Assembly: GCA_963737265.1 (NCBI GenBank)
Contig: CAVTRY010000013.1
Location: forward strand, 128,001-192,000
Direction: 5' to 3'
DNA from: an uncultured delta proteobacterium
GTDB taxonomy: Bacteria; Myxococcota_A; Polyangia; Fen-1088
Length of the DNA stretch: 64,000 bases
Positions within the stretch are counted from its first letter, which is position 1. Each line of letters opens with the position of its first letter. Position numbers and translations under genes: made by a program. Shown piece after piece: positions 1 through 64,000 of the stretch. Under the pieces are notes generated by a model, which did no database searches, was not told the origin of the DNA, and was given only the letters and a program-made list of their open reading frames with translations.

Positions 1-268
1 AGATATATCCCGGGTCCTCAAGTTTTGATGGCTTCGAGGTCGATGTTTTGGATTTCTCGACGGTGAGACGGTACCCTGCGGAATCGTCCAGATCTCCCCG
101 GTTGCTATTACTATATTGAAGCTCCTCAAGGAGTATATGTTCTAGCCCGACTAAAGTTGACCGATGCGGTCCCCATAATTTCGGACTGTCGGTGTCGCTT
201 TTTTCACAACCTGGGATAACTTTTGTGATACTTTCCCGCATCGCAACTGCTTCCCAAGGAGAAGAACG

Positions 269-3200
269 ATGAACCGAGGTCTTAGTGCGAAAGTCATGGT
301 TACGGTGGGGCTGTCGCTCGGCCTTGCCGCTTGCAGTGGTTCGAACGGCACCAACGGAAAATCGTGCACCGTCGGCCCGGCGGATGGCGGCGGGCAAGTA
401 CTCACGTGCCCCGACGGAACGATGGCTGTTGTCGGTGCCGGAACGCCTCTTCCGGCAACGGACGGGGGCGCCACGTCTTGCACGATTCAAACCGTCGATG
501 GCGGAACGACCATTCGCTGTCCTGACGGGACATCGGTCACCATTCCTAGTGTCGGACCGGTCGTCACTGGCGCCGTCGACGCCGGCGGGGCAAGCCCCAC
601 GGCTGGCCTGGTCATCAATGTGCCCGCGTTGAGCGCGGCCGATTGGAGCGGGCTGTCCCTCATGGGCATGGTGACGAGCGTCAACATCCCCGCCACCGGC
701 ACGGGCACGCCCATCGTCAAGTTCAAGGTCACGACCCAGAACAACGTTCCGGTTGTCGGCCTCGGCCAGAAGGGGCCCGATGGCTTCTCCGGCCATCTCG
801 CCTTCACCATCGCCAAGCTGGTGGCAGGTACCACGGATCCGACGTCGGGGGCGACGACGCCCAGCCACTGGGTCAACTATGAATTCGTGAAGATGCCCAC
901 GACAGCTGCTCCAAAGGGCTCGGTCGTGGCCACGCCAGATCCCGAGTCGAATGGCACGTTGGTCGACAACAATGACGGCACGTATCAGTATACGTTCGGC
1001 CTCGATGTCACCCAGGCCGCGACCATCGCGGCGGCGCAAACCTACACCGCTCCCTACGCACTGGCTGACCTTGGGGATCTGACCTACGACGCCACCGCCA
1101 CCCATCGCGTGGTCGTCTTGGTCGGCGGCGCTCCCACCAGCGCCAACGCCGGGGCTCTGCCGGTCTTGAATCCCGCCACCATCTTCTACGACTTCGTGCC
1201 CAACGGCAGCGCAGTGGTCCAAACCCGCAACATCGTCGAGGTGAACAACTGCAATGCTTGCCATACCAAGCTCTCGTTGCACGCCGCCTACATGCCCCCG
1301 GTGGTGGACACCGGCGCTTGCGTGGTTTGCCACACCGATCAGATGGAGTACGGCAGCACCGAATCCTACCCTGCCACCGGCACCGTTCTGACGCCTGGCC
1401 CATCTCCGGATTTCGCTGCCTTCGATCCGGGTAACACTACGCGCATTGACGGGCGCGCCGTGCCTGCCTTCCCGAACTTCATTCACAAAATCCACATGGG
1501 CGAAAATCTGGGAATGACCGGAACTGATTTCCTGGGCGCTCCCTTCGACACCCGATTCCCGCAGGATATAAAGAACTGCGCCACCTGCCACACCAAGACC
1601 GTGGCTGCGTCCCAGGGCAATAACTGGAACCTGGTGCCCAACCGTCTCGCCTGCGGCTCTTGCCACGACACAGTCAGCTTCACGACGGGCACCAACCACA
1701 AGGGAGGCATTCAGGCCGACGACACCAAGTGCGGCGTGTGCCACAGCGCGACCGCGATCGCGGGCTACCACGTGCCGGTCGTGGGGATCGATCCAACCAA
1801 CATCGGTCTCGTGCCCACGGGCAATTCCCACACCAACGCCAGTTACATCGCGGACAATTCGAACAACCTGCCGACCGGCGCCATCGCAATCACCTACAAG
1901 TTGATGTCCGCCACAGTCACGGCGGCCGGTAATCCGCAGTGGGTGTTCGAGCTTCTTGCCAATGGAGCACCGTTCAACCTCAATACCTATAGCGCCACCA
2001 CGCCCGAGCTGATTCCCAGCACCGTGGGCGGCTTTGTGGGCTCGCCCACCCTTGAAATGGCCTTCGGGGTTCCGCAGGATGGCATTAAGACGCCCGCCGA
2101 CTATAACGGCGCCGTCAGTGTCAACCTCAAGAGCTTGTGGAGAGGCTACACGGCCGCTGGCGTGGCTTTGGCCGCTGGCTCGGGGGTGGTGCTCAATGCC
2201 GATGGCATCAGCTACACCGCTACGTACACCGGCGCCACGGTTCCCGCCAACGCCGTGATGGTCACCGGCGGAATCGGCTTCAACTACGGCGCCATCGCCG
2301 CAGCTACGATCGCCGCCGCCACCACGCCCCTGGTGATCGCTGGTCTCACCGACACTCTGCCGATCACCCAGACCAATCTGCCCACGTACCCCTTCGTTGC
2401 CACCACGTACCAGGGCGGCCTCGCTATTCCGGCGCCGGTGCAAACGGTTGTCGCCTCGGCCTCGACCTACCTGGCCGCGAAACCGGCCGCTCGCCGGCAG
2501 ATCGTTTCCAACGACAAGTGCAATGCCTGCCACGAGCACCTCGGTCTTTTCACGAGTACCACGGTGCAGCCGACCTTCCACGCCGGTCAGCGCAACGATG
2601 CCAATAGCTGCACGTTTTGCCACAACACCACCGGAACCGACAGCGGCTGGTCCTACAATATCAAGGAAGTGGTTCACTCCATCCACTCGGCAGGTATGCG
2701 CAACACGCCTTACACCTGGCAGGCGGGCAGCACCGAGTTCTTGGTTGGCTACCCCGGCATCCAGAACAATTGCGAAGCCTGCCACTTGGCCGGAACCTAC
2801 GACTTCACCGCCAGCGCTAGCGCCGCAGCCGTCGGCAACCTCCTCAACACGACGATCGTCACAGGCACGACCGCTATCAGCGCCAGCGGCATCGTCCTCA
2901 CCGATCCCGCCCAGTACAGCACGACGGCGACCTACATTTCCCCGTTCGTCACGGCTGGCACCATCTACGGTAACAACTTCACCGTGAATACCAGCCTGGC
3001 GGCCAAGAGCGTCACTTGGCCTTTCACCGGTGGCACGGCTGTCAGCGTTCCCGTCGGCGGAACGCTGGAGGCCGACCCCACCACTCTCGTGAACTCCCCC
3101 ATTGCCTCGGCCTGCTACGCCTGCCACGACGCCCCGGACGCGAGAAGGCACATGATCAGCAACGGTGCCTGGCTCAACGTGCCCCGTGCCTCCATCGGCA

Positions 3201-3310
3201 CCTACGTGGCCGGCGTCGCCAGTCTTCCGCCTGTCAACCAGGAACAGTGTCTGGTCTGCCATGAGAGCGGCGCCGTCGCCGACATCAGGGCAGTCCACAT
3301 GAACTTCTAG
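269..3310 (+). CDS. OmcA/MtrC-family decaheme outer-surface c-type cytochrome lipoprotein
   Basis: Lipobox LAAC; ten CxxCH motifs in two blocks of five (CNACH, CVVCH, CATCH, CGSCH, CGVCH / CNACH, CTFCH, CEACH, CYACH, CLVCH); distal-His motifs IHKIH and VHSIH; GTLVDNNDGTYQYTF in domain I. Confidence 0.93.
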   Translation: MNRGLSAKVMVTVGLSLGLAACSGSNGTNGKSCTVGPADGGGQVLTCPDGTMAVVGAGTPLPATDGGATSCTIQTVDGGTTIRCPDGTSVTIPSVGPVVTGAVDAGGASPTAGLVINVPALSAADWSGLSLMGMVTSVNIPATGTGTPIVKFKVTTQNNVPVVGLGQKGPDGFSGHLAFTIAKLVAGTTDPTSGATTPSHWVNYEFVKMPTTAAPKGSVVATPDPESNGTLVDNNDGTYQYTFGLDVTQAATIAAAQTYTAPYALADLGDLTYDATATHRVVVLVGGAPTSANAGALPVLNPATIFYDFVPNGSAVVQTRNIVEVNNCNACHTKLSLHAAYMPPVVDTGACVVCHTDQMEYGSTESYPATGTVLTPGPSPDFAAFDPGNTTRIDGRAVPAFPNFIHKIHMGENLGMTGTDFLGAPFDTRFPQDIKNCATCHTKTVAASQGNNWNLVPNRLACGSCHDTVSFTTGTNHKGGIQADDTKCGVCHSATAIAGYHVPVVGIDPTNIGLVPTGNSHTNASYIADNSNNLPTGAIAITYKLMSATVTAAGNPQWVFELLANGAPFNLNTYSATTPELIPSTVGGFVGSPTLEMAFGVPQDGIKTPADYNGAVSVNLKSLWRGYTAAGVALAAGSGVVLNADGISYTATYTGATVPANAVMVTGGIGFNYGAIAAATIAAATTPLVIAGLTDTLPITQTNLPTYPFVATTYQGGLAIPAPVQTVVASASTYLAAKPAARRQIVSNDKCNACHEHLGLFTSTTVQPTFHAGQRNDANSCTFCHNTTGTDSGWSYNIKEVVHSIHSAGMRNTPYTWQAGSTEFLVGYPGIQNNCEACHLAGTYDFTASASAAAVGNLLNTTIVTGTTAISASGIVLTDPAQYSTTATYISPFVTAGTIYGNNFTVNTSLAAKSVTWPFTGGTAVSVPVGGTLEADPTTLVNSPIASACYACHDAPDARRHMISNGAWLNVPRASIGTYVAGVASLPPVNQEQCLVCHESGAVADIRAVHMNF

Positions 3311-3318
3311 CGAAGTCA

Positions 3319-3477
3319 AGACGTGTCTATCAATCGCAGACCGAACCCCGGCCGAGCGAGCAAGCCCGCCCGCGAGGCGCGACGAGCGCGCATAGCGCGG
3401 GCTCTGTAAGCCAGGAGAAACGAAGCGGGCGGGCTGCGCAGCCGGACGGGCGACGGGAGCGATTGATGGACACGTCT
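3319..3477. mobile_element. MITE-like element
   Basis: Terminal inverted repeats aagacgtgtctatcaatcgc (3318-3337) and gcgattgatggacacgtctt (3459-3478), 19/20 match; TCA on both flanks (3316-3318, 3478-3480); no convincing internal ORF. Confidence 0.65.
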
Positions 3478-3604
3478 TCAGAAGCCGGGACAAAGTTTGG
3501 CCTGTCCCAGCAACTGGGCCGGCCCTGGGATGTCGGCATCTTCGGGCCGGTTTCGTTTTGTGCGGGGCGCTCCCGCCATCGGCTGTTGTGCGTGCCGCCG
3601 TCGT

Positions 3605-4864
3605 CTACGGGCAGCTCGCGGCCTGCCAGGTGAGCGGACTTCGCGAGTCGCTGACCGTGATTTCTAGACTTTGAGCATCCGATTTCACCGCAAGCTCTCC
3701 CGTCGCCGTGAGAGCTTGGATGACTCTCGCCGACGGCGGCGCCGATAGCTCGATTCGCCAGGCCACCGCGGTCGTGGTCAAATCGCTGTTCGCCTGAACG
3801 CGAAGGAAGTCGCCGGTCCAGCTTTGCGCGGTGGCGTAGGCCGTCGCGTGGTCCACGTTCCACCCGCGCAAGAAGGTGAAGAGGGGCAGTGCCCCGAACT
3901 GGTCGGCGCCGACGCCGGGCAGCGAAGCGACCGCGACAGCCGAAGCCGGGCAGACATTGCCCGAACCAACCGGCGGAGCCGTGCCGTCCGCGTTCACGAG
4001 AAATCCGACCGTGCGCGGGGGCTCTTTCGCGTAGCCATGGCGAACCGCCGCATTGCCGCCCGCTTGGTATTCGGTGGCTTCGTACAATTCCCCGAGCGGA
4101 TAGACCAGCGCCTGGGCCGCGAACAGCGGCGCACCGAGAGCGCCGAAGTTGTCGTAGTAGTCTTGAAGCTGTGTCTTCGCCAGCTGGGTGATATTCGATT
4201 GGCTCCATCCACGGTGAAGCAGGTCGTTGGCGAATAGCGTTTCGTAGAAGCGGGCGTCGCCTTCGATGACGGTGTCGTAGGCGAGGTAGCTATCTGTCGT
4301 CTGGGGGGAATCCGTCTTGCCGAGATCGAGCTCTCGATCTTGCAGGGAGTGGATGAGCTCATGCGCGAGGGTAATCATCGCGTTCGACTCGGCATCGGAA
4401 CCCGTCTGGTTGGGATGGGAAACGATGGTGACGGTCTTAGTTTGCCACGAGTAGAATGCCAGCACGTGCGCGACTTCATCCTCGATGGTCGAGTTGTCGA
4501 CGCCGGCATCGTTGCCCGCGCCGCCGTTGCCGACACCGGCGTCGCCAGCCGAGCTGTTGGTGGCTGCGGTGAAATGAAGCAGAAGCAGGGCCTTGTCCCA
4601 CGGATTCGGCCCATTTTGGGCGGTGTCGGCCTGCGCCTGTGCGATGAGCTGCTGGCGGAATTCGTCTTCGGTGATCACGGTAACCGGGGGCAAGCCGCCA
4701 AACGGATCGTAGCCGTCGCCGCGCAGGCTCAGATCGTGATAGTAGACGTCTTCCTGGCAGGCACGTTGCGTGATGTCGCAAGTTGCAAGCGAGCGCTGGC
4801 AGCCCGCGCCCGAAGCGAACGTCAAAAACAGACCGGGCAGCACCCAATTTCGCATGCGACTCAT
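3605..4864 (-). CDS. Secreted lipoprotein with HExxH zinc-metallopeptidase-like motif
   Basis: Signal peptide ending GAGC; LAHELIHSLQD followed by IEGDA (third ligand, zincin-like). Confidence 0.7.
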   Translation of the reverse strand: MSRMRNWVLPGLFLTFASGAGCQRSLATCDITQRACQEDVYYHDLSLRGDGYDPFGGLPPVTVITEDEFRQQLIAQAQADTAQNGPNPWDKALLLLHFTAATNSSAGDAGVGNGGAGNDAGVDNSTIEDEVAHVLAFYSWQTKTVTIVSHPNQTGSDAESNAMITLAHELIHSLQDRELDLGKTDSPQTTDSYLAYDTVIEGDARFYETLFANDLLHRGWSQSNITQLAKTQLQDYYDNFGALGAPLFAAQALVYPLGELYEATEYQAGGNAAVRHGYAKEPPRTVGFLVNADGTAPPVGSGNVCPASAVAVASLPGVGADQFGALPLFTFLRGWNVDHATAYATAQSWTGDFLRVQANSDLTTTAVAWRIELSAPPSARVIQALTATGELAVKSDAQSLEITVSDSRSPLTWQAASCP

Positions 4865-5977
4865 AGGTCAAGCTCCTTGCCGAAGTGGAGGCCCCAGCGC
4901 TCAAACCCGCCGAAAACTCCCAGCGGTTCGTCCAGGTTCAAAAGAAGGGCAGCGAAATATCGGCCGCGTTGGGTTTGCAGCGTGAGGCGAAGTCCCGCCG
5001 CGCTCTGAAATCGATCGACGCTGGTGGAAGGAAGAAGCACAGTTTGCAGGCGCGGGCACAGGTCGACGGTAGCGCCCACCCGCAGGCGGGCCTCGATGGC
5101 GAACTGTCCCAGCACCTCGGTGCCGCGAGCGGTACCGCGCACGCCGATGACCGGCGCCAGCGCCGCCTCGGCCACGAGCACGGTGCCGCCGGAGAGAGCG
5201 TAGCCGACGTGGCCCATCGCCGGCACCGCCATGCGATCGGTGGTCCACAGCCATTCGTTCCACATGCCCCACATCGCCAGCGTTTGATTGTAGACGAACG
5301 CATCCAGGCGCCCGTCGGGGCTCAGCGAAAAGTGAGCCAGCGGCGCGGTCACGCCAAGCCCGACCCGCACGCGCCACGGCCCCGCATTGGCGCGGAAGAA
5401 ACCCGACAGCATGGGATTGCCCACCCGTGCGGTGGAATCGCCTAGGCCCTGTCCGTCGACCATCCAGCCGAAGCCCCAGGTCAGATCGAGGAGCACGAGC
5501 GGATGCAAGGCCAAGGCGCCTTCGAGCAGGGGCGCCATCACGATCGACGTCGATCCAGGCTCGCTTTCGTACGACGTGGCCAGCGTGGCACCGAGGGAAT
5601 ACGAGCGGGGTGCTTCGTCGCGCGCTTGCATCCTCGCCGCTGCGACCGGTGATTCGTCCGGCGGGTTGCCGTACAACTCCGGCGGATAGGGGGACTGCGT
5701 GGGCCAGGCCGCCGGCGGCGGATAGGCGTAGCCGGGTGGGGGCGGCGGATAGCTGTAGGGCGGGGTAGAATAGGTGCCTGGCGGCGGGTTGTAGGCGGGT
5801 GCAGCGGTCGCGGGCGTCGGAGCGGGCCTGGCAGTGTCGCCAGATGGAGTGTCCTGCACGGGCGGGACCGGGTTCGCTGGTTGCGCGAACGAAGCGCGCG
5901 ACGAGAGAACGAGAAAAAGTACAGCGGGGAGAGCACGTGCCAATCCCCACGAGACCCGAAGCGCGTAGGCGAACATA
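4861..5977 (-). CDS. Hypothetical exported protein, Pro/Tyr-rich N-terminus and beta-rich (possibly outer-membrane) C-terminus
   Basis: Hydrophobic signal ending ASFA, YPPPPPGY repeats, amphipathic strands; ATGA overlap with next gene; start uncertain. Confidence 0.6.
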
Positions 5978-6072
5978 GGTAACGGCAGTGTACCAGCGAC
6001 CGCGACTCTGCGAAACAACCGACGCGCGCCAGCCGAGCACAGTCCCACGGAATCAAAGGCGCTCGAAAGGGG

Positions 6073-6542
6073 TCATGTACCGCTCGTGGCGATTCCAGGT
6101 GGGCCGGTCAGCAGGAACTCCTGCCAGGTGATCGCCGGGATCTCTGCGCGCTCCGCGGTCGCGCGTCCGCCCGCGCTGCAGATGATGAGCGGTCGAAAGG
6201 CCGGATGGCGGCGCGTGAACTCCAGCAAGCCTTTGAGGTCGTTCGTCTGAAACCTGCCGGTCTTCACTTCTGCCGCCCGCTTGCCCCAGCTACCCTCTAG
6301 GACGCCGTCGACTTCAAGCGGCTCTTCTCGCCAGTACGAAACGCCCTGGCCAGAATTCCATGCGTGCGCCAGGAGACCGCCTGATTGCCCGCCTGCTCGG
6401 CCATGTCGAGAAGCAAGGCGGTCTTGCCAACCTGCCGGGGGCCGGCGAGCAGTTGGATGCGTCCTGGTGCAGGCTCGGCGAGCCGCTTGGCTAGAACCTC
6501 CCGGCACGCGTAGTAGTCGAGGCGAAAAACTCTATCAGACAT
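6073..6542 (-). pseudogene. Internally deleted AAA_14/DUF4143 ATP-binding protein
   Basis: N-terminal Walker A GPRQVGKT in one frame; C-terminal YWREEPLEVDGVL...AAEVKTG (PD-(D/E)xK-like tail) in another; only ~470 bp in total. Confidence 0.75.
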
Positions 6543-6671
6543 AGTCCAATAATTATTAGACTACGAATAGAAAAGCAACACGCCTCATCCGTCGAGCTCA
6601 GCGGCAAAGCCTCGCCGTCCGCCGACGTGGGCGACTGCCGAACGGCACGGGGTGAGATGCTCTGACGAGCA

Positions 6672-8240
6672 CTACGCCTTCGCCCAGCTCTTGAGCGCGC
6701 GCAGGAGCGGTAGCTCCAAGGCGTCGCGCAGGGCTTCGCAACTCGCTTCGATCATATTCTGCGAGACACCGATTGTGCTCCAGCTTTCGCCGAGGAGCTG
6801 CGATTCGATGAGGACGCGCGTCTTGGCCGCGGTGGCTGCCTCGGGATCGAGAATGCGCACCTTGAAGTCGCGCAGCTGAACTTCGCGCAGCAGCGGAAAA
6901 TGCTGGTCGAGAGCCTTGTGAAAGGCGTGATCCATGGCGTCCACCGGACCCGCGCCTTCCGCCACCACGTGCGAGACTTCCTCGCCCACCTTCACCTTGA
7001 CCGTGGCTTCCACGAACATCTCGCTGCCGCGCCGGCGTTCGGAAATAACCACGACGTCGAGAATTTCAAAGGGTTCGCCGTAGCCCTCCTGCGAGCGACG
7101 AACCATGAGCTCGAAGGAGCCTTCCGCCGCCTCGAACTGGTAGCCCTGACTTTCCATTTCCTTCACGCGCGCGAGCAGAGCGGGCTCGTAGCCGCGCATG
7201 TCCACGCCGAGGTCGCGCGCGACCATGCGCACGTTGCCGCGGCCGGAAAGCTCGGAGACGACCACCTTGCGCTGGTTGCCCACCGACTCGGGCGCGACGT
7301 GCTCGTAAGACGCCGCCAACTTCTCGACCGCCGACACGTGCGCGCCGCCCTTGTGGGCAAAGGCGGAGCTGCCGACGTAGGGCGCGTGTGCGCGCGGCCG
7401 GATGTTGGCGAGCTCGCTGGCCGTGCGCGACAGCTCGGTCAGGCGTTTGAGGCTGCCGTCGGGCACGCAGGAGTGGCCCATCTTCAGTTGCAGCGCCGGG
7501 ATGACCGAGATGAGGTTGGCATTGCCACATCGTTCGCCCCAGCCGTTGAGCGTTCCTTGCACCATGGTGGCGCCGGCTTCGACGGCGGCCAGGGAATTGG
7601 CAACCGCCATGTCGCTGTCGTTGTGGGTGTGGATGCCGACGGCGGTCTTGGTGAGCTTTTTCAGCTCGCGCACGGCCTCGGCGATGAAGCTAGGCAGGCT
7701 GCCGCCGTTGGTATCACACAAGGTCAGCCAGTCCGCGCCTGCGTCGCCAGCCGCGCGCACGGCGGCCAAGGCGTAGTCGCGATCGGCCTTGTAACCGTCG
7801 AAGAAATGTTCGGCGTCGAAGATGACTTCCTTGCCGTGCTTCTTCAGAAACGCCACGCTGTCGGCGATCATGGCCAAGTTGGTTTCCGGCGTGGTGCCAA
7901 GGACGTGCGTTACGTGCAAAAGCCAGGTCTTGCCGAAGATGCAAACCGCGGGCGTGCCGGCGGAAACCAACGCTTGCAAATTCGGATCGTCGGCAGCCGC
8001 ATGCTTCGCGTGACGTGTGCTGCCGAACGCCGTCAGCTTGGCGTGCTTGAGCCCGAGCTCGGGAGCGCGGCGGAAAAATTCCACGTCCTTGGGATTCGAG
8101 CCGGGATAGCCGCCCTCGATGTAGTGAATACCGAAGCCGTCGAGCAGCCGCGAAATCTTGATTTTGTCCTCGACCGAGAGGGAAAGCCCCTCGCTTTGGG
8201 TTCCGTCCCTAAGCGTCGTGTCGAAGAGTGCGATCTGCAT
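6672..8240 (-). CDS. cimA: Citramalate synthase
   Basis: DTTLRDGTQSEG, IEGGYPGSNPKD, DAEHFFDGYK, HTHND, AFAHKGG, ELSGR motifs; C-terminal regulatory domain. Confidence 0.93.
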   Translation of the reverse strand: MQIALFDTTLRDGTQSEGLSLSVEDKIKISRLLDGFGIHYIEGGYPGSNPKDVEFFRRAPELGLKHAKLTAFGSTRHAKHAAADDPNLQALVSAGTPAVCIFGKTWLLHVTHVLGTTPETNLAMIADSVAFLKKHGKEVIFDAEHFFDGYKADRDYALAAVRAAGDAGADWLTLCDTNGGSLPSFIAEAVRELKKLTKTAVGIHTHNDSDMAVANSLAAVEAGATMVQGTLNGWGERCGNANLISVIPALQLKMGHSCVPDGSLKRLTELSRTASELANIRPRAHAPYVGSSAFAHKGGAHVSAVEKLAASYEHVAPESVGNQRKVVVSELSGRGNVRMVARDLGVDMRGYEPALLARVKEMESQGYQFEAAEGSFELMVRRSQEGYGEPFEILDVVVISERRRGSEMFVEATVKVKVGEEVSHVVAEGAGPVDAMDHAFHKALDQHFPLLREVQLRDFKVRILDPEAATAAKTRVLIESQLLGESWSTIGVSQNMIEASCEALRDALELPLLRALKSWAKA

Positions 8241-8363
8241 AATGATGCCCAGCTTTCTTGGTTGAGCCGGTCAATGTACAAAATTCGGCGCGCCGGCGCA
8301 AAGAGTGAGCCTGGCCGGCGAGCCACAAATTGCCCGCTGGCTGGTCTACACTGGCCGTCACCC

Positions 8364-10295
8364 ATGACCGGCAGATCACACCGGCGCCCAAGGCGATGGC
8401 GAGGACGCTTGCTGGCGGCTTGCATTGGCTGGACCCTGGTCGCCGCCAATCCGAGAACGGCGGTGGCGCAGGAGCTTCCCGGGCGCCTGCAAAGCGACGT
8501 GGGTGGCCTCTTGCGCTTGCTCATCGAGTCGGCGACGCAGGCGGGCAGCAGGGCGGGCGGCCAGGTGTTTTCGGTCGTCAACCAAATTCAGCTTTACGAT
8601 ATCGAGGGTGAAATCGATCGCTTGGTGGGGTCGCCCTGGGAATTGTCCGACTCGACGACGTACAAATTGCAGCTGGCGCCGCAGCACGTGGCCTTTCCCG
8701 TGTACGACCAACTCGTCAGGCAAATGACCCGGCTCGATGACATCCGTGCCAGCAGGATTCAAAACCTGACGGTCGATGCGGTTCCGCTCATTGCTGTAAA
8801 TCTCGAAGCTCTTCAGATGCCGATGGTGGTGGTCGACGACAACATCATCGTCGACGAGCAGACGGGGCACCAACTTCTCCATTCCATCCTGGGCTACTTC
8901 AATGCGCGCGAGATCCTGGATCTCGGGGTCTTCATGCTGGCCCAGCAGCCCTACTTTCCCCAAACCCAGGACGAATGGGATGCGCGCAAGCACGCGCTCG
9001 CCATGCACAAGGCAGCGCTGGCCTTCACGCTGGCTGGGTTGGGTGCGCTTTTCGAAGCCGGGGCATTGAGCAATTCGGGGACGTTGACCACCTGGCAGGA
9101 AAGCCGCTATCAAATGGGTTGGTATGCGGGATTTTCCCATCTCGGATATCACCTGGCGCCGAATCTGCGGGCCGGAGTCACGGCATTTATCCCAGGTCTC
9201 GAGCTTTCCGCGGGTTTGATGGATCAGGTTCGTCCCGGCTCGAATGGTTTCGGGACGGCCTTCGAGCTCGCCCTGCGCGAAAGCTGGCTTAATCGCTATA
9301 CCACTGCGGCGGGGTGGGACAGCTTTTTCGAGGCCTCCTTGCGTACGGTCCTGTCGGCCGAGAACGGCTACTCAGGCGAGCGGATAACCGGTCACGGAGG
9401 ACTTTTTCTCAAGCGAGAACACCCACTTCATTGGCGCTTTATCACTTTGCGCACGTCCGCCGAGGCCGAATCCAATCTGACCGATAGCCTCCGTTTTGCC
9501 GTGGGTGTCGGCGTCGACTACACCAAGACCGGTCTGTCAACCGTTTTGCAATCGAGCCGCACGTTGATCCCGGGCACCGGGGGCGCCGCGCTCGAAACGC
9601 GAACGGGCATCTTCGTGGCCGGTACCCTGGAAGCTCCGGCGCAATATTATGTCGACATCATGGACGTGCGCGCACGTCTGCTGGGCGATGCCTGGTCGGC
9701 GTTCCTAGGCAGCGAGGATCGGCGCGCGACGGCCGAGGCTCGTTTGCGCGTGCTGGCCGGCGCGAACACCATGGATTTGGAACGGACCCTGCACGATCTG
9801 CGACGGAGCACGGCCGAGAGCGAGCACTGGCGCGCCGAGGTCGCCACGCGTCTGGCGGACTACCTTGAAAGCCGGCGCCTGGCATACACCACCGAGCACT
9901 GGCCGGGCGGTCCGGGCGATATGCATGGCCCGGTGGACGGTTCTGTCCTAACCGCGGCCTGCGATGCCGTGGCCGAGCGTGTGGTCGACCTGGCGAATTT
10001 TCTCGACGGCCGGATAGCTCCCCTGCGCGCCATGCGCGAGCGTTTCGATGGGCTGGGTGAACGGACCGACCAAGGTGCCGCGTCTTCCGACGAGGCCGCG
10101 GCGTCGCTCGACGAAGAATGGCGGCGCGAATCGCTCGCCGTCACCGAGGGACTGCAACAGTACAGTGTCTATCTCGGGGCGCTCCGTCGCATCGCCGCCG
10201 TTGCGTCGCCGCTCGTCGGTGTCTGGTCCTACGAACCGTTGCCGCCGCGCAAACAGCGCACGCTCATCAGCCTGGTCGCGCAGCCGCTGCAATGA
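8364..10295 (+). CDS. Hypothetical exported protein (beta-rich middle, helical C-terminus)
   Basis: Long ORF with signal peptide (AVA-QE); the upstream part of the 6900 ORF is antisense shadow of cimA. Confidence 0.6.
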   Translation: MTGRSHRRPRRWRGRLLAACIGWTLVAANPRTAVAQELPGRLQSDVGGLLRLLIESATQAGSRAGGQVFSVVNQIQLYDIEGEIDRLVGSPWELSDSTTYKLQLAPQHVAFPVYDQLVRQMTRLDDIRASRIQNLTVDAVPLIAVNLEALQMPMVVVDDNIIVDEQTGHQLLHSILGYFNAREILDLGVFMLAQQPYFPQTQDEWDARKHALAMHKAALAFTLAGLGALFEAGALSNSGTLTTWQESRYQMGWYAGFSHLGYHLAPNLRAGVTAFIPGLELSAGLMDQVRPGSNGFGTAFELALRESWLNRYTTAAGWDSFFEASLRTVLSAENGYSGERITGHGGLFLKREHPLHWRFITLRTSAEAESNLTDSLRFAVGVGVDYTKTGLSTVLQSSRTLIPGTGGAALETRTGIFVAGTLEAPAQYYVDIMDVRARLLGDAWSAFLGSEDRRATAEARLRVLAGANTMDLERTLHDLRRSTAESEHWRAEVATRLADYLESRRLAYTTEHWPGGPGDMHGPVDGSVLTAACDAVAERVVDLANFLDGRIAPLRAMRERFDGLGERTDQGAASSDEAAASLDEEWRRESLAVTEGLQQYSVYLGALRRIAAVASPLVGVWSYEPLPPRKQRTLISLVAQPLQ

Positions 10296-10336
10296 GGTTG
10301 GCATCTCGTCGTCCGCCATGTCTAGATAGGTCGAAG

Positions 10337-10978
10337 ATGACAAACCCCACGGCCGAAGGCGGCTGGATTGGCCAGTGGTCGCCCGGCATCGGTGACCCGA
10401 ATGTCGCGGGGTGGGTGACCGTGGTTCTCTATGTTGCGGCGGCCTGGACCTGTACAGTCGTGGCACGCAGGCTGCGGCCGCAGGTGAAAACCGGCGAAGT
10501 TCCGCGACGCGAGTTTGCGGCGTGGTGGCTGTTGTCGGTCTTGCTTTGGTCGTTGGCGGTGAACAAGCAGCTCGATTTTCAAACCGCATTTACGGAAATC
10601 GGGCGAATGCTGGCGCGCAAACAGGGCTGGTACGGCAGCCGTGCCCCTGTTCAGAGGGCGTTCATCGGCGGTTTGTGTGGAATTGGGCTGTCATGCGTCG
10701 TCGCATTGCTGGTTGTCCTGCGCGGGCTTGGCGTTGCCGTGAAGGTGGCCGCGCTGGGGATGTGTTTCATCGGGGTCTTCGTGCTCATTCGGGCCAGCTC
10801 GTTTCACCACGTGGACCAATTCCTCGGTCATCGGCTGGTCCACCTACGCATGAATTGGATCCTGGAAATGGGCGGGATTCTCGTCGTTCTCGGCGCCGCT
10901 TTGTCGCGCCGAAAGCTGCAGAAGGGCATCACGGGCCGAGGGCGCGATCGATCTCGCTCGGTGCAAAGCCGCGGATGA
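10337..10978 (+). CDS. Conserved hypothetical membrane protein
   Basis: WSPGIGDP and NKQLDFQT motifs; about five TM segments. Confidence 0.7.
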   Translation: MTNPTAEGGWIGQWSPGIGDPNVAGWVTVVLYVAAAWTCTVVARRLRPQVKTGEVPRREFAAWWLLSVLLWSLAVNKQLDFQTAFTEIGRMLARKQGWYGSRAPVQRAFIGGLCGIGLSCVVALLVVLRGLGVAVKVAALGMCFIGVFVLIRASSFHHVDQFLGHRLVHLRMNWILEMGGILVVLGAALSRRKLQKGITGRGRDRSRSVQSRG

Positions 10979-11630
10979 CGGCTTCACCGATCACCACCAA
11001 GGGCACCTCGTTTCCGCCGTAACTCATGTATTCCGCAAGCGCGGTGGAGTCCGCCTCGATGTCGCGCATGGCGAAGGGAACATCCTTGCCGGCCAGATAC
11101 GATTTGGTCATTTGGCAAGCCTGGCACCAAGACGTTCCGAATATCTTCACCGACGGCTTCTCGCCCACTGCCGGCGGCTTCCCGCTCGCCGCCTGTGCGG
11201 GCTGCGCGGCGGGTATGGCTTTCTTGGGGGGATCGGGCAGTTTGCCAAAATCGATCACGCTGTAACTGCCGGGCCCACCTAGGCGCCCACTTCGCGCAAC
11301 CATGGCGCTGCGGAATGCCGGTGGCACGTCATCCTTGCTGCGCGCCCGAACCAGGTTGCCTCCCGCATCGAGGTAGAGGACTTCGCCACCCAGGCGTTTG
11401 GTGCGCACGTTCCCGGTGTCGCCGGCCTTCGCGGATGAAGAGCGCAACCAGCCGGGCGGCCGGGCGGTCGACGGGATAGGCATGGAATTCCCTGCGGCGC
11501 CCGTGCCCGCATCCTCGATCGAAACCGCGCAACGAAGCTTGGTCTCGGGCCTGCTCCTCTCGCTGCACGCGCCGAGCAAGGACAGCGTTAGCGTGAGATA
11601 AGCTGGCGGGCTGCGGTACCAGGAAGTCAC
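10929..11630 (-). CDS. Lipoprotein with C-terminal glutaredoxin (NrdH-like) domain
   Basis: LGAC lipobox; TSWCQAC redox motif; VPLVVIG...GF; start uncertain. Confidence 0.75.
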   Translation of the reverse strand: MTSWYRSPPAYLTLTLSLLGACSERSRPETKLRCAVSIEDAGTGAAGNSMPIPSTARPPGWLRSSSAKAGDTGNVRTKRLGGEVLYLDAGGNLVRARSKDDVPPAFRSAMVARSGRLGGPGSYSVIDFGKLPDPPKKAIPAAQPAQAASGKPPAVGEKPSVKIFGTSWCQACQMTKSYLAGKDVPFAMRDIEADSTALAEYMSYGGNEVPLVVIGEAVIRGFAPSEIDRALGP

Positions 11631-11831
11631 CCCGTCATTGTCGCCGCTTTTTGCCCGGAGCGCCAACCGCCATCGCGAGACCGCCATCGCGAGACTGTCA
11701 TCGCGAGACGGGCGCACGGCATCGATGACACAGGGCAGCGCCACCCTGCTTCGAGGTCGGCCCCAAGGTCTGATGTCCGATAAATGAGGACCGACTTGGA
11801 CTTCTTTTAGATTGAGCTAGGCTACGAGCTC

Positions 11832-13055
11832 ATGGATGTCCACGATGTTTTGATCGTCGGCGGCGGACCGGCCGGAAGCACCTGTGCGCGTTTCTTGGTA
11901 CGGGCTGGCGCGCGCGTTGCCGTCGTCGATCGCACCGAGTTTCCCAGGGTCAAGCTCTGTTCTGGCTGGCTGTCGACGTCCATCTGGGACGCGCTCGAAT
12001 TGTCCCCGCGCGACTATCCGGGCGGCTCCTGGGAGTGGCAAACCTGCCACGTCCGCTACGCCGACGAGGATCATGCGATTCCGTGCCACGGCTGGTTCAT
12101 TCGCCGCTACGAATTCGACGACTATCTGCTCCGTCGAAGTGGCGCGGAACTGCACCTCGGCGTGGCTGTCGGCGAGATTGCCCGCGACGCCGATGGTTTG
12201 TGGGCGCTCGGCGACCTGCGCGCTCGCTACCTTGTCGGCGCCGGCGGAACCCACTGTCCGGTCGCCCGTCTGTGCGCGCCGCCGCGCCCGATGGGTCCGG
12301 TCGGCGTTCAGGAGCACGAGTTTCGTGCCGATCCCGCCGCGGTGTCGCGCACTCGCCTCGGTCGCGACGGCGAGCCCGAGCTGCTGCTGCACGACGATCT
12401 GTCGGGCTACTCGTGGAACGTGCCCAAGACCGATTGGCTGAACATCGGCTCGGGCACCATCGATCCGAAAGCGGTTCGCGCGGCCTGGCAGACGGCCCGC
12501 GCCTATTTTCGCGCCGCCGGACATGTTCCCGCCGAGGCGGACGCCGATTTGGATTTGATGAAGGGCTACTCGTACTACCTCTACCATCCTGCGCATCTCG
12601 ACGGTGCCGCGCGCGTCGATGGCAACGGCAAGGGTGGCGTATTCCTGGTCGGCGACAGTCTGGGCGTGGCTCAGCCGATTACCGCCGAGGGCATCTTGCC
12701 GTCGGTGACCTCGGGACGAACGCTCGCCGAGGCGATTGTTGCCGGCGATCCCGCGAGCTATCCGGCACGGCTCGCCGCACATCCAGTTATGGAAGACTAC
12801 CGGCGCGTCTTCCGTTTGCGCGAGGCGGCCGGATCGCTACGCCGGCGCTCTTCCGCGTCTTCGTCGTCTTCGCCAAGGCAACCAACCCAACCCAGGCGCG
12901 GGGCGATCGCGCGATCTGCCAGGCGGGCGATGACATCCGGTTTCGCTTGGCTGTTTTCTGGGTCGCGTTTACCCGCGCCCCGACTCATCGACCTCGCCCT
13001 CGCCGGGGCCGACTGGTGGACAGGCAAACGCAACCAGCAAGGAGGGCCAGCATGA
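11832..13055 (+). CDS. FAD-dependent oxidoreductase, geranylgeranyl-reductase-like
   Basis: DVLIVGGGPAGS Rossmann motif, FPRVKLC, LVGDSLG...AEGI. Confidence 0.85.
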   Translation: MDVHDVLIVGGGPAGSTCARFLVRAGARVAVVDRTEFPRVKLCSGWLSTSIWDALELSPRDYPGGSWEWQTCHVRYADEDHAIPCHGWFIRRYEFDDYLLRRSGAELHLGVAVGEIARDADGLWALGDLRARYLVGAGGTHCPVARLCAPPRPMGPVGVQEHEFRADPAAVSRTRLGRDGEPELLLHDDLSGYSWNVPKTDWLNIGSGTIDPKAVRAAWQTARAYFRAAGHVPAEADADLDLMKGYSYYLYHPAHLDGAARVDGNGKGGVFLVGDSLGVAQPITAEGILPSVTSGRTLAEAIVAGDPASYPARLAAHPVMEDYRRVFRLREAAGSLRRRSSASSSSSPRQPTQPRRGAIARSARRAMTSGFAWLFSGSRLPAPRLIDLALAGADWWTGKRNQQGGPA

Positions 13056-14206
13056 CCGAGACTGCGCGAAGGCTACTATCCGTCCTCGACGATAGACGCG
13101 CCGCCGAGACGATGTTGGAGCTGCTCAAGCGCGCTGGCATCACGGTCGGTGGCGAGGCCCCCTGGGACATTCAGGTTCACGACGAGCGGGTCTACACCCG
13201 CGCCCTGCGCGACGGCACGTTGGGCGTCGGCGAGTCGTATATCGAGGGATGGTGGGACTGCCAGGCCATCGACCAAATGCTCGAACGTCTGATTCGGGCA
13301 CGCGTCGATTCCTTGCTGCGAGAAAGCTGGATCCTCCTGGCCAACGCTGTTCGCTCGCGCATCCTCAACCTGCAGGCCACGCGCGCCTTCGAAGTGGGCA
13401 AGCGTCACTACGACGTTGGTAACGACCTCTACCAAGCGATGCTCGGGCCAAGCATGATGTACACCTGTGCGTATTGGAAGAATGTCGACAATCTCGACGC
13501 CGCACAGGAAGCCAAGCTCGATCTTGTCTGCCGAAAGATCGGCGCCTGCCCGGGCATGCGAATCCTCGATCTCGGGTGCGGCTGGGGCGGCTTCGCGCGC
13601 TTCGCCGCCGAACGCTTCGGGGCCAGCGTCGTCGGCTACACGGTTTCGCGCGAGCAATGCGCGTGGGCCGAGGAACACTATGCGAAGCTCCCGATCGAGG
13701 CTCGCCTCGATGACTACCGCAATGCGAGGGGCAGCTACGATGCCGTTGTCTCCATCGGTCTCATGGAGCACGTCGGGCCCAAGAATTATCGATCCTACAT
13801 GGAGCTGGCCTCGCGCTGTCTTTCGCCCGGCGGGATCGTGTTTGTCCACACCATCGCCGGTTCCCAGCCGCGCACGCAAATCGATCCTTGGTACCAGAAG
13901 TACATTTTCCCCAACGCCGTCGTTCCCACCCTCGGCCAGCTGGCCACCGCCATGGACGAAATCCTGGTCGTCGAGGACGTGCAGAACATAGGTCCGCACT
14001 ACGACCGCACCCTCATGGCGTGGTGGAGTAACTTCGACCGCGCCTGGCCCAGCTTGCGCGACCGCTACGGCGACCACTTCTACCGCATGTGGAAGTTCTA
14101 CCTTCTGACCAGCGCGGCTGAATTCCGCGCTCGCGACCTCAACCTCTTCCAAATCGTGGCGACCGCGCGTGGCATGCCGCAGCCGCCGACGATCCGCGCA
14201 AGCTGA
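13052..14206 (+). CDS. cfa: Cyclopropane-fatty-acyl-phospholipid synthase
   Basis: HYDVGNDLY, YTCAYW, LDLGCGWG, EHVGPKNY, YIFP motifs; ATGA overlap and RBS aaggag. Confidence 0.92.
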   Translation: MTETARRLLSVLDDRRAAETMLELLKRAGITVGGEAPWDIQVHDERVYTRALRDGTLGVGESYIEGWWDCQAIDQMLERLIRARVDSLLRESWILLANAVRSRILNLQATRAFEVGKRHYDVGNDLYQAMLGPSMMYTCAYWKNVDNLDAAQEAKLDLVCRKIGACPGMRILDLGCGWGGFARFAAERFGASVVGYTVSREQCAWAEEHYAKLPIEARLDDYRNARGSYDAVVSIGLMEHVGPKNYRSYMELASRCLSPGGIVFVHTIAGSQPRTQIDPWYQKYIFPNAVVPTLGQLATAMDEILVVEDVQNIGPHYDRTLMAWWSNFDRAWPSLRDRYGDHFYRMWKFYLLTSAAEFRARDLNLFQIVATARGMPQPPTIRAS

Positions 14207-14341
14207 CATTTTTGTAACGCGCGTATCTCCCGTGTAACAATTGTTGCGAACGGTAGGCTGCCGACGGTGGCGGTGTAGTGAAACCTCCCAGGATTGGTGG
14301 CATCCGAACAGATGTAACCAGTCGACTTCGGAGGTTCAACG

Positions 14342-14926
14342 ATGTCCGCTTATGCGTTCATTCTTATTTCCGCCCTAGCCCAATACGCGCCCGCTTCCAT
14401 CGAGCCGCCCTTTTGTCCTGCCCCTGCCGTCGGCGAGCCGGACGCGCCGCAGATGCTCAAGCCGGCGCCAGTCTTGGCGAAGGCCTGCCGGGCCCCGGGT
14501 GCGGTTTGTGTGTTCGCGGGTGGCACCGACACCTACAGCGACGAGCGCGAAGCATCGCGCGAAGCATCGCCAGGGACTTCCGCCCTGGTTCTCAAACGAA
14601 GCTTTCACGTGGCCAGCATGGGTGCGGCGGCGCCGCCAGCCAACCAGCCTTGGCAAGTCGAGATTGTGGCGCGATTCAAGGAAGCCTCCGCGGTAGAGCC
14701 CATCCAGGTCGTGTTGCTCGACAAGAGCGATCCCGACGCCATTGCCAACAAAGAGGCAGTTCTGATCTGGGATGTCTACACCCTCCCGACCAAGCTGCTG
14801 GCCATGCGCTTCGAGCTGCGCCCGGAGGTCGGCTTCTTGCCAGGCCACAGCTACCTGTTGCGCCTGGTTCAAACGAACAAATCCGGCGAGAAGATTCTGG
14901 CAGACGGCGAGGTGAACCTGGAGTGA
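14342..14926 (+). CDS. Hypothetical secreted protein
   Basis: RBS ggagg; N-terminal hydrophobic segment; beta-rich C-terminus. Confidence 0.6.
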   Translation: MSAYAFILISALAQYAPASIEPPFCPAPAVGEPDAPQMLKPAPVLAKACRAPGAVCVFAGGTDTYSDEREASREASPGTSALVLKRSFHVASMGAAAPPANQPWQVEIVARFKEASAVEPIQVVLLDKSDPDAIANKEAVLIWDVYTLPTKLLAMRFELRPEVGFLPGHSYLLRLVQTNKSGEKILADGEVNLE

Positions 14927-15005
14927 TTTGCGCTCTTTGCGCCCTCGGCGATTTTTCACGCGTCGCGAGATTCCGTTGCGTGGCCGGCGTGATAGGTTTT
15001 CGGGC

Positions 15006-15395
15006 ATGCCGCTCGTCAAGATTCATCGCCGCGTTGGCCACCCAGCCGTTCAGAACGAACAGATCATGGCCGCGGTTCACGATGCCCTGGTCGCCGCGTT
15101 TCGCATACCGGAACACGACCGAACGCACCTGCTGGTCGAACATGACAGCGAGCACTTTCACATTGCTCCCGATCGCACGACCGCGTTCACTCTGATCGAA
15201 ATCACCGCCTACCCAGGGCGAACCGCCGAGGCCAAACGCAATCTCTATCGCGAAATTGGGGATCGTCTGGCGCGAATCGGAGTTCCTGTCGCCGATTTGT
15301 TCGTGATCCTCAGCGAACCTGCCCTTGAAAACTGGAGCGTTCGCAACGGCGCATCCGCCCTGGACGTGCCGCCGGGCTTCAAGCTCACGGTGTAG
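15006..15395 (+). CDS. Tautomerase-family protein
   Basis: Starts M-P (catalytic Pro1); GRTAEAKRNLY and ENWSVRNG motifs. Confidence 0.85.
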   Translation: MPLVKIHRRVGHPAVQNEQIMAAVHDALVAAFRIPEHDRTHLLVEHDSEHFHIAPDRTTAFTLIEITAYPGRTAEAKRNLYREIGDRLARIGVPVADLFVILSEPALENWSVRNGASALDVPPGFKLTV

Positions 15396-15509
15396 GCCCC
15401 AATCCCGCGGCAAGCGCAGCGACGTCGCGCGGAAGGCGGCAGAAAAAGGGCGCCTTTCCAGGATGGACGCGTCACCCAGTTGGAGCGATGAAGGGTGGTC
15501 GTAAACGTC

Positions 15510-15578
15510 GTCGTGGTCATGGCCCTGGCTGTGGCCGACGAAGATCACTCCGGCCACGGCCACGGCCAGGACCACGGC
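15510..15578. repeat. Hairpin built from hexamer tandem repeats
   Basis: 28-nt arms 15510-15537 and 15551-15578 (gtggcc / ggccac units), 24/28 complementary plus 2 G-U. Confidence 0.75.
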
Positions 15579-15621
15579 CCTCTGCGCCTATCGCGAAATT
15601 ACGGTGTAGGCTTTCACGGCA

Positions 15622-17097
15622 GTGCAGCTCCACCCATCCGAGACGCCAGTTCGCTCGAACGCCAATCTGTCGCCTGGGGCACTGCCCTGGGTCGTCTTGC
15701 TGTCGGCCGCCGGGGTGCTGGCGGCCCACCGGCCTGTCTCCTTCGACCTATTTTGGTATTTGCGTGCCGGAGATGAGATCCTGGCCCGGCACGCGCTCCC
15801 CACCCGCGATCCATTTTCGTACACGTCGTTTCAACCGTGGATTAATCACGAGTGGCTGGCCGAAGTTCTGCTGGCATTGATCCATCGCGCCGCCGGCATG
15901 GCCGGCCTGGTGCTGTCGCAAAGCCTTTCCGTGGTGGCGGCGCTGGTCCTTGTGCTTCCGCCGCGCGGGCGGCGGGCGGTACCTTGGCGTGCGTGGGTCG
16001 GAGTGGCGGGTACCGGCGCAGCGCTGGCGATCGCGGCCGAGCTGCGGGCTCAGCTGTTCTCGTGGATTCTCTTGGCCGCGACCCTGCGTCTTTGCCTCGA
16101 CGACATCGATCGCCCATCGCCCCGTCTTTTCCTTGCCTGGCCCATCGAGATTCTTTGGACGAATCTGCATGGCGGCAATCCCACCGGAATTGCGCTTGTG
16201 GGCCTGCTCCTCCTGGCCAGACCTTCCTGGCGCCGCCTATGGGTTGTCCTTGGCTCGATCATTCTTACCCTCGCCAATCCCTACGGAATTCTAGTTCACA
16301 ATCATTTCCTCGGGGCGCACGGCTCGCTGCCCGAGATTCGCGAGTGGCATTCGTTGGTGCAGGCGCTGGCTCTTCACTCGGTGTCGACCGTAGCCGCGTT
16401 TCTCGTCGGCCTGCTGGCCGTGCTGTCGCTGCTTCTGCCCGGCAACTGGAGGCGGCGTTTTCGCGAGCAGGAAGGCTTTCGTTTCTGGACGCTTGCCCTG
16501 TCGCTATTCGCGCTCGTGGCGGCGCTGTATGCGCGTTTTGCGCTCAACCTCGCCTTGCTCGCGGCCGCCTTCTTAGCGCGCACATCGCCGCCGTCTGACA
16601 CTGCTCGGGCGCCGTCGGTCGCGAGACGGCTTGTCGGCCCACTCGCAGGTCTCTGCCTCATGCTGGCCGCGCATCTCCTGTCACCCGGTCATCTTGGTTT
16701 CTTCCCCGAGCGCGGCCGTTTCCCCGAGGGCGCGGTCGCCTTCTTGCGCCAGCACCACCCGCCTGGGCCGATGTTGAATAGCTACAATTTTGGCGGCTAT
16801 TTGCAGTGGACCTACCCCGACGAGAAGGTCTTCATCGATGGCCGCGCTTTCACGGTGTATTCCGAGTCCCAGTTTCGCCAGGTGCTGCGCCTGTACGACC
16901 AGCCGACTTTCTTTCGCGAGCTGGAACGGCGCTGGCATTTTCGTCTGGCCGTGCTTCAGCGAGCCGGCCGCGGTGCCAACTTTCTGTCCTGGCTGCGGCA
17001 ACAGCCGGACTGGCACGTGGTCTACGAGGACGCCGTCGCCACCGTTCTGGTCGCCACGTCCCCAACCATCACCACGACTCGGCCAACGGAAGAATAG
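15622..17097 (+). CDS. Polytopic membrane protein, GT-C glycosyltransferase-like
   Basis: DLFWYLRAG, WINHEWL, WTNLHGG, ANPYG, GGYL...VFIDGR motifs; many TM helices and a soluble C-terminal domain. Confidence 0.65.
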   Translation: MQLHPSETPVRSNANLSPGALPWVVLLSAAGVLAAHRPVSFDLFWYLRAGDEILARHALPTRDPFSYTSFQPWINHEWLAEVLLALIHRAAGMAGLVLSQSLSVVAALVLVLPPRGRRAVPWRAWVGVAGTGAALAIAAELRAQLFSWILLAATLRLCLDDIDRPSPRLFLAWPIEILWTNLHGGNPTGIALVGLLLLARPSWRRLWVVLGSIILTLANPYGILVHNHFLGAHGSLPEIREWHSLVQALALHSVSTVAAFLVGLLAVLSLLLPGNWRRRFREQEGFRFWTLALSLFALVAALYARFALNLALLAAAFLARTSPPSDTARAPSVARRLVGPLAGLCLMLAAHLLSPGHLGFFPERGRFPEGAVAFLRQHHPPGPMLNSYNFGGYLQWTYPDEKVFIDGRAFTVYSESQFRQVLRLYDQPTFFRELERRWHFRLAVLQRAGRGANFLSWLRQQPDWHVVYEDAVATVLVATSPTITTTRPTEE

Positions 17098-17127
17098 ATC
17101 CGCGCCAGCGCGGCGCGAGATGTCTAC

Positions 17128-18813
17128 TCACGGGTACAGGCCGTCGACAATTCCGTTGATGTACTTCTCGATGTTGGTGTAGCCGGTCTTGTCGAAGTCG
17201 CCGGTGGCGTCGGAGGGGTCGTTGGGATTCAGGCCGTACTTGGTTTCCCAGGCATCCGGCATGCCGTCCTTGTCGGTGTCGACGGGTGCGGTTCCGCCCG
17301 CCAGTGTCCCGTAGCCGCTGTTGGCGAGACCTGTCGCGGTTTGGTCCGTCCACAGCGAGCCGGACTTTCCCAGCGACTTCACGTCGGCGACTACGAGCGC
17401 ATCGACCTGATCGCGGTGCAATGACGCGCCGGCGCCGGTCACAACGGTGGCGTATGCGTCCGCCGCGCTCGTGGTCGGCATGGTTGCGGTATCCGCAGAG
17501 CTTGCCGCGTTCGCTTTGGTCGTGCCCCCCGGAGAACCTGCATCCGTACCGTTGAGCGTGCCATCCTTGTCGCTGTCTAGGAGATTCCCCTTGACGTACA
17601 CCGTTTGCCCGCTGTTCATTTGGAAATAATCGTCCCCGGGACTGCTCGTCGACGGGCCCGCGATGAAGTAGTTGTTGACAAGGTCGTGCCAGAACACGCC
17701 GCTGGTGTCCCCGGCACAATAGGCGTACCCGTAGTTGTAGACCACATTGTTGACGAACTGGGTGTTGGACTTGGCCAGGGGCTGCCGACCATGGGCGTTG
17801 GCCCACAGGCTGCCGTACCAGCTGAAGAAGCCCCCGGTCATCTCGGTGTGCGCCCCGAACTGTTGCCCGGTCGGATCTGCGACGATGGAGTTCTGCACGG
17901 TGACATTGGTCGCCCCCACCGCGTCGATGCTGTCGTACTGCGCGAACTCGATGGAAACGTGGTCGAAGATCAGGTTACTGCCATCGAGCAGATTGATTCC
18001 GCTCTTCTTGGCGCCGGCGGCGCCGGTATCGAGCAGGCCTTGGCGGAAGCGCACGTAGCGCACAATCACGTTCGACGAGGCGTCGAACGAGACCTCGCGC
18101 CCCATGAAGCCGATGCCGTCGCCGGGCGCGGTTTGCCCCGCGATGATCAAGTCGCTCTTGACCGACACGGGCGTTTGCAGATTGACGTAGCCGCCGACAT
18201 CGAAGACCACAATGCGGTTTCCCTTGCCGACGGCGTCGCGGAAGGATCCGGCGCCGGCGTCGCTCAAATTGGTGACGTGATAGACGGCGCTGCCGCGTCC
18301 GCCGGTTGCTTTCTTGCCAAACCCGAGCGCGCCGGGGAATGCGAGAGCCGGCCCAGTGGCGCCCGTCGCGCCGCCCGCGCTGGATCGGCCGCCTGCGCCC
18401 GAGGCGCCGCCTACGCCCGAGACACCGCCTTGTCCGCTCGCGCCTCCCGAGCCCGTCGCTCCCCCCGAGCCAGTCGCACCACCTGTTCCGGTCGTGCCGC
18501 CCTTGCCGGTCGTCGTACCGCCCGTACCGGCTGCAACGCCGGCCGAACCTCCGCGGCTCGTCGCGCCGCCGGAACCGATCTCACCGCCCAAAGCAGCGCC
18601 ACCAGAGACAGTCGCGCCGCCCGTCCGTGTCGTTCCACCGTTACCTGGGCTGCCTCCGCTTGCAACGACGCCACCCGTGCCCGAGCTTCCCGCCAGCGCG
18701 CCCCCCGAGGTGGCGTTCTCGCCAGTGGCAGTTGCGCCGCCGTTACCCGAGCACGCGCTGACGAGACCGATGCTCAGTGTCGCAGCTCCCAAGAGATATC
18801 GTCTGTTTGTCAT
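17128..18813 (-). CDS. Pectate lyase (PL1-like) lipoprotein with Gly-rich linker
   Basis: VSAC lipobox; AFPGALGFG..ATGGRG, VTNLSDAGAGSFR, IAGQTAPG; C-terminal DTDKDGMPDAWE. Confidence 0.85.
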   Translation of the reverse strand: MTNRRYLLGAATLSIGLVSACSGNGGATATGENATSGGALAGSSGTGGVVASGGSPGNGGTTRTGGATVSGGAALGGEIGSGGATSRGGSAGVAAGTGGTTTGKGGTTGTGGATGSGGATGSGGASGQGGVSGVGGASGAGGRSSAGGATGATGPALAFPGALGFGKKATGGRGSAVYHVTNLSDAGAGSFRDAVGKGNRIVVFDVGGYVNLQTPVSVKSDLIIAGQTAPGDGIGFMGREVSFDASSNVIVRYVRFRQGLLDTGAAGAKKSGINLLDGSNLIFDHVSIEFAQYDSIDAVGATNVTVQNSIVADPTGQQFGAHTEMTGGFFSWYGSLWANAHGRQPLAKSNTQFVNNVVYNYGYAYCAGDTSGVFWHDLVNNYFIAGPSTSSPGDDYFQMNSGQTVYVKGNLLDSDKDGTLNGTDAGSPGGTTKANAASSADTATMPTTSAADAYATVVTGAGASLHRDQVDALVVADVKSLGKSGSLWTDQTATGLANSGYGTLAGGTAPVDTDKDGMPDAWETKYGLNPNDPSDATGDFDKTGYTNIEKYINGIVDGLYP

Positions 18814-18882
18814 GGTGCCGCAGGTGCGGAACGCTGGGTTCATGCGGGTAGTATGGCCTACCGGCGGGGCGTTAGGCCACAC

Positions 18883-19004
18883 GCTACAGGCCGCAGGCTG
18901 CAGGCTACAGGCTGCAGGCTAGGCGGCGCTCGGCTCTGATCGCCGCTCTCGGCCAGAGGACCTGAAGCCCGAAGCCTGGAGCCTAAAGCCTATAGCCTGT
19001 AGCC
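18883..19004. repeat. Inverted arrays of 7-bp tandem repeats
   Basis: About 5 ctRcagg-like units at 18883-18923 and about 6 cctNNag-like units at 18961-19004, mutually complementary. Confidence 0.8.
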
Positions 19005-19039
19005 TTGGCTTGCGGGCGAAGCCCGCGCTGCGGGCAGAG

Positions 19040-19786
19040 TCACCTCGGCCCGGCGCTGGGCTTGATGATCGTCAAGTTGTGACAGGCGCCACTTTCGCCG
19101 CCCTTGCAGGCCTTGCCGAACAGTTCGGCGGCGTGTGCATCGTCTTGGGCGAGTCCGCACTGGCCTTGGTGGTAGCAGACGCCTAGGTTGTTGCAGGTGC
19201 TCATCTCTCCGCCGGCACACGCCTTTTCGTAAAGCGAGACCGCGCGCAGGCCATTCTTGGGCAGCCCGCACCCGCCGAATTCGTAGCACACGCCGAGCTG
19301 TCCGCACGAGCCCATGTCGCCGCCGTCGCAGGCCTTGTGAAATAGGTCGACGCCGTGGGCGCCATCCTTGCTCACGCCGCAGGTGCCGGTCCAGTAGCAA
19401 GTTCCAAGCAGTGCGCAGGCGGCCATTTCGCCGGCGTCGCAAGCCTTTTGGTAAAAGACGCTGGCGCGTGGATCGTCTTCATCGAACGTCGGCATTCTGT
19501 GGGTGTTGAGCGCAACGATCCTGTAGACGCAGAAGATCGCCAGGAGAGTAGCCGCGGCCGCGCTGCCTAGCTGCATCGGCCAGGCCATCTCCCGCCTTCG
19601 CTGACCCACCAGCGCCATGGCGAGTGCCAGCACGAAGAGACCGAGGGCGATCTTGCGTGCGACCTGAATGAAGTAGATGGGCGCGCCGAGAGGTGCGTGC
19701 GCGAAGGGCAGAAAGCATCCCATGATCGCCGCGATCGCGACAACGGCTATCACTGTGCGTTGTCTGTGCATCTTTCTTCCCGACAA
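19040..19786 (-). CDS. Membrane-anchored Cys-rich Sel1-like repeat protein
   Basis: About three N-terminal TMs; four KAC.GG....C..LG repeats. Confidence 0.85.
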   Translation of the reverse strand: MSGRKMHRQRTVIAVVAIAAIMGCFLPFAHAPLGAPIYFIQVARKIALGLFVLALAMALVGQRRREMAWPMQLGSAAAATLLAIFCVYRIVALNTHRMPTFDEDDPRASVFYQKACDAGEMAACALLGTCYWTGTCGVSKDGAHGVDLFHKACDGGDMGSCGQLGVCYEFGGCGLPKNGLRAVSLYEKACAGGEMSTCNNLGVCYHQGQCGLAQDDAHAAELFGKACKGGESGACHNLTIIKPSAGPR

Positions 19787-19853
19787 CCTGTGGCTCCCAG
19801 GTTGATCGTTACCTCCCGTTTACATCGGCGATCGCGCCGGGAAGTTGAACGTG

Positions 19854-20576
19854 CTAGTCGAAAAATGCCTCGGTGCGAATTTGCCGTTTGCGTTCGACGC
19901 CGAGCTGGATCAGCGCCGACTTTGTCTCGGAGATCATCGCCCCGTTGCCGACCAGGTAGAACGTCGGTGCGTTCAGCGTCGCTGCAATGCCAAGGATGCT
20001 CTCGCTGATGCGGCCCTGCCGACCTTGCCAGTCGGGTCCGGCGGCGGTGAGGTAAATGGCTAGCTCGGCGCCCGACCGTCGGCACAGGTCCTCGATCTCG
20101 TCGCGAGCGAAAATGTCCTGTTCGCGGCGCAGACCCCAGTGGACGAAACGTCGTCCCGCCGCGCGTTCGGGCGCCCGCGCCAGCTCCTCCAGCATGGGCA
20201 AGACTGCGGCCAGGCCGGTTCCGGTGGCGCCGAAGACCACGTCTCCGGGATGCGACGGCTGCAGCATGAAGACGCCATAGGGGCCGGCCATCGCTATCGT
20301 CTGGCCGAGCGGCAGGTGGAGCAGGAAGTCGCTGGCCTGGCCGCCGGGAACCTCGCGCATGATGAAGCGGATTTGTTCGCCGGCGTGGGTGGGCGACGCG
20401 ATGGAATAGCTGCGCCTCAAGAAGCCGTCCCTGGTTCCTGTGGGTACGCGCAGGGTCACGAACTGGCCGGCGCGGAAATCCAACCGGTTCGGCGACTTCA
20501 TGGCGAACACCAGATCGAACACACCCGAGGCGATGTGCGTTCGTCCGATGAGGGCGGCTTCGAAGGCGGCGTGCAC
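19854..20576 (-). CDS. FAD/NAD(P)-binding oxidoreductase (FNR-like)
   Basis: FRAGQF, RSYSIAS, GPYG, GTGLAA motifs; ends EAFFD. Confidence 0.88.
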   Translation of the reverse strand: MHAAFEAALIGRTHIASGVFDLVFAMKSPNRLDFRAGQFVTLRVPTGTRDGFLRRSYSIASPTHAGEQIRFIMREVPGGQASDFLLHLPLGQTIAMAGPYGVFMLQPSHPGDVVFGATGTGLAAVLPMLEELARAPERAAGRRFVHWGLRREQDIFARDEIEDLCRRSGAELAIYLTAAGPDWQGRQGRISESILGIAATLNAPTFYLVGNGAMISETKSALIQLGVERKRQIRTEAFFD

Positions 20577-21101
20577 AGCCGGTTGACTATAGTGTGCTCA
20601 CCCAGGGTGCGCACGAAAACCCGGCGCTACCAGAGCGGTAGAAAGCCATGGCGTGGCGATTTTCGGTGGCTTCGAGGGACTCAACCGTGCCCCCGCCAAT
20701 CCCGATCCGTCGTCGCCGCTCTTGCGCGCGCGGGGACGCGTGGTCTTTGGCGGCGTGCAGGTCGAGACGCGCCTGCCCGGCGAACAGCTTGGCGGATATC
20801 AGCAACATCACCGTCGTGATGACCGCCACGCTCTGCGTGACGAGCGGCGCGCACTAAAGAGGAAGATGAAGGAACTAAAGCGGTCCGAGCCTGGGTAGCC
20901 TGGAACCAAGGTGCAGATTTTGCGGCCGGCGCTGCGCAATCTGCAGATGCAGCGTCCTTTCGTTGTGTCGCGCGGCGATGAAACAGTCGGAAATAGTGGG
21001 TATTGCAGCCCGTCGAGTGCGTGGCGCAATCATTGCTAGCATATCGCAATAGGTGCTGGCACGAGCCGGTTCTGCGGACAGAACGGGTAGCAACCAAACG
21101 A

Positions 21102-22379
21102 ATGCTGAAGCGACTCACAACGGCTGTGACATCGGTCTTGCTTTCGATTTGTGGCTGCAGCGGCAGCAGTGACGGCCCCGCGCCTCCCACCAGCGGAGCC
21201 GGCATCGTCGACGTGGAGCAGACCGGTAGCTCGGGCGGCGCATTGGCGACCGGCTCGAACGTGGTTTCCGCCGTCGTGGACCAAGGTCCGTCTGGCCTGG
21301 ACGTTCCCTACACGAACGGGCTCTTTGTCACAGCAACCGTATGCGCGCCGGGCACCAGCGACTGTCAAATCATCGATCACCTGCTCGTCGACACGGGGTC
21401 GGTCGGTCTGCGCGTCCTCGGCTCGGTGTTGACGGTGGCTTTGCCCGCGGCAAAGGACGCAACCGGGCTGGCACTGGCCGAATGTCTACCCTTCGTTGAT
21501 GGCTCCTCGTGGGGAACGGTAGGTAGCGCGGATCTCCGAATCGGAGGGGAGGCCGCCAGCGCGTTGTCTGTCCAGGTCATTGGCGAGCAATCCTATCCGG
21601 TGCCATCCGATTGCACCGGAACCCCCGCCAACGATTTGAACAGTCTGGGCGCAAACGGAATCTTGGGCGTAGGCTCCTACCTGAATGACTGCGGCACGGA
21701 CTGTGCGCAGCCGGCGATCTCCCGGTCGAATCCGGGCTTTTACTACAGTTGCAGCTCTGCTCAAGCGGGCGGTTGCCAAGCGACGTCGGTTCCCATTGCG
21801 CTACAAGTCCTCAATCCCGTGGTCGCATTCCCAGTCGACAACAACGGCGTGATCATTCAATTGCCAGCACTTTTCGCAGCCGGGGCGCCGTCGGCCTCCG
21901 GTGTGCTGGTATTCGGCATTGGCACGCAGGCGAACAACGGGCTAGGAAACGCCGCAGTCTTTGCTCTCGATGTCAACGGGTACGTGGAAACCGCATTTCC
22001 GGTCGGCGGTGTTCAATACACGAGCTACCTGGATAGCGGATCCAATGCCTTCTTCTTTCTGGATCAGGGCACAACCGGAATCCCGCTTTGTCCTGGCGAC
22101 ATGAACATCTTCTACTGCCCCACTAGCACGAGGAACCTCAACGCGGCGATCGTGGTCGGTGACACCAGCGCCAATGTCAGTTTTGGCGTCGCCAATGCTG
22201 ACCAGCTGGCCGCTCGCAATTTCGCCTTCAATAACCTGGCTGGTCCCATGGGGGGCTATCCCAACCCCCAGCAGCCCAGCTTTGACTGGGGATTGCCATT
22301 CTTCTTCGGACGGAGCGTCTTTACCGCCATTGAGGACCAGTCCACGCCTGCCGGTTCCGGCCCGTACTTCGCGTTCTAG
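21102..22379 (+). CDS. DUF3443-family lipoprotein (pepsin-like aspartic protease motifs)
   Basis: ICGC lipobox; LVDTGS, NGILGVG, YLDSGS, FDWGLPFFFGR motifs. Confidence 0.85.
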   Translation: MLKRLTTAVTSVLLSICGCSGSSDGPAPPTSGAGIVDVEQTGSSGGALATGSNVVSAVVDQGPSGLDVPYTNGLFVTATVCAPGTSDCQIIDHLLVDTGSVGLRVLGSVLTVALPAAKDATGLALAECLPFVDGSSWGTVGSADLRIGGEAASALSVQVIGEQSYPVPSDCTGTPANDLNSLGANGILGVGSYLNDCGTDCAQPAISRSNPGFYYSCSSAQAGGCQATSVPIALQVLNPVVAFPVDNNGVIIQLPALFAAGAPSASGVLVFGIGTQANNGLGNAAVFALDVNGYVETAFPVGGVQYTSYLDSGSNAFFFLDQGTTGIPLCPGDMNIFYCPTSTRNLNAAIVVGDTSANVSFGVANADQLAARNFAFNNLAGPMGGYPNPQQPSFDWGLPFFFGRSVFTAIEDQSTPAGSGPYFAF

Positions 22380-24556
22380 GCTACGCCCCCGCCGAAACGT
22401 CGCCGCCATCCGTGCAGACCCGCCGCCGCGGCGAAGACAGCGAGGGCGATGAGGCTGATGGCGAGAGCCGCGTGCAAGTGTAGCGGCGTAAATGCCAGTG
22501 ACAGTCGATGCTGGCCGGAGGGAAGCTGCGCCCCCATCAGGCTGAGATTGGTCGGGTACAGCCGAACCGGCTGGCCGTCAACGATCGCGCTCCAGCCCGG
22601 GTGCCACATCTCGCTCACCACCACGAAACACCTGCTACCGCATCGATAGGAGAGGTCGAGAATTCCATCGCCAGAACGCACGACCGACAGTCTGTCGTCG
22701 GCGGATGGCGCGAAAGGGCGCATGATTGGCGTCGAGTCCAACTTCTCGACTATGGCGAGCCCCTCGGTCGAGCGTGTCGCCAGCTCGGCTTGCGCCGACG
22801 AGGAATTCGGCACCACCAGCATCTTCTCTGCGAAGAAGGCCCGTGGCCGCACAGTGCGGTTGCGGTAGACGGAGACGTCGGTGTCGCGCATACCCCGGTA
22901 AAAGACGAACACCGGCTCGTGCGGGAACCGTTCGAGTAACTCGAACCGCTCCGGCGGCAAGGCCAGGGGCTCGGACGAAAGGAGGTACTTCACGTTCAGG
23001 TCGTCGAGAAGATCCCAACGCATTACCTGCATGAGATCAGTCCATACGACAGCGTCGTCGCGGCGGGCGTGCCCGAATTGCAACAAGTCCATGTACTGTT
23101 GATAGCGGCGCAGGTTGTAGGGCTCGTAGCCCGTGATGAGCTGCAGCCCGTGGCTGGCGGCCGATCCGTAGGCCAGCGTAAAACGGCCGACGGGCGCCAC
23201 GCGAAACAGCGATGGATCCCGCGCCAACAGCCTCGCGCTTGGCGTGGACGGCTGAAAGAAAGAGAGCGGTTTGGCGTCGAGATAGCGGCGGGCATAGACG
23301 ACGCCCTCGCTCGCTTGCAGCAGGACCAGAATTGCGGGAACAACGTGTGACAAACGCGTCCAACGGCCGCGCAACCGTTCGATGGACGCGTCGAGGCCCA
23401 CGCCCGCCAGTACAATGCCAAAGAATGCGGTGAGAAAGAGCATGCGCGCTGGCGAACGAAATAGCGAGAGGATGGGCAAGCAAGAGGTCAATCGCAGCAG
23501 TGGCGTGTCTAGCGCAAACAACAACGACAAGAGAAATCCGGCGACCAGAAACTGGGTGGTGGGGCGACGCCACGCCAGAATGGCACCTGCCCCGGCGAGC
23601 AAGAGCGGCAGCAGCCCAAAGTAGGCATTGTCTTCCCACATCTCCCCGCCGAGATAACTCCCGTCGAGCGGGGTACCGAGGGCTTCCGGACAAAACAACG
23701 TCAACAGATGGCGCAGGCCCAAGCGGTGTCCGGATTGCAAGAATTCACTCGATGCCTGTAAGCGCGACACGAGTGGAGCTTCAGCCAACATGGGCCACAG
23801 GAGATAGAGCGTCGATGCGATGGCCAGCACCGAGGCGGCGAGCGCCCACAGCGACAGCCGACGGGCATAGGCCCGCTCGCCAGGCCGCCACCGGCTCACA
23901 GCCACGGCGAAAAGATAGACCGCGGCGAACCCGCCCGCATAAAGCGGGATCTGCAAATGCCCGGCGTGGAGACAAAGTATGCCACCGGCAGCCAGTGCGA
24001 GCGCCGATCCCGGGCCGGGTCTTCGAGCCAGCCAGAACGCTGCGGCGAAAAGCAAGGGAACTGTACTGATCCCTGCCAGCGGACCCAGCCATCCGGCGTA
24101 GACAGCGAGGATGAGCTTGAACTCGAATAGCCCCGCCACACCCAGGAAGACACACGACCAGCGGCCGAGTCCCAAGGCGCGCCCGGTAAGATAGCAACCG
24201 AGGGCTCCGAACAGGAGTTCGATTGCGAAGGTCAAGCCAACGGAATGGGCCGGGCTGGCAATAAGGAACGCCAAGTGCAACGGATTGGTGTAAAGGGCGT
24301 TGGGACTGCTAAACGCGGGGGTTCCGGAAAGCTGGTCCGAACGCCAATAGGGAATGCCGAGGCCTTGTTCCAGCGAGCGATGCAATACCTCCTTGACCGC
24401 CAAGTGATAGGCAACGACGTCGGAATGAGGGGAATAGGGAACGGAATCCGACCGCAGAAGAGCGCTGTAACCGGCCAGGAACAGGAGCAGAAATAGGATG
24501 GCCATGAGAAGGCGCAATCGAGCTGTTGCCTCGAAACAAAGACGAAGACGCGGCAC
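22376..24556 (-). CDS. YfhO-family GT-C membrane protein
   Basis: PYW....SGTP, YFGLLPL, RSPAR, SEMWHPGWSAIVDG motifs; many TMs; start uncertain. Confidence 0.82.
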   Translation of the reverse strand: MPRLRLCFEATARLRLLMAILFLLLFLAGYSALLRSDSVPYSPHSDVVAYHLAVKEVLHRSLEQGLGIPYWRSDQLSGTPAFSSPNALYTNPLHLAFLIASPAHSVGLTFAIELLFGALGCYLTGRALGLGRWSCVFLGVAGLFEFKLILAVYAGWLGPLAGISTVPLLFAAAFWLARRPGPGSALALAAGGILCLHAGHLQIPLYAGGFAAVYLFAVAVSRWRPGERAYARRLSLWALAASVLAIASTLYLLWPMLAEAPLVSRLQASSEFLQSGHRLGLRHLLTLFCPEALGTPLDGSYLGGEMWEDNAYFGLLPLLLAGAGAILAWRRPTTQFLVAGFLLSLLFALDTPLLRLTSCLPILSLFRSPARMLFLTAFFGIVLAGVGLDASIERLRGRWTRLSHVVPAILVLLQASEGVVYARRYLDAKPLSFFQPSTPSARLLARDPSLFRVAPVGRFTLAYGSAASHGLQLITGYEPYNLRRYQQYMDLLQFGHARRDDAVVWTDLMQVMRWDLLDDLNVKYLLSSEPLALPPERFELLERFPHEPVFVFYRGMRDTDVSVYRNRTVRPRAFFAEKMLVVPNSSSAQAELATRSTEGLAIVEKLDSTPIMRPFAPSADDRLSVVRSGDGILDLSYRCGSRCFVVVSEMWHPGWSAIVDGQPVRLYPTNLSLMGAQLPSGQHRLSLAFTPLHLHAALAISLIALAVFAAAAGLHGWRRRFGGGVA

Positions 24557-24560
24557 CGGT

Positions 24561-26151
24561 TCACCCTCCTTCGGTGGCGATATCGCCCAGAACCAATAGG
24601 ACGATGGCACCCGGGTAACGATAGACGTGCTCGGCCTTGGGCAGCAGCTGTTGATAGAGCCTTCTATTGGGAAGCGTGGACTGGGCCGAGTCACTCAGAT
24701 CGAGAATCGCGCAATAGCGTGTTCCCGCCGCAATGGCGTCGCCAGTCGCCTGGGCATAGGAGGGAATCCTAGGCGTGTAGATTGGAGCCAGCCTGAGTTG
24801 TTCCTGCGTAAGAAGGGACAGACTGTAGGCGTACCAGTAGTCCGCCAGGCCTACCCGACAGCCGTCGGATAAGGCCTGCACGGCTATTGCCCTTTTCGTA
24901 GCCGAGGCGTGCGCGCGCGACTCATCTCGCTGCGCTATAAACAGAGCCGCGGCGCCGAGCACGAAGGGAAGGGAAGCACAGGTGAAGCGGAAAGTGCGAG
25001 TCACGGCACCCTGCGCGGGCTTTCCCGGATGGGGCGGTCTGGCTTGCATGAACCGATCGATGGCCGCTGCCCAGGCCACGGCGAGGGCAAATTGAACGGG
25101 CCAAAGGTAGCGGTAACCGCTGTCGAAAACGCGGCGGTTGAGCACAACGAGCACGGCGGACGCAGCGGCGAGCAGAAACACACTTGCGGGAACAAAAGCC
25201 GTGCGCTGGCCTTGGTGCCAAGCGCGCGCCGCCGGTAGCACGGCCAGCACGATGAGCAGAAGGGAAACCCCGGCGCCGAGGAAGATGGCCACGCCGCCCG
25301 CCACACCCAGCGTGGAAAGTTTGCCGAAGAAATACTGGGGCAGCGTTCCGAGAACAAGATCGATTGTGCGCCTGGGAAGAGCGGAAATGCGTGCCAGGGC
25401 GAAACCACCTGCACGGTAAGGCGCATACCAACTCTCGGGCGAATAGGAATGGATAATTCTCGGGAGCGCTCCCGTGGCAAAGCCGACAACCAAAAGGAGG
25501 AGCTTGGCCAAGGGAATTTTGCGCACGTCGTTCCACTGGCGCATCCAAATCGCCAGGATGCAGACGACCGGCAGCCACACGAAGGGCGAGACCCAGTACC
25601 CGACGCCAATCCACAGGCCGACGAGAAAGGCCCGTCGTTGGAGTGTCCGCAGGTCTCGGGACCAGAAGAGCAGCGTGGCGAAAATGAAGCAGTTGTTCAG
25701 GTGAATTCCGTAGAGGTGAGACATGAATCGGGAATAGGTCATGCCGCCAACGGCAAGCATCGCCGCAGCGGCGATGCGGGTGGTGCGCGACGAGAACGTG
25801 GCGGCGAGGGCGCGATAGAACAGCCATTCCGTCGCGAACGCGAGCACGGCTGCGGCGAGCCGAAAAACATAGATTCCACTCGGCAGGATCCGCTCCAGAC
25901 CGGCGGCCAACAGGACTTCGAAATCCACCACCGTAGGTCTGGCCGTAGGCGAACCTTGGCAGCTCTCCTCGTGCGATGTGGCGGGCCATCAGCCCGAGCA
26001 CCGCCTCGTCCGAGTCCAAGGGCAGGACGTCGGGAAAGGCCACCGGCACAAGCTTGAAGAGGCCGCTCAGCAGAAAAAACGCGATGACGCCGGCCCCGGG
26101 TGCTTTGCGCACGAATTCGAGGCCTTGGGATTTCAACGCGGCCAACGCCAT
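24561..26151 (-). pseudogene. ArnT/PMT-like GT-C glycosyltransferase with a +1 frameshift at ~25921 (possibly a sequencing error)
   Basis: LDSDEAVLGLMARHI...YGQTYGG in one frame continues as FEVLLAAG... in the next; C-terminal ADYWYAY. Confidence 0.75.
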
Positions 26152-26172
26152 GGCACGCGAGTGTACTTCGGA

Positions 26173-26673
26173 TCAGTCTTTGTTGCCCGCTTCGCCGCTT
26201 GCTGGGCTTGCTGGTTGGGCCCGGCCCCGCATTCGTGCGAACAGAGCGTCGAGTGAGAATAGGCCCGATCCCAGGGTGACGATCGCGACCGCAAGAACGA
26301 TATAGATGAATTCGTCGAGTGCGAACAGGTCCACGATACCGTGAAGGTCGTCTCGCTTGGCGGTGACGATGGCGATGGTCATGTTGGCGACGATGGGCAG
26401 CGCGGCCAGCCGCCCCAGCAAGCCCACCAGGAGCAGGGCTCCGCACCCGAGCTCGGTCAAGGATACCAGGACCGCATTGGCGTGCGGCGACGGGATACCA
26501 AGCTCGGTGAAGTAGGCCGTGACCTTGGCGAGGTCGTGAATCTTGCCCCAGCCGCTCGGCACGAAGACCGCCGCGAGAGACAAGCGAACCAAGAGCAACG
26601 CCACGGGTTGTCCCCGGGTTGCCCACGCCAGGGGCCAAGCAGTCAATCGTCGGACTCTGTCGGCTGCGCTCAT
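26173..26673 (-). CDS. DoxX-family membrane protein (bufferin-locus type)
   Basis: VFVPSGWGK, ELGCGALLLVGL, GSGLFSLD; ATGA overlap with upstream gene. Confidence 0.9.
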   Translation of the reverse strand: MSAADRVRRLTAWPLAWATRGQPVALLLVRLSLAAVFVPSGWGKIHDLAKVTAYFTELGIPSPHANAVLVSLTELGCGALLLVGLLGRLAALPIVANMTIAIVTAKRDDLHGIVDLFALDEFIYIVLAVAIVTLGSGLFSLDALFARMRGRAQPASPASGEAGNKD

Positions 26674-28409
26674 GCGGATTCTCCCACGGTCATCTCTGAC
26701 TTGCGTATTACCAAACCGTCGTCAACCCACCGTGCAAGGATTTGAAACGCACGCGCAGGCGCCTCGTCCCCGTGCTGCGGGTCTTGCTCTATCATCGTTT
26801 GGCACAACTCGGCCATAGTCGCACCGCCCGCCGCCTCGGCCAGCATCGCCGCTTCCTCGGCGCCGTCGACCTCGCGATGTCGGACCTCGAAGTCTTGGCG
26901 CCACACCAGCAGCGATTCGGAGCGTGCCTCGGGCTCGCGCGGGTGTGGTGGCCGCCCCGAGCCCCAAATCGTTGACAATGCAAATGCGAAATTGAACACG
27001 GTGTGCGTCGGGCTCAGTTGCACGGCCAAGCTGACGAACCCGTCGGCCGGCAGTCCCCGCAACATCTCCAGGCTGAGACTCGGGACGTCCTGCCCATCGA
27101 AGAGCTCTCGGTGGGCTCGCTCAAGGCTAGCCAACTCAGCCAGCCACGGGCGGTCGAGGCCAAGCGCGTGCCCGGCCAGGTAAGCGGCCAGGTGCGCTCC
27201 GGCCTCGCGCAGAGAAGGATGACTCGGCCGATGGGCTAGAAGGTAGTCGGTGACGAAGTCGTGGAAAGCGACGTCGCCGACCGCGGCCACGACGCGCGGG
27301 AATTCCTCGCGCAGAACATCGAGGATTCGATAGAAATACATCTCGGCGTAAATGTCGAGGCGTCGCGTCGCGGGCAGCCGATGGTCGCCGACGACGATCG
27401 CCTCGAGATCGGCATCGGCCAGGCCACGCGCCGCAAGCGCAGGTCCAACCCCAGTCGGTGCCGTGACCAGGTCGTAGAACAGTTCTTGGAGAGTGCGAAG
27501 CGACTTGGCGCTAAGACCGTCGCGCTTGAGACGCGAACCTAGCGAGATCGCAGTCGGACGGGCCTCGGAAACCTCCGCCCGCGCAGCGCAAACCTCGCGT
27601 TCGATTTGGGCGGCCCGCCGCGATTCGGCGACAAGTTCGTCGAGCGGCGGAATGTCGTCGTCGCGCTCGATCAACGTGGCGACCGGTCCGAATCGCGCGA
27701 CCGCCGCGCGATACAAATCCCAGACGCCATCGCTTATCGGGTGATCGTGCGTATCGAGTAGATGCGTCCCTTCGTCGCTGTGACCGGCCAGGTGAATCTG
27801 CCCGACGCGGCCGACCGGGATCCCGTCCAGAAATGCGTGCGGCGAGAATCCGTGATTGTAGGCGCTGACGAAGACGTTGTTGACGTCGAGCAAGACACCG
27901 CAATCCGCCTGCCGGCAGAGCTCGGCCAGGAATTCCCACTCGGTCAGCGACGAGCTCGCGAACTCTAGGTAGCTCGACACGTTCTCGACCAGGATTCTGC
28001 GGCCCAAGCGGTCCTGTACCCGCATCACGCGCTCCACAACGTGAGACAGCGCATCCTCGGTAAACGGCAGCGGCCACAGATCGTGACCGGTGTGTCCGCC
28101 GAAACTAGACCAGCACAAGTGGTCCGACAGCCACGCGGGCTCGATTTCCCGCGCCAAATTGTCGAGGGCATCGAGATACCGCGCGTCCAAGGGATCGACC
28201 GATCCTAGGGACAGTGAGACGCCGTGCAAGACCACCGGCATCCGTTCGCGCACCCGGCGCAAGACCGCGCGTGGATTGCCCCCGGCAACCATGAAGTTTT
28301 CGCTGATGACTTCGACCCAGTCGACCACGGGGTGCAGAATGGAGGACATGGCGACGAAGTGGGGAGGCCGTAGGCCGATGCCGTGGCCGATGCTGGGGAA
28401 GTCGTTCAT
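26670..28409 (-). CDS. Fused DUF692 multinuclear non-heme iron oxidase (MNIO) and DUF2063 partner
   Basis: GIGLRPPH, EVISEN, HGVSLS, SDHL, ENVSSY, LLDVNNV, IHLAGH, DTH, IERD; then RLDIYAEMY, PWLAELASLERA, LLVWR in the same frame. Confidence 0.92.
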   Translation of the reverse strand: MNDFPSIGHGIGLRPPHFVAMSSILHPVVDWVEVISENFMVAGGNPRAVLRRVRERMPVVLHGVSLSLGSVDPLDARYLDALDNLAREIEPAWLSDHLCWSSFGGHTGHDLWPLPFTEDALSHVVERVMRVQDRLGRRILVENVSSYLEFASSSLTEWEFLAELCRQADCGVLLDVNNVFVSAYNHGFSPHAFLDGIPVGRVGQIHLAGHSDEGTHLLDTHDHPISDGVWDLYRAAVARFGPVATLIERDDDIPPLDELVAESRRAAQIEREVCAARAEVSEARPTAISLGSRLKRDGLSAKSLRTLQELFYDLVTAPTGVGPALAARGLADADLEAIVVGDHRLPATRRLDIYAEMYFYRILDVLREEFPRVVAAVGDVAFHDFVTDYLLAHRPSHPSLREAGAHLAAYLAGHALGLDRPWLAELASLERAHRELFDGQDVPSLSLEMLRGLPADGFVSLAVQLSPTHTVFNFAFALSTIWGSGRPPHPREPEARSESLLVWRQDFEVRHREVDGAEEAAMLAEAAGGATMAELCQTMIEQDPQHGDEAPARAFQILARWVDDGLVIRKSEMTVGESA

Positions 28410-28437
28410 CGGGGACGTCTCTCAAATTGAAATGGTG

Positions 28438-28476
28438 CGGCAGCCGGCGATCCAAGGATCTGGTCGCCGGCCGCCG
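28438..28476 (-). terminator. Stem-loop between precursor and maturase genes
   Basis: cggcagccggcgatc / ggtcgccggccgccg arms immediately downstream of the precursor stop. Confidence 0.55.
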
Positions 28477-28488
28477 TTCGCCGCCGAG

Positions 28489-28749
28489 CTATTTCTTCCC
28501 TTCCGCGGGTTCGGCCGTGCCGCCTTTGGCCTTGCACGCCTTTTCGGACATGCTCGTCCAGCCTTTGCCCTTGCAGCCATTCTGGCCCTTGCAGGCGTTG
28601 TCGGCCGATTTGCAGCCACCCTTTCCTTTACATGCGTTGACGCCCTGACAGTGCACGCCACCGTCGGACTTGGCGGAAGCTGCGAATGGCGTGGCGGCCG
28701 AGAACAACCCGGCGACGGCGGCGGCGATCAATACACCCTTGGTAGTCAT
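28489..28749 (-). CDS. Bufferin-type (BufA2-like) six-Cys RiPP metallophore precursor
   Basis: Sec signal; HCQGVNACKGKGGCKSADNACKGQNGCKGKGW...ACKAKGG; RBS aaggag; directly upstream of the MNIO gene. Confidence 0.88.
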   Translation of the reverse strand: MTTKGVLIAAAVAGLFSAATPFAASAKSDGGVHCQGVNACKGKGGCKSADNACKGQNGCKGKGWTSMSEKACKAKGGTAEPAEGKK

Positions 28750-28824
28750 GTTTCGTTCTCCTTGTGTCTATGGTTGGGCCGGAAAAGCCCGGCGATGGAT
28801 TGGTGAAACGCTTCTCACCTCCCC

Positions 28825-28850
28825 TACGCGGCCTGGCCGCGATCGGTTAC
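28825..28850 (-). promoter_or_regulatory. ECF (SigF-like) promoter GTAACC-N16-CGTA for the precursor operon
   Basis: Reverse strand reads GTAACC gatcgcggccaggccg CGTA. Confidence 0.75.
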
Positions 28851-29563
28851 GCCAAAGGGGAGGTTTTTGGTCTGAATGTTTTGAACGAATTCTGGCGGCG
28901 GTTCAAGGCGGTCATGGCCCAGGCCCCGAGCGCCATCAGGGGCAGCGCGGGCAGCAGGTGGCCAATCAGGGCATGCCCTGTCCCGGATATCGGGCAGTGG
29001 ACGCGAATCAGCAGATGCGCCCAGGTGGCGGCCGCCAGACCCAGGCACGCGCCCGTCCACCACGGCCGCGACAGCGTCAGTCCACGAGGCAGGCCGACCC
29101 CGATCCCGAGGAGAGGCAGCGCAATGAAGAACGTGAAGAGGTCGCAATTACGCGCGTGCCACGCCGTCGCCGGCCAACTCGTGAACAGTACGCTCGACGA
29201 TGCGCGGGGGTCGACCGCGACCACCAGGCAAAGGAGCACCGCTGGAAGTCCCAGTACCGCGACGACAAGAGATTCCGACGCCGCGCCGACCATGGTGCGC
29301 CCGCGGGTCAGGCCCGCCACCATCGCCAGCACTGCGACCGCCAGCAAGGTCACGATGGTTTCCGCCAGCGACGGCGCGGGTAGCTCGTGCCAATCGAAGC
29401 GAAGCCCGAGCGCGAACAAGACCGCCCACCACCAGGCCATGGCGCCCATGCCGCCGAGCAACACCCGCCGCGCCCAGGTCCGGGGTCGGGTCGACGGTGT
29501 CAGTGCGGCGGCTTGAAGAAGGCGCGCGCGCAAGTCGGCCGAAGGTCGTTCGGACATCGTCAT
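28847..29563 (-). CDS. NrsF/DUF1109-like membrane anti-sigma factor
   Basis: About six TMs; Cys pair (ARNC, VHCP) and late His (IGH); coupled to the ECF sigma gene. Confidence 0.8.
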   Translation of the reverse strand: MTMSERPSADLRARLLQAAALTPSTRPRTWARRVLLGGMGAMAWWWAVLFALGLRFDWHELPAPSLAETIVTLLAVAVLAMVAGLTRGRTMVGAASESLVVAVLGLPAVLLCLVVAVDPRASSSVLFTSWPATAWHARNCDLFTFFIALPLLGIGVGLPRGLTLSRPWWTGACLGLAAATWAHLLIRVHCPISGTGHALIGHLLPALPLMALGAWAMTALNRRQNSFKTFRPKTSPLA

Positions 29564-30246
29564 GTGCCTTCCCTTTTTTCCGCAATGGCGTCGGCATGGG
29601 GAAAATGTCCAACGAGAAGGGTGCGCAGAGCCTGATAGGCCCGGTGCGCGCGCAATTTTACCGCCCCCTGGGTCGTGCCCATCACTGCGGCGACCTCGGC
29701 CACCGAGAGACCTTCGCCTTTCAGTAGGCGAAACGCGGACGCCTGCGCTTCGGGCAACTTGGCCAGCGCCTCGTCAAGCACGTGCGACAACTCCGCGTCC
29801 GCCAGCATTTCCTCCGCGGAAGGCCCAGGCGAGCACCATTCACGCGAGGCCGCTGGCGCGCCATCGCTGTCGTCCGACCATGCGTTGCTGGCGGATGCCT
29901 CGGGCCGCCGTGATCGCACGCTGTCCAGGAACAGATGCCGGGCGATGGTGTAGGCCCACGGCAACACGGGGGCGCCTGTGCGGTAAAGCCCGCGCGCCCG
30001 GTGAATGCGCAGGAAGGTCTCTTGGGTCAAATCCTCGGACAACGGACGGTCGCGACACAATTTCATCAAGAAGGTGAACACGGCCGGCGCCCCGAGATCG
30101 TAGACGTCGCCCAACGCCGCGTCCTCGCCAGCGGCGAAGAGCGCCATGGCCCGGTCCAGCGGCGAGTGCGGGGCGTCAGCAGACATCCAATCCGTAAGCA
30201 TGTCCCGACGAAGAAGGACTGCACAAGTCCTGATTAGGGTCGCCAC
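29560..30246 (-). CDS. ECF RNA polymerase sigma factor (SigF-like)
   Basis: EDLTQETFLRIH, WAYTIAR, EVAAVMG...AVKLRAHRA; start may be 30201 or 30186. Confidence 0.92.
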   Translation of the reverse strand: MATLIRTCAVLLRRDMLTDWMSADAPHSPLDRAMALFAAGEDAALGDVYDLGAPAVFTFLMKLCRDRPLSEDLTQETFLRIHRARGLYRTGAPVLPWAYTIARHLFLDSVRSRRPEASASNAWSDDSDGAPAASREWCSPGPSAEEMLADAELSHVLDEALAKLPEAQASAFRLLKGEGLSVAEVAAVMGTTQGAVKLRAHRAYQALRTLLVGHFPHADAIAEKREGT

Positions 30247-30293
30247 ATCTATCCATACGCGTGGCGAGACGGCTCGGTTTCGCTGCCATGAAA
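30237..30293. repeat. 57-bp direct repeat copy 1, containing GAAACC-N16-CGTA on the minus strand (30256-30281)
   Basis: 51/57 identical to 39312-39368; lies at the 5' end of the sigma gene (autoregulatory position). Confidence 0.85.
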
Positions 30294-30477
30294 CGAATCA
30301 GCAGGGAACGCCGAGTCAGCCGTACAGCGCCGTCGGGAAAGAGCCGGTGCTGGCAGACACGCGCTTTCGGAATGCATAGGCACCCCAGCGTGAACCCGAT
30401 GAAGCCAGCAGGTAAACTATGGCCACCTTGGGTCATGATAGATTGACATACGGCCCTGGTTTGGGAATGCTCCGGCC

Positions 30478-30657
30478 ATGGGCACGAGCATTCGTACAGC
30501 CGTCAAGGCCACACGGCTGCGGATTGGCATTCAGCAGCAGGATCTGGCCGAAGCCATCGGCGTCAGCCGACAAACGAAGCTGGTGCTGTCCAGGGAAAGG
30601 GGCGAAGGCTTTGGGCGCGGCGGGATTCAACACGGCCGAGGCACGGTGAAGAAGTGA
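30478..30657 (+). pseudogene. Deletion scar: XRE HTH N-terminus joined to a ModA-like C-terminal tail
   Basis: MGTSIRT...QQDLAEAIGVSRQT then LVLSRE / GAKALGAAGF* directly before modB; TTGACA at 30443-30448. Confidence 0.6.
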
Positions 30658-31487
30658 TAGGCAGGTTTCTCTCCCGGACAACGAGCCGCAAGTTCTATGG
30701 CGTTGCCATGGTTGGCTTGGGCGGGACACTTCTGCTCTTCCTCGTGCTTCCCTTCGTGGCCTTGCTGCTCGACGGAGGGCCCGATTCCATCCTGCGCGGG
30801 CTCGGCTGCGCGCTGACCTGGCCAGCCATGCGCCTGAGCGTAGGAACCAGCCTCATCTCGGTTGGGTTGGTAGTGCTGGGCGGCACGCCACTGGCCTGGT
30901 GGCTGGCGCGCTCGCGCTGGCGCTCGGCACGTTGGCTAGAAATCCTGCTGCAACTTCCCGTCGTCATTCCGCCTGCGGTGGGCGGCATCGCGCTGCTGCT
31001 GGCTTTTGGTCGGCGTGGACTGTTCGGTGGTGTCCTAGAGCGCTTGGGCTGGTCGCCTGCCTTCAGCTCCATCGCGGTAGTCATGGCCCAGATTTTCGTC
31101 TCGGCGCCGTTCTACATGCAGGCCGCTGTGCAGGCTTTTGGCCGCCTAGATCGCAACCTGTTGGCGGTAGGACGCAGCCTGGGCGCTTCGCCGCCGCGTC
31201 TCTTCTTTCAGGTCGCCTTGCCACTCGCGCGTCCATGGTTGATTGGCGGCGCGGCCATGACCTGGGCGCGGGCCCTCGGTGAATTCGGCGCCACTCTGAT
31301 GTTCGCCGGAAACATGACCGGGAAGACTCAGACCTTGCCCCTTGCCATCTACACGGCTTTGGAGCTCGACATTCACACGGCGCAGGCTCTGTCACTCTTG
31401 CTGGTTGCCTTCGCCTTTGCGCTGCTGCTCTTTCTACGCCGTTTCAATCGCAATCTCGAAGTTTCGCGAAAGACGGCTATGCCATGA
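30654..31487 (+). CDS. modB: Molybdate ABC transporter permease
   Basis: LPVVIPPAVGG, ARALGEFGAT, TQTLPLAIY motifs. Confidence 0.88.
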   Translation: MIGRFLSRTTSRKFYGVAMVGLGGTLLLFLVLPFVALLLDGGPDSILRGLGCALTWPAMRLSVGTSLISVGLVVLGGTPLAWWLARSRWRSARWLEILLQLPVVIPPAVGGIALLLAFGRRGLFGGVLERLGWSPAFSSIAVVMAQIFVSAPFYMQAAVQAFGRLDRNLLAVGRSLGASPPRLFFQVALPLARPWLIGGAAMTWARALGEFGATLMFAGNMTGKTQTLPLAIYTALELDIHTAQALSLLLVAFAFALLLFLRRFNRNLEVSRKTAMP

Positions 31488-32281
31488 GCGCCGCCCCCCC
31501 TCATCTATCCGTCTCCGTGGACGCCGAGCTGGGACCATTCTTGCTTCGAGCCACGCTGGAAGTCGGGGCCGAACCGCTAGCCCTGATCGGGCCAAATGGA
31601 TCGGGCAAGACCAGCTTGCTGCTCGCCATTCTGGGGCTGCTCAAGCTCGAACGTGGGCACATCGTGCTCGGCGACGAGGTGCTCGTGGACAAGGAGCATG
31701 GCATCGAACGCCCCACGGAAGAGCGCCACCTTGCCTATCTGCCACAGGACTTCGGACTCTTTCCGCATCTCACGGCGGTTCAAAACGTGGCCTTCGCGCT
31801 GGCATGCGGCTCGGAGCCTATCGGCCGAAAGGAAAGGCGGGCGCAAGCCATGGCGTGGCTCGACCGCTTCGGTCTCGGCGGCCTCGCCAACCGCAATCCA
31901 GCGCAACTCTCCGGTGGCGAGCGCCAGCGCATCGCCTTAGCCCGAGCCCTAGCCTCCTCGCCCAGGGCGATTCTTCTCGACGAACCGACTGCCTCACTCG
32001 ACATCGAAGCCCGCGTCGAGGTGCGCGCGTTCCTGGCCGAATCCATCCGTTCGCTTGGCCTGCCCACCATCCTGGTCACCCACGACATCATGGACGTGGA
32101 GGCGCTCGCTGGACGGGTGGCCGTACTCGAAAAGGGACGAGTCGCGGGCTGCGGATTGCCTGCCGACATCCGCAAGGCTCCGCCCACGCCCTTTGCCAAC
32201 AAGTTCCTGTCGACGCCCGCGTCCGAGGGCGTCGTCTCGATTTCCAATCCTGTCACCGACGGATGTTTTCATCACAACTGA
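31484..32281 (+). CDS. modC: Molybdate ABC transporter ATPase (no TOBE domain)
   Basis: GPNGSGKT, LFPHL, LSGGERQR, LLDEP, VTHD. Confidence 0.85.
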   Translation: MSAAPPHLSVSVDAELGPFLLRATLEVGAEPLALIGPNGSGKTSLLLAILGLLKLERGHIVLGDEVLVDKEHGIERPTEERHLAYLPQDFGLFPHLTAVQNVAFALACGSEPIGRKERRAQAMAWLDRFGLGGLANRNPAQLSGGERQRIALARALASSPRAILLDEPTASLDIEARVEVRAFLAESIRSLGLPTILVTHDIMDVEALAGRVAVLEKGRVAGCGLPADIRKAPPTPFANKFLSTPASEGVVSISNPVTDGCFHHN

Positions 32282-32298
32282 AGTAGGAGGTTTCTGCC

Positions 32299-33927
32299 AT
32301 GTCACTGCGTCCCGCTCGCAAGTTCAGACTTGCCCCCACCGCTCTCGGTCTTCTTACCGTTTGTTTCACCCTGCCTGGATGTGGCAGCGATTCGGGGACC
32401 AAACTGACGGATGCCGGGATCGACGCCGCGAAGGATGCGCCGACCCTCGCGGATTTGGCCGCCCCAGGTTTGGACGTCGCCGTGGCTGATACCTTCCCAA
32501 AGGGGGACGATGTCACGGTCGCGTCAGGCGACGCCGCACAGATCGATGCCGTTCAGACCGATGCCCCGCAAATCGATGCTGCCTCGGCCGATCTGGCACT
32601 CGACACGGGCACAGCCGTCGACACGAGCCCTGCCATGGATGGCGGAGGCATCGACGGTGCCGCCCTGCCAGCATGCGCGTCCCTGGTGAATCCCCTCTAC
32701 ATCATGACGGGCGATACACAGGTGCCAGTGCTGCAAACGCTCGGAAAGGCGTTGCGGCAGGGCGCGAATCCCGTGACCCTAGTTTGGTTCGCCACCGGCT
32801 CCTGCACCATCATCAATGCCGTCTACGCCGGCACGCCGATCACCCAGGTGCCATCGTATATCCCCTCCGATCCCAACTGGGATTCCACGACAGGGGCGCT
32901 ACCGACTTGTGCGCTGGAAAGCGGTGGTCACAGTGTGGACATCGGCATTCCCATCGTCTTCCCTAGCGCGTGCACGACCGATTCGCCGCCTGCCAATCTG
33001 GGTGCGTTTACGGGCCCGGCGCAGTCCATGCTATTCGTCGTACCGCGAAGCGCTTCGCCCGAAGCCATCAGCTCAGGTCAGGCCAAGCTGGTGTTTGGCC
33101 AAGGCGCGGCGGGTAACGTCGTGCCTTGGATCGATCCGAATTTCTATTTCGTTCGACCGCCCACCAAGGGTACGGAAGTCAGTCTCGGAGCACTGATAGG
33201 CTTGCCGGCGGCCAAATGGCTCGGGCAACAGATCAACCTCTCTCCCGATGTCGCAACCAAGATGGCCTCATCGACCTCGCCGGAAGAGACTATCGGCATC
33301 CTTGGCAGCGAGATCTACGATAGCGCGACCAACCGGGCCAACCTGAAGGCACTGGCTTTCCAGGCTGTGGGGCAACCCAACGGCTATCTTCCTGATTCCA
33401 CAGCCACGGCCTTCGACAAGCGCAGTCTTCGCGAAGGACACTACCCTGCATGGTCGCACGTGTTCTATTTGACCACGGTCGCGGCCGTTGATGGCGGTGC
33501 CGCCCACCCTGTCAACCCCAACGCCAAGCTCTTCATCGACATTCTCACCAACACGGCGGATCCTGGAATTCCCACCGGACTCGACCCCGTCGCGCTGGTG
33601 GCGCAGAAGGGGCTCATTCCTTTGTGTGCGATGACGGTAGACCGCTCCGTGGAAGGCGGTGCTCTCTCCCTCTTCTCACCTCCCGATCCGTGCGGTTGCT
33701 ACTACGAGAGCAAGGTGGGAACGCCACCAGCTTCATGCATTGCTTGCACGACCAGTGGGTCTTGCGCCTCGGGCACCACCTGTCGACATGGCTTCTGCGA
33801 AGCCGATGACGGCCGCACCTCGCTGAGCGATTGCAGCGCGCTTCCCGCAGGTGCCACCAACGCACAGATTCTCAACAATACCTGCACGGCCGGCGCGCGC
33901 TTCCAGAGCGATCCCATTCCATCCTAA
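32299..33927 (+). CDS. Cys-rich lipoprotein with PBP-like (anion-binding) domain
   Basis: LPGC lipobox; acidic linker; RPPTKGT and YPAWSH reminiscent of PstS-type PBPs (inference); Cys-rich C-terminus. Confidence 0.55.
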   Translation: MSLRPARKFRLAPTALGLLTVCFTLPGCGSDSGTKLTDAGIDAAKDAPTLADLAAPGLDVAVADTFPKGDDVTVASGDAAQIDAVQTDAPQIDAASADLALDTGTAVDTSPAMDGGGIDGAALPACASLVNPLYIMTGDTQVPVLQTLGKALRQGANPVTLVWFATGSCTIINAVYAGTPITQVPSYIPSDPNWDSTTGALPTCALESGGHSVDIGIPIVFPSACTTDSPPANLGAFTGPAQSMLFVVPRSASPEAISSGQAKLVFGQGAAGNVVPWIDPNFYFVRPPTKGTEVSLGALIGLPAAKWLGQQINLSPDVATKMASSTSPEETIGILGSEIYDSATNRANLKALAFQAVGQPNGYLPDSTATAFDKRSLREGHYPAWSHVFYLTTVAAVDGGAAHPVNPNAKLFIDILTNTADPGIPTGLDPVALVAQKGLIPLCAMTVDRSVEGGALSLFSPPDPCGCYYESKVGTPPASCIACTTSGSCASGTTCRHGFCEADDGRTSLSDCSALPAGATNAQILNNTCTAGARFQSDPIPS

Positions 33928-35219
33928 TGCGGGTTCGTGCCGTTACCTTGAGCACGTTCTTCCTGGCCTGGGCGGTGCAGACCGCCCAGGCTGAGGAGGC
34001 CCCCGCTGCGTCGGCAGCATCGCCAGCCATCCCCTCGACGGCAGCGCTCCAGGGCAAAGAATGGAGCCTCGTCGTGGGAGGGTTCCTGCAAGCCGATGCC
34101 GTTATCGTGGACCAGTCCGCGCAGGACCAGCTTTCTCCTGCTGGCGGCGATCCGCTCAATACCGAGCGCTTTCTCATCCGGCGCGCCCACCTCTTCGTCG
34201 AAGCCCACCGCCTCGCTCTTTCGGCCGCGATCGAGCTGGACGGGAACACGGTCAAGGGCATGGCAGTGGGCCTGGCGCGGGCCGAGCTGGCGCTCGGCCG
34301 GACGCGACCGGGATGGGATGCGGAGGCTGCCCTTGGTCTTCTTCGCATTCCCTTTGGACTGGAGGTCCAGGAGTGGGATCCGGATCGCTACTTTTTGGAA
34401 CGCAGCAACGTCAGCCGGGCGCTCTTTCCCGGCACCTTCGACCTGGGCGGGCGAGCCAAGGGGTCCTGGCGATTCCTGCGTGCGCAATTCGCCGTGATGA
34501 ACGGCCATCCGCTCGGGGATGCGTCCTTCCCCGCGCGCGATCCCAATGCCGCCAAGGATTTCGTCGGTAGACTCGGGATCGACGCCACGGTGGCGGGCAA
34601 GGTCCATATCGGCGCCGGGTTTTCTTCGCTCAAGGGCACGGGCTTTCATCCCGGCACGCCCGCAACCAAGGACGTCCTGGTGTGGAACGACCAGAACGAG
34701 GACGGAATCGTCCAGTTGCCCGAGATCCAGGTCATTTCCGGTCGGGCGGCGACGCCCTCGCAGAACTTCTCGCGTTTTGCCGTTGGGGGTGACAGCCGAA
34801 TCGGTGCCTCCATTCCTCGCGTGGGGCAATTGATGCTTTTCGCGGAAGTCGTGTGGGCCGCCAACTTGGATCGAGGATTGGTGCCCGCCGATCCTATCGC
34901 GTCTGGCCGCGACCTGCGCGAATTCGGCTGGGTGCTCGGGGCCAGCCAGGAATTGACCTCACACGCCGCCTTCGGGGTTCGCTACGACTTCTACAATCCC
35001 GACGTGGATGGCTTTCGGCAGACTCCCATCGCCCTCGCGCCCAAGGATATGTCCTTTCGGACATGGACGTTCACGCTCTCGTGGGGCGGTATGGCCCGCG
35101 ATCGATTGCTGCTCGAATACCAGCACAACCATAACGTGCTGGCGGTGGCCGCCGATGGCTCGCCCACAACGCTGGCCGCGGACACGCTGACCCTCCGCGG
35201 ACAAGTGGTTTTCCAATGA
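33927..35219 (+). CDS. Outer-membrane porin, OprO/OprP-like
   Basis: Signal peptide; GGFLQAD, FLIRRA, PFGLE, FLERS, KDFVGR; ends GQVVFQ. Confidence 0.75.
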   Translation: MRVRAVTLSTFFLAWAVQTAQAEEAPAASAASPAIPSTAALQGKEWSLVVGGFLQADAVIVDQSAQDQLSPAGGDPLNTERFLIRRAHLFVEAHRLALSAAIELDGNTVKGMAVGLARAELALGRTRPGWDAEAALGLLRIPFGLEVQEWDPDRYFLERSNVSRALFPGTFDLGGRAKGSWRFLRAQFAVMNGHPLGDASFPARDPNAAKDFVGRLGIDATVAGKVHIGAGFSSLKGTGFHPGTPATKDVLVWNDQNEDGIVQLPEIQVISGRAATPSQNFSRFAVGGDSRIGASIPRVGQLMLFAEVVWAANLDRGLVPADPIASGRDLREFGWVLGASQELTSHAAFGVRYDFYNPDVDGFRQTPIALAPKDMSFRTWTFTLSWGGMARDRLLLEYQHNHNVLAVAADGSPTTLAADTLTLRGQVVFQ

Positions 35220-36118
35220 GATGTCGACCGGGTGCCTTGGCGGTGGTGTTGGCCCTGGCCGAGTGCGGAGGCGTTGCCAGCGACACCGGACTGGAGGCTC
35301 TTGTGCGTGTCAGTGGCAGCCAGTTCTATCGCGGCGCCATCGAGAAGCTCGACAGCGCGAGCGCTCCCGCTGTAGTCGATGTGCTCAATAGCCAGACCGT
35401 GATCTCTCCTGGCCTGCAGAACAAACAGATCTCCGGCCGCATGGATCCGGGCACTACGGCCGTGGCTATTGGATTCGCGGGTGACGTCGGCTACTGGATT
35501 CTTCCCGCAGACGTGCCCGACTCGAACAGCCCCACGCAACCAACCTTCCACGCCAGTCTGTCCTTTTCGCCCTCGCTGTCTGCCAAGTCCTACGACTTGC
35601 TTGTACGTGCAGTTTCGCCACCCAATGTCTTCGGGCCCGCGGCACACGTGTCGCTTGAGGTCGAGCAAACCCTGCCTCCCACCGGGGCATTGGTAGTTTC
35701 GCTTTGGTGGGACACCGAGTCCGATCTCGACCTGCATGTGGTCGATGCCTTTGGCGACGAGATCTGGGCTGGCCAAATCAACTCGTTCGATCCCTATGCC
35801 GCCACCCCGACCACCGACGCTGGCGCGTGGAACGAAGGCGGCATCCTGGACTTCGATTCCAACGCCGGTTGTGTTATCGACGGCCGCTGCAACGAAAATG
35901 TGGTCTGGTCGGTGGGCCCACCGCCTGGCAATTACGTCGTGCGCGTCGACACCTTCTCGCTCTGTGGAAACTCAGCTGCGCGCTGGACCGTGGAGGCCCT
36001 GCTAGGCGGAGTCTCGCTCGGCAAGGCGGAGGGCGAGGCAGTCCCGTCCGACCAGCGCTTCACCAAGGGCAAGGGCGGTGGGCTGACGGCGTTGGCCTTC
36101 ACCATTCCACCGCCATGA
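35216..36118 (+). CDS. Lipoprotein with YfaP/DUF2135-like domain
   Basis: LVVSLWWDTESDLDLHV, LDFDSNAGC, ENVVW motifs. Confidence 0.65.
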   Translation: MRCRPGALAVVLALAECGGVASDTGLEALVRVSGSQFYRGAIEKLDSASAPAVVDVLNSQTVISPGLQNKQISGRMDPGTTAVAIGFAGDVGYWILPADVPDSNSPTQPTFHASLSFSPSLSAKSYDLLVRAVSPPNVFGPAAHVSLEVEQTLPPTGALVVSLWWDTESDLDLHVVDAFGDEIWAGQINSFDPYAATPTTDAGAWNEGGILDFDSNAGCVIDGRCNENVVWSVGPPPGNYVVRVDTFSLCGNSAARWTVEALLGGVSLGKAEGEAVPSDQRFTKGKGGGLTALAFTIPPP

Positions 36119-38161
36119 GCGTGTGTTCGAGATTCTTCGTGTTGGCGATGCTTGCAACCGTAGACGCAAAAATGGCAACCGCAGCCGAAGCCTACGAGAC
36201 CATCGTGATCGCGCCAACCTCGAAAGAAGCCGGCGAGGCAGATGTGCGAACCGAGGAGCTTCGCCAGGCGCCGGGCGCACAGGGCGACGCCGGCAAGGCT
36301 CTAGAAAACTTGCCTGGCGTGGCGCGGCCCGCGCTCACGGGAGGGGAATTGATAGTGTGGGGCGCAACGCCGGATGAGACGCGGGTCGTGTTCGACGGCA
36401 TGGAGATCCCGGCGCTATACCATCTAGGGGGACTTCGCTCGAACGGTTCCTTCCAGCTTCGTGCGCTCGCTCGCGCTCGTGCCGGGTGGCTACGGGGCCG
36501 CCTTCGGCCGCGGCCTTGGAGGACTGGTTTGCATTACCAGTCGAGACCCGCCTGTCGAACGCTACGCAGGCGAAGTGGATGTGGAAGTCCTCGACACGTC
36601 CTTCGAAGCCGGCACTGCCTTCGGACACGAGGGTGGTGTTCTGGCCGCGGGCCGCGTCGGCTATCTCGACCGCATTCTCGACGGAGTACTCTCTTCGAAC
36701 ACGCGTCGACTCTTTCCACTCCCCCACTATTACGATTTCCAAGGCAAGCTGTCGTTTCCTTTGCGCGACGACGAGGAGGCCGACGTGCTCTTTCTTACCT
36801 CGTCCGACTCAAGTGCCCTCACCAGCGCCAGCCCAAGCCCATCCTCCGCGGCCGACCAGAAACAGGATCGATCCTTCACGCGCCTCGGGATTCACTATGT
36901 GCGCTTTCTTGCCGATGGCTCGGGGGAGTCGCTGACGCCCTTCGTGGGTTGGGATCACACGAGCCGCAGCCAAACCGTCGGGCTTGCCGTGGCGAGCGAG
37001 ACGGTAGATTCCACCGTACTCGGGTTGCGCGGGGACTACGTTGCGTCTCTGTCGTGGTCCGACTTGACCCTCGGTTTCGACGGGATGATGACGTGGTCGA
37101 CCGTGCAACGGGCAGGGCCCGCCACCTTGCCGGCGCGTGAAGGCGACATCACGGCCTTTGGACAGCCGATGGCTGCCAGTGGCAGCGCGGACGCATGGAC
37201 GACAGCGATTGGCAATCTGGCACCCTACGCGACGTTGGAGATCACGCGCGGGCGCTGGCGGGTAGTTCCGTCGTTTCGTTTCGATGGCTATGCCATATCA
37301 ACAAATCGGAGCACCCCGCCAAGTGGTGTCACGCCTCAAGTGGGCACCGCGAGTTTGTCGTGGTCGCCAGCACCTCGCCTTGCTGTGGCAAACCAAACCC
37401 GATCCTGGTTGCGCGAGGACGTTGCCTTCGGCCTCTATCACCAAGCCCCTTCGCCCAGCGACTTGAGCGCGGTCTTTGGCACCCCCACGCTGGGTACCAT
37501 GCATGCGCTGCACGCGGTTGTTGGGGCGGACGCGGATGTAAGCCACAAGCTCAACGTGGAGCCCACTCTGTTCTATAGGCGCACGTGGAATCTTGTAATG
37601 CGCAACCCCGACCCAAGTCCGCCCCTTGCGCACGCGCTCGTGCAAGATGGTGTGGGGCGCGCCTACGGTGCCCAGCTCCTGCTGCGCTTCAGACCCCACC
37701 CCGCTTTCTCCGGCTGGGTGGCCTACACGCTCAGCCGTAGCGAGCGCCGGCACGAGGGCGATCCCTCTTACCGACTGCTCGACCAAGATCAAACTCACCT
37801 CCTAACGGCGGTCGAGAACGTAACTTTTCGTAGCCTCGTCCTCGGCCTGCGATTTCGCTTGGCGACCGGCATGCCGCGAACGCCGGTTGTTGGCAGCTAT
37901 CTCGACACGACAACGGGACAGTATCAACCCATCTTCGGGCGGCAGAACTCGATCCGCCTCCCGGTTTTCTACGCGATCGACCTGCGCCTGGAGAAGCGCT
38001 TTCACCGTCGCACGGTGGATCTCGTTCCGTATCTCGAAGTCCTCAATCTTACGAATCACGCCAACGTTGAGGAGTTTGCGTACGATGAGCAATTCACCTC
38101 GCGTTCCAACATCACCGGTCTACCCCTCCTGGCGGTGGCCGGACTGTCGGTGAGGTTCTGA
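36115..38161 (+). pseudogene. TonB-dependent receptor with a +1 frameshift at ~36442 (possibly a sequencing error)
   Basis: Plug motifs GDAGKALENLPGV, FDGMEIP.LYH, PGGYGAAFGR.LGG; barrel with YTLSRS, RLP...IDLR, NLTN; terminal F. Confidence 0.82.
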
Positions 38162-39060
38162 TGCGCTTCTGCCAACTCGCTGGGCTTGTGATCGTACTCG
38201 GCTGTTCGCCGGACATGGGCCATCCCGCGTCGCTGATAACCGGCGAACGGATCCTCGGCGTGCGCGCTCTTCCCGCCGAGGCTGGCCCCAGCGACACGGT
38301 CCAATACACAAGTCTCGTGGCTTCGCCGCTGGGAACTGTCAGCGAACCATCCTTGCTGTGGAGCCTGTGCAGACTGCGCAAGCCGGTGGATGAGAACACA
38401 CCTGTCAGCCAAGCCTGTCTGACTGCTGATTTGACGGCCTCGGCCCAAGGTGACCAGATCTCGATCCAAACGCCCAGCGCAGCCTGCGTGAACTTCGGTC
38501 CGCTCGCGCCGCCATCGACCGCTGGAACCTTGCGTCCTACCGATCCAGACACGACGGGCGGCTACTACCAGCCCATTCGCTTGGACTTGAACGGACAACA
38601 GGCCATCGTGCGCGAACGCCTGCACTGCGATCTTGCCGGAGCGTCACTGCTCCTGTCGCAGGAATTTCGGGCACGCTACACGCCAAACCAGAACCCGAGC
38701 CTGGTGTCACTGTCCGCCTTCGCGGGCGACACCCCCGTCTCTCTCGATGCCCTTCCAGCCGGGCAACTCCTCCGCTTAGTCGTGGCTTGGTCGCCCGGGT
38801 CGGCTGAAACATTTCCCGTCTTCGACGCGGTTTCGCAAACACTCACCGACCAGCGCGAAGCGCTCTGGTTGTCGTGGTTCACGACAGCCGGGCGATTCGA
38901 CGATTTCTCCACCGGACGCGCAGCGGCCGACACCAGGGCCTGGTCGGAAAACGCGTGGCAAGCGCCCGCGCAGGCGGGCACCGTCTTCCTGTGGCTGGTG
39001 CTGCATGACAGCCGTGGCGGATCCGACTTCGCGGCCTACTCACTAACGGTTGCACCGTAA
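38161..39060 (+). CDS. Lipoprotein partner of the TonB-dependent receptor
   Basis: VLGC lipobox; RILGVRA.P, PNQNP, WFTTAG, LHDSRGG motifs. Confidence 0.7.
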   Translation: MRFCQLAGLVIVLGCSPDMGHPASLITGERILGVRALPAEAGPSDTVQYTSLVASPLGTVSEPSLLWSLCRLRKPVDENTPVSQACLTADLTASAQGDQISIQTPSAACVNFGPLAPPSTAGTLRPTDPDTTGGYYQPIRLDLNGQQAIVRERLHCDLAGASLLLSQEFRARYTPNQNPSLVSLSAFAGDTPVSLDALPAGQLLRLVVAWSPGSAETFPVFDAVSQTLTDQREALWLSWFTTAGRFDDFSTGRAAADTRAWSENAWQAPAQAGTVFLWLVLHDSRGGSDFAAYSLTVAP

Positions 39061-39061
39061 G

Positions 39062-39235
39062 TCAGCGGAGACCAAGCTGTGCGCGATTGCCGTTAGGCTC
39101 GCTCTCGGCAACCGGTGCTGTGCCGCGCTGGCGGCAGAAACATCGCACTTCCTCCTCGTCGAAACGCCACTCGTCACCCACCCGATGCGCCGGCAGCCCT
39201 CGCTTGAGCAGGCGGTAAACGTGCTTGGGATGAAC
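39062..39235 (-). pseudogene. Remnant excisionase-like (HTH_17) DNA-binding domain
   Basis: VHPKHVYRLLKRGLPAHRVGDEWRFDEEEV; no clear start codon and no downstream domain. Confidence 0.6.
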
Positions 39236-39311
39236 CTTGTTCCAGCGGTGTTGCCACCCCCGAGCACGGCATGGTTCCGTCACGAAGGACCGCGCATCTG
39301 TGGTAGGGGTG

Positions 39312-39368
39312 GGGTCGCCACGTCCATCCATACGCGCGGCGAGGTGGCTCGGTTTCGCTGCGATGAAA
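39312..39368. repeat. 57-bp direct repeat copy 2, containing GAAACC-N16-CGTA on the minus strand (39331-39356)
   Basis: 51/57 identical to 30237-30293. Confidence 0.85.
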
Positions 39369-39375
39369 AAGGGGG

Positions 39376-40536
39376 CTAGCGCGCTCGCGGCAGGCCCGCC
39401 CTCTGCGCTTCGAGCAACCAGGTGGGCTTGGCGTAAACGTCGTCGAACATGCTCGACGTGGGCGGCGGGCCAGCGGCTTCCTCGCTGACGATGGCGGCGC
39501 GGATGTCGGCCGTGATGCGCTTGGCGAGCGCCGCCTGCGCGTCGGCGGAGAGAATCCCTTTCTCCGCGAGCCAGACGCCAAAGCGCAGCAGCGGATCTCT
39601 CTTGGACCAGGCCTTGTGCTCGGCTTCGTCCCGGTAGTGGGCGGGATCGTCGGCGCTGGAATGGGCACCCAGGCGATACGTCAGCGCCTCGATGAAAGTG
39701 GGGCCGCCACCGGCACGCGCTTTGTCCACGGCGGCCCGGATGGCCGAAAACATCGCCAAGACATCGTTGCCGTCGACGCGCAGTGAAGGTACGGCATAGG
39801 CAAGTCCCTTCACCGCCAAGGTTTCCGCCTGGGTCTGCACGGACACCGGCGTGGAAATCGCCCACTGATTGTTCTGGCACACGAACACCACTGGCGCTTG
39901 GTAGACGGCGGCGAAGTTCAAGCCGGCGTGGAAGTCATCCTCGCTGGTGGCGCCGTCGCCGAAGAAACACAGGGCGACAGTGCTTTCCTTGCGAATTTTG
40001 GCGGCCCAGGCGATTCCCACGGCGTGAGGGATCTGCGACGCTACACACGACGAGGTGCTCACATGCCTGATGCGGACGGTGCTTACATGACAAGGCATCT
40101 GTCGGCCTCGTCCCGAGTCGTGATCCGTGCCCAAAATCTGCGCGATGTACTTGGTCAGGGGCAAGCCGCGATAGATCGCCGCCGCGCCCTCGCGCAGGCC
40201 CTGCACGAAAAAGTCTGTCGCGGCGATGGCATGCGCACCGGCGATGGCGCCCGCCTCTTGCCCGCGCGCCTCGAAATAATGGCCGATGCGTCCCTGGCGT
40301 TGCAGCGGCAGCAACTGGTCATCGAGCAGGCGGCTGGTGAGCATCCCTTGGTACAGACGAAACAAAGCCTCGGCGGAAAGTTGGGGCTCGGACGCCGCAT
40401 CGGCGTGGCCATCCTCGTCGAGGATGCGGAAAACGCCCGTCGCGCGCGCGTAGTCTTCGTCCGACCAGACCTCTACGCAGGCCACGCTGTCGGCGGTGAG
40501 CTGGCCCGAACGACTCTTGCTGGTCGGCTGTGCCAT
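39376..40536 (-). CDS. 2-oxoacid (branched-chain/pyruvate) dehydrogenase E1 alpha
   Basis: QRQGRI, GRQMPCH, GDGATSE...QNNQWAIS (TPP-binding), YRLGAHSSADD. Confidence 0.92.
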   Translation of the reverse strand: MAQPTSKSRSGQLTADSVACVEVWSDEDYARATGVFRILDEDGHADAASEPQLSAEALFRLYQGMLTSRLLDDQLLPLQRQGRIGHYFEARGQEAGAIAGAHAIAATDFFVQGLREGAAAIYRGLPLTKYIAQILGTDHDSGRGRQMPCHVSTVRIRHVSTSSCVASQIPHAVGIAWAAKIRKESTVALCFFGDGATSEDDFHAGLNFAAVYQAPVVFVCQNNQWAISTPVSVQTQAETLAVKGLAYAVPSLRVDGNDVLAMFSAIRAAVDKARAGGGPTFIEALTYRLGAHSSADDPAHYRDEAEHKAWSKRDPLLRFGVWLAEKGILSADAQAALAKRITADIRAAIVSEEAAGPPPTSSMFDDVYAKPTWLLEAQRAGLPRAR

Positions 40537-40548
40537 ATCGCCACTGCT

Positions 40549-41751
40549 CTACGTGACGTCGAGGAAGATCAGCCCCGGCGTTTCCAGCGACGCCTTCATC
40601 TCGGCGACAAAGGTGGCGGCGTCGTAGCCATCGACCAGCCGGTGATCGACCGACATGGAAAGATTCATCATGTCGCGAACGACGATTTTGTCGTCCACCA
40701 CCGTGGGTCGCTTGGCGATCTTGTGGATGGCCAGAATCGCCACCTCGGGGTAGTTCACGATGGGCGTGGCCACGATACCGCCCAAGGAGCCGAGGCTGGT
40801 GATGGTGAACGTCGAGCCGCCTAGGTCGCGCGGGGAAACGCGCCCGTTCTTGGCCGCCACCGCCAGCCGCTCGACTTCCTTCGCCAGGTCGAGCAGCGAG
40901 CGCCGATCGGCATGCCGGATCACCGGGACCATCAAACCCTCGGGCGTCTGGGCCGCAATGCCGATGTGATACTCGCGGCGCTGAACGATTTCGCCCGCGG
41001 GCTCGTCGAGGGTGGCGTTGAGCTGGGGATGCTTCTTCAGGGCTTCCACCGCCGCTTTGACGAAGAAGGGCAGGTAGGTCAGCTTGAGGCCGTGCCCGGC
41101 CAGCCTGGCCTCGGCCTTGCCGCGCAGCTCGACCAGCTCGGTGCAGTCGATTTCTTCCACGTAGGTGAACTGCGCGACCTGGCGCTGGGTTAGCACCATG
41201 TGGTCGGCGATCATGCGGCGCACGCCGCGGAAGGGAATGCGCACGTCGCCGCTTGGCACCGAGGAAATGCCGGGCGTCGGCAGATTGTCGAAGGTGTCGC
41301 TGGTGGCGGATCCGACCTTGGCTGCGCGTACGTCGGCCGCGGTAATCTGACCCCCCGGGCCCGAGCCTTTGACATGCGCAAGGTCGACACCGAGCTCGCG
41401 CGCAAGGCGGCGCGTGGCGGGCGTGGCGAGCCCCCCGCCAGCCGCAGCCAGCGCATCGGACGAAGCAGCCGCTGCCTTGGCCGTCGCCAACTCGGGCGTC
41501 CTGTCGGCATCGATCACCACCTCGATCACGATCAGAACCTCGCCCACCGGACAGCGCTGGCCTTCCTTGAAGCGCCGTTCGAGCACGCGCCCCGCGCGCG
41601 GGGTGGCGATTTCCACGGTCGCCTTGTCGGTCATCACCTCGACCATGGGCTGGTCTTGCATGAGCACGTCGCCTTCCTTGACCAGCCAGCGGACGATCTC
41701 GCCCTCGGCCATGCCTTCGCCAATATCGGGCAGCTTGAATTCGTAGGACAT
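40549..41751 (-). CDS. Dihydrolipoamide acyltransferase E2
   Basis: Lipoyl domain EVMTDKATVE; ATPATRRLARELGVDL subunit-binding domain; DHRLVDG. Confidence 0.93.
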   Translation of the reverse strand: MSYEFKLPDIGEGMAEGEIVRWLVKEGDVLMQDQPMVEVMTDKATVEIATPRAGRVLERRFKEGQRCPVGEVLIVIEVVIDADRTPELATAKAAAASSDALAAAGGGLATPATRRLARELGVDLAHVKGSGPGGQITAADVRAAKVGSATSDTFDNLPTPGISSVPSGDVRIPFRGVRRMIADHMVLTQRQVAQFTYVEEIDCTELVELRGKAEARLAGHGLKLTYLPFFVKAAVEALKKHPQLNATLDEPAGEIVQRREYHIGIAAQTPEGLMVPVIRHADRRSLLDLAKEVERLAVAAKNGRVSPRDLGGSTFTITSLGSLGGIVATPIVNYPEVAILAIHKIAKRPTVVDDKIVVRDMMNLSMSVDHRLVDGYDAATFVAEMKASLETPGLIFLDVT

Positions 41752-41759
41752 GATTTCTC

Positions 41760-42749
41760 CTAGCCGGTGGTGACCTTTTCGACCGCGTCGAGAACGCGAT
41801 CCTTGTCGGGCAAGTAGTCGGGTTCGAGCGTGTAGGGGAATGGGGTATCGAAGCCGGTCACGCGCAGGATGGGCGCTTCGAGGTAGAGCAGGGCGTGCTC
41901 TTGAATGGACGCCGCCAGCTCGGCGCCGAAGCCGCAGGTGCGCGGGGCTTCGTGGACGATGACCACACGGCCGGTTTTCTGCACTGACTGGAGAATCGCT
42001 TCGAGGTCGAAGGGCAGGAGCGTGCGCAGATCGATGACTTCGATGTCGTAGCCCGCGCCGGCGCCTTTCTCGGCTGCTTCCATCGCCGTCGGCACCATGC
42101 CGCCCCAAGCGAGAAGAGTGACGGATCGTTCGGAGCGCGCGGCTGCCCGGCGCACGATCTTGGCTTGGCCGATGGGCACGGTGTAGTCGCCGGCCGGAAC
42201 TTCGCCGCGGCTGGTGCGGTACAGGCGCTTGGGTTCGAGGAAGATGACAGGGTCTTCGCCGCGAATAGCGGACGCAAGCAGTCCTTTGGTGTCGGCTGGC
42301 GTGGACGGATAAACGACCTGCAGACCCGGCGTGTGGATGAACACCGCCTCGGGCGATTGCGAATGGTAGTGCCCGCCGCGTACACCGCCGCCCGCGGGCA
42401 TGCGAATCACCACCGGCGCGGTGTACTCGCCGCCCGAGCGATAGCGTATCTTGGCCAGCTCGTTCACGATCTGGTCGAAGGCTGGGTACACGTAGTCGGC
42501 GAACTGGATTTCCGCCACGGGTCGCAGTCCGTAGAGCGCCATGCCGATGGCGGTGCCGACGATGCCGTTTTCGGCCAGCGGCGTGTCCATGCAGCGGTCG
42601 GCGCCGAATTCCTGCTGCAAACCCACCGTGGCGCGAAAGACACCACCGAAGCGGCCCACGTCTTCGCCCAGCACCACGACGCGACTGTCGCGTTGCATTT
42701 CCACGCGCAGGCAGTCGTTGATGGCCTGGATGATGTTCATCTCGGGCAT
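41760..42749 (-). CDS. 2-oxoacid dehydrogenase E1 beta
   Basis: GEDVG..GGVFR, EIQFADY, HSQSPE, FLEPK, IDLRTL. Confidence 0.93.
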   Translation of the reverse strand: MPEMNIIQAINDCLRVEMQRDSRVVVLGEDVGRFGGVFRATVGLQQEFGADRCMDTPLAENGIVGTAIGMALYGLRPVAEIQFADYVYPAFDQIVNELAKIRYRSGGEYTAPVVIRMPAGGGVRGGHYHSQSPEAVFIHTPGLQVVYPSTPADTKGLLASAIRGEDPVIFLEPKRLYRTSRGEVPAGDYTVPIGQAKIVRRAAARSERSVTLLAWGGMVPTAMEAAEKGAGAGYDIEVIDLRTLLPFDLEAILQSVQKTGRVVIVHEAPRTCGFGAELAASIQEHALLYLEAPILRVTGFDTPFPYTLEPDYLPDKDRVLDAVEKVTTG

Positions 42750-42829
42750 GTCTGGGATCCTTTGTGTTCGGGTCGAGCCGCACGGGATTATGCCAGGTTG
42801 GCGAAGGAATCAAGGGGTATGCGCGGCGA

Positions 42830-43086
42830 GCCGGTCTGAAAGTGGCCACCCGCTCGAGCGGCTGCGGCTCCGGCCGTTGCCGCCGCGCCCGCGCCGCCGG
42901 CATGCACGAGCGTTCAGACCGGTGACACGATGCCTGTCGGCGGCCCACCCCAGGCCGCCCACCGTGCGGCTCCTCCTTCCCGTGGGCCTGGAAAAGAGCG
43001 TGCCGGGCGACCTCATGGCGCTGGCCAAACACCTGGCTTCGCACGAGGCAAGGGGCTCGAAGGGCGTACGACCTTTCCCGGCCGGC
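42830..43086 (+). ncRNA. Candidate rod-shaped structured RNA (unassigned)
   Basis: Nested end-to-end complementarity found by eye in the intergenic region; TATGCG at 42818-42823; strand uncertain. Confidence 0.4.
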
Positions 43087-43111
43087 CAGGGCCCACTATG
43101 ATGCGCATCTC

Positions 43112-43936
43112 GTGTCCGCGACGCTTCCGCCTGGCTTGGGCGACAAGTCACCCATCTTTACCCTCGGCAGGGGGCCGGCCGTGCTGTGCCTGCACGGATT
43201 CACCAGCACGCCCTACGAGGTTGCGCCCTTGGCGCATGCACTAACAGGCGCGGGATTTTCGGTCTCTGCGCCGCTGCTGGCCGGCCATGGTGACAGCGCG
43301 AAGACCTTGGCAGCCACGCGCTGGCAAGACTGGCTGGCGTCGGCTGAAGAGGCGCTCGATCGCTTGCGCGGCGCCGCCGGTGACGTCCCGCTGGCGCTGG
43401 CTGGGTTCTCCATGGGCGGGCTGCTAGCCTTGCGCTTGGCCCGCTTGCGGCCGCACATCATCTCGGCGCTGGTGATCATGTCGGCGCCGCTCCGCCTGCG
43501 CGCCTACCAAGTCGCCGTGGCCCGCGCCTGGACCCATTTGCCCCGCTTTTTGCGCGACGGCCCGCTGGCCACCGTGCGCAAACGCGGCGGTAGCGATGTC
43601 ACCGACGAAAGTGTGCGACGGGAAAACCCCGGACTTACCGAAATGCCGATCGCGGGAATCGTCGAGCTGACCCGATTGGCGCGAGTCGTGCGCGGCGATC
43701 TGAGTTTCCTGCGCCTGCCCACGCTGATCGTGCACGGCGAGCTCGACCGCACGGTTCCGCAGCGCGACTCCTTCGAATTGGCGGGCAGTTTGGCCTCCCG
43801 GGTCGTGGAACGTCTTTGGCTGCCCCGCTCGGGCCACCTGGTCGCCGTGGATGTGGACCGCACCTTGCTGTGCGAAACGGCGGTGCGCTTCTTGACTGAG
43901 TACACACGCGTGCGCGCGAGCGAGGTTCCGTCATGA
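43112..43936 (+). CDS. Alpha/beta hydrolase (carboxylesterase / monoacylglycerol lipase-like)
   Basis: LHGFTS, GFSMG nucleophile, DRTV, SGH. Confidence 0.88.
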   Translation: MSATLPPGLGDKSPIFTLGRGPAVLCLHGFTSTPYEVAPLAHALTGAGFSVSAPLLAGHGDSAKTLAATRWQDWLASAEEALDRLRGAAGDVPLALAGFSMGGLLALRLARLRPHIISALVIMSAPLRLRAYQVAVARAWTHLPRFLRDGPLATVRKRGGSDVTDESVRRENPGLTEMPIAGIVELTRLARVVRGDLSFLRLPTLIVHGELDRTVPQRDSFELAGSLASRVVERLWLPRSGHLVAVDVDRTLLCETAVRFLTEYTRVRASEVPS

Positions 43937-45402
43937 AAGAAGAGTTCGTCCTGGCGATCGACCAGGGAACCACCGGCACCACTGGGCTCCTGCTCGACGA
44001 GAAGATGGAGGTTCGCGGCAAGGGCTACCGCGAGATCCCGCAGAGCTACCCCGCGCCGGGCCTGGTCGAGCACGACCCGGAGGAGATCTGGCGGTCGGTG
44101 CTGGCCGTCGTCGCCGATGCGCGCGCGCAAGCACCTTTGGGCACCGTCGTCGCCATCGGGGTCACCAACCAGCGGGAAACCACCGTGCTGTGGGAGCGAG
44201 CCACCGGTCGGCCCGTCGCGCCCGCCATCGTGTGGCAAGATCGGCGCACCACCGATCGCTGCGATGTCCTGCGTCGGGCGGGGCTCGAGCCCACGTTCCA
44301 AGCCAGCACCGGGCTGCGCCTCGATCCCTATTTCTCCGGCACCAAGATCGCCTGGCTGCTGGACAATATCCCGAACCTGCGCGCTCAGGCCGAGGCCGGC
44401 GCGATCGCGTTCGGCACCGTGGACAGTTTTCTCGCGTGGCGCCTTTCCGGCGGCAAGAGCCACATCACCGATGTCTCGAATGCCTCTCGCACCCTACTCT
44501 TCGATCTTGACCGGCTCGACTGGAATGCGGACTTGTGCCGTCTTCTTGGCGTGCCCATGGCCATGCTTCCGCGCGTCTGCCCGTCCGCGGGGGCGCTGGC
44601 CATCACCCGCGGAGTCGATGGAATTCCCGATGGCACGCCCATAAGTGGCATCGCGGGCGACCAGCAGGCCGCGCTGTACGGTCAGGGCTGCCTCGACCGC
44701 GGCGACGCCAAGTGCACCTTCGGGACCGGCTCATTTCTCCTCATGAATGTGGGCGACAAGCCGGTCGTGTCCCGCCACCGGTTGCTCGGCACGGTGGCGT
44801 GGCAAACCTCGCAGGGCACGACTTACGCGCTGGAGGGCAGTGCGTTCGTGTCGGGCGCGCTCGTGCAGTGGCTGCGCGACGGGCTCGGCATCATCGAATC
44901 CGCCGCCGAGGTCGAATCCCTGGCGGCATCCGTCCCCGACTCCGGCGGCGTGACCATCGTGCCGGCTTTTGCCGGATTGGGCGCCCCGCACTGGCGGCCT
45001 GAGGCGCGCGGGATCATTTCTGGAATTTCGCGCGGAACCACCGCGGCCCACCTAGCACGGGCCGCTCTCGAAGCCATGGCCATGCAGAACGTCGACCTGG
45101 TGCGCGCCATGGAGCTAGACGCCGGCCATTCCATCACCTCCTTGCGCGTCGACGGCGGCGCAGCGGCAAACGGCCTACTCATGCAAATGCAAGCGGATCT
45201 CTTGGGCGCGGACATCATCCGGCCCGCCATGGTTGAATCGACGGCGCTGGGCGCGGCCAGATTGGCGGCCGAGGGGTTGGGGCTTTACACTGACCTGGGG
45301 AAGACGTCAGACTTGGTAGTATCAACCTTCCATCCCCGCCTTGGCTTGTCCGAACGCGAGCAAGTCGTCAACCGCTGGCGCGAATCTTTAGCCAAATCCT
45401 GA
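43933..45402 (+). CDS. glpK: Glycerol kinase
   Basis: AIDQGTT, TNQRETT, WQDRRT, DPYFSGTK, GDQQAAL, GLGAPHW, VDGG. Confidence 0.95.
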   Translation: MKEEFVLAIDQGTTGTTGLLLDEKMEVRGKGYREIPQSYPAPGLVEHDPEEIWRSVLAVVADARAQAPLGTVVAIGVTNQRETTVLWERATGRPVAPAIVWQDRRTTDRCDVLRRAGLEPTFQASTGLRLDPYFSGTKIAWLLDNIPNLRAQAEAGAIAFGTVDSFLAWRLSGGKSHITDVSNASRTLLFDLDRLDWNADLCRLLGVPMAMLPRVCPSAGALAITRGVDGIPDGTPISGIAGDQQAALYGQGCLDRGDAKCTFGTGSFLLMNVGDKPVVSRHRLLGTVAWQTSQGTTYALEGSAFVSGALVQWLRDGLGIIESAAEVESLAASVPDSGGVTIVPAFAGLGAPHWRPEARGIISGISRGTTAAHLARAALEAMAMQNVDLVRAMELDAGHSITSLRVDGGAAANGLLMQMQADLLGADIIRPAMVESTALGAARLAAEGLGLYTDLGKTSDLVVSTFHPRLGLSEREQVVNRWRESLAKS

Positions 45403-45469
45403 ATTGCCCTGAATTGCAGCCCTCGACCAAAAACCATGTTGGCGTGATTCGCCTGATTCGCGTGCGTCG

Positions 45470-46606
45470 ATGAAGCGGCTGCTCGCCACCAAGAAAACCC
45501 TCGTGTGCGTGGGACCTGGGGGCGTGGGAAAAACCACCACCGCGGCGGCGCTGGGCGTAATCGGTGCGCGCAGTGGCCTCAAGACCTTGGTGTGTACCAT
45601 CGACCCTGCGCCTCGCCTCGCCGATGTTCTTGGCATCCCCAATCTCAGCGCCGAGCCCGCCGCCATCGCCGCCAACGCAGCGTCAGCTCTCGGCATCGCC
45701 TCCGCCGGAATGTTGCACGCCATGCGCGTCGATCCCGAGGCTGCCTTCGCCGAGCTGGTGAGAGACCAAGTCGCCGACGCGGAGCTGCGCGGGCGAATCT
45801 TTTCCAATTCGCTCTATCGCCACGTCACCACCAACCTGACCGGCTCGCAGGAATACGCGGCCACGCTCGCGCTTTACGATCTTCGCCGTTGTGGCCAATA
45901 CGACATCATCGTGCTCGACACGCCACCAACGGCCAACGCGCTCGAATTTTTGGAAACGCCCGAACGGCTCGCCGCCGCGATTTCCAGCCCTGCTTTGCAG
46001 TGGTTCGCCCGCCCCGATCCGCACGCCAGCCGCTTCTCGCTCAAACGACTGGGCGCAGGTGGCGCGCTCATGATCAGGCGCGCGGGCAAGCTCGTGGGCA
46101 GCCAATTTCTCGACGACTTGGGTGCATTTCTCCTCGACATCCGGGATGTCTTGGGCGGTTTTCTTTCCCGAGCACGCGAGATCGAGACCGTGCTCAAGCA
46201 GGCCGACGTGGGGTTCGTACTCGTCCTCTCACCCGAGACCGCCGCCGTGCGTGAGGCGCTCTACTTCGCCGGCCGCCTGCGCGAAACCGGCGCGCCGCTG
46301 TGCTGGTACGTTGCCAACCGGACCCTGGCCGAGCCGCTGCCCTGTCCGCCAGACGAGATGCGCGGCTATCTGCGTTCGTGGCCCGAGGTGCGCGACTTGC
46401 CCGCCGCCGAGCTCGATCGGTCAGCAGACACACTTGGCGGCTTACTTGCGTACCTGACCAAGATCGCGCAGGCCCAGAAGCGAGAGCTGGATCGCCTGTC
46501 GCGCGAGTCGCCCGGCATCGAAATCACGACCATCCCACTTCAGCCCCACGATGTCTCGAACCTCGAATCGCTCAAAGCCATCGCCGATCGTCTGCAGGAC
46601 GCCTGA
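45470..46606 (+). CDS. ArsA/Get3-family ATPase
   Basis: GPGGVGKTT, TIDPA, LDTPPT motifs. Confidence 0.88.
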   Translation: MKRLLATKKTLVCVGPGGVGKTTTAAALGVIGARSGLKTLVCTIDPAPRLADVLGIPNLSAEPAAIAANAASALGIASAGMLHAMRVDPEAAFAELVRDQVADAELRGRIFSNSLYRHVTTNLTGSQEYAATLALYDLRRCGQYDIIVLDTPPTANALEFLETPERLAAAISSPALQWFARPDPHASRFSLKRLGAGGALMIRRAGKLVGSQFLDDLGAFLLDIRDVLGGFLSRAREIETVLKQADVGFVLVLSPETAAVREALYFAGRLRETGAPLCWYVANRTLAEPLPCPPDEMRGYLRSWPEVRDLPAAELDRSADTLGGLLAYLTKIAQAQKRELDRLSRESPGIEITTIPLQPHDVSNLESLKAIADRLQDA

Positions 46607-46636
46607 AGAACTGTCCAAAAATTGGACAGTTCTTCA
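46604..46636. repeat. Perfect palindrome at the ArsA stop, first of several hairpins
   Basis: tgaagaactgtccaa aa ttggacagttcttca. Confidence 0.7.
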
Positions 46637-46715
46637 GCAGCCGAGCCAAGGGCTCGGCCGCAGGTGGGGTGAAGTCCGCGAATTTACTTCGCGGACGAGG
46701 GGAGGGCAGCGGCCC

Positions 46716-48144
46716 CATAGGCATTAACCCAAAAACTTGCGATTTCTCCAAGAACGCCCGCATATGCTCGGGATGGACAACATAGCGAAGGACAGCACCA
46801 CGGGCGACTGGCCAATGATTGCGGCGCAGCTTCCATCCGGATGGGAGGATCTGGCGGTCGAGATGGGCGTGGTCTACACGAAGTTTCCGGCGCACATGGG
46901 CACGAAGGTGACCGAGGCGGCACATTTGCTGCAGCCGATTCTGTACCAGGTGGCGACGAACTCGTCGCTGGCCGTGACGGTGGCGATGGCGGCGGCGGCC
47001 GGGGTGATCAAGATGTCGGCAGTCGGGCTGCACAAGCGAATGAGAACCATTGGTCCCTACCTGGCGCGACTGGTGACGCTGATGACGGATGCCGAGGCTT
47101 CGTTCGCAGCGGAGCGATGGGCGGGCTACGACGTGGTGATCGTGGACGGCTCTTCGGTGTCGCGGCCAGGAGCCGAGGGCACCACGGCTCGCGTTCACTA
47201 TGCGCTGCGCTTGAGCACGTTGCGGCCTGTGCAAATCGAGGTCACGGATGACAAGGGCGGCGAGACGTTCAGAAACTTCGATGCCGAGGCGGGACAACTG
47301 TGGATGGGCGACCGCGGCTACTCGAACCCGCCTGGCATAGCGGCGATCATGGCGGCGGATGCCGACGTACTGGTCCGATACAACCGTGGCTCGCTTCCTC
47401 TGTACGGCATGAACGGGCAGCTACTCGACGTTCAGCGAATGCTGGCTCGCCTCAAGCATCCGGGGGTTGCACGCGAATGGTACGCAGAGGTCCATCCGCA
47501 GGGTGGCAAGGCGATCGCTGGCCGGCTGTGCGCGTTGCTCTTGCCGCCCGACAAAGCAGAGGAGGCTCGGCAGCGCGCGCGACGGGAACAAGGTCCGTCT
47601 GTGACTGAGGAAACCCTTGCGGCCGCGCAGTACGTGGTGGTGTTCACGACCGTACCGAGGTCGCGGCTGACCGCCGCCCTGGTCATGGAACTATACGGCC
47701 TCCGCTGGCAAATCGAGCTTCACATCAAGCGGGACAAATCCATCGCAGGGCTCGAACCGACTGCCCAACTTTCGCAACGACACTGTCTATTCCTGGATTT
47801 GCGCCAAGATGCTGCTTACCCAGATCGCCCGCAAACTTGCTACACCCAACGTGGCTATTCCCCCCTGTGGAGAACTCGACTGGTTCGGCATCCGACGAGC
47901 CGCAGAAAGGCGTCAGGGCCGGACTCAGGCGATCAAAGCACCGGGTCGTAGCCGAGCCATGGCGTCTCATGACCGTCCTCTGGCAAACCGTATGCGCGGC
48001 GCTCACGCCGATCAGCGCCAGTCGGTTTCCCGATTTCTTGCAGGCATTCCTTGACCACCTTCAACTCCAAGTCCCGCGCAAGCGTCTACGCAGCGCCGTT
48101 AAGTTCCAGCAACATCTTGCGGAGGAATTGGGTTAATGCCTATG
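46716..48144 (+). mobile_element. IS4-family insertion sequence
   Basis: 17-bp perfect IRs cataggcattaacccaa / ttgggttaatgcctatg; 11-bp target duplication ggcagcggccc (46705-46715, 48145-48155). Confidence 0.92.
46773..48136 (+). pseudogene. IS4-family DDE transposase, frameshifted near 47755 and again near 47860
   Basis: IVDGS, MGDRGY, LYGLRWQIELHIK (YREK signature); C-terminus split over frames. Confidence 0.85.
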
Positions 48145-48300
48145 GGCAGCGGCCCTCCCTTCAAAAATCTTCAAGACGGGTCCATTTATGGACACGTCTT
48201 GAGCGCGGGTATTGTTGTGTGCCTCCGCCATTCCCGCTTTTCCGACCGGATTTTGGCAAACGAGCTAAACTTCTTGCGCGAAGAGACGATTTATTGCGGC

Positions 48301-50229
48301 ATGAGGCAACCACTGCCACCGGTGATCGCGGTCGACGAAGCAAAGTGTGTCAACTGCCATGCCTGCATCTCCGCGTGCCCGGTCAAGTACTGCAATGACG
48401 GCAGTGGCGACACCATCAAGCTCGATCACGACCTGTGCATCGGATGCGGCCAATGCCTCAAGGCATGCACCCACGGAGCTCGCCTGCCCATGGATGACAC
48501 CGCGGCTCTTCTCAAGGATGCTGAAAGGCACATCCCCATGGTTGCCATCGCGGCCCCCGCCGTGGCCTCTTCGTTTCCCAACCAATACCTGAACCTCAAC
48601 GGCTGGCTCGCATCGATCGGGGTCGAGGCCGTGTTCGACGTCAGCTTCGGGGCCGAGCTGACCATCCGCTCGTACCTCGAGCACCTCAAGGCCAACCAGC
48701 CGAAATTGATCATCGCCCAACCCTGCCCGGCGCTCGTCAGCTACATCGAGATCTATCGCCCCGACCTTCTGCCCTATCTCGCTCCAGCGGACAGTCCGAT
48801 GATGCACACCCTGAAGATGATCCGCGAATACTACCCGCAGTATCGCTCGCACAAGCTGGTCATCCTGTCGCCCTGTGTGGCCAAGAAGCGCGAATTCGTC
48901 AGTGTCGGCATCGGCGACTACAACGTGACCCTGCATGCCTTGAAGCAGCACTTGACAAAGCACCGTATATCTCTCCACGCATTCCCCAAAGTCGACTTCG
49001 CCAATCCGCCCGCCGAGCGGGCCGTTCTGTTTTCGACGCCGGGCGGACTGCAACGCACGGCCGAGCGCTGGAATCCGGCCCTGCGCAACATCACGCGCAA
49101 AATCGAAGGGCCGCATGTCGTCTATCACTATCTGGACCATTTGTCTGCCATGGTCGACAAGGGTAAGGCCCCGCTGCTGGTTGATTGCCTGAACTGCGAT
49201 TTGGGGTGCAACGGCGGAACTGGAACCGATATGGCCGACGCCTCGCCCGACGAGGTGGAGTTTTCCATCGAAGAGCGCAATCAGGAGATGCAAGGGAAGC
49301 ACAAGCGGGCCGGATTCTTCACCGCGGCCCGCACCCGCCGGGCACTCGAAAAGATGGTCGACCGCTATTGGAAGCCAGGACTTTACGGCCGTTCTTATGC
49401 CCGCAACTCGGACGTGCAGCATCTAAACAAGCCGTCGCCGGCGCAATTGGAAGCTATCTACGCAACGATGCATAAGCACAAGCCGGAAGACAGGCAGAAC
49501 TGTTCGTCGTGTGGTTACGGCTCGTGCGACAAGATGGCGACGGCGATCCACAACGGGCTCAACCGCCCCGAAAACTGCCATCACTTCCTGCGCACGACTT
49601 TGGACGAGGAAAAGGCGCACACCGAGCAGAAGGTGCGGGATCGCACGCGCGAGCTCAACGAAATCGGGCGAGCCCAGCGCGAATCCTCGCAGCGTCTGGG
49701 AAGTGAGCTCACGACCGTCAGTAGGGCGGCGGAGGAGATGGCCCAAACCATCACCGACATCTCGACCAGCGCCGACAAAGCGCGTGCCATAACCACCGAT
49801 GCGGTGGAGAAGGCCGAGAAGGTCGTGACGGTCATGGAGGGGCTCGGCAAAGCGGCTGCCGACATCAGTAAGGTGACCGACGCCATCAACTCGATCTCGG
49901 CCCAAACCAACCTTCTTGCCCTGAACGCAACCATCGAAGCGGCCCGCGCCGGCGCGCTGGGGAAGGGCTTTGCCGTGGTCGCCAACGAAGTCAAAGAGCT
50001 CGCTCGTCAAGCGGCCACGGCGACCGACGACATCCGGGTCAAGATCAGCAGTGTTCAGGCATCCACCTCGAACGCCGTGGAAGGCATTTCCGGCGTGGCA
50101 GGCGTCGTTCGCGATGTCAGTGCAATCGTCTCGACGATTGCGGCCGCTATCGAGAAGCAATCCAGAGTCACCGAAGAGATCGCGACCAATATCGCCCGCG
50201 CCTCCGCCGAAGCCGCCCAGAGGGTTTAG
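48301..50229 (+). CDS. [FeFe]-hydrogenase-like sensor fused to an MCP signalling domain (group C2-like)
   Basis: Two 4Fe-4S motifs; [27 protein letters not shown] (variant P1-P3); [10 protein letters not shown]; [17 protein letters not shown]; no TM segment. Confidence 0.88.
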
Positions 50230-50267
50230 ATTCCATCCAATGGCCCGTCGGGTACGATGCGAGCAAA

Positions 50268-51116
50268 ATGGATCGGAAATCTTCTATTTTGAAATACCTA
50301 TCGTCCCTGCTGACGCTCCTCGCGACGACCGCGGGATGTGATGCCGTATTGGGCATCAGGTCGACGGAACCCGCACGGGACGGCGCAATGTTCCCGGACG
50401 CAGCGATCTCCGGAGGAAATGCGTGGGGCTGCGTGGGCCAGGTCAACCTCGACGAGATGAGCAGCGCGCCCATACCGATCGACCTCGTTGTATACGACGT
50501 GGCGACGCGCTTGCCGCCGCCCGGTCTGTTGGTTGTCGCTTGTTGGACGCCTTCGCCCGACTGTGCAGATTTCGCCGCTGGCCCCGTGGGTGCTATGGAC
50601 GGCGGAGACGTGCCGCTGTCGTTGCCGGCCAACTTTATAGGCACACTGACCATAACCGCCAACGGGATGATACCTAGCCTCATCCAACTCACGCGCCGAG
50701 TGGGCAAGATGACGCTGCCACCCAATCCTATCGAATTGGTCAGTCTCCAAACCGCTACATTCGAGGCGGAAGCCCTGGGCACCGCGATCGATCCAACACG
50801 CGGACTACTGCTTTTGCAGGCTTTGGATTGCAGTGGCAACAAAGCGAGTGGCGTGTCTTTTGAGCTTGAGACGCCTGCCTTTGGCGCTGAGCCCTTCTAT
50901 TTTCGCGGTCTCTATCCCGTCACGACTGGAGACGGCACCGATGCATCGGGGGGCGGCGGCATTCTCAACGTGCCCGTGGGCAATCAGATGGTGCGCGAAA
51001 TACGGGTCGCCGACGGCGAGATCATCAACAGCTTTCCGGCCGTCATCCAAGCGGGATGGGTCACCTACGCCACGGTGGAGCCTTCGGGCACGCTCAATCC
51101 AGACCCCGCTCAATAA
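50268..51116 (+). CDS. Hypothetical lipoprotein
   Basis: TAGC lipobox; WGC and DCSG motifs; beta-sandwich-like C-terminus. Confidence 0.65.
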   Translation: MDRKSSILKYLSSLLTLLATTAGCDAVLGIRSTEPARDGAMFPDAAISGGNAWGCVGQVNLDEMSSAPIPIDLVVYDVATRLPPPGLLVVACWTPSPDCADFAAGPVGAMDGGDVPLSLPANFIGTLTITANGMIPSLIQLTRRVGKMTLPPNPIELVSLQTATFEAEALGTAIDPTRGLLLLQALDCSGNKASGVSFELETPAFGAEPFYFRGLYPVTTGDGTDASGGGGILNVPVGNQMVREIRVADGEIINSFPAVIQAGWVTYATVEPSGTLNPDPAQ

Positions 51117-51132
51117 TTCGGCTGGCCCAAAC

Positions 51133-52188
51133 CTAGAAGCTCCCCGCGACCAACAACGACGCGCCCCCGGCCGTGGCGCTGATCGAGGGTCGAGCGGCGC
51201 GGCCCGGCGGAAACCAGTCCGGCCAGAATCGCCAAGCAATGTAGGTCGTCACGGCGGCGCTCGCGATTCCGACACTAAACGCCGCCGTGGAGATGCCAGC
51301 TGCTCGCTCCGCGCTTCGTCCCGCGTTCACTGCCGCGTCGCTGCACACGGTCTGTGCCTCGGGACAAAGCCGGGTGCGCTCGTCCCAATGCGATTTTGCT
51401 TGCAGTCCGTAGTAGGCCCCCACGGCGAGCGCCGTCACGGTCACGCTCGCTGCGGTCGAGCCCAAGGCAACCGAAGTCCAACCCCGGCGACGGGGCGGCT
51501 TGTCCTCGCTGGCGCTGGAGGAAGTCGCGGGCGCCGGCGTGACCGGAACCAGGGCCACAAGCGCCCGCAGCAATGGCACTTCAACGACCTTCGTGTCTCC
51601 TTCGTCGGCCAAGGTCACGTCGCTTTGCCAGTCCGCCCTTTCCGCGGCCGTGGCCCGCAGCGCGTGGCTTCCACCATCGACAGGATAGGGCGCGCCCCAG
51701 GCGGACTCCGGCAGGAGAACGCCGTCGAGCTCCAGCGAGAGCCCTGGCCTCCGGACGGTGGGCGACACGGATACGACGAGAGCCGATCGTCGTCCTCTCA
51801 ACTCGCCCATGCGTTGCTCCGCCAATTTCTCGCGCGCTGGCTTGTGTTCATTCTGGGCCAAGGACAGGACTGTCTTGTAGCTGGCCCAAGCGCTCGCCAG
51901 CTTGCCCTGACGTTCCTGGCAAAGGGCCAAATTGAGCGCGGTTCCGCTCGCTGGGTCCAGCCGCAGGCTCTCGGCGAAGAGCGGACAGGCCTTGTCGTAC
52001 TTCTGGGCAAGTAGGTGCGTGCGCCCTTCGGCGAACAGCGTTTCAGCCAGGGTTTCCCGTGCGTCGGTCGCGTCCGCCGCACGCGCCGGAAGGGCCACCC
52101 AAAAGCCGACTAAGACAGTCCATGTTCGGATTTGTCCTAGGCAGCGAAGAAGACGCCATCCCTCACTTGCGCTGCAGAAATTCTTCAT
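51133..52188 (-). CDS. TPR (PEGA-associated) membrane protein
   Basis: AETLFAEGR...ACPLFAESLRLDP...LNLALC; C-terminal TMs; start uncertain. Confidence 0.75.
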   Translation of the reverse strand: MKNFCSASEGWRLLRCLGQIRTWTVLVGFWVALPARAADATDARETLAETLFAEGRTHLLAQKYDKACPLFAESLRLDPASGTALNLALCQERQGKLASAWASYKTVLSLAQNEHKPAREKLAEQRMGELRGRRSALVVSVSPTVRRPGLSLELDGVLLPESAWGAPYPVDGGSHALRATAAERADWQSDVTLADEGDTKVVEVPLLRALVALVPVTPAPATSSSASEDKPPRRRGWTSVALGSTAASVTVTALAVGAYYGLQAKSHWDERTRLCPEAQTVCSDAAVNAGRSAERAAGISTAAFSVGIASAAVTTYIAWRFWPDWFPPGRAARPSISATAGGASLLVAGSF

Positions 52189-53605
52189 GCGTCGATAGAT
52201 CCGTGGAGGTCGCCGTCGACACGTTATCGGAGGTTCGAGTTGGGGGATTTTCCGATGCGGGACGAGCCGAGGGTTGGCGGGGACGTCTCGGACGAGAAGC
52301 CGGCAGGGCCCCATCGGTGACGAAAGATCGGACTTGCGCAGCCGCCGCCGTCGCTGAACCCGCGTCCCCGCGTGGCGGTACGCCACCAGCGTCAAGGCCG
52401 GCTGGCAGGGCCACCTCGGCGCGGTCCGGGGCGTATTCCCCTCGGACGAAGAGTGCGACGGCCGCCGCGATGCTGGCGGACGCGATCAGGCCACCGGCTA
52501 CCCAACCGGAGCGAAGCCTGCCACGTCGCGACTGAGGCGCGGGGATACTTGTCATGCTTAGTGGCCCACCCGTCTCGGTCGGTGGCCCCTGTCGTTCCCT
52601 GTCCGGCGCCTGAGCGGTGGACAAAGGCTCGGATTCAGTGCCGACGACGGGCTGCCAACCACTCGCGCGGCAAAGCTCCGACCAAAACTCACGCAGATTC
52701 GGATGCCGATCACGGGGACTCAAGGCGAGAGCTCGCGCGAACGCTTCCTCGACGAGGTCCGAGACTTGGCACCCGAGCGTGCGCGGCGTCGGGCGCACGG
52801 CGGCGTCCAGACACGCCGCCATCAATTGCGGTCCATCGGTTCCGTCGAGCGCGCGTCGACCCGCCATCATCTCGACCAGCACCAGTGCAAAAGCGTACAC
52901 GTCGGTCCAAGGCCCCGTGGCACCCAACCGCCGCAGCCATTGCTCGGGTGCGCTGTACGCGGGCGTGAAAGCCGTGGCGTCGCCCGTCGTGTCGGCCATC
53001 TGTCCCGTCAAGGTCGGCCATTGTCCCAAGACCTTGGCGACGCCAAAGTCGAGGATCTTCGCGGTCGTGGCGCCTTGCCGCCTGAGCAAGAAGATGTTGC
53101 CGGGTTTCACATCCCGATGAGCAATGCCTTCCACGTGCGCGACGGCCAGGCCGAGGGCGGCTTCGCGCAGGCATTGCAGTGCTTCGTCCAAGGCAAAGGT
53201 CGGCCGGGAACCCGCGCGTCGCGCGTGCAGCTCGGCTTCCAACGAAACCCCATCCAGCCACTCCATCGCGATGAATGGCAACACCGATCCATCGGCGACG
53301 GCCAAGGTTCCGGCATCGAATGAGCGCGCGATCGCGGGATGGACCGAGCCTAGCTTGAAGAGGAGCTTGCCTTCCGCCAGGAAGTGTTGAATGAACGCCG
53401 TTCTGTGCTCGTCATCGAGCCGGGCCGGCATTTTGAGCACCTTGATCGCGACGGGAACGTCCAAGGCCAGATGAATCGCCTTGTAGGTTACGCTAAAGCC
53501 GCCCTCGCCAATCCGTCGTTCGATGTGGTAGCGCCCGTCGATCACGCGGCCAGCGAGATCCATTCCACCACCGCCCGCGTGGTTCTTGTGTGGGGAGTCG
53601 GCCAC
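52163..53605 (-). CDS. Membrane-anchored Ser/Thr protein kinase
   Basis: IGEGGFS, VAIK, HRDVKPGN, DFG, APE, DVY; one TM. Confidence 0.93.
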   Translation of the reverse strand: MADSPHKNHAGGGGMDLAGRVIDGRYHIERRIGEGGFSVTYKAIHLALDVPVAIKVLKMPARLDDEHRTAFIQHFLAEGKLLFKLGSVHPAIARSFDAGTLAVADGSVLPFIAMEWLDGVSLEAELHARRAGSRPTFALDEALQCLREAALGLAVAHVEGIAHRDVKPGNIFLLRRQGATTAKILDFGVAKVLGQWPTLTGQMADTTGDATAFTPAYSAPEQWLRRLGATGPWTDVYAFALVLVEMMAGRRALDGTDGPQLMAACLDAAVRPTPRTLGCQVSDLVEEAFARALALSPRDRHPNLREFWSELCRASGWQPVVGTESEPLSTAQAPDRERQGPPTETGGPLSMTSIPAPQSRRGRLRSGWVAGGLIASASIAAAVALFVRGEYAPDRAEVALPAGLDAGGVPPRGDAGSATAAAAQVRSFVTDGALPASRPRRPRQPSARPASENPPTRTSDNVSTATSTDLSTHEEFLQRK

Positions 53606-53619
53606 GATCGTCGAGGTTC

Positions 53620-54951
53620 CTAATCCTGGCGCAGGGAGTCGGTCTCAATTCCAAGGCGTTCGCAGACCCGGTAAAAGGTCGCGCGGGATATCCCGAGGGC
53701 CGCCGCCGCGCGCGTCGCCACGCCCTTGGCGCCGACCATGGCGGCCCGCACCTGTTCCTTGGTCAAGGGCCCGTCGGACGAAAGCACGGGCCGGACATCC
53801 GGAAGATGCCGAACACTGATTTTCCTACTGTTACTCGCCATGGCTTGGCCAATGGCGTGCGAGACAGCGTACCTGAGATTGCGTACGTTTCCCTCCCAAT
53901 GGCCTAGGGCCAGCGCCTCCGCGGCGGTGGCGTCGAAAACCAGATCGGGTGCCTCCTCTGCAAGTATCGACTGCGCCAGGACCAACACCTCATCCCTGCG
54001 CTCGCGCAGCGGCGGAACCGAAATGATGAGGCCAGCCAGACGATAATAGAGATCCTTGCGAAAGGAGCCCGACGCTGAACAGGCCTTCAAATCCCGACTG
54101 GTCGCGCTGACCAAGCGAACATCCACGTCGACATCGCTGCGCGCGCCGACTGGACGAATCTGTTTGAGGTCGATGGCGCGCAAGAGCTTGGCTTGCAGAT
54201 CAAGGCCGAGGTCGGCGACCTCATCCAGGAACAAGACGCCACCGGAGGCCTCCCGAAAGGCTCCCGGATGGGCCGTGGCCGCCCCGGTGAAGGCGCCTCT
54301 TTCGTGCCCGAACAGCACCGATTCGAACAGAGGTGGAGGAATGGCGGCGACGTTCAGCCCGACGAACGGCCCCTTGTCTTTCCGGGTCGCATGCAGCAGC
54401 CGAGCGACGGCTTCCTTGCCGGTCCCGCTTTCGCCAAGCACCAGGACCGGCGCAGCTAGGTTGGCCACGCGGATGGCCTGTTCCCAAACGCGTCCCAAGG
54501 TTGGGCCGGCGATGACGTCCCGGGGTAGTCCGAGGAAACTGGCCGCGAGTCTCCTCGGCGCGACCTTGAATGCGTCGCCATCCCTCACCGCGAGCCAGAT
54601 GGTTGCGCCAAATCGCAGGATCGCGCCGAAGTCGGCGCAGACGCCGGCGGACTGGTCCACCCGTCGACCGTCGACAAAAGTCCCTCGCGTGGAACCCAAA
54701 TCCAGCACCTGCAAGCCCTTTGCCGAGGCATCAAGAACAGCGTGTCGCCGAGAGACCGTGCTGTCCTCGACCACGATACTCGAAGCCGGGTCGCGGCCGA
54801 GCTGACACTTGGTACGCACGGAGAAGATCGCCGGGGCCTGGTCTGCGACGGAGGGAAAGATCCGAACCAGTGCGGGTCGAAAAGGTGTTCGCCCTTCGTG
54901 GGGTGAGCCCTCGGTCGGGTCGATGGGCGCTGTTGTTGCTATGTCGGGCAT
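53620..54951 (-). CDS. FHA-domain sigma54 enhancer-binding protein
   Basis: FHA motifs GR..SRRH..GTF; [28 protein letters not shown]; Fis-type HTH. Confidence 0.93.
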
Positions 54952-55097
54952 GAAACTGCTGGTCGCGAAGCCTACGAGTCCGGAGCCGGCCGACCTATAG
55001 CACACCTAAGCGATGTGGGCGGCGACAGCTGAGTCAAACCCAGGCTGCCTACCGCCTGCCAAAGCCTTCGTCTTCCCTGCGGCATGCGTCACGCGAT

Positions 55098-55133
55098 CGT
55101 CTCAGCGAGATGGTCCCGTGTCTCACAAAGACA
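55098..55133. promoter_or_regulatory. Putative tandem enhancer sites
   Basis: cgtctcagcgagatg and tgtctcacaaagaca; gtctca cores 21 bp apart, about 90-110 bp upstream of the -24 element. Confidence 0.5.
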
Positions 55134-55207
55134 GTGCCGATTCCGCGATGGCCGAAAGAACCGCGCCGTCCCGATCGATTTTGCGGGGCCGCAACCAGAA
55201 ATTTCGG

Positions 55208-55223
55208 TGGCCTTCACCTTGCA
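55208..55223 (+). promoter_or_regulatory. Sigma54 promoter (-24/-12)
   Basis: TGGCcttcaccTTGCA, exact GG-N10-GC spacing, about 70 bp before the 55295 ATG. Confidence 0.7.
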
Positions 55224-55294
55224 TTACGCGCCGCTGTCCCGGATCGATTCCAGGTCCGGGTCGACGATCTACGGAAGAAAGAAAGGTATTTCAC

Positions 55295-58084
55295 ATGAAA
55301 GAGACGAGTAAAGACCGGTCTGTCGCCTGGAAGGCGGAGGCCGCGGTTCCGCCAGGTTTCGCGCGCCAATTAAAGTATTATAGGTCGCAAATATGTGAGT
55401 CCCGCGAGCGCCTAGGCGCCACTGGCATCGCCAGCTTGGCCGCCCTCGGAATGTTGTCGGCCTGCTCCGGGACGGCAACGTCGCAAGGAAATTCGATTCA
55501 GGCCCACCAAGCCGCCTTGACCACGGACTCGGGCCCGAGCCCGATGGGCTTCGAGTCGCCTTCCTATTGGCAGGTGACCCAGGGGAGCGTCCGCGCGCTG
55601 CAAAGCAGTGCGCAACGGACCAGTGGAGCCGCGGCCCTCGCTGTGGTCGGGCCATCGGGTTACGCGCGGATCGATAGCACTGCGTTATCGTCGACCAGTC
55701 CGGCGTTGGCGGGCTTGGCGACGGGAGCGAAGGCCGCAATTGACATCAACATCCCCGCGCAGCAAGCAAACCCGTACTGGTTTGGCGCGGTCCAGATGTA
55801 CGTGAATAGTCCGTCGCGTAACATCTATAATGGCTACCTCGGACAGGTCGAGCTCACGGGGATGCGCACAGGCAGCTATCAGACCATCCGCTTCGCGTTT
55901 CCCGACTACGTGGTTTCGGCGCTGACTGGAGCGAGTTTCGCGGACCTGACCTTCGGCATAGTTATCAATGTGCCGCAGAACAGCCCGGGCACCTATCTGC
56001 TCGACAATCTTCGTCTCAAGAGCAGCGTTTTGCCGCCGGCGCCGACCCAGCCTTCAACGGGAGAGTGGCAGGTTCCGGAAGGCCAGTCCACCACGCTCGT
56101 TGCTTGGAAGAGCATGACCGCTGGTGTGGCCGACCAGGTCGCGCAAGCCACGTTCACCCAGTCCTTGGCTCAGGTTCCACAGAGTCTGCACGTGGTCAAG
56201 GGCGCGGCGGGCGGTGGCACGGCGACCTTGGTGCTTGGTCTGACCGGCAGCACGGCCACGACCTGCACCTTTCAAGGTGACAGCGCCGGCGCGAACTATG
56301 TGCTTGTCTCTTGCACAGGTGGCGCGAAAGCAGGCGATCTGCTTCCCGCCGACAGCGTCACCCTGACGGTGAACACGGCCGACGCCAATTCACCCAAGAC
56401 CAAGATTCAGGCCCAGATCGCCCTGAATCCTGCGGGCGACGACATCGTCCAGGGGCTGCCGCCCATCCCGACCTATCTGGGATCTTCGGCGGCGGAAATG
56501 GCCGCCGCGCTCGACTCGTTCGCGCTGGCGCAGAAGAGCTGGCAGCTCGGCGACAACGTGGCGGTGCACCTGCCGACGCCGGAGCTCAACCTGCACGACA
56601 GCGAAACGACCAATGACGACATTCCGGCGCCGCAGCCGGGAGATACCGATCCGCCTTTCAAGAAGACTGTCAACCTGACCAACAGTGACATGGCGGACGC
56701 GCGCTGGCACCTCAACGGATCCATTGACGCGAATACAGACAGCGCCGGCACCCGCCACACGCATTTCGACAACACGGTGGGGACGGACATCTACATTCTT
56801 GGTGCGAAGATCAATTTGATGTCGATCAGCGCGACAGTCGATGCCAGCTCACCGGCCCCTAGCCTTGGCGGCGGCACCGGAACGTCGACGGCCAAGTACT
56901 GCTACTCGTATATCCTCCAGACCGAGCAGTGCAAGAACGCCAGCGGCAACATCGCCGCCCCCATCGATTTGTTCCGGGACAGCCCCAGCATCACCTTCAT
57001 CGACTTCACCTGGTGGATCTTCCACGTGGGTGCGAGTGGCGGTCTCGATATCTACGCCACGGTTCAAGGCGACGTCACGCCCAACGGCCTGGCGATCACC
57101 TTGACGCCGGGCGCGGCTTTGTGGTTCAAAGTGGAGGCCGGTGTCGCGGTCGGCTTTGCGGGCGGAGGTTTGTGGGGTCAGATCGACCTATTCAGAGTCC
57201 AGATTCCAATCACGGTTGGCGCTTCCATTGTCACCAACGTGGATCCGCGCGTGTGCACGCAAACTGTCAGCGAATCCCTCAGCGCACAATTGCAGTTCTC
57301 GGCTCTTGGAGGCAAGTTGGGCTACTACCTCGAAGGTGGTCTAACCTGCGGTTGGTGGGGTGGCCTGTGCTGGCGCGATGACGAAACGATCTTCCCCTGG
57401 GATGGACTAAAGGCGAATTACAACATCATTCCAGCGACCCCTCTCGTGAACCAGACTACCCCGCTGCCTCATGCGACTTGCGCTGTGCCCGGCGACGCCC
57501 CAGGCAAGGTGGACTATCCGGTGGATAGTGAATTATTTCCGCAAGGCACGACATCGTTCCTGACGGGAGAGTTCTCGCGACGTATTCCCCAGGATCCGCC
57601 GTCGGTTCCCCCGGTCGTCATGGACACGCCATTCGACTGCAAGACTTTCACGTGGTTCTCCAGTGATCCGTCTGACGTGATCACGGCGGTCCCGGGCCAG
57701 GCCATCGGCTGCACGCCCCAGATCGTCTACGGCAATCCCGGGACGCGCACCATCACCGTCGTGGCGAGCGATCCCGCGCTCGGCAACGGCAGCGCCAGCG
57801 TGCAGGTCACGGTTTCGCCCGCTCTGCCCAATCCGCCCATCCCAACCATCACCAGCATTGGCGGTTGCAATGGTCAGGCACAAGGAACGGCGACGGATCC
57901 GCTGGCCCAAGACCTGACGCTAAGCTGGTACGAGGAGCCTGGCGACCACGCGGTCGGTACGGGCACCACCTCGGGCAATCTGGGAGGTGGTTTCTCGGGC
58001 GCCCTTCGTCTGGCGGCCTCCGCACCGGACGGACGCGTGGGCGTCGTCGAGAGCCCTCTCCTGGTCTTCTGCGAGCCGAAGTAA
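55295..58084 (+). CDS. Large secreted lipoprotein: CBM-like domain, long amphipathic beta-sheet region, Ig-like tail
   Basis: LSAC lipobox; GFES...YLLDNLRL jelly-roll-like segment; long alternating hydrophobic strands in the second half. Confidence 0.7.
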   Translation: MKETSKDRSVAWKAEAAVPPGFARQLKYYRSQICESRERLGATGIASLAALGMLSACSGTATSQGNSIQAHQAALTTDSGPSPMGFESPSYWQVTQGSVRALQSSAQRTSGAAALAVVGPSGYARIDSTALSSTSPALAGLATGAKAAIDINIPAQQANPYWFGAVQMYVNSPSRNIYNGYLGQVELTGMRTGSYQTIRFAFPDYVVSALTGASFADLTFGIVINVPQNSPGTYLLDNLRLKSSVLPPAPTQPSTGEWQVPEGQSTTLVAWKSMTAGVADQVAQATFTQSLAQVPQSLHVVKGAAGGGTATLVLGLTGSTATTCTFQGDSAGANYVLVSCTGGAKAGDLLPADSVTLTVNTADANSPKTKIQAQIALNPAGDDIVQGLPPIPTYLGSSAAEMAAALDSFALAQKSWQLGDNVAVHLPTPELNLHDSETTNDDIPAPQPGDTDPPFKKTVNLTNSDMADARWHLNGSIDANTDSAGTRHTHFDNTVGTDIYILGAKINLMSISATVDASSPAPSLGGGTGTSTAKYCYSYILQTEQCKNASGNIAAPIDLFRDSPSITFIDFTWWIFHVGASGGLDIYATVQGDVTPNGLAITLTPGAALWFKVEAGVAVGFAGGGLWGQIDLFRVQIPITVGASIVTNVDPRVCTQTVSESLSAQLQFSALGGKLGYYLEGGLTCGWWGGLCWRDDETIFPWDGLKANYNIIPATPLVNQTTPLPHATCAVPGDAPGKVDYPVDSELFPQGTTSFLTGEFSRRIPQDPPSVPPVVMDTPFDCKTFTWFSSDPSDVITAVPGQAIGCTPQIVYGNPGTRTITVVASDPALGNGSASVQVTVSPALPNPPIPTITSIGGCNGQAQGTATDPLAQDLTLSWYEEPGDHAVGTGTTSGNLGGGFSGALRLAASAPDGRVGVVESPLLVFCEPK

Positions 58085-58149
58085 ACACGAACTGCTAACC
58101 TGGGGGCCGCTTGGCGAATCGCCAGGCGGCCCCACCTTTCGCGAGAACC

Positions 58150-60003
58150 ATGATGTCACACAAACGCCTCTTTCTTGTCGCTGGTCTGGTCCTGGTGGGT
58201 TCGGCTTCGGCCATCGCCTGGTCCCGGCTGCATTCGGCCGCGCCACCAACAGTGGGTTGTTTCCGATTGGGCGAGCAGATTCGCAGCAAAATGGATCTCA
58301 AGCTGTCCGTGAGCATGGGCCGGTCCAAACCACAGCACATGACACTGACCGGCGAGCTCGCGGCCACACCCGTGGATCGTCACGATGGCGTTGTGGAAGT
58401 TGCCTATGAGCTTACTCAGGCACAGGCCAACCTGGCGGCCAACGACGGCCTGCCTACCCCGGAACTCCATCAGGCCGAGTTGGAACTCGCCAGTGGGCTC
58501 GGGCAACGTTTCTATGTGCGCTACCGTCCCGACGGAGCGGCGGTGGCCATCAGTTTCGATCGTGGTTACGAGGTCGGCTTTGCCAATGTGTTGCGCACGA
58601 TTGTTGGCATGGCGCAAATTGTTCAAGGAACGCAAACCGCGCCGACATGGACCGTGCTGGAGGAGGACGCCAACGGCCAGTACCTCGCGTCCTATGCTCG
58701 CACGGATGGACCACGGCTGACCAAGCGAAAGCTCCGCTACATTGTGGAGAGCGACGCCGCCCACACGAACAAACAGCAAACCGCTGTCGTTCCGATCCCT
58801 CAGCTCGACGAAGCAAGCTTCGAGCTAACGCCGGACGCACGCGGACGAATTCGGGAAATGCAGGGGCGCGAAAAGGTCAACCTGTCGCTTCCCGCGGCCC
58901 ATTTGAGCGTGGAGACCGACGCTGAATTACGCCTTTCCCAGTCAACCGTCGTCATGGTGACCGCGTTGGTCGGCGACTACCAACGGCGCAAGAACGAGGT
59001 TCTGACCCAGCCCATGCAAGGCACTTCAGGGGATCCCAAGGTGCAGCGTGGTTTCAATGATCGGAAGGTCCTCGGCCGAGCGACCCTCGACCAACTGTGG
59101 GGCGAGCTCTTGGCGTCTCCGGATCCGAGCAATTCGGCCAAGAACGCGGACACCGTTCGGCGCTTCGAGGCGCTGTTTCGCCTACAAGAGTCCACCATCG
59201 CGGAAATCCTGAAGCGTCTTGCCGGCACGTCCCCGCAACTCGCGAAGATCGTGGTGGACGCACTCTCGCTCGCCGGGACAGAGGCCACGCAGGATGCCTT
59301 GGCCGCCATCGCCGTCGATGAACACTTTTCCGATCTTCCCCGTTCCTATGCTCTCCGTTACCTTGCCCACCAGGATACCCCAACCGCCGCGGCGCTGGCC
59401 GCGGCAGAGCGACTTATCGACGATGGCAATGAAGACCGCCGTCAGATGGCGCGTTTCGCCTATGGAACGCTCGCTTCCAAGCTCGCGGGCGAGCATCCAA
59501 GCCAAGCCGATTCCATGGTGCGTACGCTGCTGCAAAGACTTGAACGGTCCGCCAACGATGAAGAGCGGAGCGATCTCTATCTGGCCTTGGGCAATACCGC
59601 CAATATGGCCGCCTTCGAGGCACTTCAGCAAGCGACCACGAAGGGCTCACTTCTGCTGCGAGCAACGGCTCTTCAAGCCATCGGCCGCATCAACGATCCA
59701 CGCGTGATTCCACTGCTGGAGGCCGCGCTTGTTTCCAGGGAGCAATCGATCCGCATGGCCACCATGGACGGCATCGGTCGCCGCGAGATAGGCCCCTTCC
59801 TGCCTGCTCTGGTGAAGACAGCGCAAACCGACGAGAGTCCCTATGTGCGAAGCGCGGCTGTCGATCACCTTGGGTCGGCGCTCGACGCGGCTCCGCAACT
59901 GCGTGCGGTGCTGTCCGAGCGAGCCAGCAAGGACAGCGATGCCAAAGTTCGAGCCGCCGCCGTTCGAGCCCTCGAACCGAGATCGGCCACGCGGCAATAC
60001 TAG
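58150..60003 (+). CDS. Exported HEAT-repeat protein with vitellogenin/MTP N-terminal-like architecture
   Basis: Signal anchor; beta-rich N-half with EEDANGQYLASY; helical half with DALSLAGT, LALGN and HEAT repeats. Confidence 0.7.
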   Translation: MMSHKRLFLVAGLVLVGSASAIAWSRLHSAAPPTVGCFRLGEQIRSKMDLKLSVSMGRSKPQHMTLTGELAATPVDRHDGVVEVAYELTQAQANLAANDGLPTPELHQAELELASGLGQRFYVRYRPDGAAVAISFDRGYEVGFANVLRTIVGMAQIVQGTQTAPTWTVLEEDANGQYLASYARTDGPRLTKRKLRYIVESDAAHTNKQQTAVVPIPQLDEASFELTPDARGRIREMQGREKVNLSLPAAHLSVETDAELRLSQSTVVMVTALVGDYQRRKNEVLTQPMQGTSGDPKVQRGFNDRKVLGRATLDQLWGELLASPDPSNSAKNADTVRRFEALFRLQESTIAEILKRLAGTSPQLAKIVVDALSLAGTEATQDALAAIAVDEHFSDLPRSYALRYLAHQDTPTAAALAAAERLIDDGNEDRRQMARFAYGTLASKLAGEHPSQADSMVRTLLQRLERSANDEERSDLYLALGNTANMAAFEALQQATTKGSLLLRATALQAIGRINDPRVIPLLEAALVSREQSIRMATMDGIGRREIGPFLPALVKTAQTDESPYVRSAAVDHLGSALDAAPQLRAVLSERASKDSDAKVRAAAVRALEPRSATRQY

Positions 60004-60181
60004 GAATAGCGAAGATGAACTGCGTGACGGCAAAGAGCGCGGTTATGATCCCAATGAAGGGCGCGATGTTCCGAGTGTACGTCACCGCCTCAAGAAGTCG
60101 CGGAAGAATCGGGAACACGAGCCCGATGCTCACGGCGTCGAGACCGATTGTGGCGAAGGTGACCACGAGGGGTCTGCGCAT
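60004..60181 (-). pseudogene. Fragment of a TetA-like MFS efflux gene (first two TMs)
   Basis: MRRPLVVTFATIGLDAVSIGLVFPILPRLL...GIITALFAVTQFIFA; then runs into the convergent gene. Confidence 0.7.
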
Positions 60182-60240
60182 CGTGAAGTTTCCGATTCCG
60201 ATTAGGGCTAAGGGTCCTACCGGCCTAATCAAGATGCCAA

Positions 60241-61659
60241 TTATCCCCGCGCCGGCGTTGCGTTTGCGTGGCTGGAGCGCGGGGGCGGAGCCTTTTTGCT
60301 GCCACTCTTGTCGCCGTTATCGAGGATGAAGTAGTTCACGCCCGGAGTCCCGCAGGCGTCGCCGTTGCGGTGGAATTTCCAGTGGAGGTAGACCTTGCCG
60401 TTCCCTGACAGGATGGCGGTTGGCGGCGTGGGAAAGGGCGCGGCAGCGTACACGGCGCTGATGGCGGCGCCATCGAAGCCCGTGATTCCCGACGTGCGCA
60501 CCATGGCGATTTTGTCCACGTTGCCTTCTCCATCCAAGACGATTTCCAATTTCGCGACCAGTTTCAGGTCGTTCATGGGGCTATCCCGGAACGACGTGTC
60601 CATTTGGGTCAGAAAACCAAACGCCCACTTTTCGTGGATTTGACGGTGCATGCGCGTGATGAATTGCGCGAACGGGGCGGCTCGGGTATTCAGCTCGGTT
60701 TGGTTGTCCGGCGTGACTTCATCGATGAAATTCTCCAGAGCAGAAAACACGCGCTCATTCCGCTCGGTGAATTTCCCTTTGTGTTTGGATCTTTCCTGCT
60801 TGGCCACCGCCGCCGCCGTTTCGGCGTCGTCGCCAAACGTCGAGGCGTAGCCTTGCTTGGTTAAATGGGGTGGATCGGCCATGGTGGAAGCACGACGCGG
60901 CCCTTCTGCCTCGCGCCGACCATCTTCCGCCTTGGAGAGCATTCCGTCGGGATCTTCCGGGAGCAGATCACCCCGCGCGCCGGCCTTTTCCAGGCCAGGC
61001 ACACGCATGGACAAGGTGGGGCGGGGCTCGATCATGGGATTTGACTCCTCGGCCAGGGCTTTGCGCCCGCGCTGGCCGGGCTTTGCCTCCCTGTCTTCCA
61101 GTTGCGCGATTTTGTCCTTGTCGTCGGATGGCTCAGATGGTTTTCCTTGTCGATTCTTTTCCAGGTTGGTTTGCCGGGCGCGGGTCTCATGTTCGGCGCG
61201 ATTGTTTCGCTGGGCCAGGTACTTGGCGTCCTTGGCTGCGTCCTCCTCTTTGCCCATGTCCAGGTCGACCATCTTTTGCCCAGGCAACTCCTCCGGTTGC
61301 GCCACAGTTTTCTCTTCGGGCTTGGGCGCCACCGGCTCGGGTTGCGGCGGTTTGGGCTCACGCGCGCGCTCGGCACTAGCTTGTGGTCTGGGCGGCTTGG
61401 CAGTGGGCGACTTTTCGGTCCTTTCGGGCAGTTTCGTTGCCTTGCTCGGCTCCATCGGTTCTTCAACGGCGGGCAGGTTGGGCGGTAGCTCCTCGTCCTT
61501 GACGGACTCGAAGCTTAGTCCCACTTCGTTGTTCGCGGGCTTGTCCCACCAAAACACCCATGCCATGAGCGGCACCAGCACTTGCGCATGCAGGAGAATG
61601 GACAGCAGCAGTCCACGGCCAATCCGGCCGCGATCTCGCCGCGTTTTCTGCCATGCCAT
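60241..61659 (-). CDS. TonB-family protein
   Basis: TM with SxxxH (SILLH); Pro/charged linker; TonB_C motif TSG...FD.AAI.AV..AAPF.TPP. Confidence 0.85.
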   Translation of the reverse strand: MAWQKTRRDRGRIGRGLLLSILLHAQVLVPLMAWVFWWDKPANNEVGLSFESVKDEELPPNLPAVEEPMEPSKATKLPERTEKSPTAKPPRPQASAERAREPKPPQPEPVAPKPEEKTVAQPEELPGQKMVDLDMGKEEDAAKDAKYLAQRNNRAEHETRARQTNLEKNRQGKPSEPSDDKDKIAQLEDREAKPGQRGRKALAEESNPMIEPRPTLSMRVPGLEKAGARGDLLPEDPDGMLSKAEDGRREAEGPRRASTMADPPHLTKQGYASTFGDDAETAAAVAKQERSKHKGKFTERNERVFSALENFIDEVTPDNQTELNTRAAPFAQFITRMHRQIHEKWAFGFLTQMDTSFRDSPMNDLKLVAKLEIVLDGEGNVDKIAMVRTSGITGFDGAAISAVYAAAPFPTPPTAILSGNGKVYLHWKFHRNGDACGTPGVNYFILDNGDKSGSKKAPPPRSSHANATPARG

Positions 61660-61748
61660 GTGCGAAGCGGAGGTTACCTGAACACCGCGCTTGATTCACG
61701 AGGTTACGGCTCTTACGCGAAGTCTTCGATTCGCGTACAATCCCCGCC

Positions 61749-62762
61749 ATGGACATCGTACTTGGCGTTCTCCTCGGATCGATTCTGTGGTTTTTTGCCC
61801 GCTACGGCCTGGGCGGCTTCTACACTATCGGGCCCAACGAGCGGGCTGTCCTCTGCACCTTCGGGCGCGCGCAACGACTGGGGGAGGAAACGACGCTGAG
61901 CGATCCTGTCGCCGAGAAGCTGAATGACGATGAGAAGCAGCGCTACGATTACCCGCAGGTGCGGGTCATCGGGCCAGGCTTCCATTGGAAGCTGCCGTGG
62001 CAAACCTTGCACCGCACCTCCATCGCTACCTCGACGGTTTCCATCGCCTTCGATCCCGAGGATCCTTCAGCCAACTCGAGCGGGCAGGTTTTGGAGGCGG
62101 TCACCAAGGATCAGTTGAACACCGGCTTGGTCGGCCAGATCCGCTTCACCGTGTCCGAGCGCAATCTGTACGCCTACTTCTTTGGCGTCAAGCGCCCGGT
62201 CGCGCATGTACTTGGCTACTTCGTTTCGGTCTTGCGCGACCGCATCGCCAACTTCGAGGCCCCCGACAAGGCGCGCGCCACCGGCGCCGAACCCGCCGAC
62301 GCGACCGACATCAGCGGCGTGCAAGGGATCTCCATCAATGACCTGCGCAAGAACCTGCGCGACCTCAACGAGCGCATGGATGCCGAGTGCGAAACCGCAG
62401 CCGCGCGCTACGGCATCCACCTCGATGCCGCCCTCATCACCGGCATCGATCCGCCGGCCGAGGTGGATTCGGCGCTTGCCGCCATCAACACCGCGCACAA
62501 CCTCGTGTCGAGCGAAATCAGCCTGGCGCAAGCCGCGGCCGACCAGCGCATCGTCCAGTCCAAACGCGCGGTGGAGATCGAAACTCTGAACGCACAGGCA
62601 GAAGTCGAGCCCTTGCTTGCCCTCGCCGATCAGCTACGTGACCTCGCGGGCAACGGCGGTCCACAGGCCCTCGAGGCCTACGTGCGCAATGCCAAGATCG
62701 CGCTGCAACGCCGGGCGCGCACCCTGGTCTTGCAAAACGCCACCCTGGGAGGGACCAAGTGA
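61749..62762 (+). CDS. SPFH/band-7 domain protein
   Basis: N-terminal TM; ERAV..FG, GPGFHWKLPW, TKD motifs; coiled-coil tail. Confidence 0.88.
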   Translation: MDIVLGVLLGSILWFFARYGLGGFYTIGPNERAVLCTFGRAQRLGEETTLSDPVAEKLNDDEKQRYDYPQVRVIGPGFHWKLPWQTLHRTSIATSTVSIAFDPEDPSANSSGQVLEAVTKDQLNTGLVGQIRFTVSERNLYAYFFGVKRPVAHVLGYFVSVLRDRIANFEAPDKARATGAEPADATDISGVQGISINDLRKNLRDLNERMDAECETAAARYGIHLDAALITGIDPPAEVDSALAAINTAHNLVSSEISLAQAAADQRIVQSKRAVEIETLNAQAEVEPLLALADQLRDLAGNGGPQALEAYVRNAKIALQRRARTLVLQNATLGGTK

Positions 62763-63676
62763 TGGACTCGTCGGTGATGGAGTTCTTCACGGCGCTGCTC
62801 TACACCTTCGGCGGGTGTTTCATCCTCATTCCGGTCGCGCTGGCCTGCGCGCGCATGTTCGCCATGTACGTGGTGGTTAGCGAACGGCAGTGCGTGGTCT
62901 TCGAGCTATTCGGCAAGGTGCGCTTGGTGCAGAGCGAGCCCGGCCTTCACTGCCCGTGGCTCAAGTTAGGTCCTTTCGCGATCTTGCTGCCGCTGTTTGG
63001 CAAGAAATTCACGGTGGACATGCGCATCGACCAGACCTACTTGCGCAGCCAGCCCGTGAATTCCGAGGAAGGCGCGCCCATGGGCATCGGCGTGTGGTGC
63101 GAAATGGTGGTCAGCGATCCCGTCGATTACCTCTATAAGAATACCGATCCGCTCGGCTCGTTGCGCGCCAACGTCTCGAACGCCACGGTCCGCTGCCTGT
63201 CCAACATGAAGCTGTCCGACATGCTGGAAAATCGCCACGGCATGAGCCGACTGGTTCGCCAGGAAGTCACCTCCAAGTCGCAGGAATGGGGCTACCAGGT
63301 CGGCAGCATCTACATCCGCAAGGTGCATTTCCGCGACCGTGGCATGATTTCGCAAATCGAGCAGAAAGTGGTGAACCGCCTACGCCAGGTGACGGCCGCC
63401 ATTCAGCAAGACGGCGCCAACCGCGTGAACGTCATCCACTCGACCGCCGAGCGCCAGGCCGCCGTCGAATTCGCCAAAGCCGCAGCCACGCGACCGCGAA
63501 TCGTCGGCAAGGCACTGGGACAAATCGCCGAGAATCCGCTCATCGCCAAGGCCTTGTTCGAAGTCCTGGAAACCCAGGCGCTGCTCGCCAGCAACAGCCT
63601 GGAAGTGAATGTCATGGCACCCGGGATTTCGATCCTCTACAGCATGGGCGGCCCCGCCGCGGCTCCGCGCACCTAG
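62759..63676 (+). CDS. SPFH/band-7 domain protein
   Basis: N-terminal TM; LFGK...EPGLH, DPVDYLY, WGY motifs; GTGA overlap with previous gene. Confidence 0.88.
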   Translation: MMDSSVMEFFTALLYTFGGCFILIPVALACARMFAMYVVVSERQCVVFELFGKVRLVQSEPGLHCPWLKLGPFAILLPLFGKKFTVDMRIDQTYLRSQPVNSEEGAPMGIGVWCEMVVSDPVDYLYKNTDPLGSLRANVSNATVRCLSNMKLSDMLENRHGMSRLVRQEVTSKSQEWGYQVGSIYIRKVHFRDRGMISQIEQKVVNRLRQVTAAIQQDGANRVNVIHSTAERQAAVEFAKAAATRPRIVGKALGQIAENPLIAKALFEVLETQALLASNSLEVNVMAPGISILYSMGGPAAAPRT

Positions 63677-63709
63677 CTAGGGTGGCACACCATAGGAAGC
63701 GTGCATGGG

Positions 63710-64000
63710 TCACGATGTGCTCCTTTCATCATGAACGCAGGTCTTTCGCGCCACGGCCTTGAAGAACGTGTAACAGAATGTACCACCCGCCTCGGCGGTG
63801 CGCTTGAGGTCGGCGATGCCCTCATCCCAGTCCATCTTTTCGATGAGGCCGAGCCGAAATGCAGGCTCGGCGGCGCCTTCGACCATGGCGATGAAGGTCT
63901 TGCGGGTAAAGCCGTCGACCCAGCCAGGGCGGCTGTCGTCCGCGTAGACGAAGCGCGGTGATACCTGTACGTCATCCAGTCCCAGCGATTGCAACAGCGG
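63710..64000 (-). CDS. C-terminal part of a probable SAM-dependent methyltransferase (runs off the window)
   Basis: VSPRFVYAD.SRP..VDGFTRKTF.AMVEG...GTFCYTFFKA tail. Confidence 0.65.
   Translation of the reverse strand, partial: PLLQSLGLDDVQVSPRFVYADDSRPGWVDGFTRKTFIAMVEGAAEPAFRLGLIEKMDWDEGIADLKRTAEAGGTFCYTFFKAVARKTCVHDERSTS

Follow-up and report, generated by a model that had tools for sequence, protein, structure and literature searches.

The large lipid transfer proteins (LLTPs) include MTP, vitellogenin/lipovitellin and apoB, of which the MTP-alpha large subunit (PDB 6I7S, 8EOJ) is the smallest. One report (PMC6717300) describes an MTP helical domain that ends at residue 603 and is followed by an A/C-sheet domain of ~281 aa (604-884). 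According to the same report, the A and C sheets pack against the barrel and a single layer of helices, and a barrel disulfide is conserved in MTP (C174-C194), lipovitellin and apoB. Lipovitellin/vitellogenin and the N-terminal region of apoB100 (PDB 1LSH, 9ENS/9ENR, 9BD8, 9EA7) belong to proteins of 1,300-4,500 aa. A full-text literature search, judged on titles and abstracts, found no report of a bacterial LLTP member.

The window analyzed here, a stretch of 64,000 nucleotides from an uncultured delta proteobacterium, a soil myxobacterium, carries two adjacent genes, 65 nt apart, that an earlier note had proposed to encode the two halves of such a module, and both reading frames were recovered on the + strand. 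ORF1 (55295..58084, +) encodes a 929-aa multidomain lipoprotein, the presumed partner subunit, and ORF2 (58150..60003, +) a 617-aa exported protein composed of the barrel and the helical domain of the LLTP N-terminal module. The best explanation of the pair, and one to which we give moderate credence, is a two-subunit, envelope-located relative of MTP, vitellogenin/lipovitellin and apoB. It would differ from MTP in several respects. The candidate third domain comes from a separate upstream gene, inside a lectin/Ig/PKD lipoprotein, and this strand domain has neither sequence likeness nor demonstrated fold likeness to the A/C sheets; the bacterial pair has no PDI partner and no conserved barrel disulfide; and the host is a bacterium, with a location in the envelope instead of the ER. 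Compared with vitellogenin and apoB, ORF2 is far shorter and lacks the open beta-sheet and the DUF1943, VWD and phosvitin parts.

Homology of ORF2 to the N-terminal LLTP module

The start codon of ORF2, an ATG at 58150, sits within the frame 58111-60003, and the translation contains the strings EEDANGQYLASY, VVDALSLAGTEATQDAL and LYLALGNTA that had first drawn attention to the gene. Residues 1-32 (58150..58245, +) form an N-terminal signal peptide or signal anchor, in which Lys-Arg precedes a hydrophobic 15-mer with a Kyte-Doolittle mean of 2.29; a comparable hydrophobic N-terminal segment is present in 123 of 147 representatives of the ORF2 family. The AlphaFold2 model (mean pLDDT 84.9) agrees with the beta-rich N-terminal half and subsequent helical repeats that had been read from the translation, with 12 strands plus helices in residues 42-288 and 19 helices in residues 296-608. 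ORF2 thereby displays the N-terminal beta-barrel of ~280 residues round a helix that is typical of LLTPs (residues 33-292; 58246..59025, +) and, straight after it, their ~300-residue two-layer alpha-helical domain (residues 296-608; 59035..59973, +).

The barrel carries the motif W167-x3-E-x-D-x2-G-x-Y-x-A-x-Y182, whose conservation in the family exceeds chance: W167, E171, D173, G176, Y178, A180 and Y182 are invariant in a 10-row alignment (A1), and in a distant 21-row alignment (A4) Y182 is invariant and W167, E171 and G176 are nearly so. The cysteine of the barrel motif given in the earlier note is not found in ORF2, where a tyrosine takes its place. Because the whole frame contains a single cysteine, C37, the barrel disulfide of MTP, lipovitellin and apoB cannot form.

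The proposed likeness to Vitellogenin_N was seen both in sequence and in structure, and for the barrel as well as the helical domain. Pfam Vitellogenin_N (PF01347) matches ORF2 with 46.3 bits against a gathering cut-off of 24 (E 3.2e-12), residues 339-517 (nt 59164-59700) aligning to profile positions 326-528 of 590, and the cut-off is passed by 57 of 74 sampled family representatives. The barrel, too, is recognized by sequence, since one family member (P0167) covers profile positions 8-589 of 590. In a Foldseek search of the PDB with the ORF2 model, the top 11 matches were all LLTPs (MTP, lipovitellin, honey-bee vitellogenin and apoB100), with E-values of 1.5e-17 for MTP and 4.4e-14 for lipovitellin. 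These matches extend over barrel and helical domain, and the structural alignments with MTP and lipovitellin run on to residue 614-617; sequence identity in the structural alignments with LLTPs is 9-16%.

The second half of the helical domain has a further resemblance. Residues ~458-610 consist of canonical HEAT_2 repeats (HEAT_2 match at residues 458-537, 74 bits), as in prokaryotic PBS-lyase-type HEAT proteins and designed alphaRep proteins, which lack the barrel and the Vitellogenin_N-type first helical half of ORF2. A PDB sequence search with ORF2 returned designed alphaRep/HEAT proteins only (best 1.4e-14) and is uninformative on the barrel, and the NCBIfam matches were confined to NblB/CpcE-type HEAT families, far under cut-off. 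ORF2 is a genuine homologue of the LLTP N-terminal module and ends where the helical domain of MTP ends; the A and C beta-sheets, which in LLTPs belong to the same polypeptide, are absent from it.

The lipoprotein partner and its strand domain

ORF1 starts with an ATG at 55295 within the frame 55013-58084, just behind a purine-rich stretch, and no in-frame ATG, GTG or TTG lies between this codon and the lipobox; the strings FIDFTWWIFHVGASGG and QFSALGGKLGYYLEG quoted in the earlier note are present in its translation. Its designation as a lipoprotein was confirmed by a signal peptide (55295..55465, +) that ends in the lipobox LSAC, the cysteine of which (Cys57) is invariant in all 17 rows of an alignment of the family (A2). 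The lipobox pattern occurs in 15 of 16 close homologues and the sixteenth keeps a cysteine at the same place. The pair had been described as a secreted heterodimer. Export of both proteins is borne out, but they look envelope-tethered rather than freely secreted, because ORF1 is a lipoprotein and ORF2 has a signal peptide or signal anchor.

Behind the signal peptide, the ORF1 model (pLDDT 71.8) comprises a CBM-like, lectin-type beta-sandwich at residues 82-244 (55538..56026, +), an Ig-like beta-sandwich assigned from model secondary structure at residues 264-379 (56084..56431, +), a conserved amphipathic beta domain of long strands at residues 436-720 (56600..57454, +), which is the candidate LLTP lipid-pocket half, and two PKD/Big-like domains at residues 733-927 (57491..58075, +). 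No Pfam or NCBIfam family matched ORF1. Beta-sandwich CBMs (CBM27, CBM15, CBM28, CBM4/22) are among the known systems closest to its CBM-like domain, which differs from them in having no Pfam CBM match and no glycoside hydrolase attached. Twenty homologues of ORF1 were found. Among 401 genomes of the phylum, the full-length protein was found in the window's own genome only, with single-domain matches elsewhere. Of the two halves envisaged in the earlier note, the one formed by ORF2 stands as the N-terminal module, but the candidate other half takes up only ~280 of the 929 residues of ORF1, the rest being lectin-like, Ig-like or PKD-like.

The long amphipathic strands that had been noticed in ORF1 are present in its model, which has 15 strands in residues 454-711, the longest of 28 residues. 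They are rich in Gly, Ala, Ser and Thr, and hydrophobic residues alternate along them: the hydrophobic fraction is 0.80 at odd and 0.10 at even positions of residues 576-595, and 0.36 and 0.91, respectively, in residues 598-619. The domain measures about 260-285 aa, compared with ~281 aa for the A/C-sheet domain of MTP, and within the ORF1 family it holds five invariant cysteines, with C729 just behind it. Its pLDDT is 66-68 in the predicted complex, and monomer block means are mostly about 60-83.

A direct likeness of this region to the LLTP beta-sheet shell, as had been suggested, was not demonstrated. A profile of the strand domain (A3) gave no match to PDB sequences at E<=10, and a Pfam search at E<=10 with 17 members of the domain produced two stray single-member matches and no LLTP family. 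With the whole ORF1 model, Foldseek listed mostly Ig-repeat proteins, namely Ig/cadherin/PKD-type multidomain proteins at TM 0.07-0.13, and VIA-align wide listed CBMs and PKD/Big domains; no LLTP, outer-membrane barrel or aerolysin was among the 50 matches listed in either of these searches, which barely probed residues outside 77-381. An ESM Atlas feature search yielded no named cluster.

Linkage, predicted complex and competing readings

The expectation that the two gene families are linked elsewhere was supported by a survey of 25 loci: the window, 20 loci taken from 16 further genomes of this phylum, and four named loci. Of these, 23 have a strand-domain gene next to an ORF2-like gene, namely the window, 18 of the 20 loci and all four named loci, among them that of Archangium gephyra SDU49. 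No strand-domain neighbour was seen at the two others, L027, which lies at a contig start, and L042. Five whole genomes contain 11 strand-domain genes, and 10 of these are located at most 6 kb from an N-module gene. No part of ORF1 other than the strand domain is conserved beside ORF2-like genes elsewhere. The remaining domains of the partner proteins, which reach more than 2,800 residues, vary by locus and include Lectin_C, CBM96, Laminin_G_3 and ricin-like domains. In most loci the strand domain forms the C-terminal end of the partner behind variable, lectin-type N-terminal parts; in the window it is internal and two PKD-like domains come after it. Pairwise distances of strand domains and ORF2-like proteins are correlated (Mantel r 0.74 for 23 pairs; 0 of 2,000 permutations as high), which was not counted as evidence of binding because any co-inherited neighbours would give such a correlation. 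Candidates for a third component, translationally coupled downstream genes without a Pfam family, occur in six other loci and are absent from the window.

An interface between the two proteins, which the earlier note had named as a check, is predicted with high confidence for the strand domain on ORF2, at an ipSAE of 0.71, compared with 0.00 for the best of three controls. Scores this high were obtained for 58 of 80 solved complexes and for 2 of 110 mismatched pairs. Across the complex runs the ipSAE ranged from 0.67 to 0.75, and the 246-290 predicted contacts were shared to at least 65%. On ORF2 the contacts fall within residues 52-256 of the barrel and on one layer of helices, nine alternate ones between 296-308 and 564-576. 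This predicted docking matches the placement of the A/C sheets in MTP. The score may reflect the predictor's memory of single-chain LLTPs, and hence likeness rather than binding.

In a two-subunit LLTP relative, the strand domain would stand in, in trans, for the A and C beta-sheets that MTP carries in cis, a reading with which the size of the domain, the gene linkage and the predicted docking site agree. The heterodimer would enclose a hydrophobic pocket and hold or pass on lipids or other hydrophobic molecules, for which the earlier note had suggested lipids or sterols of prey, and the acyl anchor of ORF1 would tie it to a membrane. It is conceivable that the CBM-like, Ig-like and PKD-like domains direct the complex to a surface with glycans, be it that of prey cells or the envelope or matrix of the producing cell. 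Expression may be sigma-54-dependent, through a divergently oriented FHA-domain sigma-54 activator gene (53620..55005, -; Pfam Sigma54_activat 189.7 bits, FHA 48.8 bits) as candidate regulator. A sigma-54-type promoter-like element (TGGC-N8-TTGCA spacing, 2 mismatches) lies at 55208..55223 (+), 72 nt 5' of the ORF1 start. Across the window the pattern is about as frequent as chance predicts (89 matches against 79 expected), and the element is singled out solely by its position and by the divergent activator gene. The promoter scan revealed no sigma-70-like site, and the terminator scan gave two terminator-like sites, both inside ORF1 and under the shuffle mean. The neighbouring genes encode the FHA-sigma-54 activator, a protein kinase and a TPR protein, and no lipid-metabolism genes were found near ORF1 and ORF2.

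The recurrent C-terminal position of the strand domain behind variable lectin-type "passengers" would also suit surface display or adhesion, in which the domain is a type V-like outer-membrane barrel that exposes lectin-type domains and ORF2 a periplasmic scaffold or chaperone, with no lipid cargo. A meander of amphipathic strands of ~270 aa fits a barrel of 12-16 strands. An ESM Atlas structure search with a homologue model returned two unnamed bacterial clusters first (TM 0.66 and 0.62) and then, in rows 3-8, TonB-receptor, autotransporter and TraF barrels (TM 0.39-0.47); these barrel matches stay below TM 0.5, however, and the model had a pLDDT of 0.57. The Atlas matches count as no more than leads. 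A C-terminal Phe or Trp, present in 5 of 20 partner proteins, is offset by the 15 that have no C-terminal aromatic residue. Neither ORF1 nor the 17 domain members has a Pfam outer-membrane or autotransporter match even at E<=10, and with the whole ORF1 model as query no barrel protein was among the 50 matches listed by either Foldseek or VIA-align wide. The window's copy of the domain lies within a lipoprotein and is followed by two PKD-like domains, the family keeps its invariant cysteines, and the predicted complex would bury much of the domain on the ORF2 helices and not in a membrane. We consider surface display unlikely.

The same recurrence of a variable lectin head with a conserved long-hairpin beta module, a layout that resembles that of lectin-aerolysin fusions, could instead point to membrane attack, the strand domain being a beta-pore-forming or membrane-inserting module that the lectin heads steer to prey or competitor cells and that ORF2 keeps soluble or inactive until delivery. 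The Gly/Ala/Ser/Thr-rich amphipathic strands and the predatory phylum of the organism (its named relatives are Polyangia and Archangium) agree with this. Such a role appears very unlikely, as ORF1 is lipid-anchored to the producer, no Aerolysin, ETX_MTX2 or toxin family was matched in Pfam at E<=10 or was among the fold matches listed, and the predicted interface is very large and domain-like, beyond expectation for a transient chaperone. The pair might also be a protein- or glycan-binding scaffold without lipid function, in which ORF2 acts only as a barrel-plus-HEAT platform for protein contacts, a use that the module also has in animals. It would then belong to an envelope sensor or a matrix-binding complex regulated through sigma-54 and a Ser/Thr kinase. 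Its C-terminal 150 residues are ordinary HEAT repeats, with alphaRep proteins as the only PDB sequence matches, the regulators are encoded next door, and the introduction of PMC6717300 cites binding of apoB and PDI by the barrel and helical domains of MTP. A scaffold of this kind is nevertheless improbable, in that it leaves unexplained the strict pairing with one amphipathic sheet domain that matches the lipid-binding domain of MTP in size, and the regulators do not seem to be conserved neighbours, the loci examined differing in context.

Extent of the family and possible significance

A profile search for ORF2-type proteins retrieved 8,326 clusters at E<=1e-3, of which 1,489 reach E<=1e-30, and the 150 top-ranking relatives range from 427 to 675 aa in length. 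A search for close relatives over 339-1080 aa gave only proteins of 594-660 aa, and a search with A4 of proteins 861-2455 aa long gave no fused form, a result that counts as weak evidence. It is possible, if short of probable, that bacteria carry a large undescribed two-gene LLTP family, in which an exported barrel-plus-helix cradle of the ORF2 type is completed in trans by an amphipathic sheet domain on interchangeable, lectin-decorated surface proteins; the lipid pocket formed in this way could be directed to different glycan surfaces. Animal MTP, vitellogenin and apoB would then be fused descendants or a fused sister form, and the origin of lipoprotein-type lipid transport would shift outside animals.

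A split envelope form with swappable heads would offer a simple system for studying how lipids are loaded into and unloaded from the LLTP pocket. It would also serve as an outgroup when the origin of the animal carriers apoB, MTP and vitellogenin is traced, and it might account for the capture or trafficking of lipids in predatory soil bacteria. Archangium gephyra SDU49 is a cultured carrier of the gene pair, which makes the system testable.

An LLTP N-terminal module in ORF2

Two consecutive genes on the plus strand, ORF1 (55295-58084, 929 aa) and ORF2 (58150-60003, 617 aa), are spaced by 65 nt. The earlier note had read them as the two halves of a large lipid transfer protein (LLTP), and all five peptide strings quoted in it are present in their translations. 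Its assignment of ORF2 held: the protein is a genuine LLTP N-terminal module. Pfam Vitellogenin_N matches residues 339-517 with 46.3 bits (cut-off 24) and the last third is matched by HEAT_2. An AlphaFold2 model built from a 10-row family alignment (mean pLDDT 84.9) displays a strand-rich part at 42-288 with a helix (103-117) inside, followed by 19 helices at 296-608. In a Foldseek comparison of this model with the PDB, the best 11 matches were all LLTPs, including MTP (6i7s, E 1.5e-17; 8eoj), lipovitellin (1lsh, E 4.4e-14), honey-bee vitellogenin and five apoB100 entries (the isolated barrel among them); proteins of the HEAT and armadillo types ranked below all 11. VIA-align gave 18.7, 6.1 and 238 for the apoB100 barrel (ORF2 33-292 to 40-311), 17.6, 10.0 and 521 for MTP (36-617 to 26-625) and 16.8, 8.5 and 539 for lipovitellin (37-614 to 17-633), so that barrel and helical domain are both aligned. 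As helical-repeat proteins score equally on the helical half alone, the argument rests on the barrel and full-length alignments.

PMC6717300 places the MTP barrel at 21-297, the helical domain at 298-603 and the A/C-sheet lipid-binding domain at 604-884; on these limits, ORF2 ends at the boundary between N-terminal module and lipid-binding sheets. According to the same paper, MTP, lipovitellin and apoB share a disulfide in the barrel; ORF2 has C37 as its only cysteine and so lacks this defining bond.

ORF1 and the linkage of its strand domain to ORF2-like genes

ORF1 is a lipoprotein whose Cys57 is invariant among homologues; no Pfam or NCBIfam family matched it. In its model (pLDDT 71.8), an Ig-like domain (264-379) and a helix (399-415) are predicted ahead of 15 strands of up to 28 residues at 454-711. 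The protein collection holds 16 full-length relatives plus fragments, five of them on contigs equal in size to those of an ORF2 relative. Among 401 genomes of the phylum, full-length ORF1 is confined to that of the window.

The strand domain (ORF1 436-720) was traced with an HMM of residues 436-716, refined stepwise on the proteins encoded upstream of ORF2-like genes at 20 loci, chosen from 75 listed places for barrel coverage or high score rather than at random. Successive rounds recognized the domain in 5, 8 and finally 9 of these 20 proteins, and an all-frame search placed it in further adjacent genes. Giant upstream proteins at five loci have their C-terminus in common with one strand-domain match (BLASTP E 1.6e-57 to 3e-15). 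With the final profile, a strand-domain gene adjoins the ORF2-like gene at 18 of the 20 loci, although many of these sequences were built into that profile and match by construction (outside it are L029, L033, L035 and L044-L047); no such neighbour was detected at L027, which is cut by the contig start, or at L042. The pair is also present in all four loci from named genomes. In five whole genomes, 11 strand-domain and 13 N-module genes were counted; ten of the 11 share a contig with an N-module gene no more than 6 kb away (nine are direct neighbours, one is separated by 5.6 kb), and the remaining one sits on a short contig. Linkage of the two gene families, which the earlier note had left to be checked, is thus borne out elsewhere. 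The partner proteins can be as short as 332 residues or exceed 2,832, and their remaining domains vary by locus (C-type lectin, CBM96, Laminin_G_3, ricin-like, Cys-rich repeats). Because of this variation, strand domain and N-module are taken as the conserved unit, with interchangeable lectin-type heads.

The giant partners (L034, L039, L040, L041 and L043) come from genomes of one family of the same phylum and carry the strand domain as their C-terminus. Their lengths, cut by locus ends, run from 1,601 aa to over 2,832 aa, and they contain Laminin_G_3, Dicty_CTDC, RCC1 and somatomedin-B-like repeats. At L034, L040 and L041, a gene of 717-732 aa without a Pfam family directly follows the ORF2-like gene with a 4-nt overlap; L039 and L043 have a downstream frame of 782-792 aa. 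At L032:10148-17580 (minus strand), a single ORF2-like gene is preceded by a tandem pair of paralogous partner genes (1,201 and 1,217 aa); both products end in a strand domain with Trp as last residue, and one has a CBM96 match. Gene order is variable, the strand-domain gene lying downstream at L025, at L029 and in another genome (G324:C1:7889480-7893444); at L025 the two genes are convergent. The pair also occurs in a cultured myxobacterium, Archangium gephyra SDU49 (L047; NZ_CP102578.1, about 9.511-9.516 Mb), where an 840-aa frame with a strand domain at 531-747 overlaps at its end with the beginning of an ORF2-like gene (636 aa). This strain could serve as an experimental host for the pair.

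Predicted complex and possible roles of the pair

An interface between the halves, as the earlier note had proposed, is predicted. ORF2 33-617 and ORF1 436-720, each supplied as an alignment, gave an ipSAE of 0.71 (three runs, 0.67-0.75), and the best of three controls scored 0.00. Of 80 solved complexes, 58 reach this mark, as do 2 of 110 mismatched pairs, a rough guide where custom alignments are used. The runs have at least 65% of contacts in common, with a partner pLDDT of 66-68 and a very large confident interface (195-215 pairs). On ORF2 it would take in barrel residues in the stretch 52-256 together with nine helices (296-308, 333-345, 362-375, 395-405, 428-445, 470-482, 501-511, 532-542 and 564-576). 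The nine alternate with the other helices of the model and therefore make up one layer of a two-layer solenoid. [quoted passage not shown] The score may stem from single-chain LLTP structures that the predictor has memorized. What the prediction shows is LLTP-like treatment of the pair by the model; it says nothing of binding in a cell.

The suggested likeness of the ORF1 strands to LLTP sheets could not be substantiated: 17 members of the strand domain gave no Pfam family at E<=10, the domain had no PDB sequence match, and no LLTP was among the fold-search matches listed for the whole ORF1 model. A low-confidence Atlas model of a homologue has two unnamed bacterial clusters as first neighbours (TM 0.66 and 0.62), followed by weak matches to outer-membrane barrels (TM 0.39-0.47). 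Such neighbours would suit an outer-membrane anchor or translocator barrel with ORF2 as periplasmic scaffold, a reading to be set against the LLTP-like docking and considered unlikely. A binding scaffold without lipid is about equally improbable. The lectin-type heads could also aim a membrane-attacking strand domain, with ORF2 as its keeper; we regard this as more doubtful still. Somewhat favoured over all of these together, and the most likely reading, is an LLTP-like module that is split and tethered to the envelope, with a lipoprotein bearing lectin-type domains as the carrier of its candidate pocket half. In the literature searched, judged by titles and abstracts, no description of bacterial LLTPs was found. 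The domain match of ORF2 is already in databases, as the Pfam model recognizes it; the two-gene architecture and its breadth appear not to have been described before.

Family breadth and genomic surroundings

Apart from the window's own protein, a word-based search returned only nine ORF2 relatives. With a profile built on residues 33-470 of 21 diverse members, a search among 1.84 billion representatives yielded 8,326 clusters at E<=1e-3, of which 3,840 pass 1e-10 and 1,489 pass 1e-30. The best 150 matches are 427-675 aa long with near end-to-end profile coverage, and 123 of the 147 new proteins among them have an N-terminal hydrophobic segment. Every second one of these matches was sampled, and 57 of the 74 proteins scanned passed the Vitellogenin_N cut-off; one matched positions 8-589 of the 590 in that profile and two more from position 78. 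No fused, longer form emerged from the word-based and profile searches, the search of long proteins being weak evidence. In the phylum, 51 of 401 sampled genomes have a match to the 10-row alignment at E<=1e-10, many of them over the HEAT part only; in 23 genomes (hand count of listed places) a match includes the barrel region, a lower bound since three candidates were scored per genome. Among named genomes, the gene pair is carried by Polyangia MAGs and by Archangium gephyra, which places the host in Myxococcota.

The window lies on contig 13 of an assembly of 25 contigs (6.55 Mb). Its DNA occurs in soil-metagenome runs from one study, and no RNA run was among those listed for it. Downstream of ORF2, within 60241-63676, a gene for a 472-aa TonB C-terminal-domain protein on the minus strand is followed by two tandem SPFH/Band 7 genes on the plus strand. 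Upstream of ORF1, genes for an FHA-domain sigma-54 activator, a Ser/Thr protein kinase and a TPR protein (51133-55005, minus strand) are transcribed away from it. A sigma-54-like -24/-12 element (55208-55223, plus strand) precedes the ORF1 start by 72 nt; this tie is only positional, as the motif count across the window is at chance level. A possible redox- or H2-sensing chemoreceptor of 697 aa is encoded at 48136-50229 (plus strand); it combines 4Fe-4S ferredoxin motifs and an iron-only-hydrogenase large-subunit C-terminal domain with a methyl-accepting chemotaxis signalling domain. Between its gene and that of an ArsA-like ATPase lies a DDE transposase gene (46737-47951, plus strand; DDE_Tnp_1, 34.8 bits).
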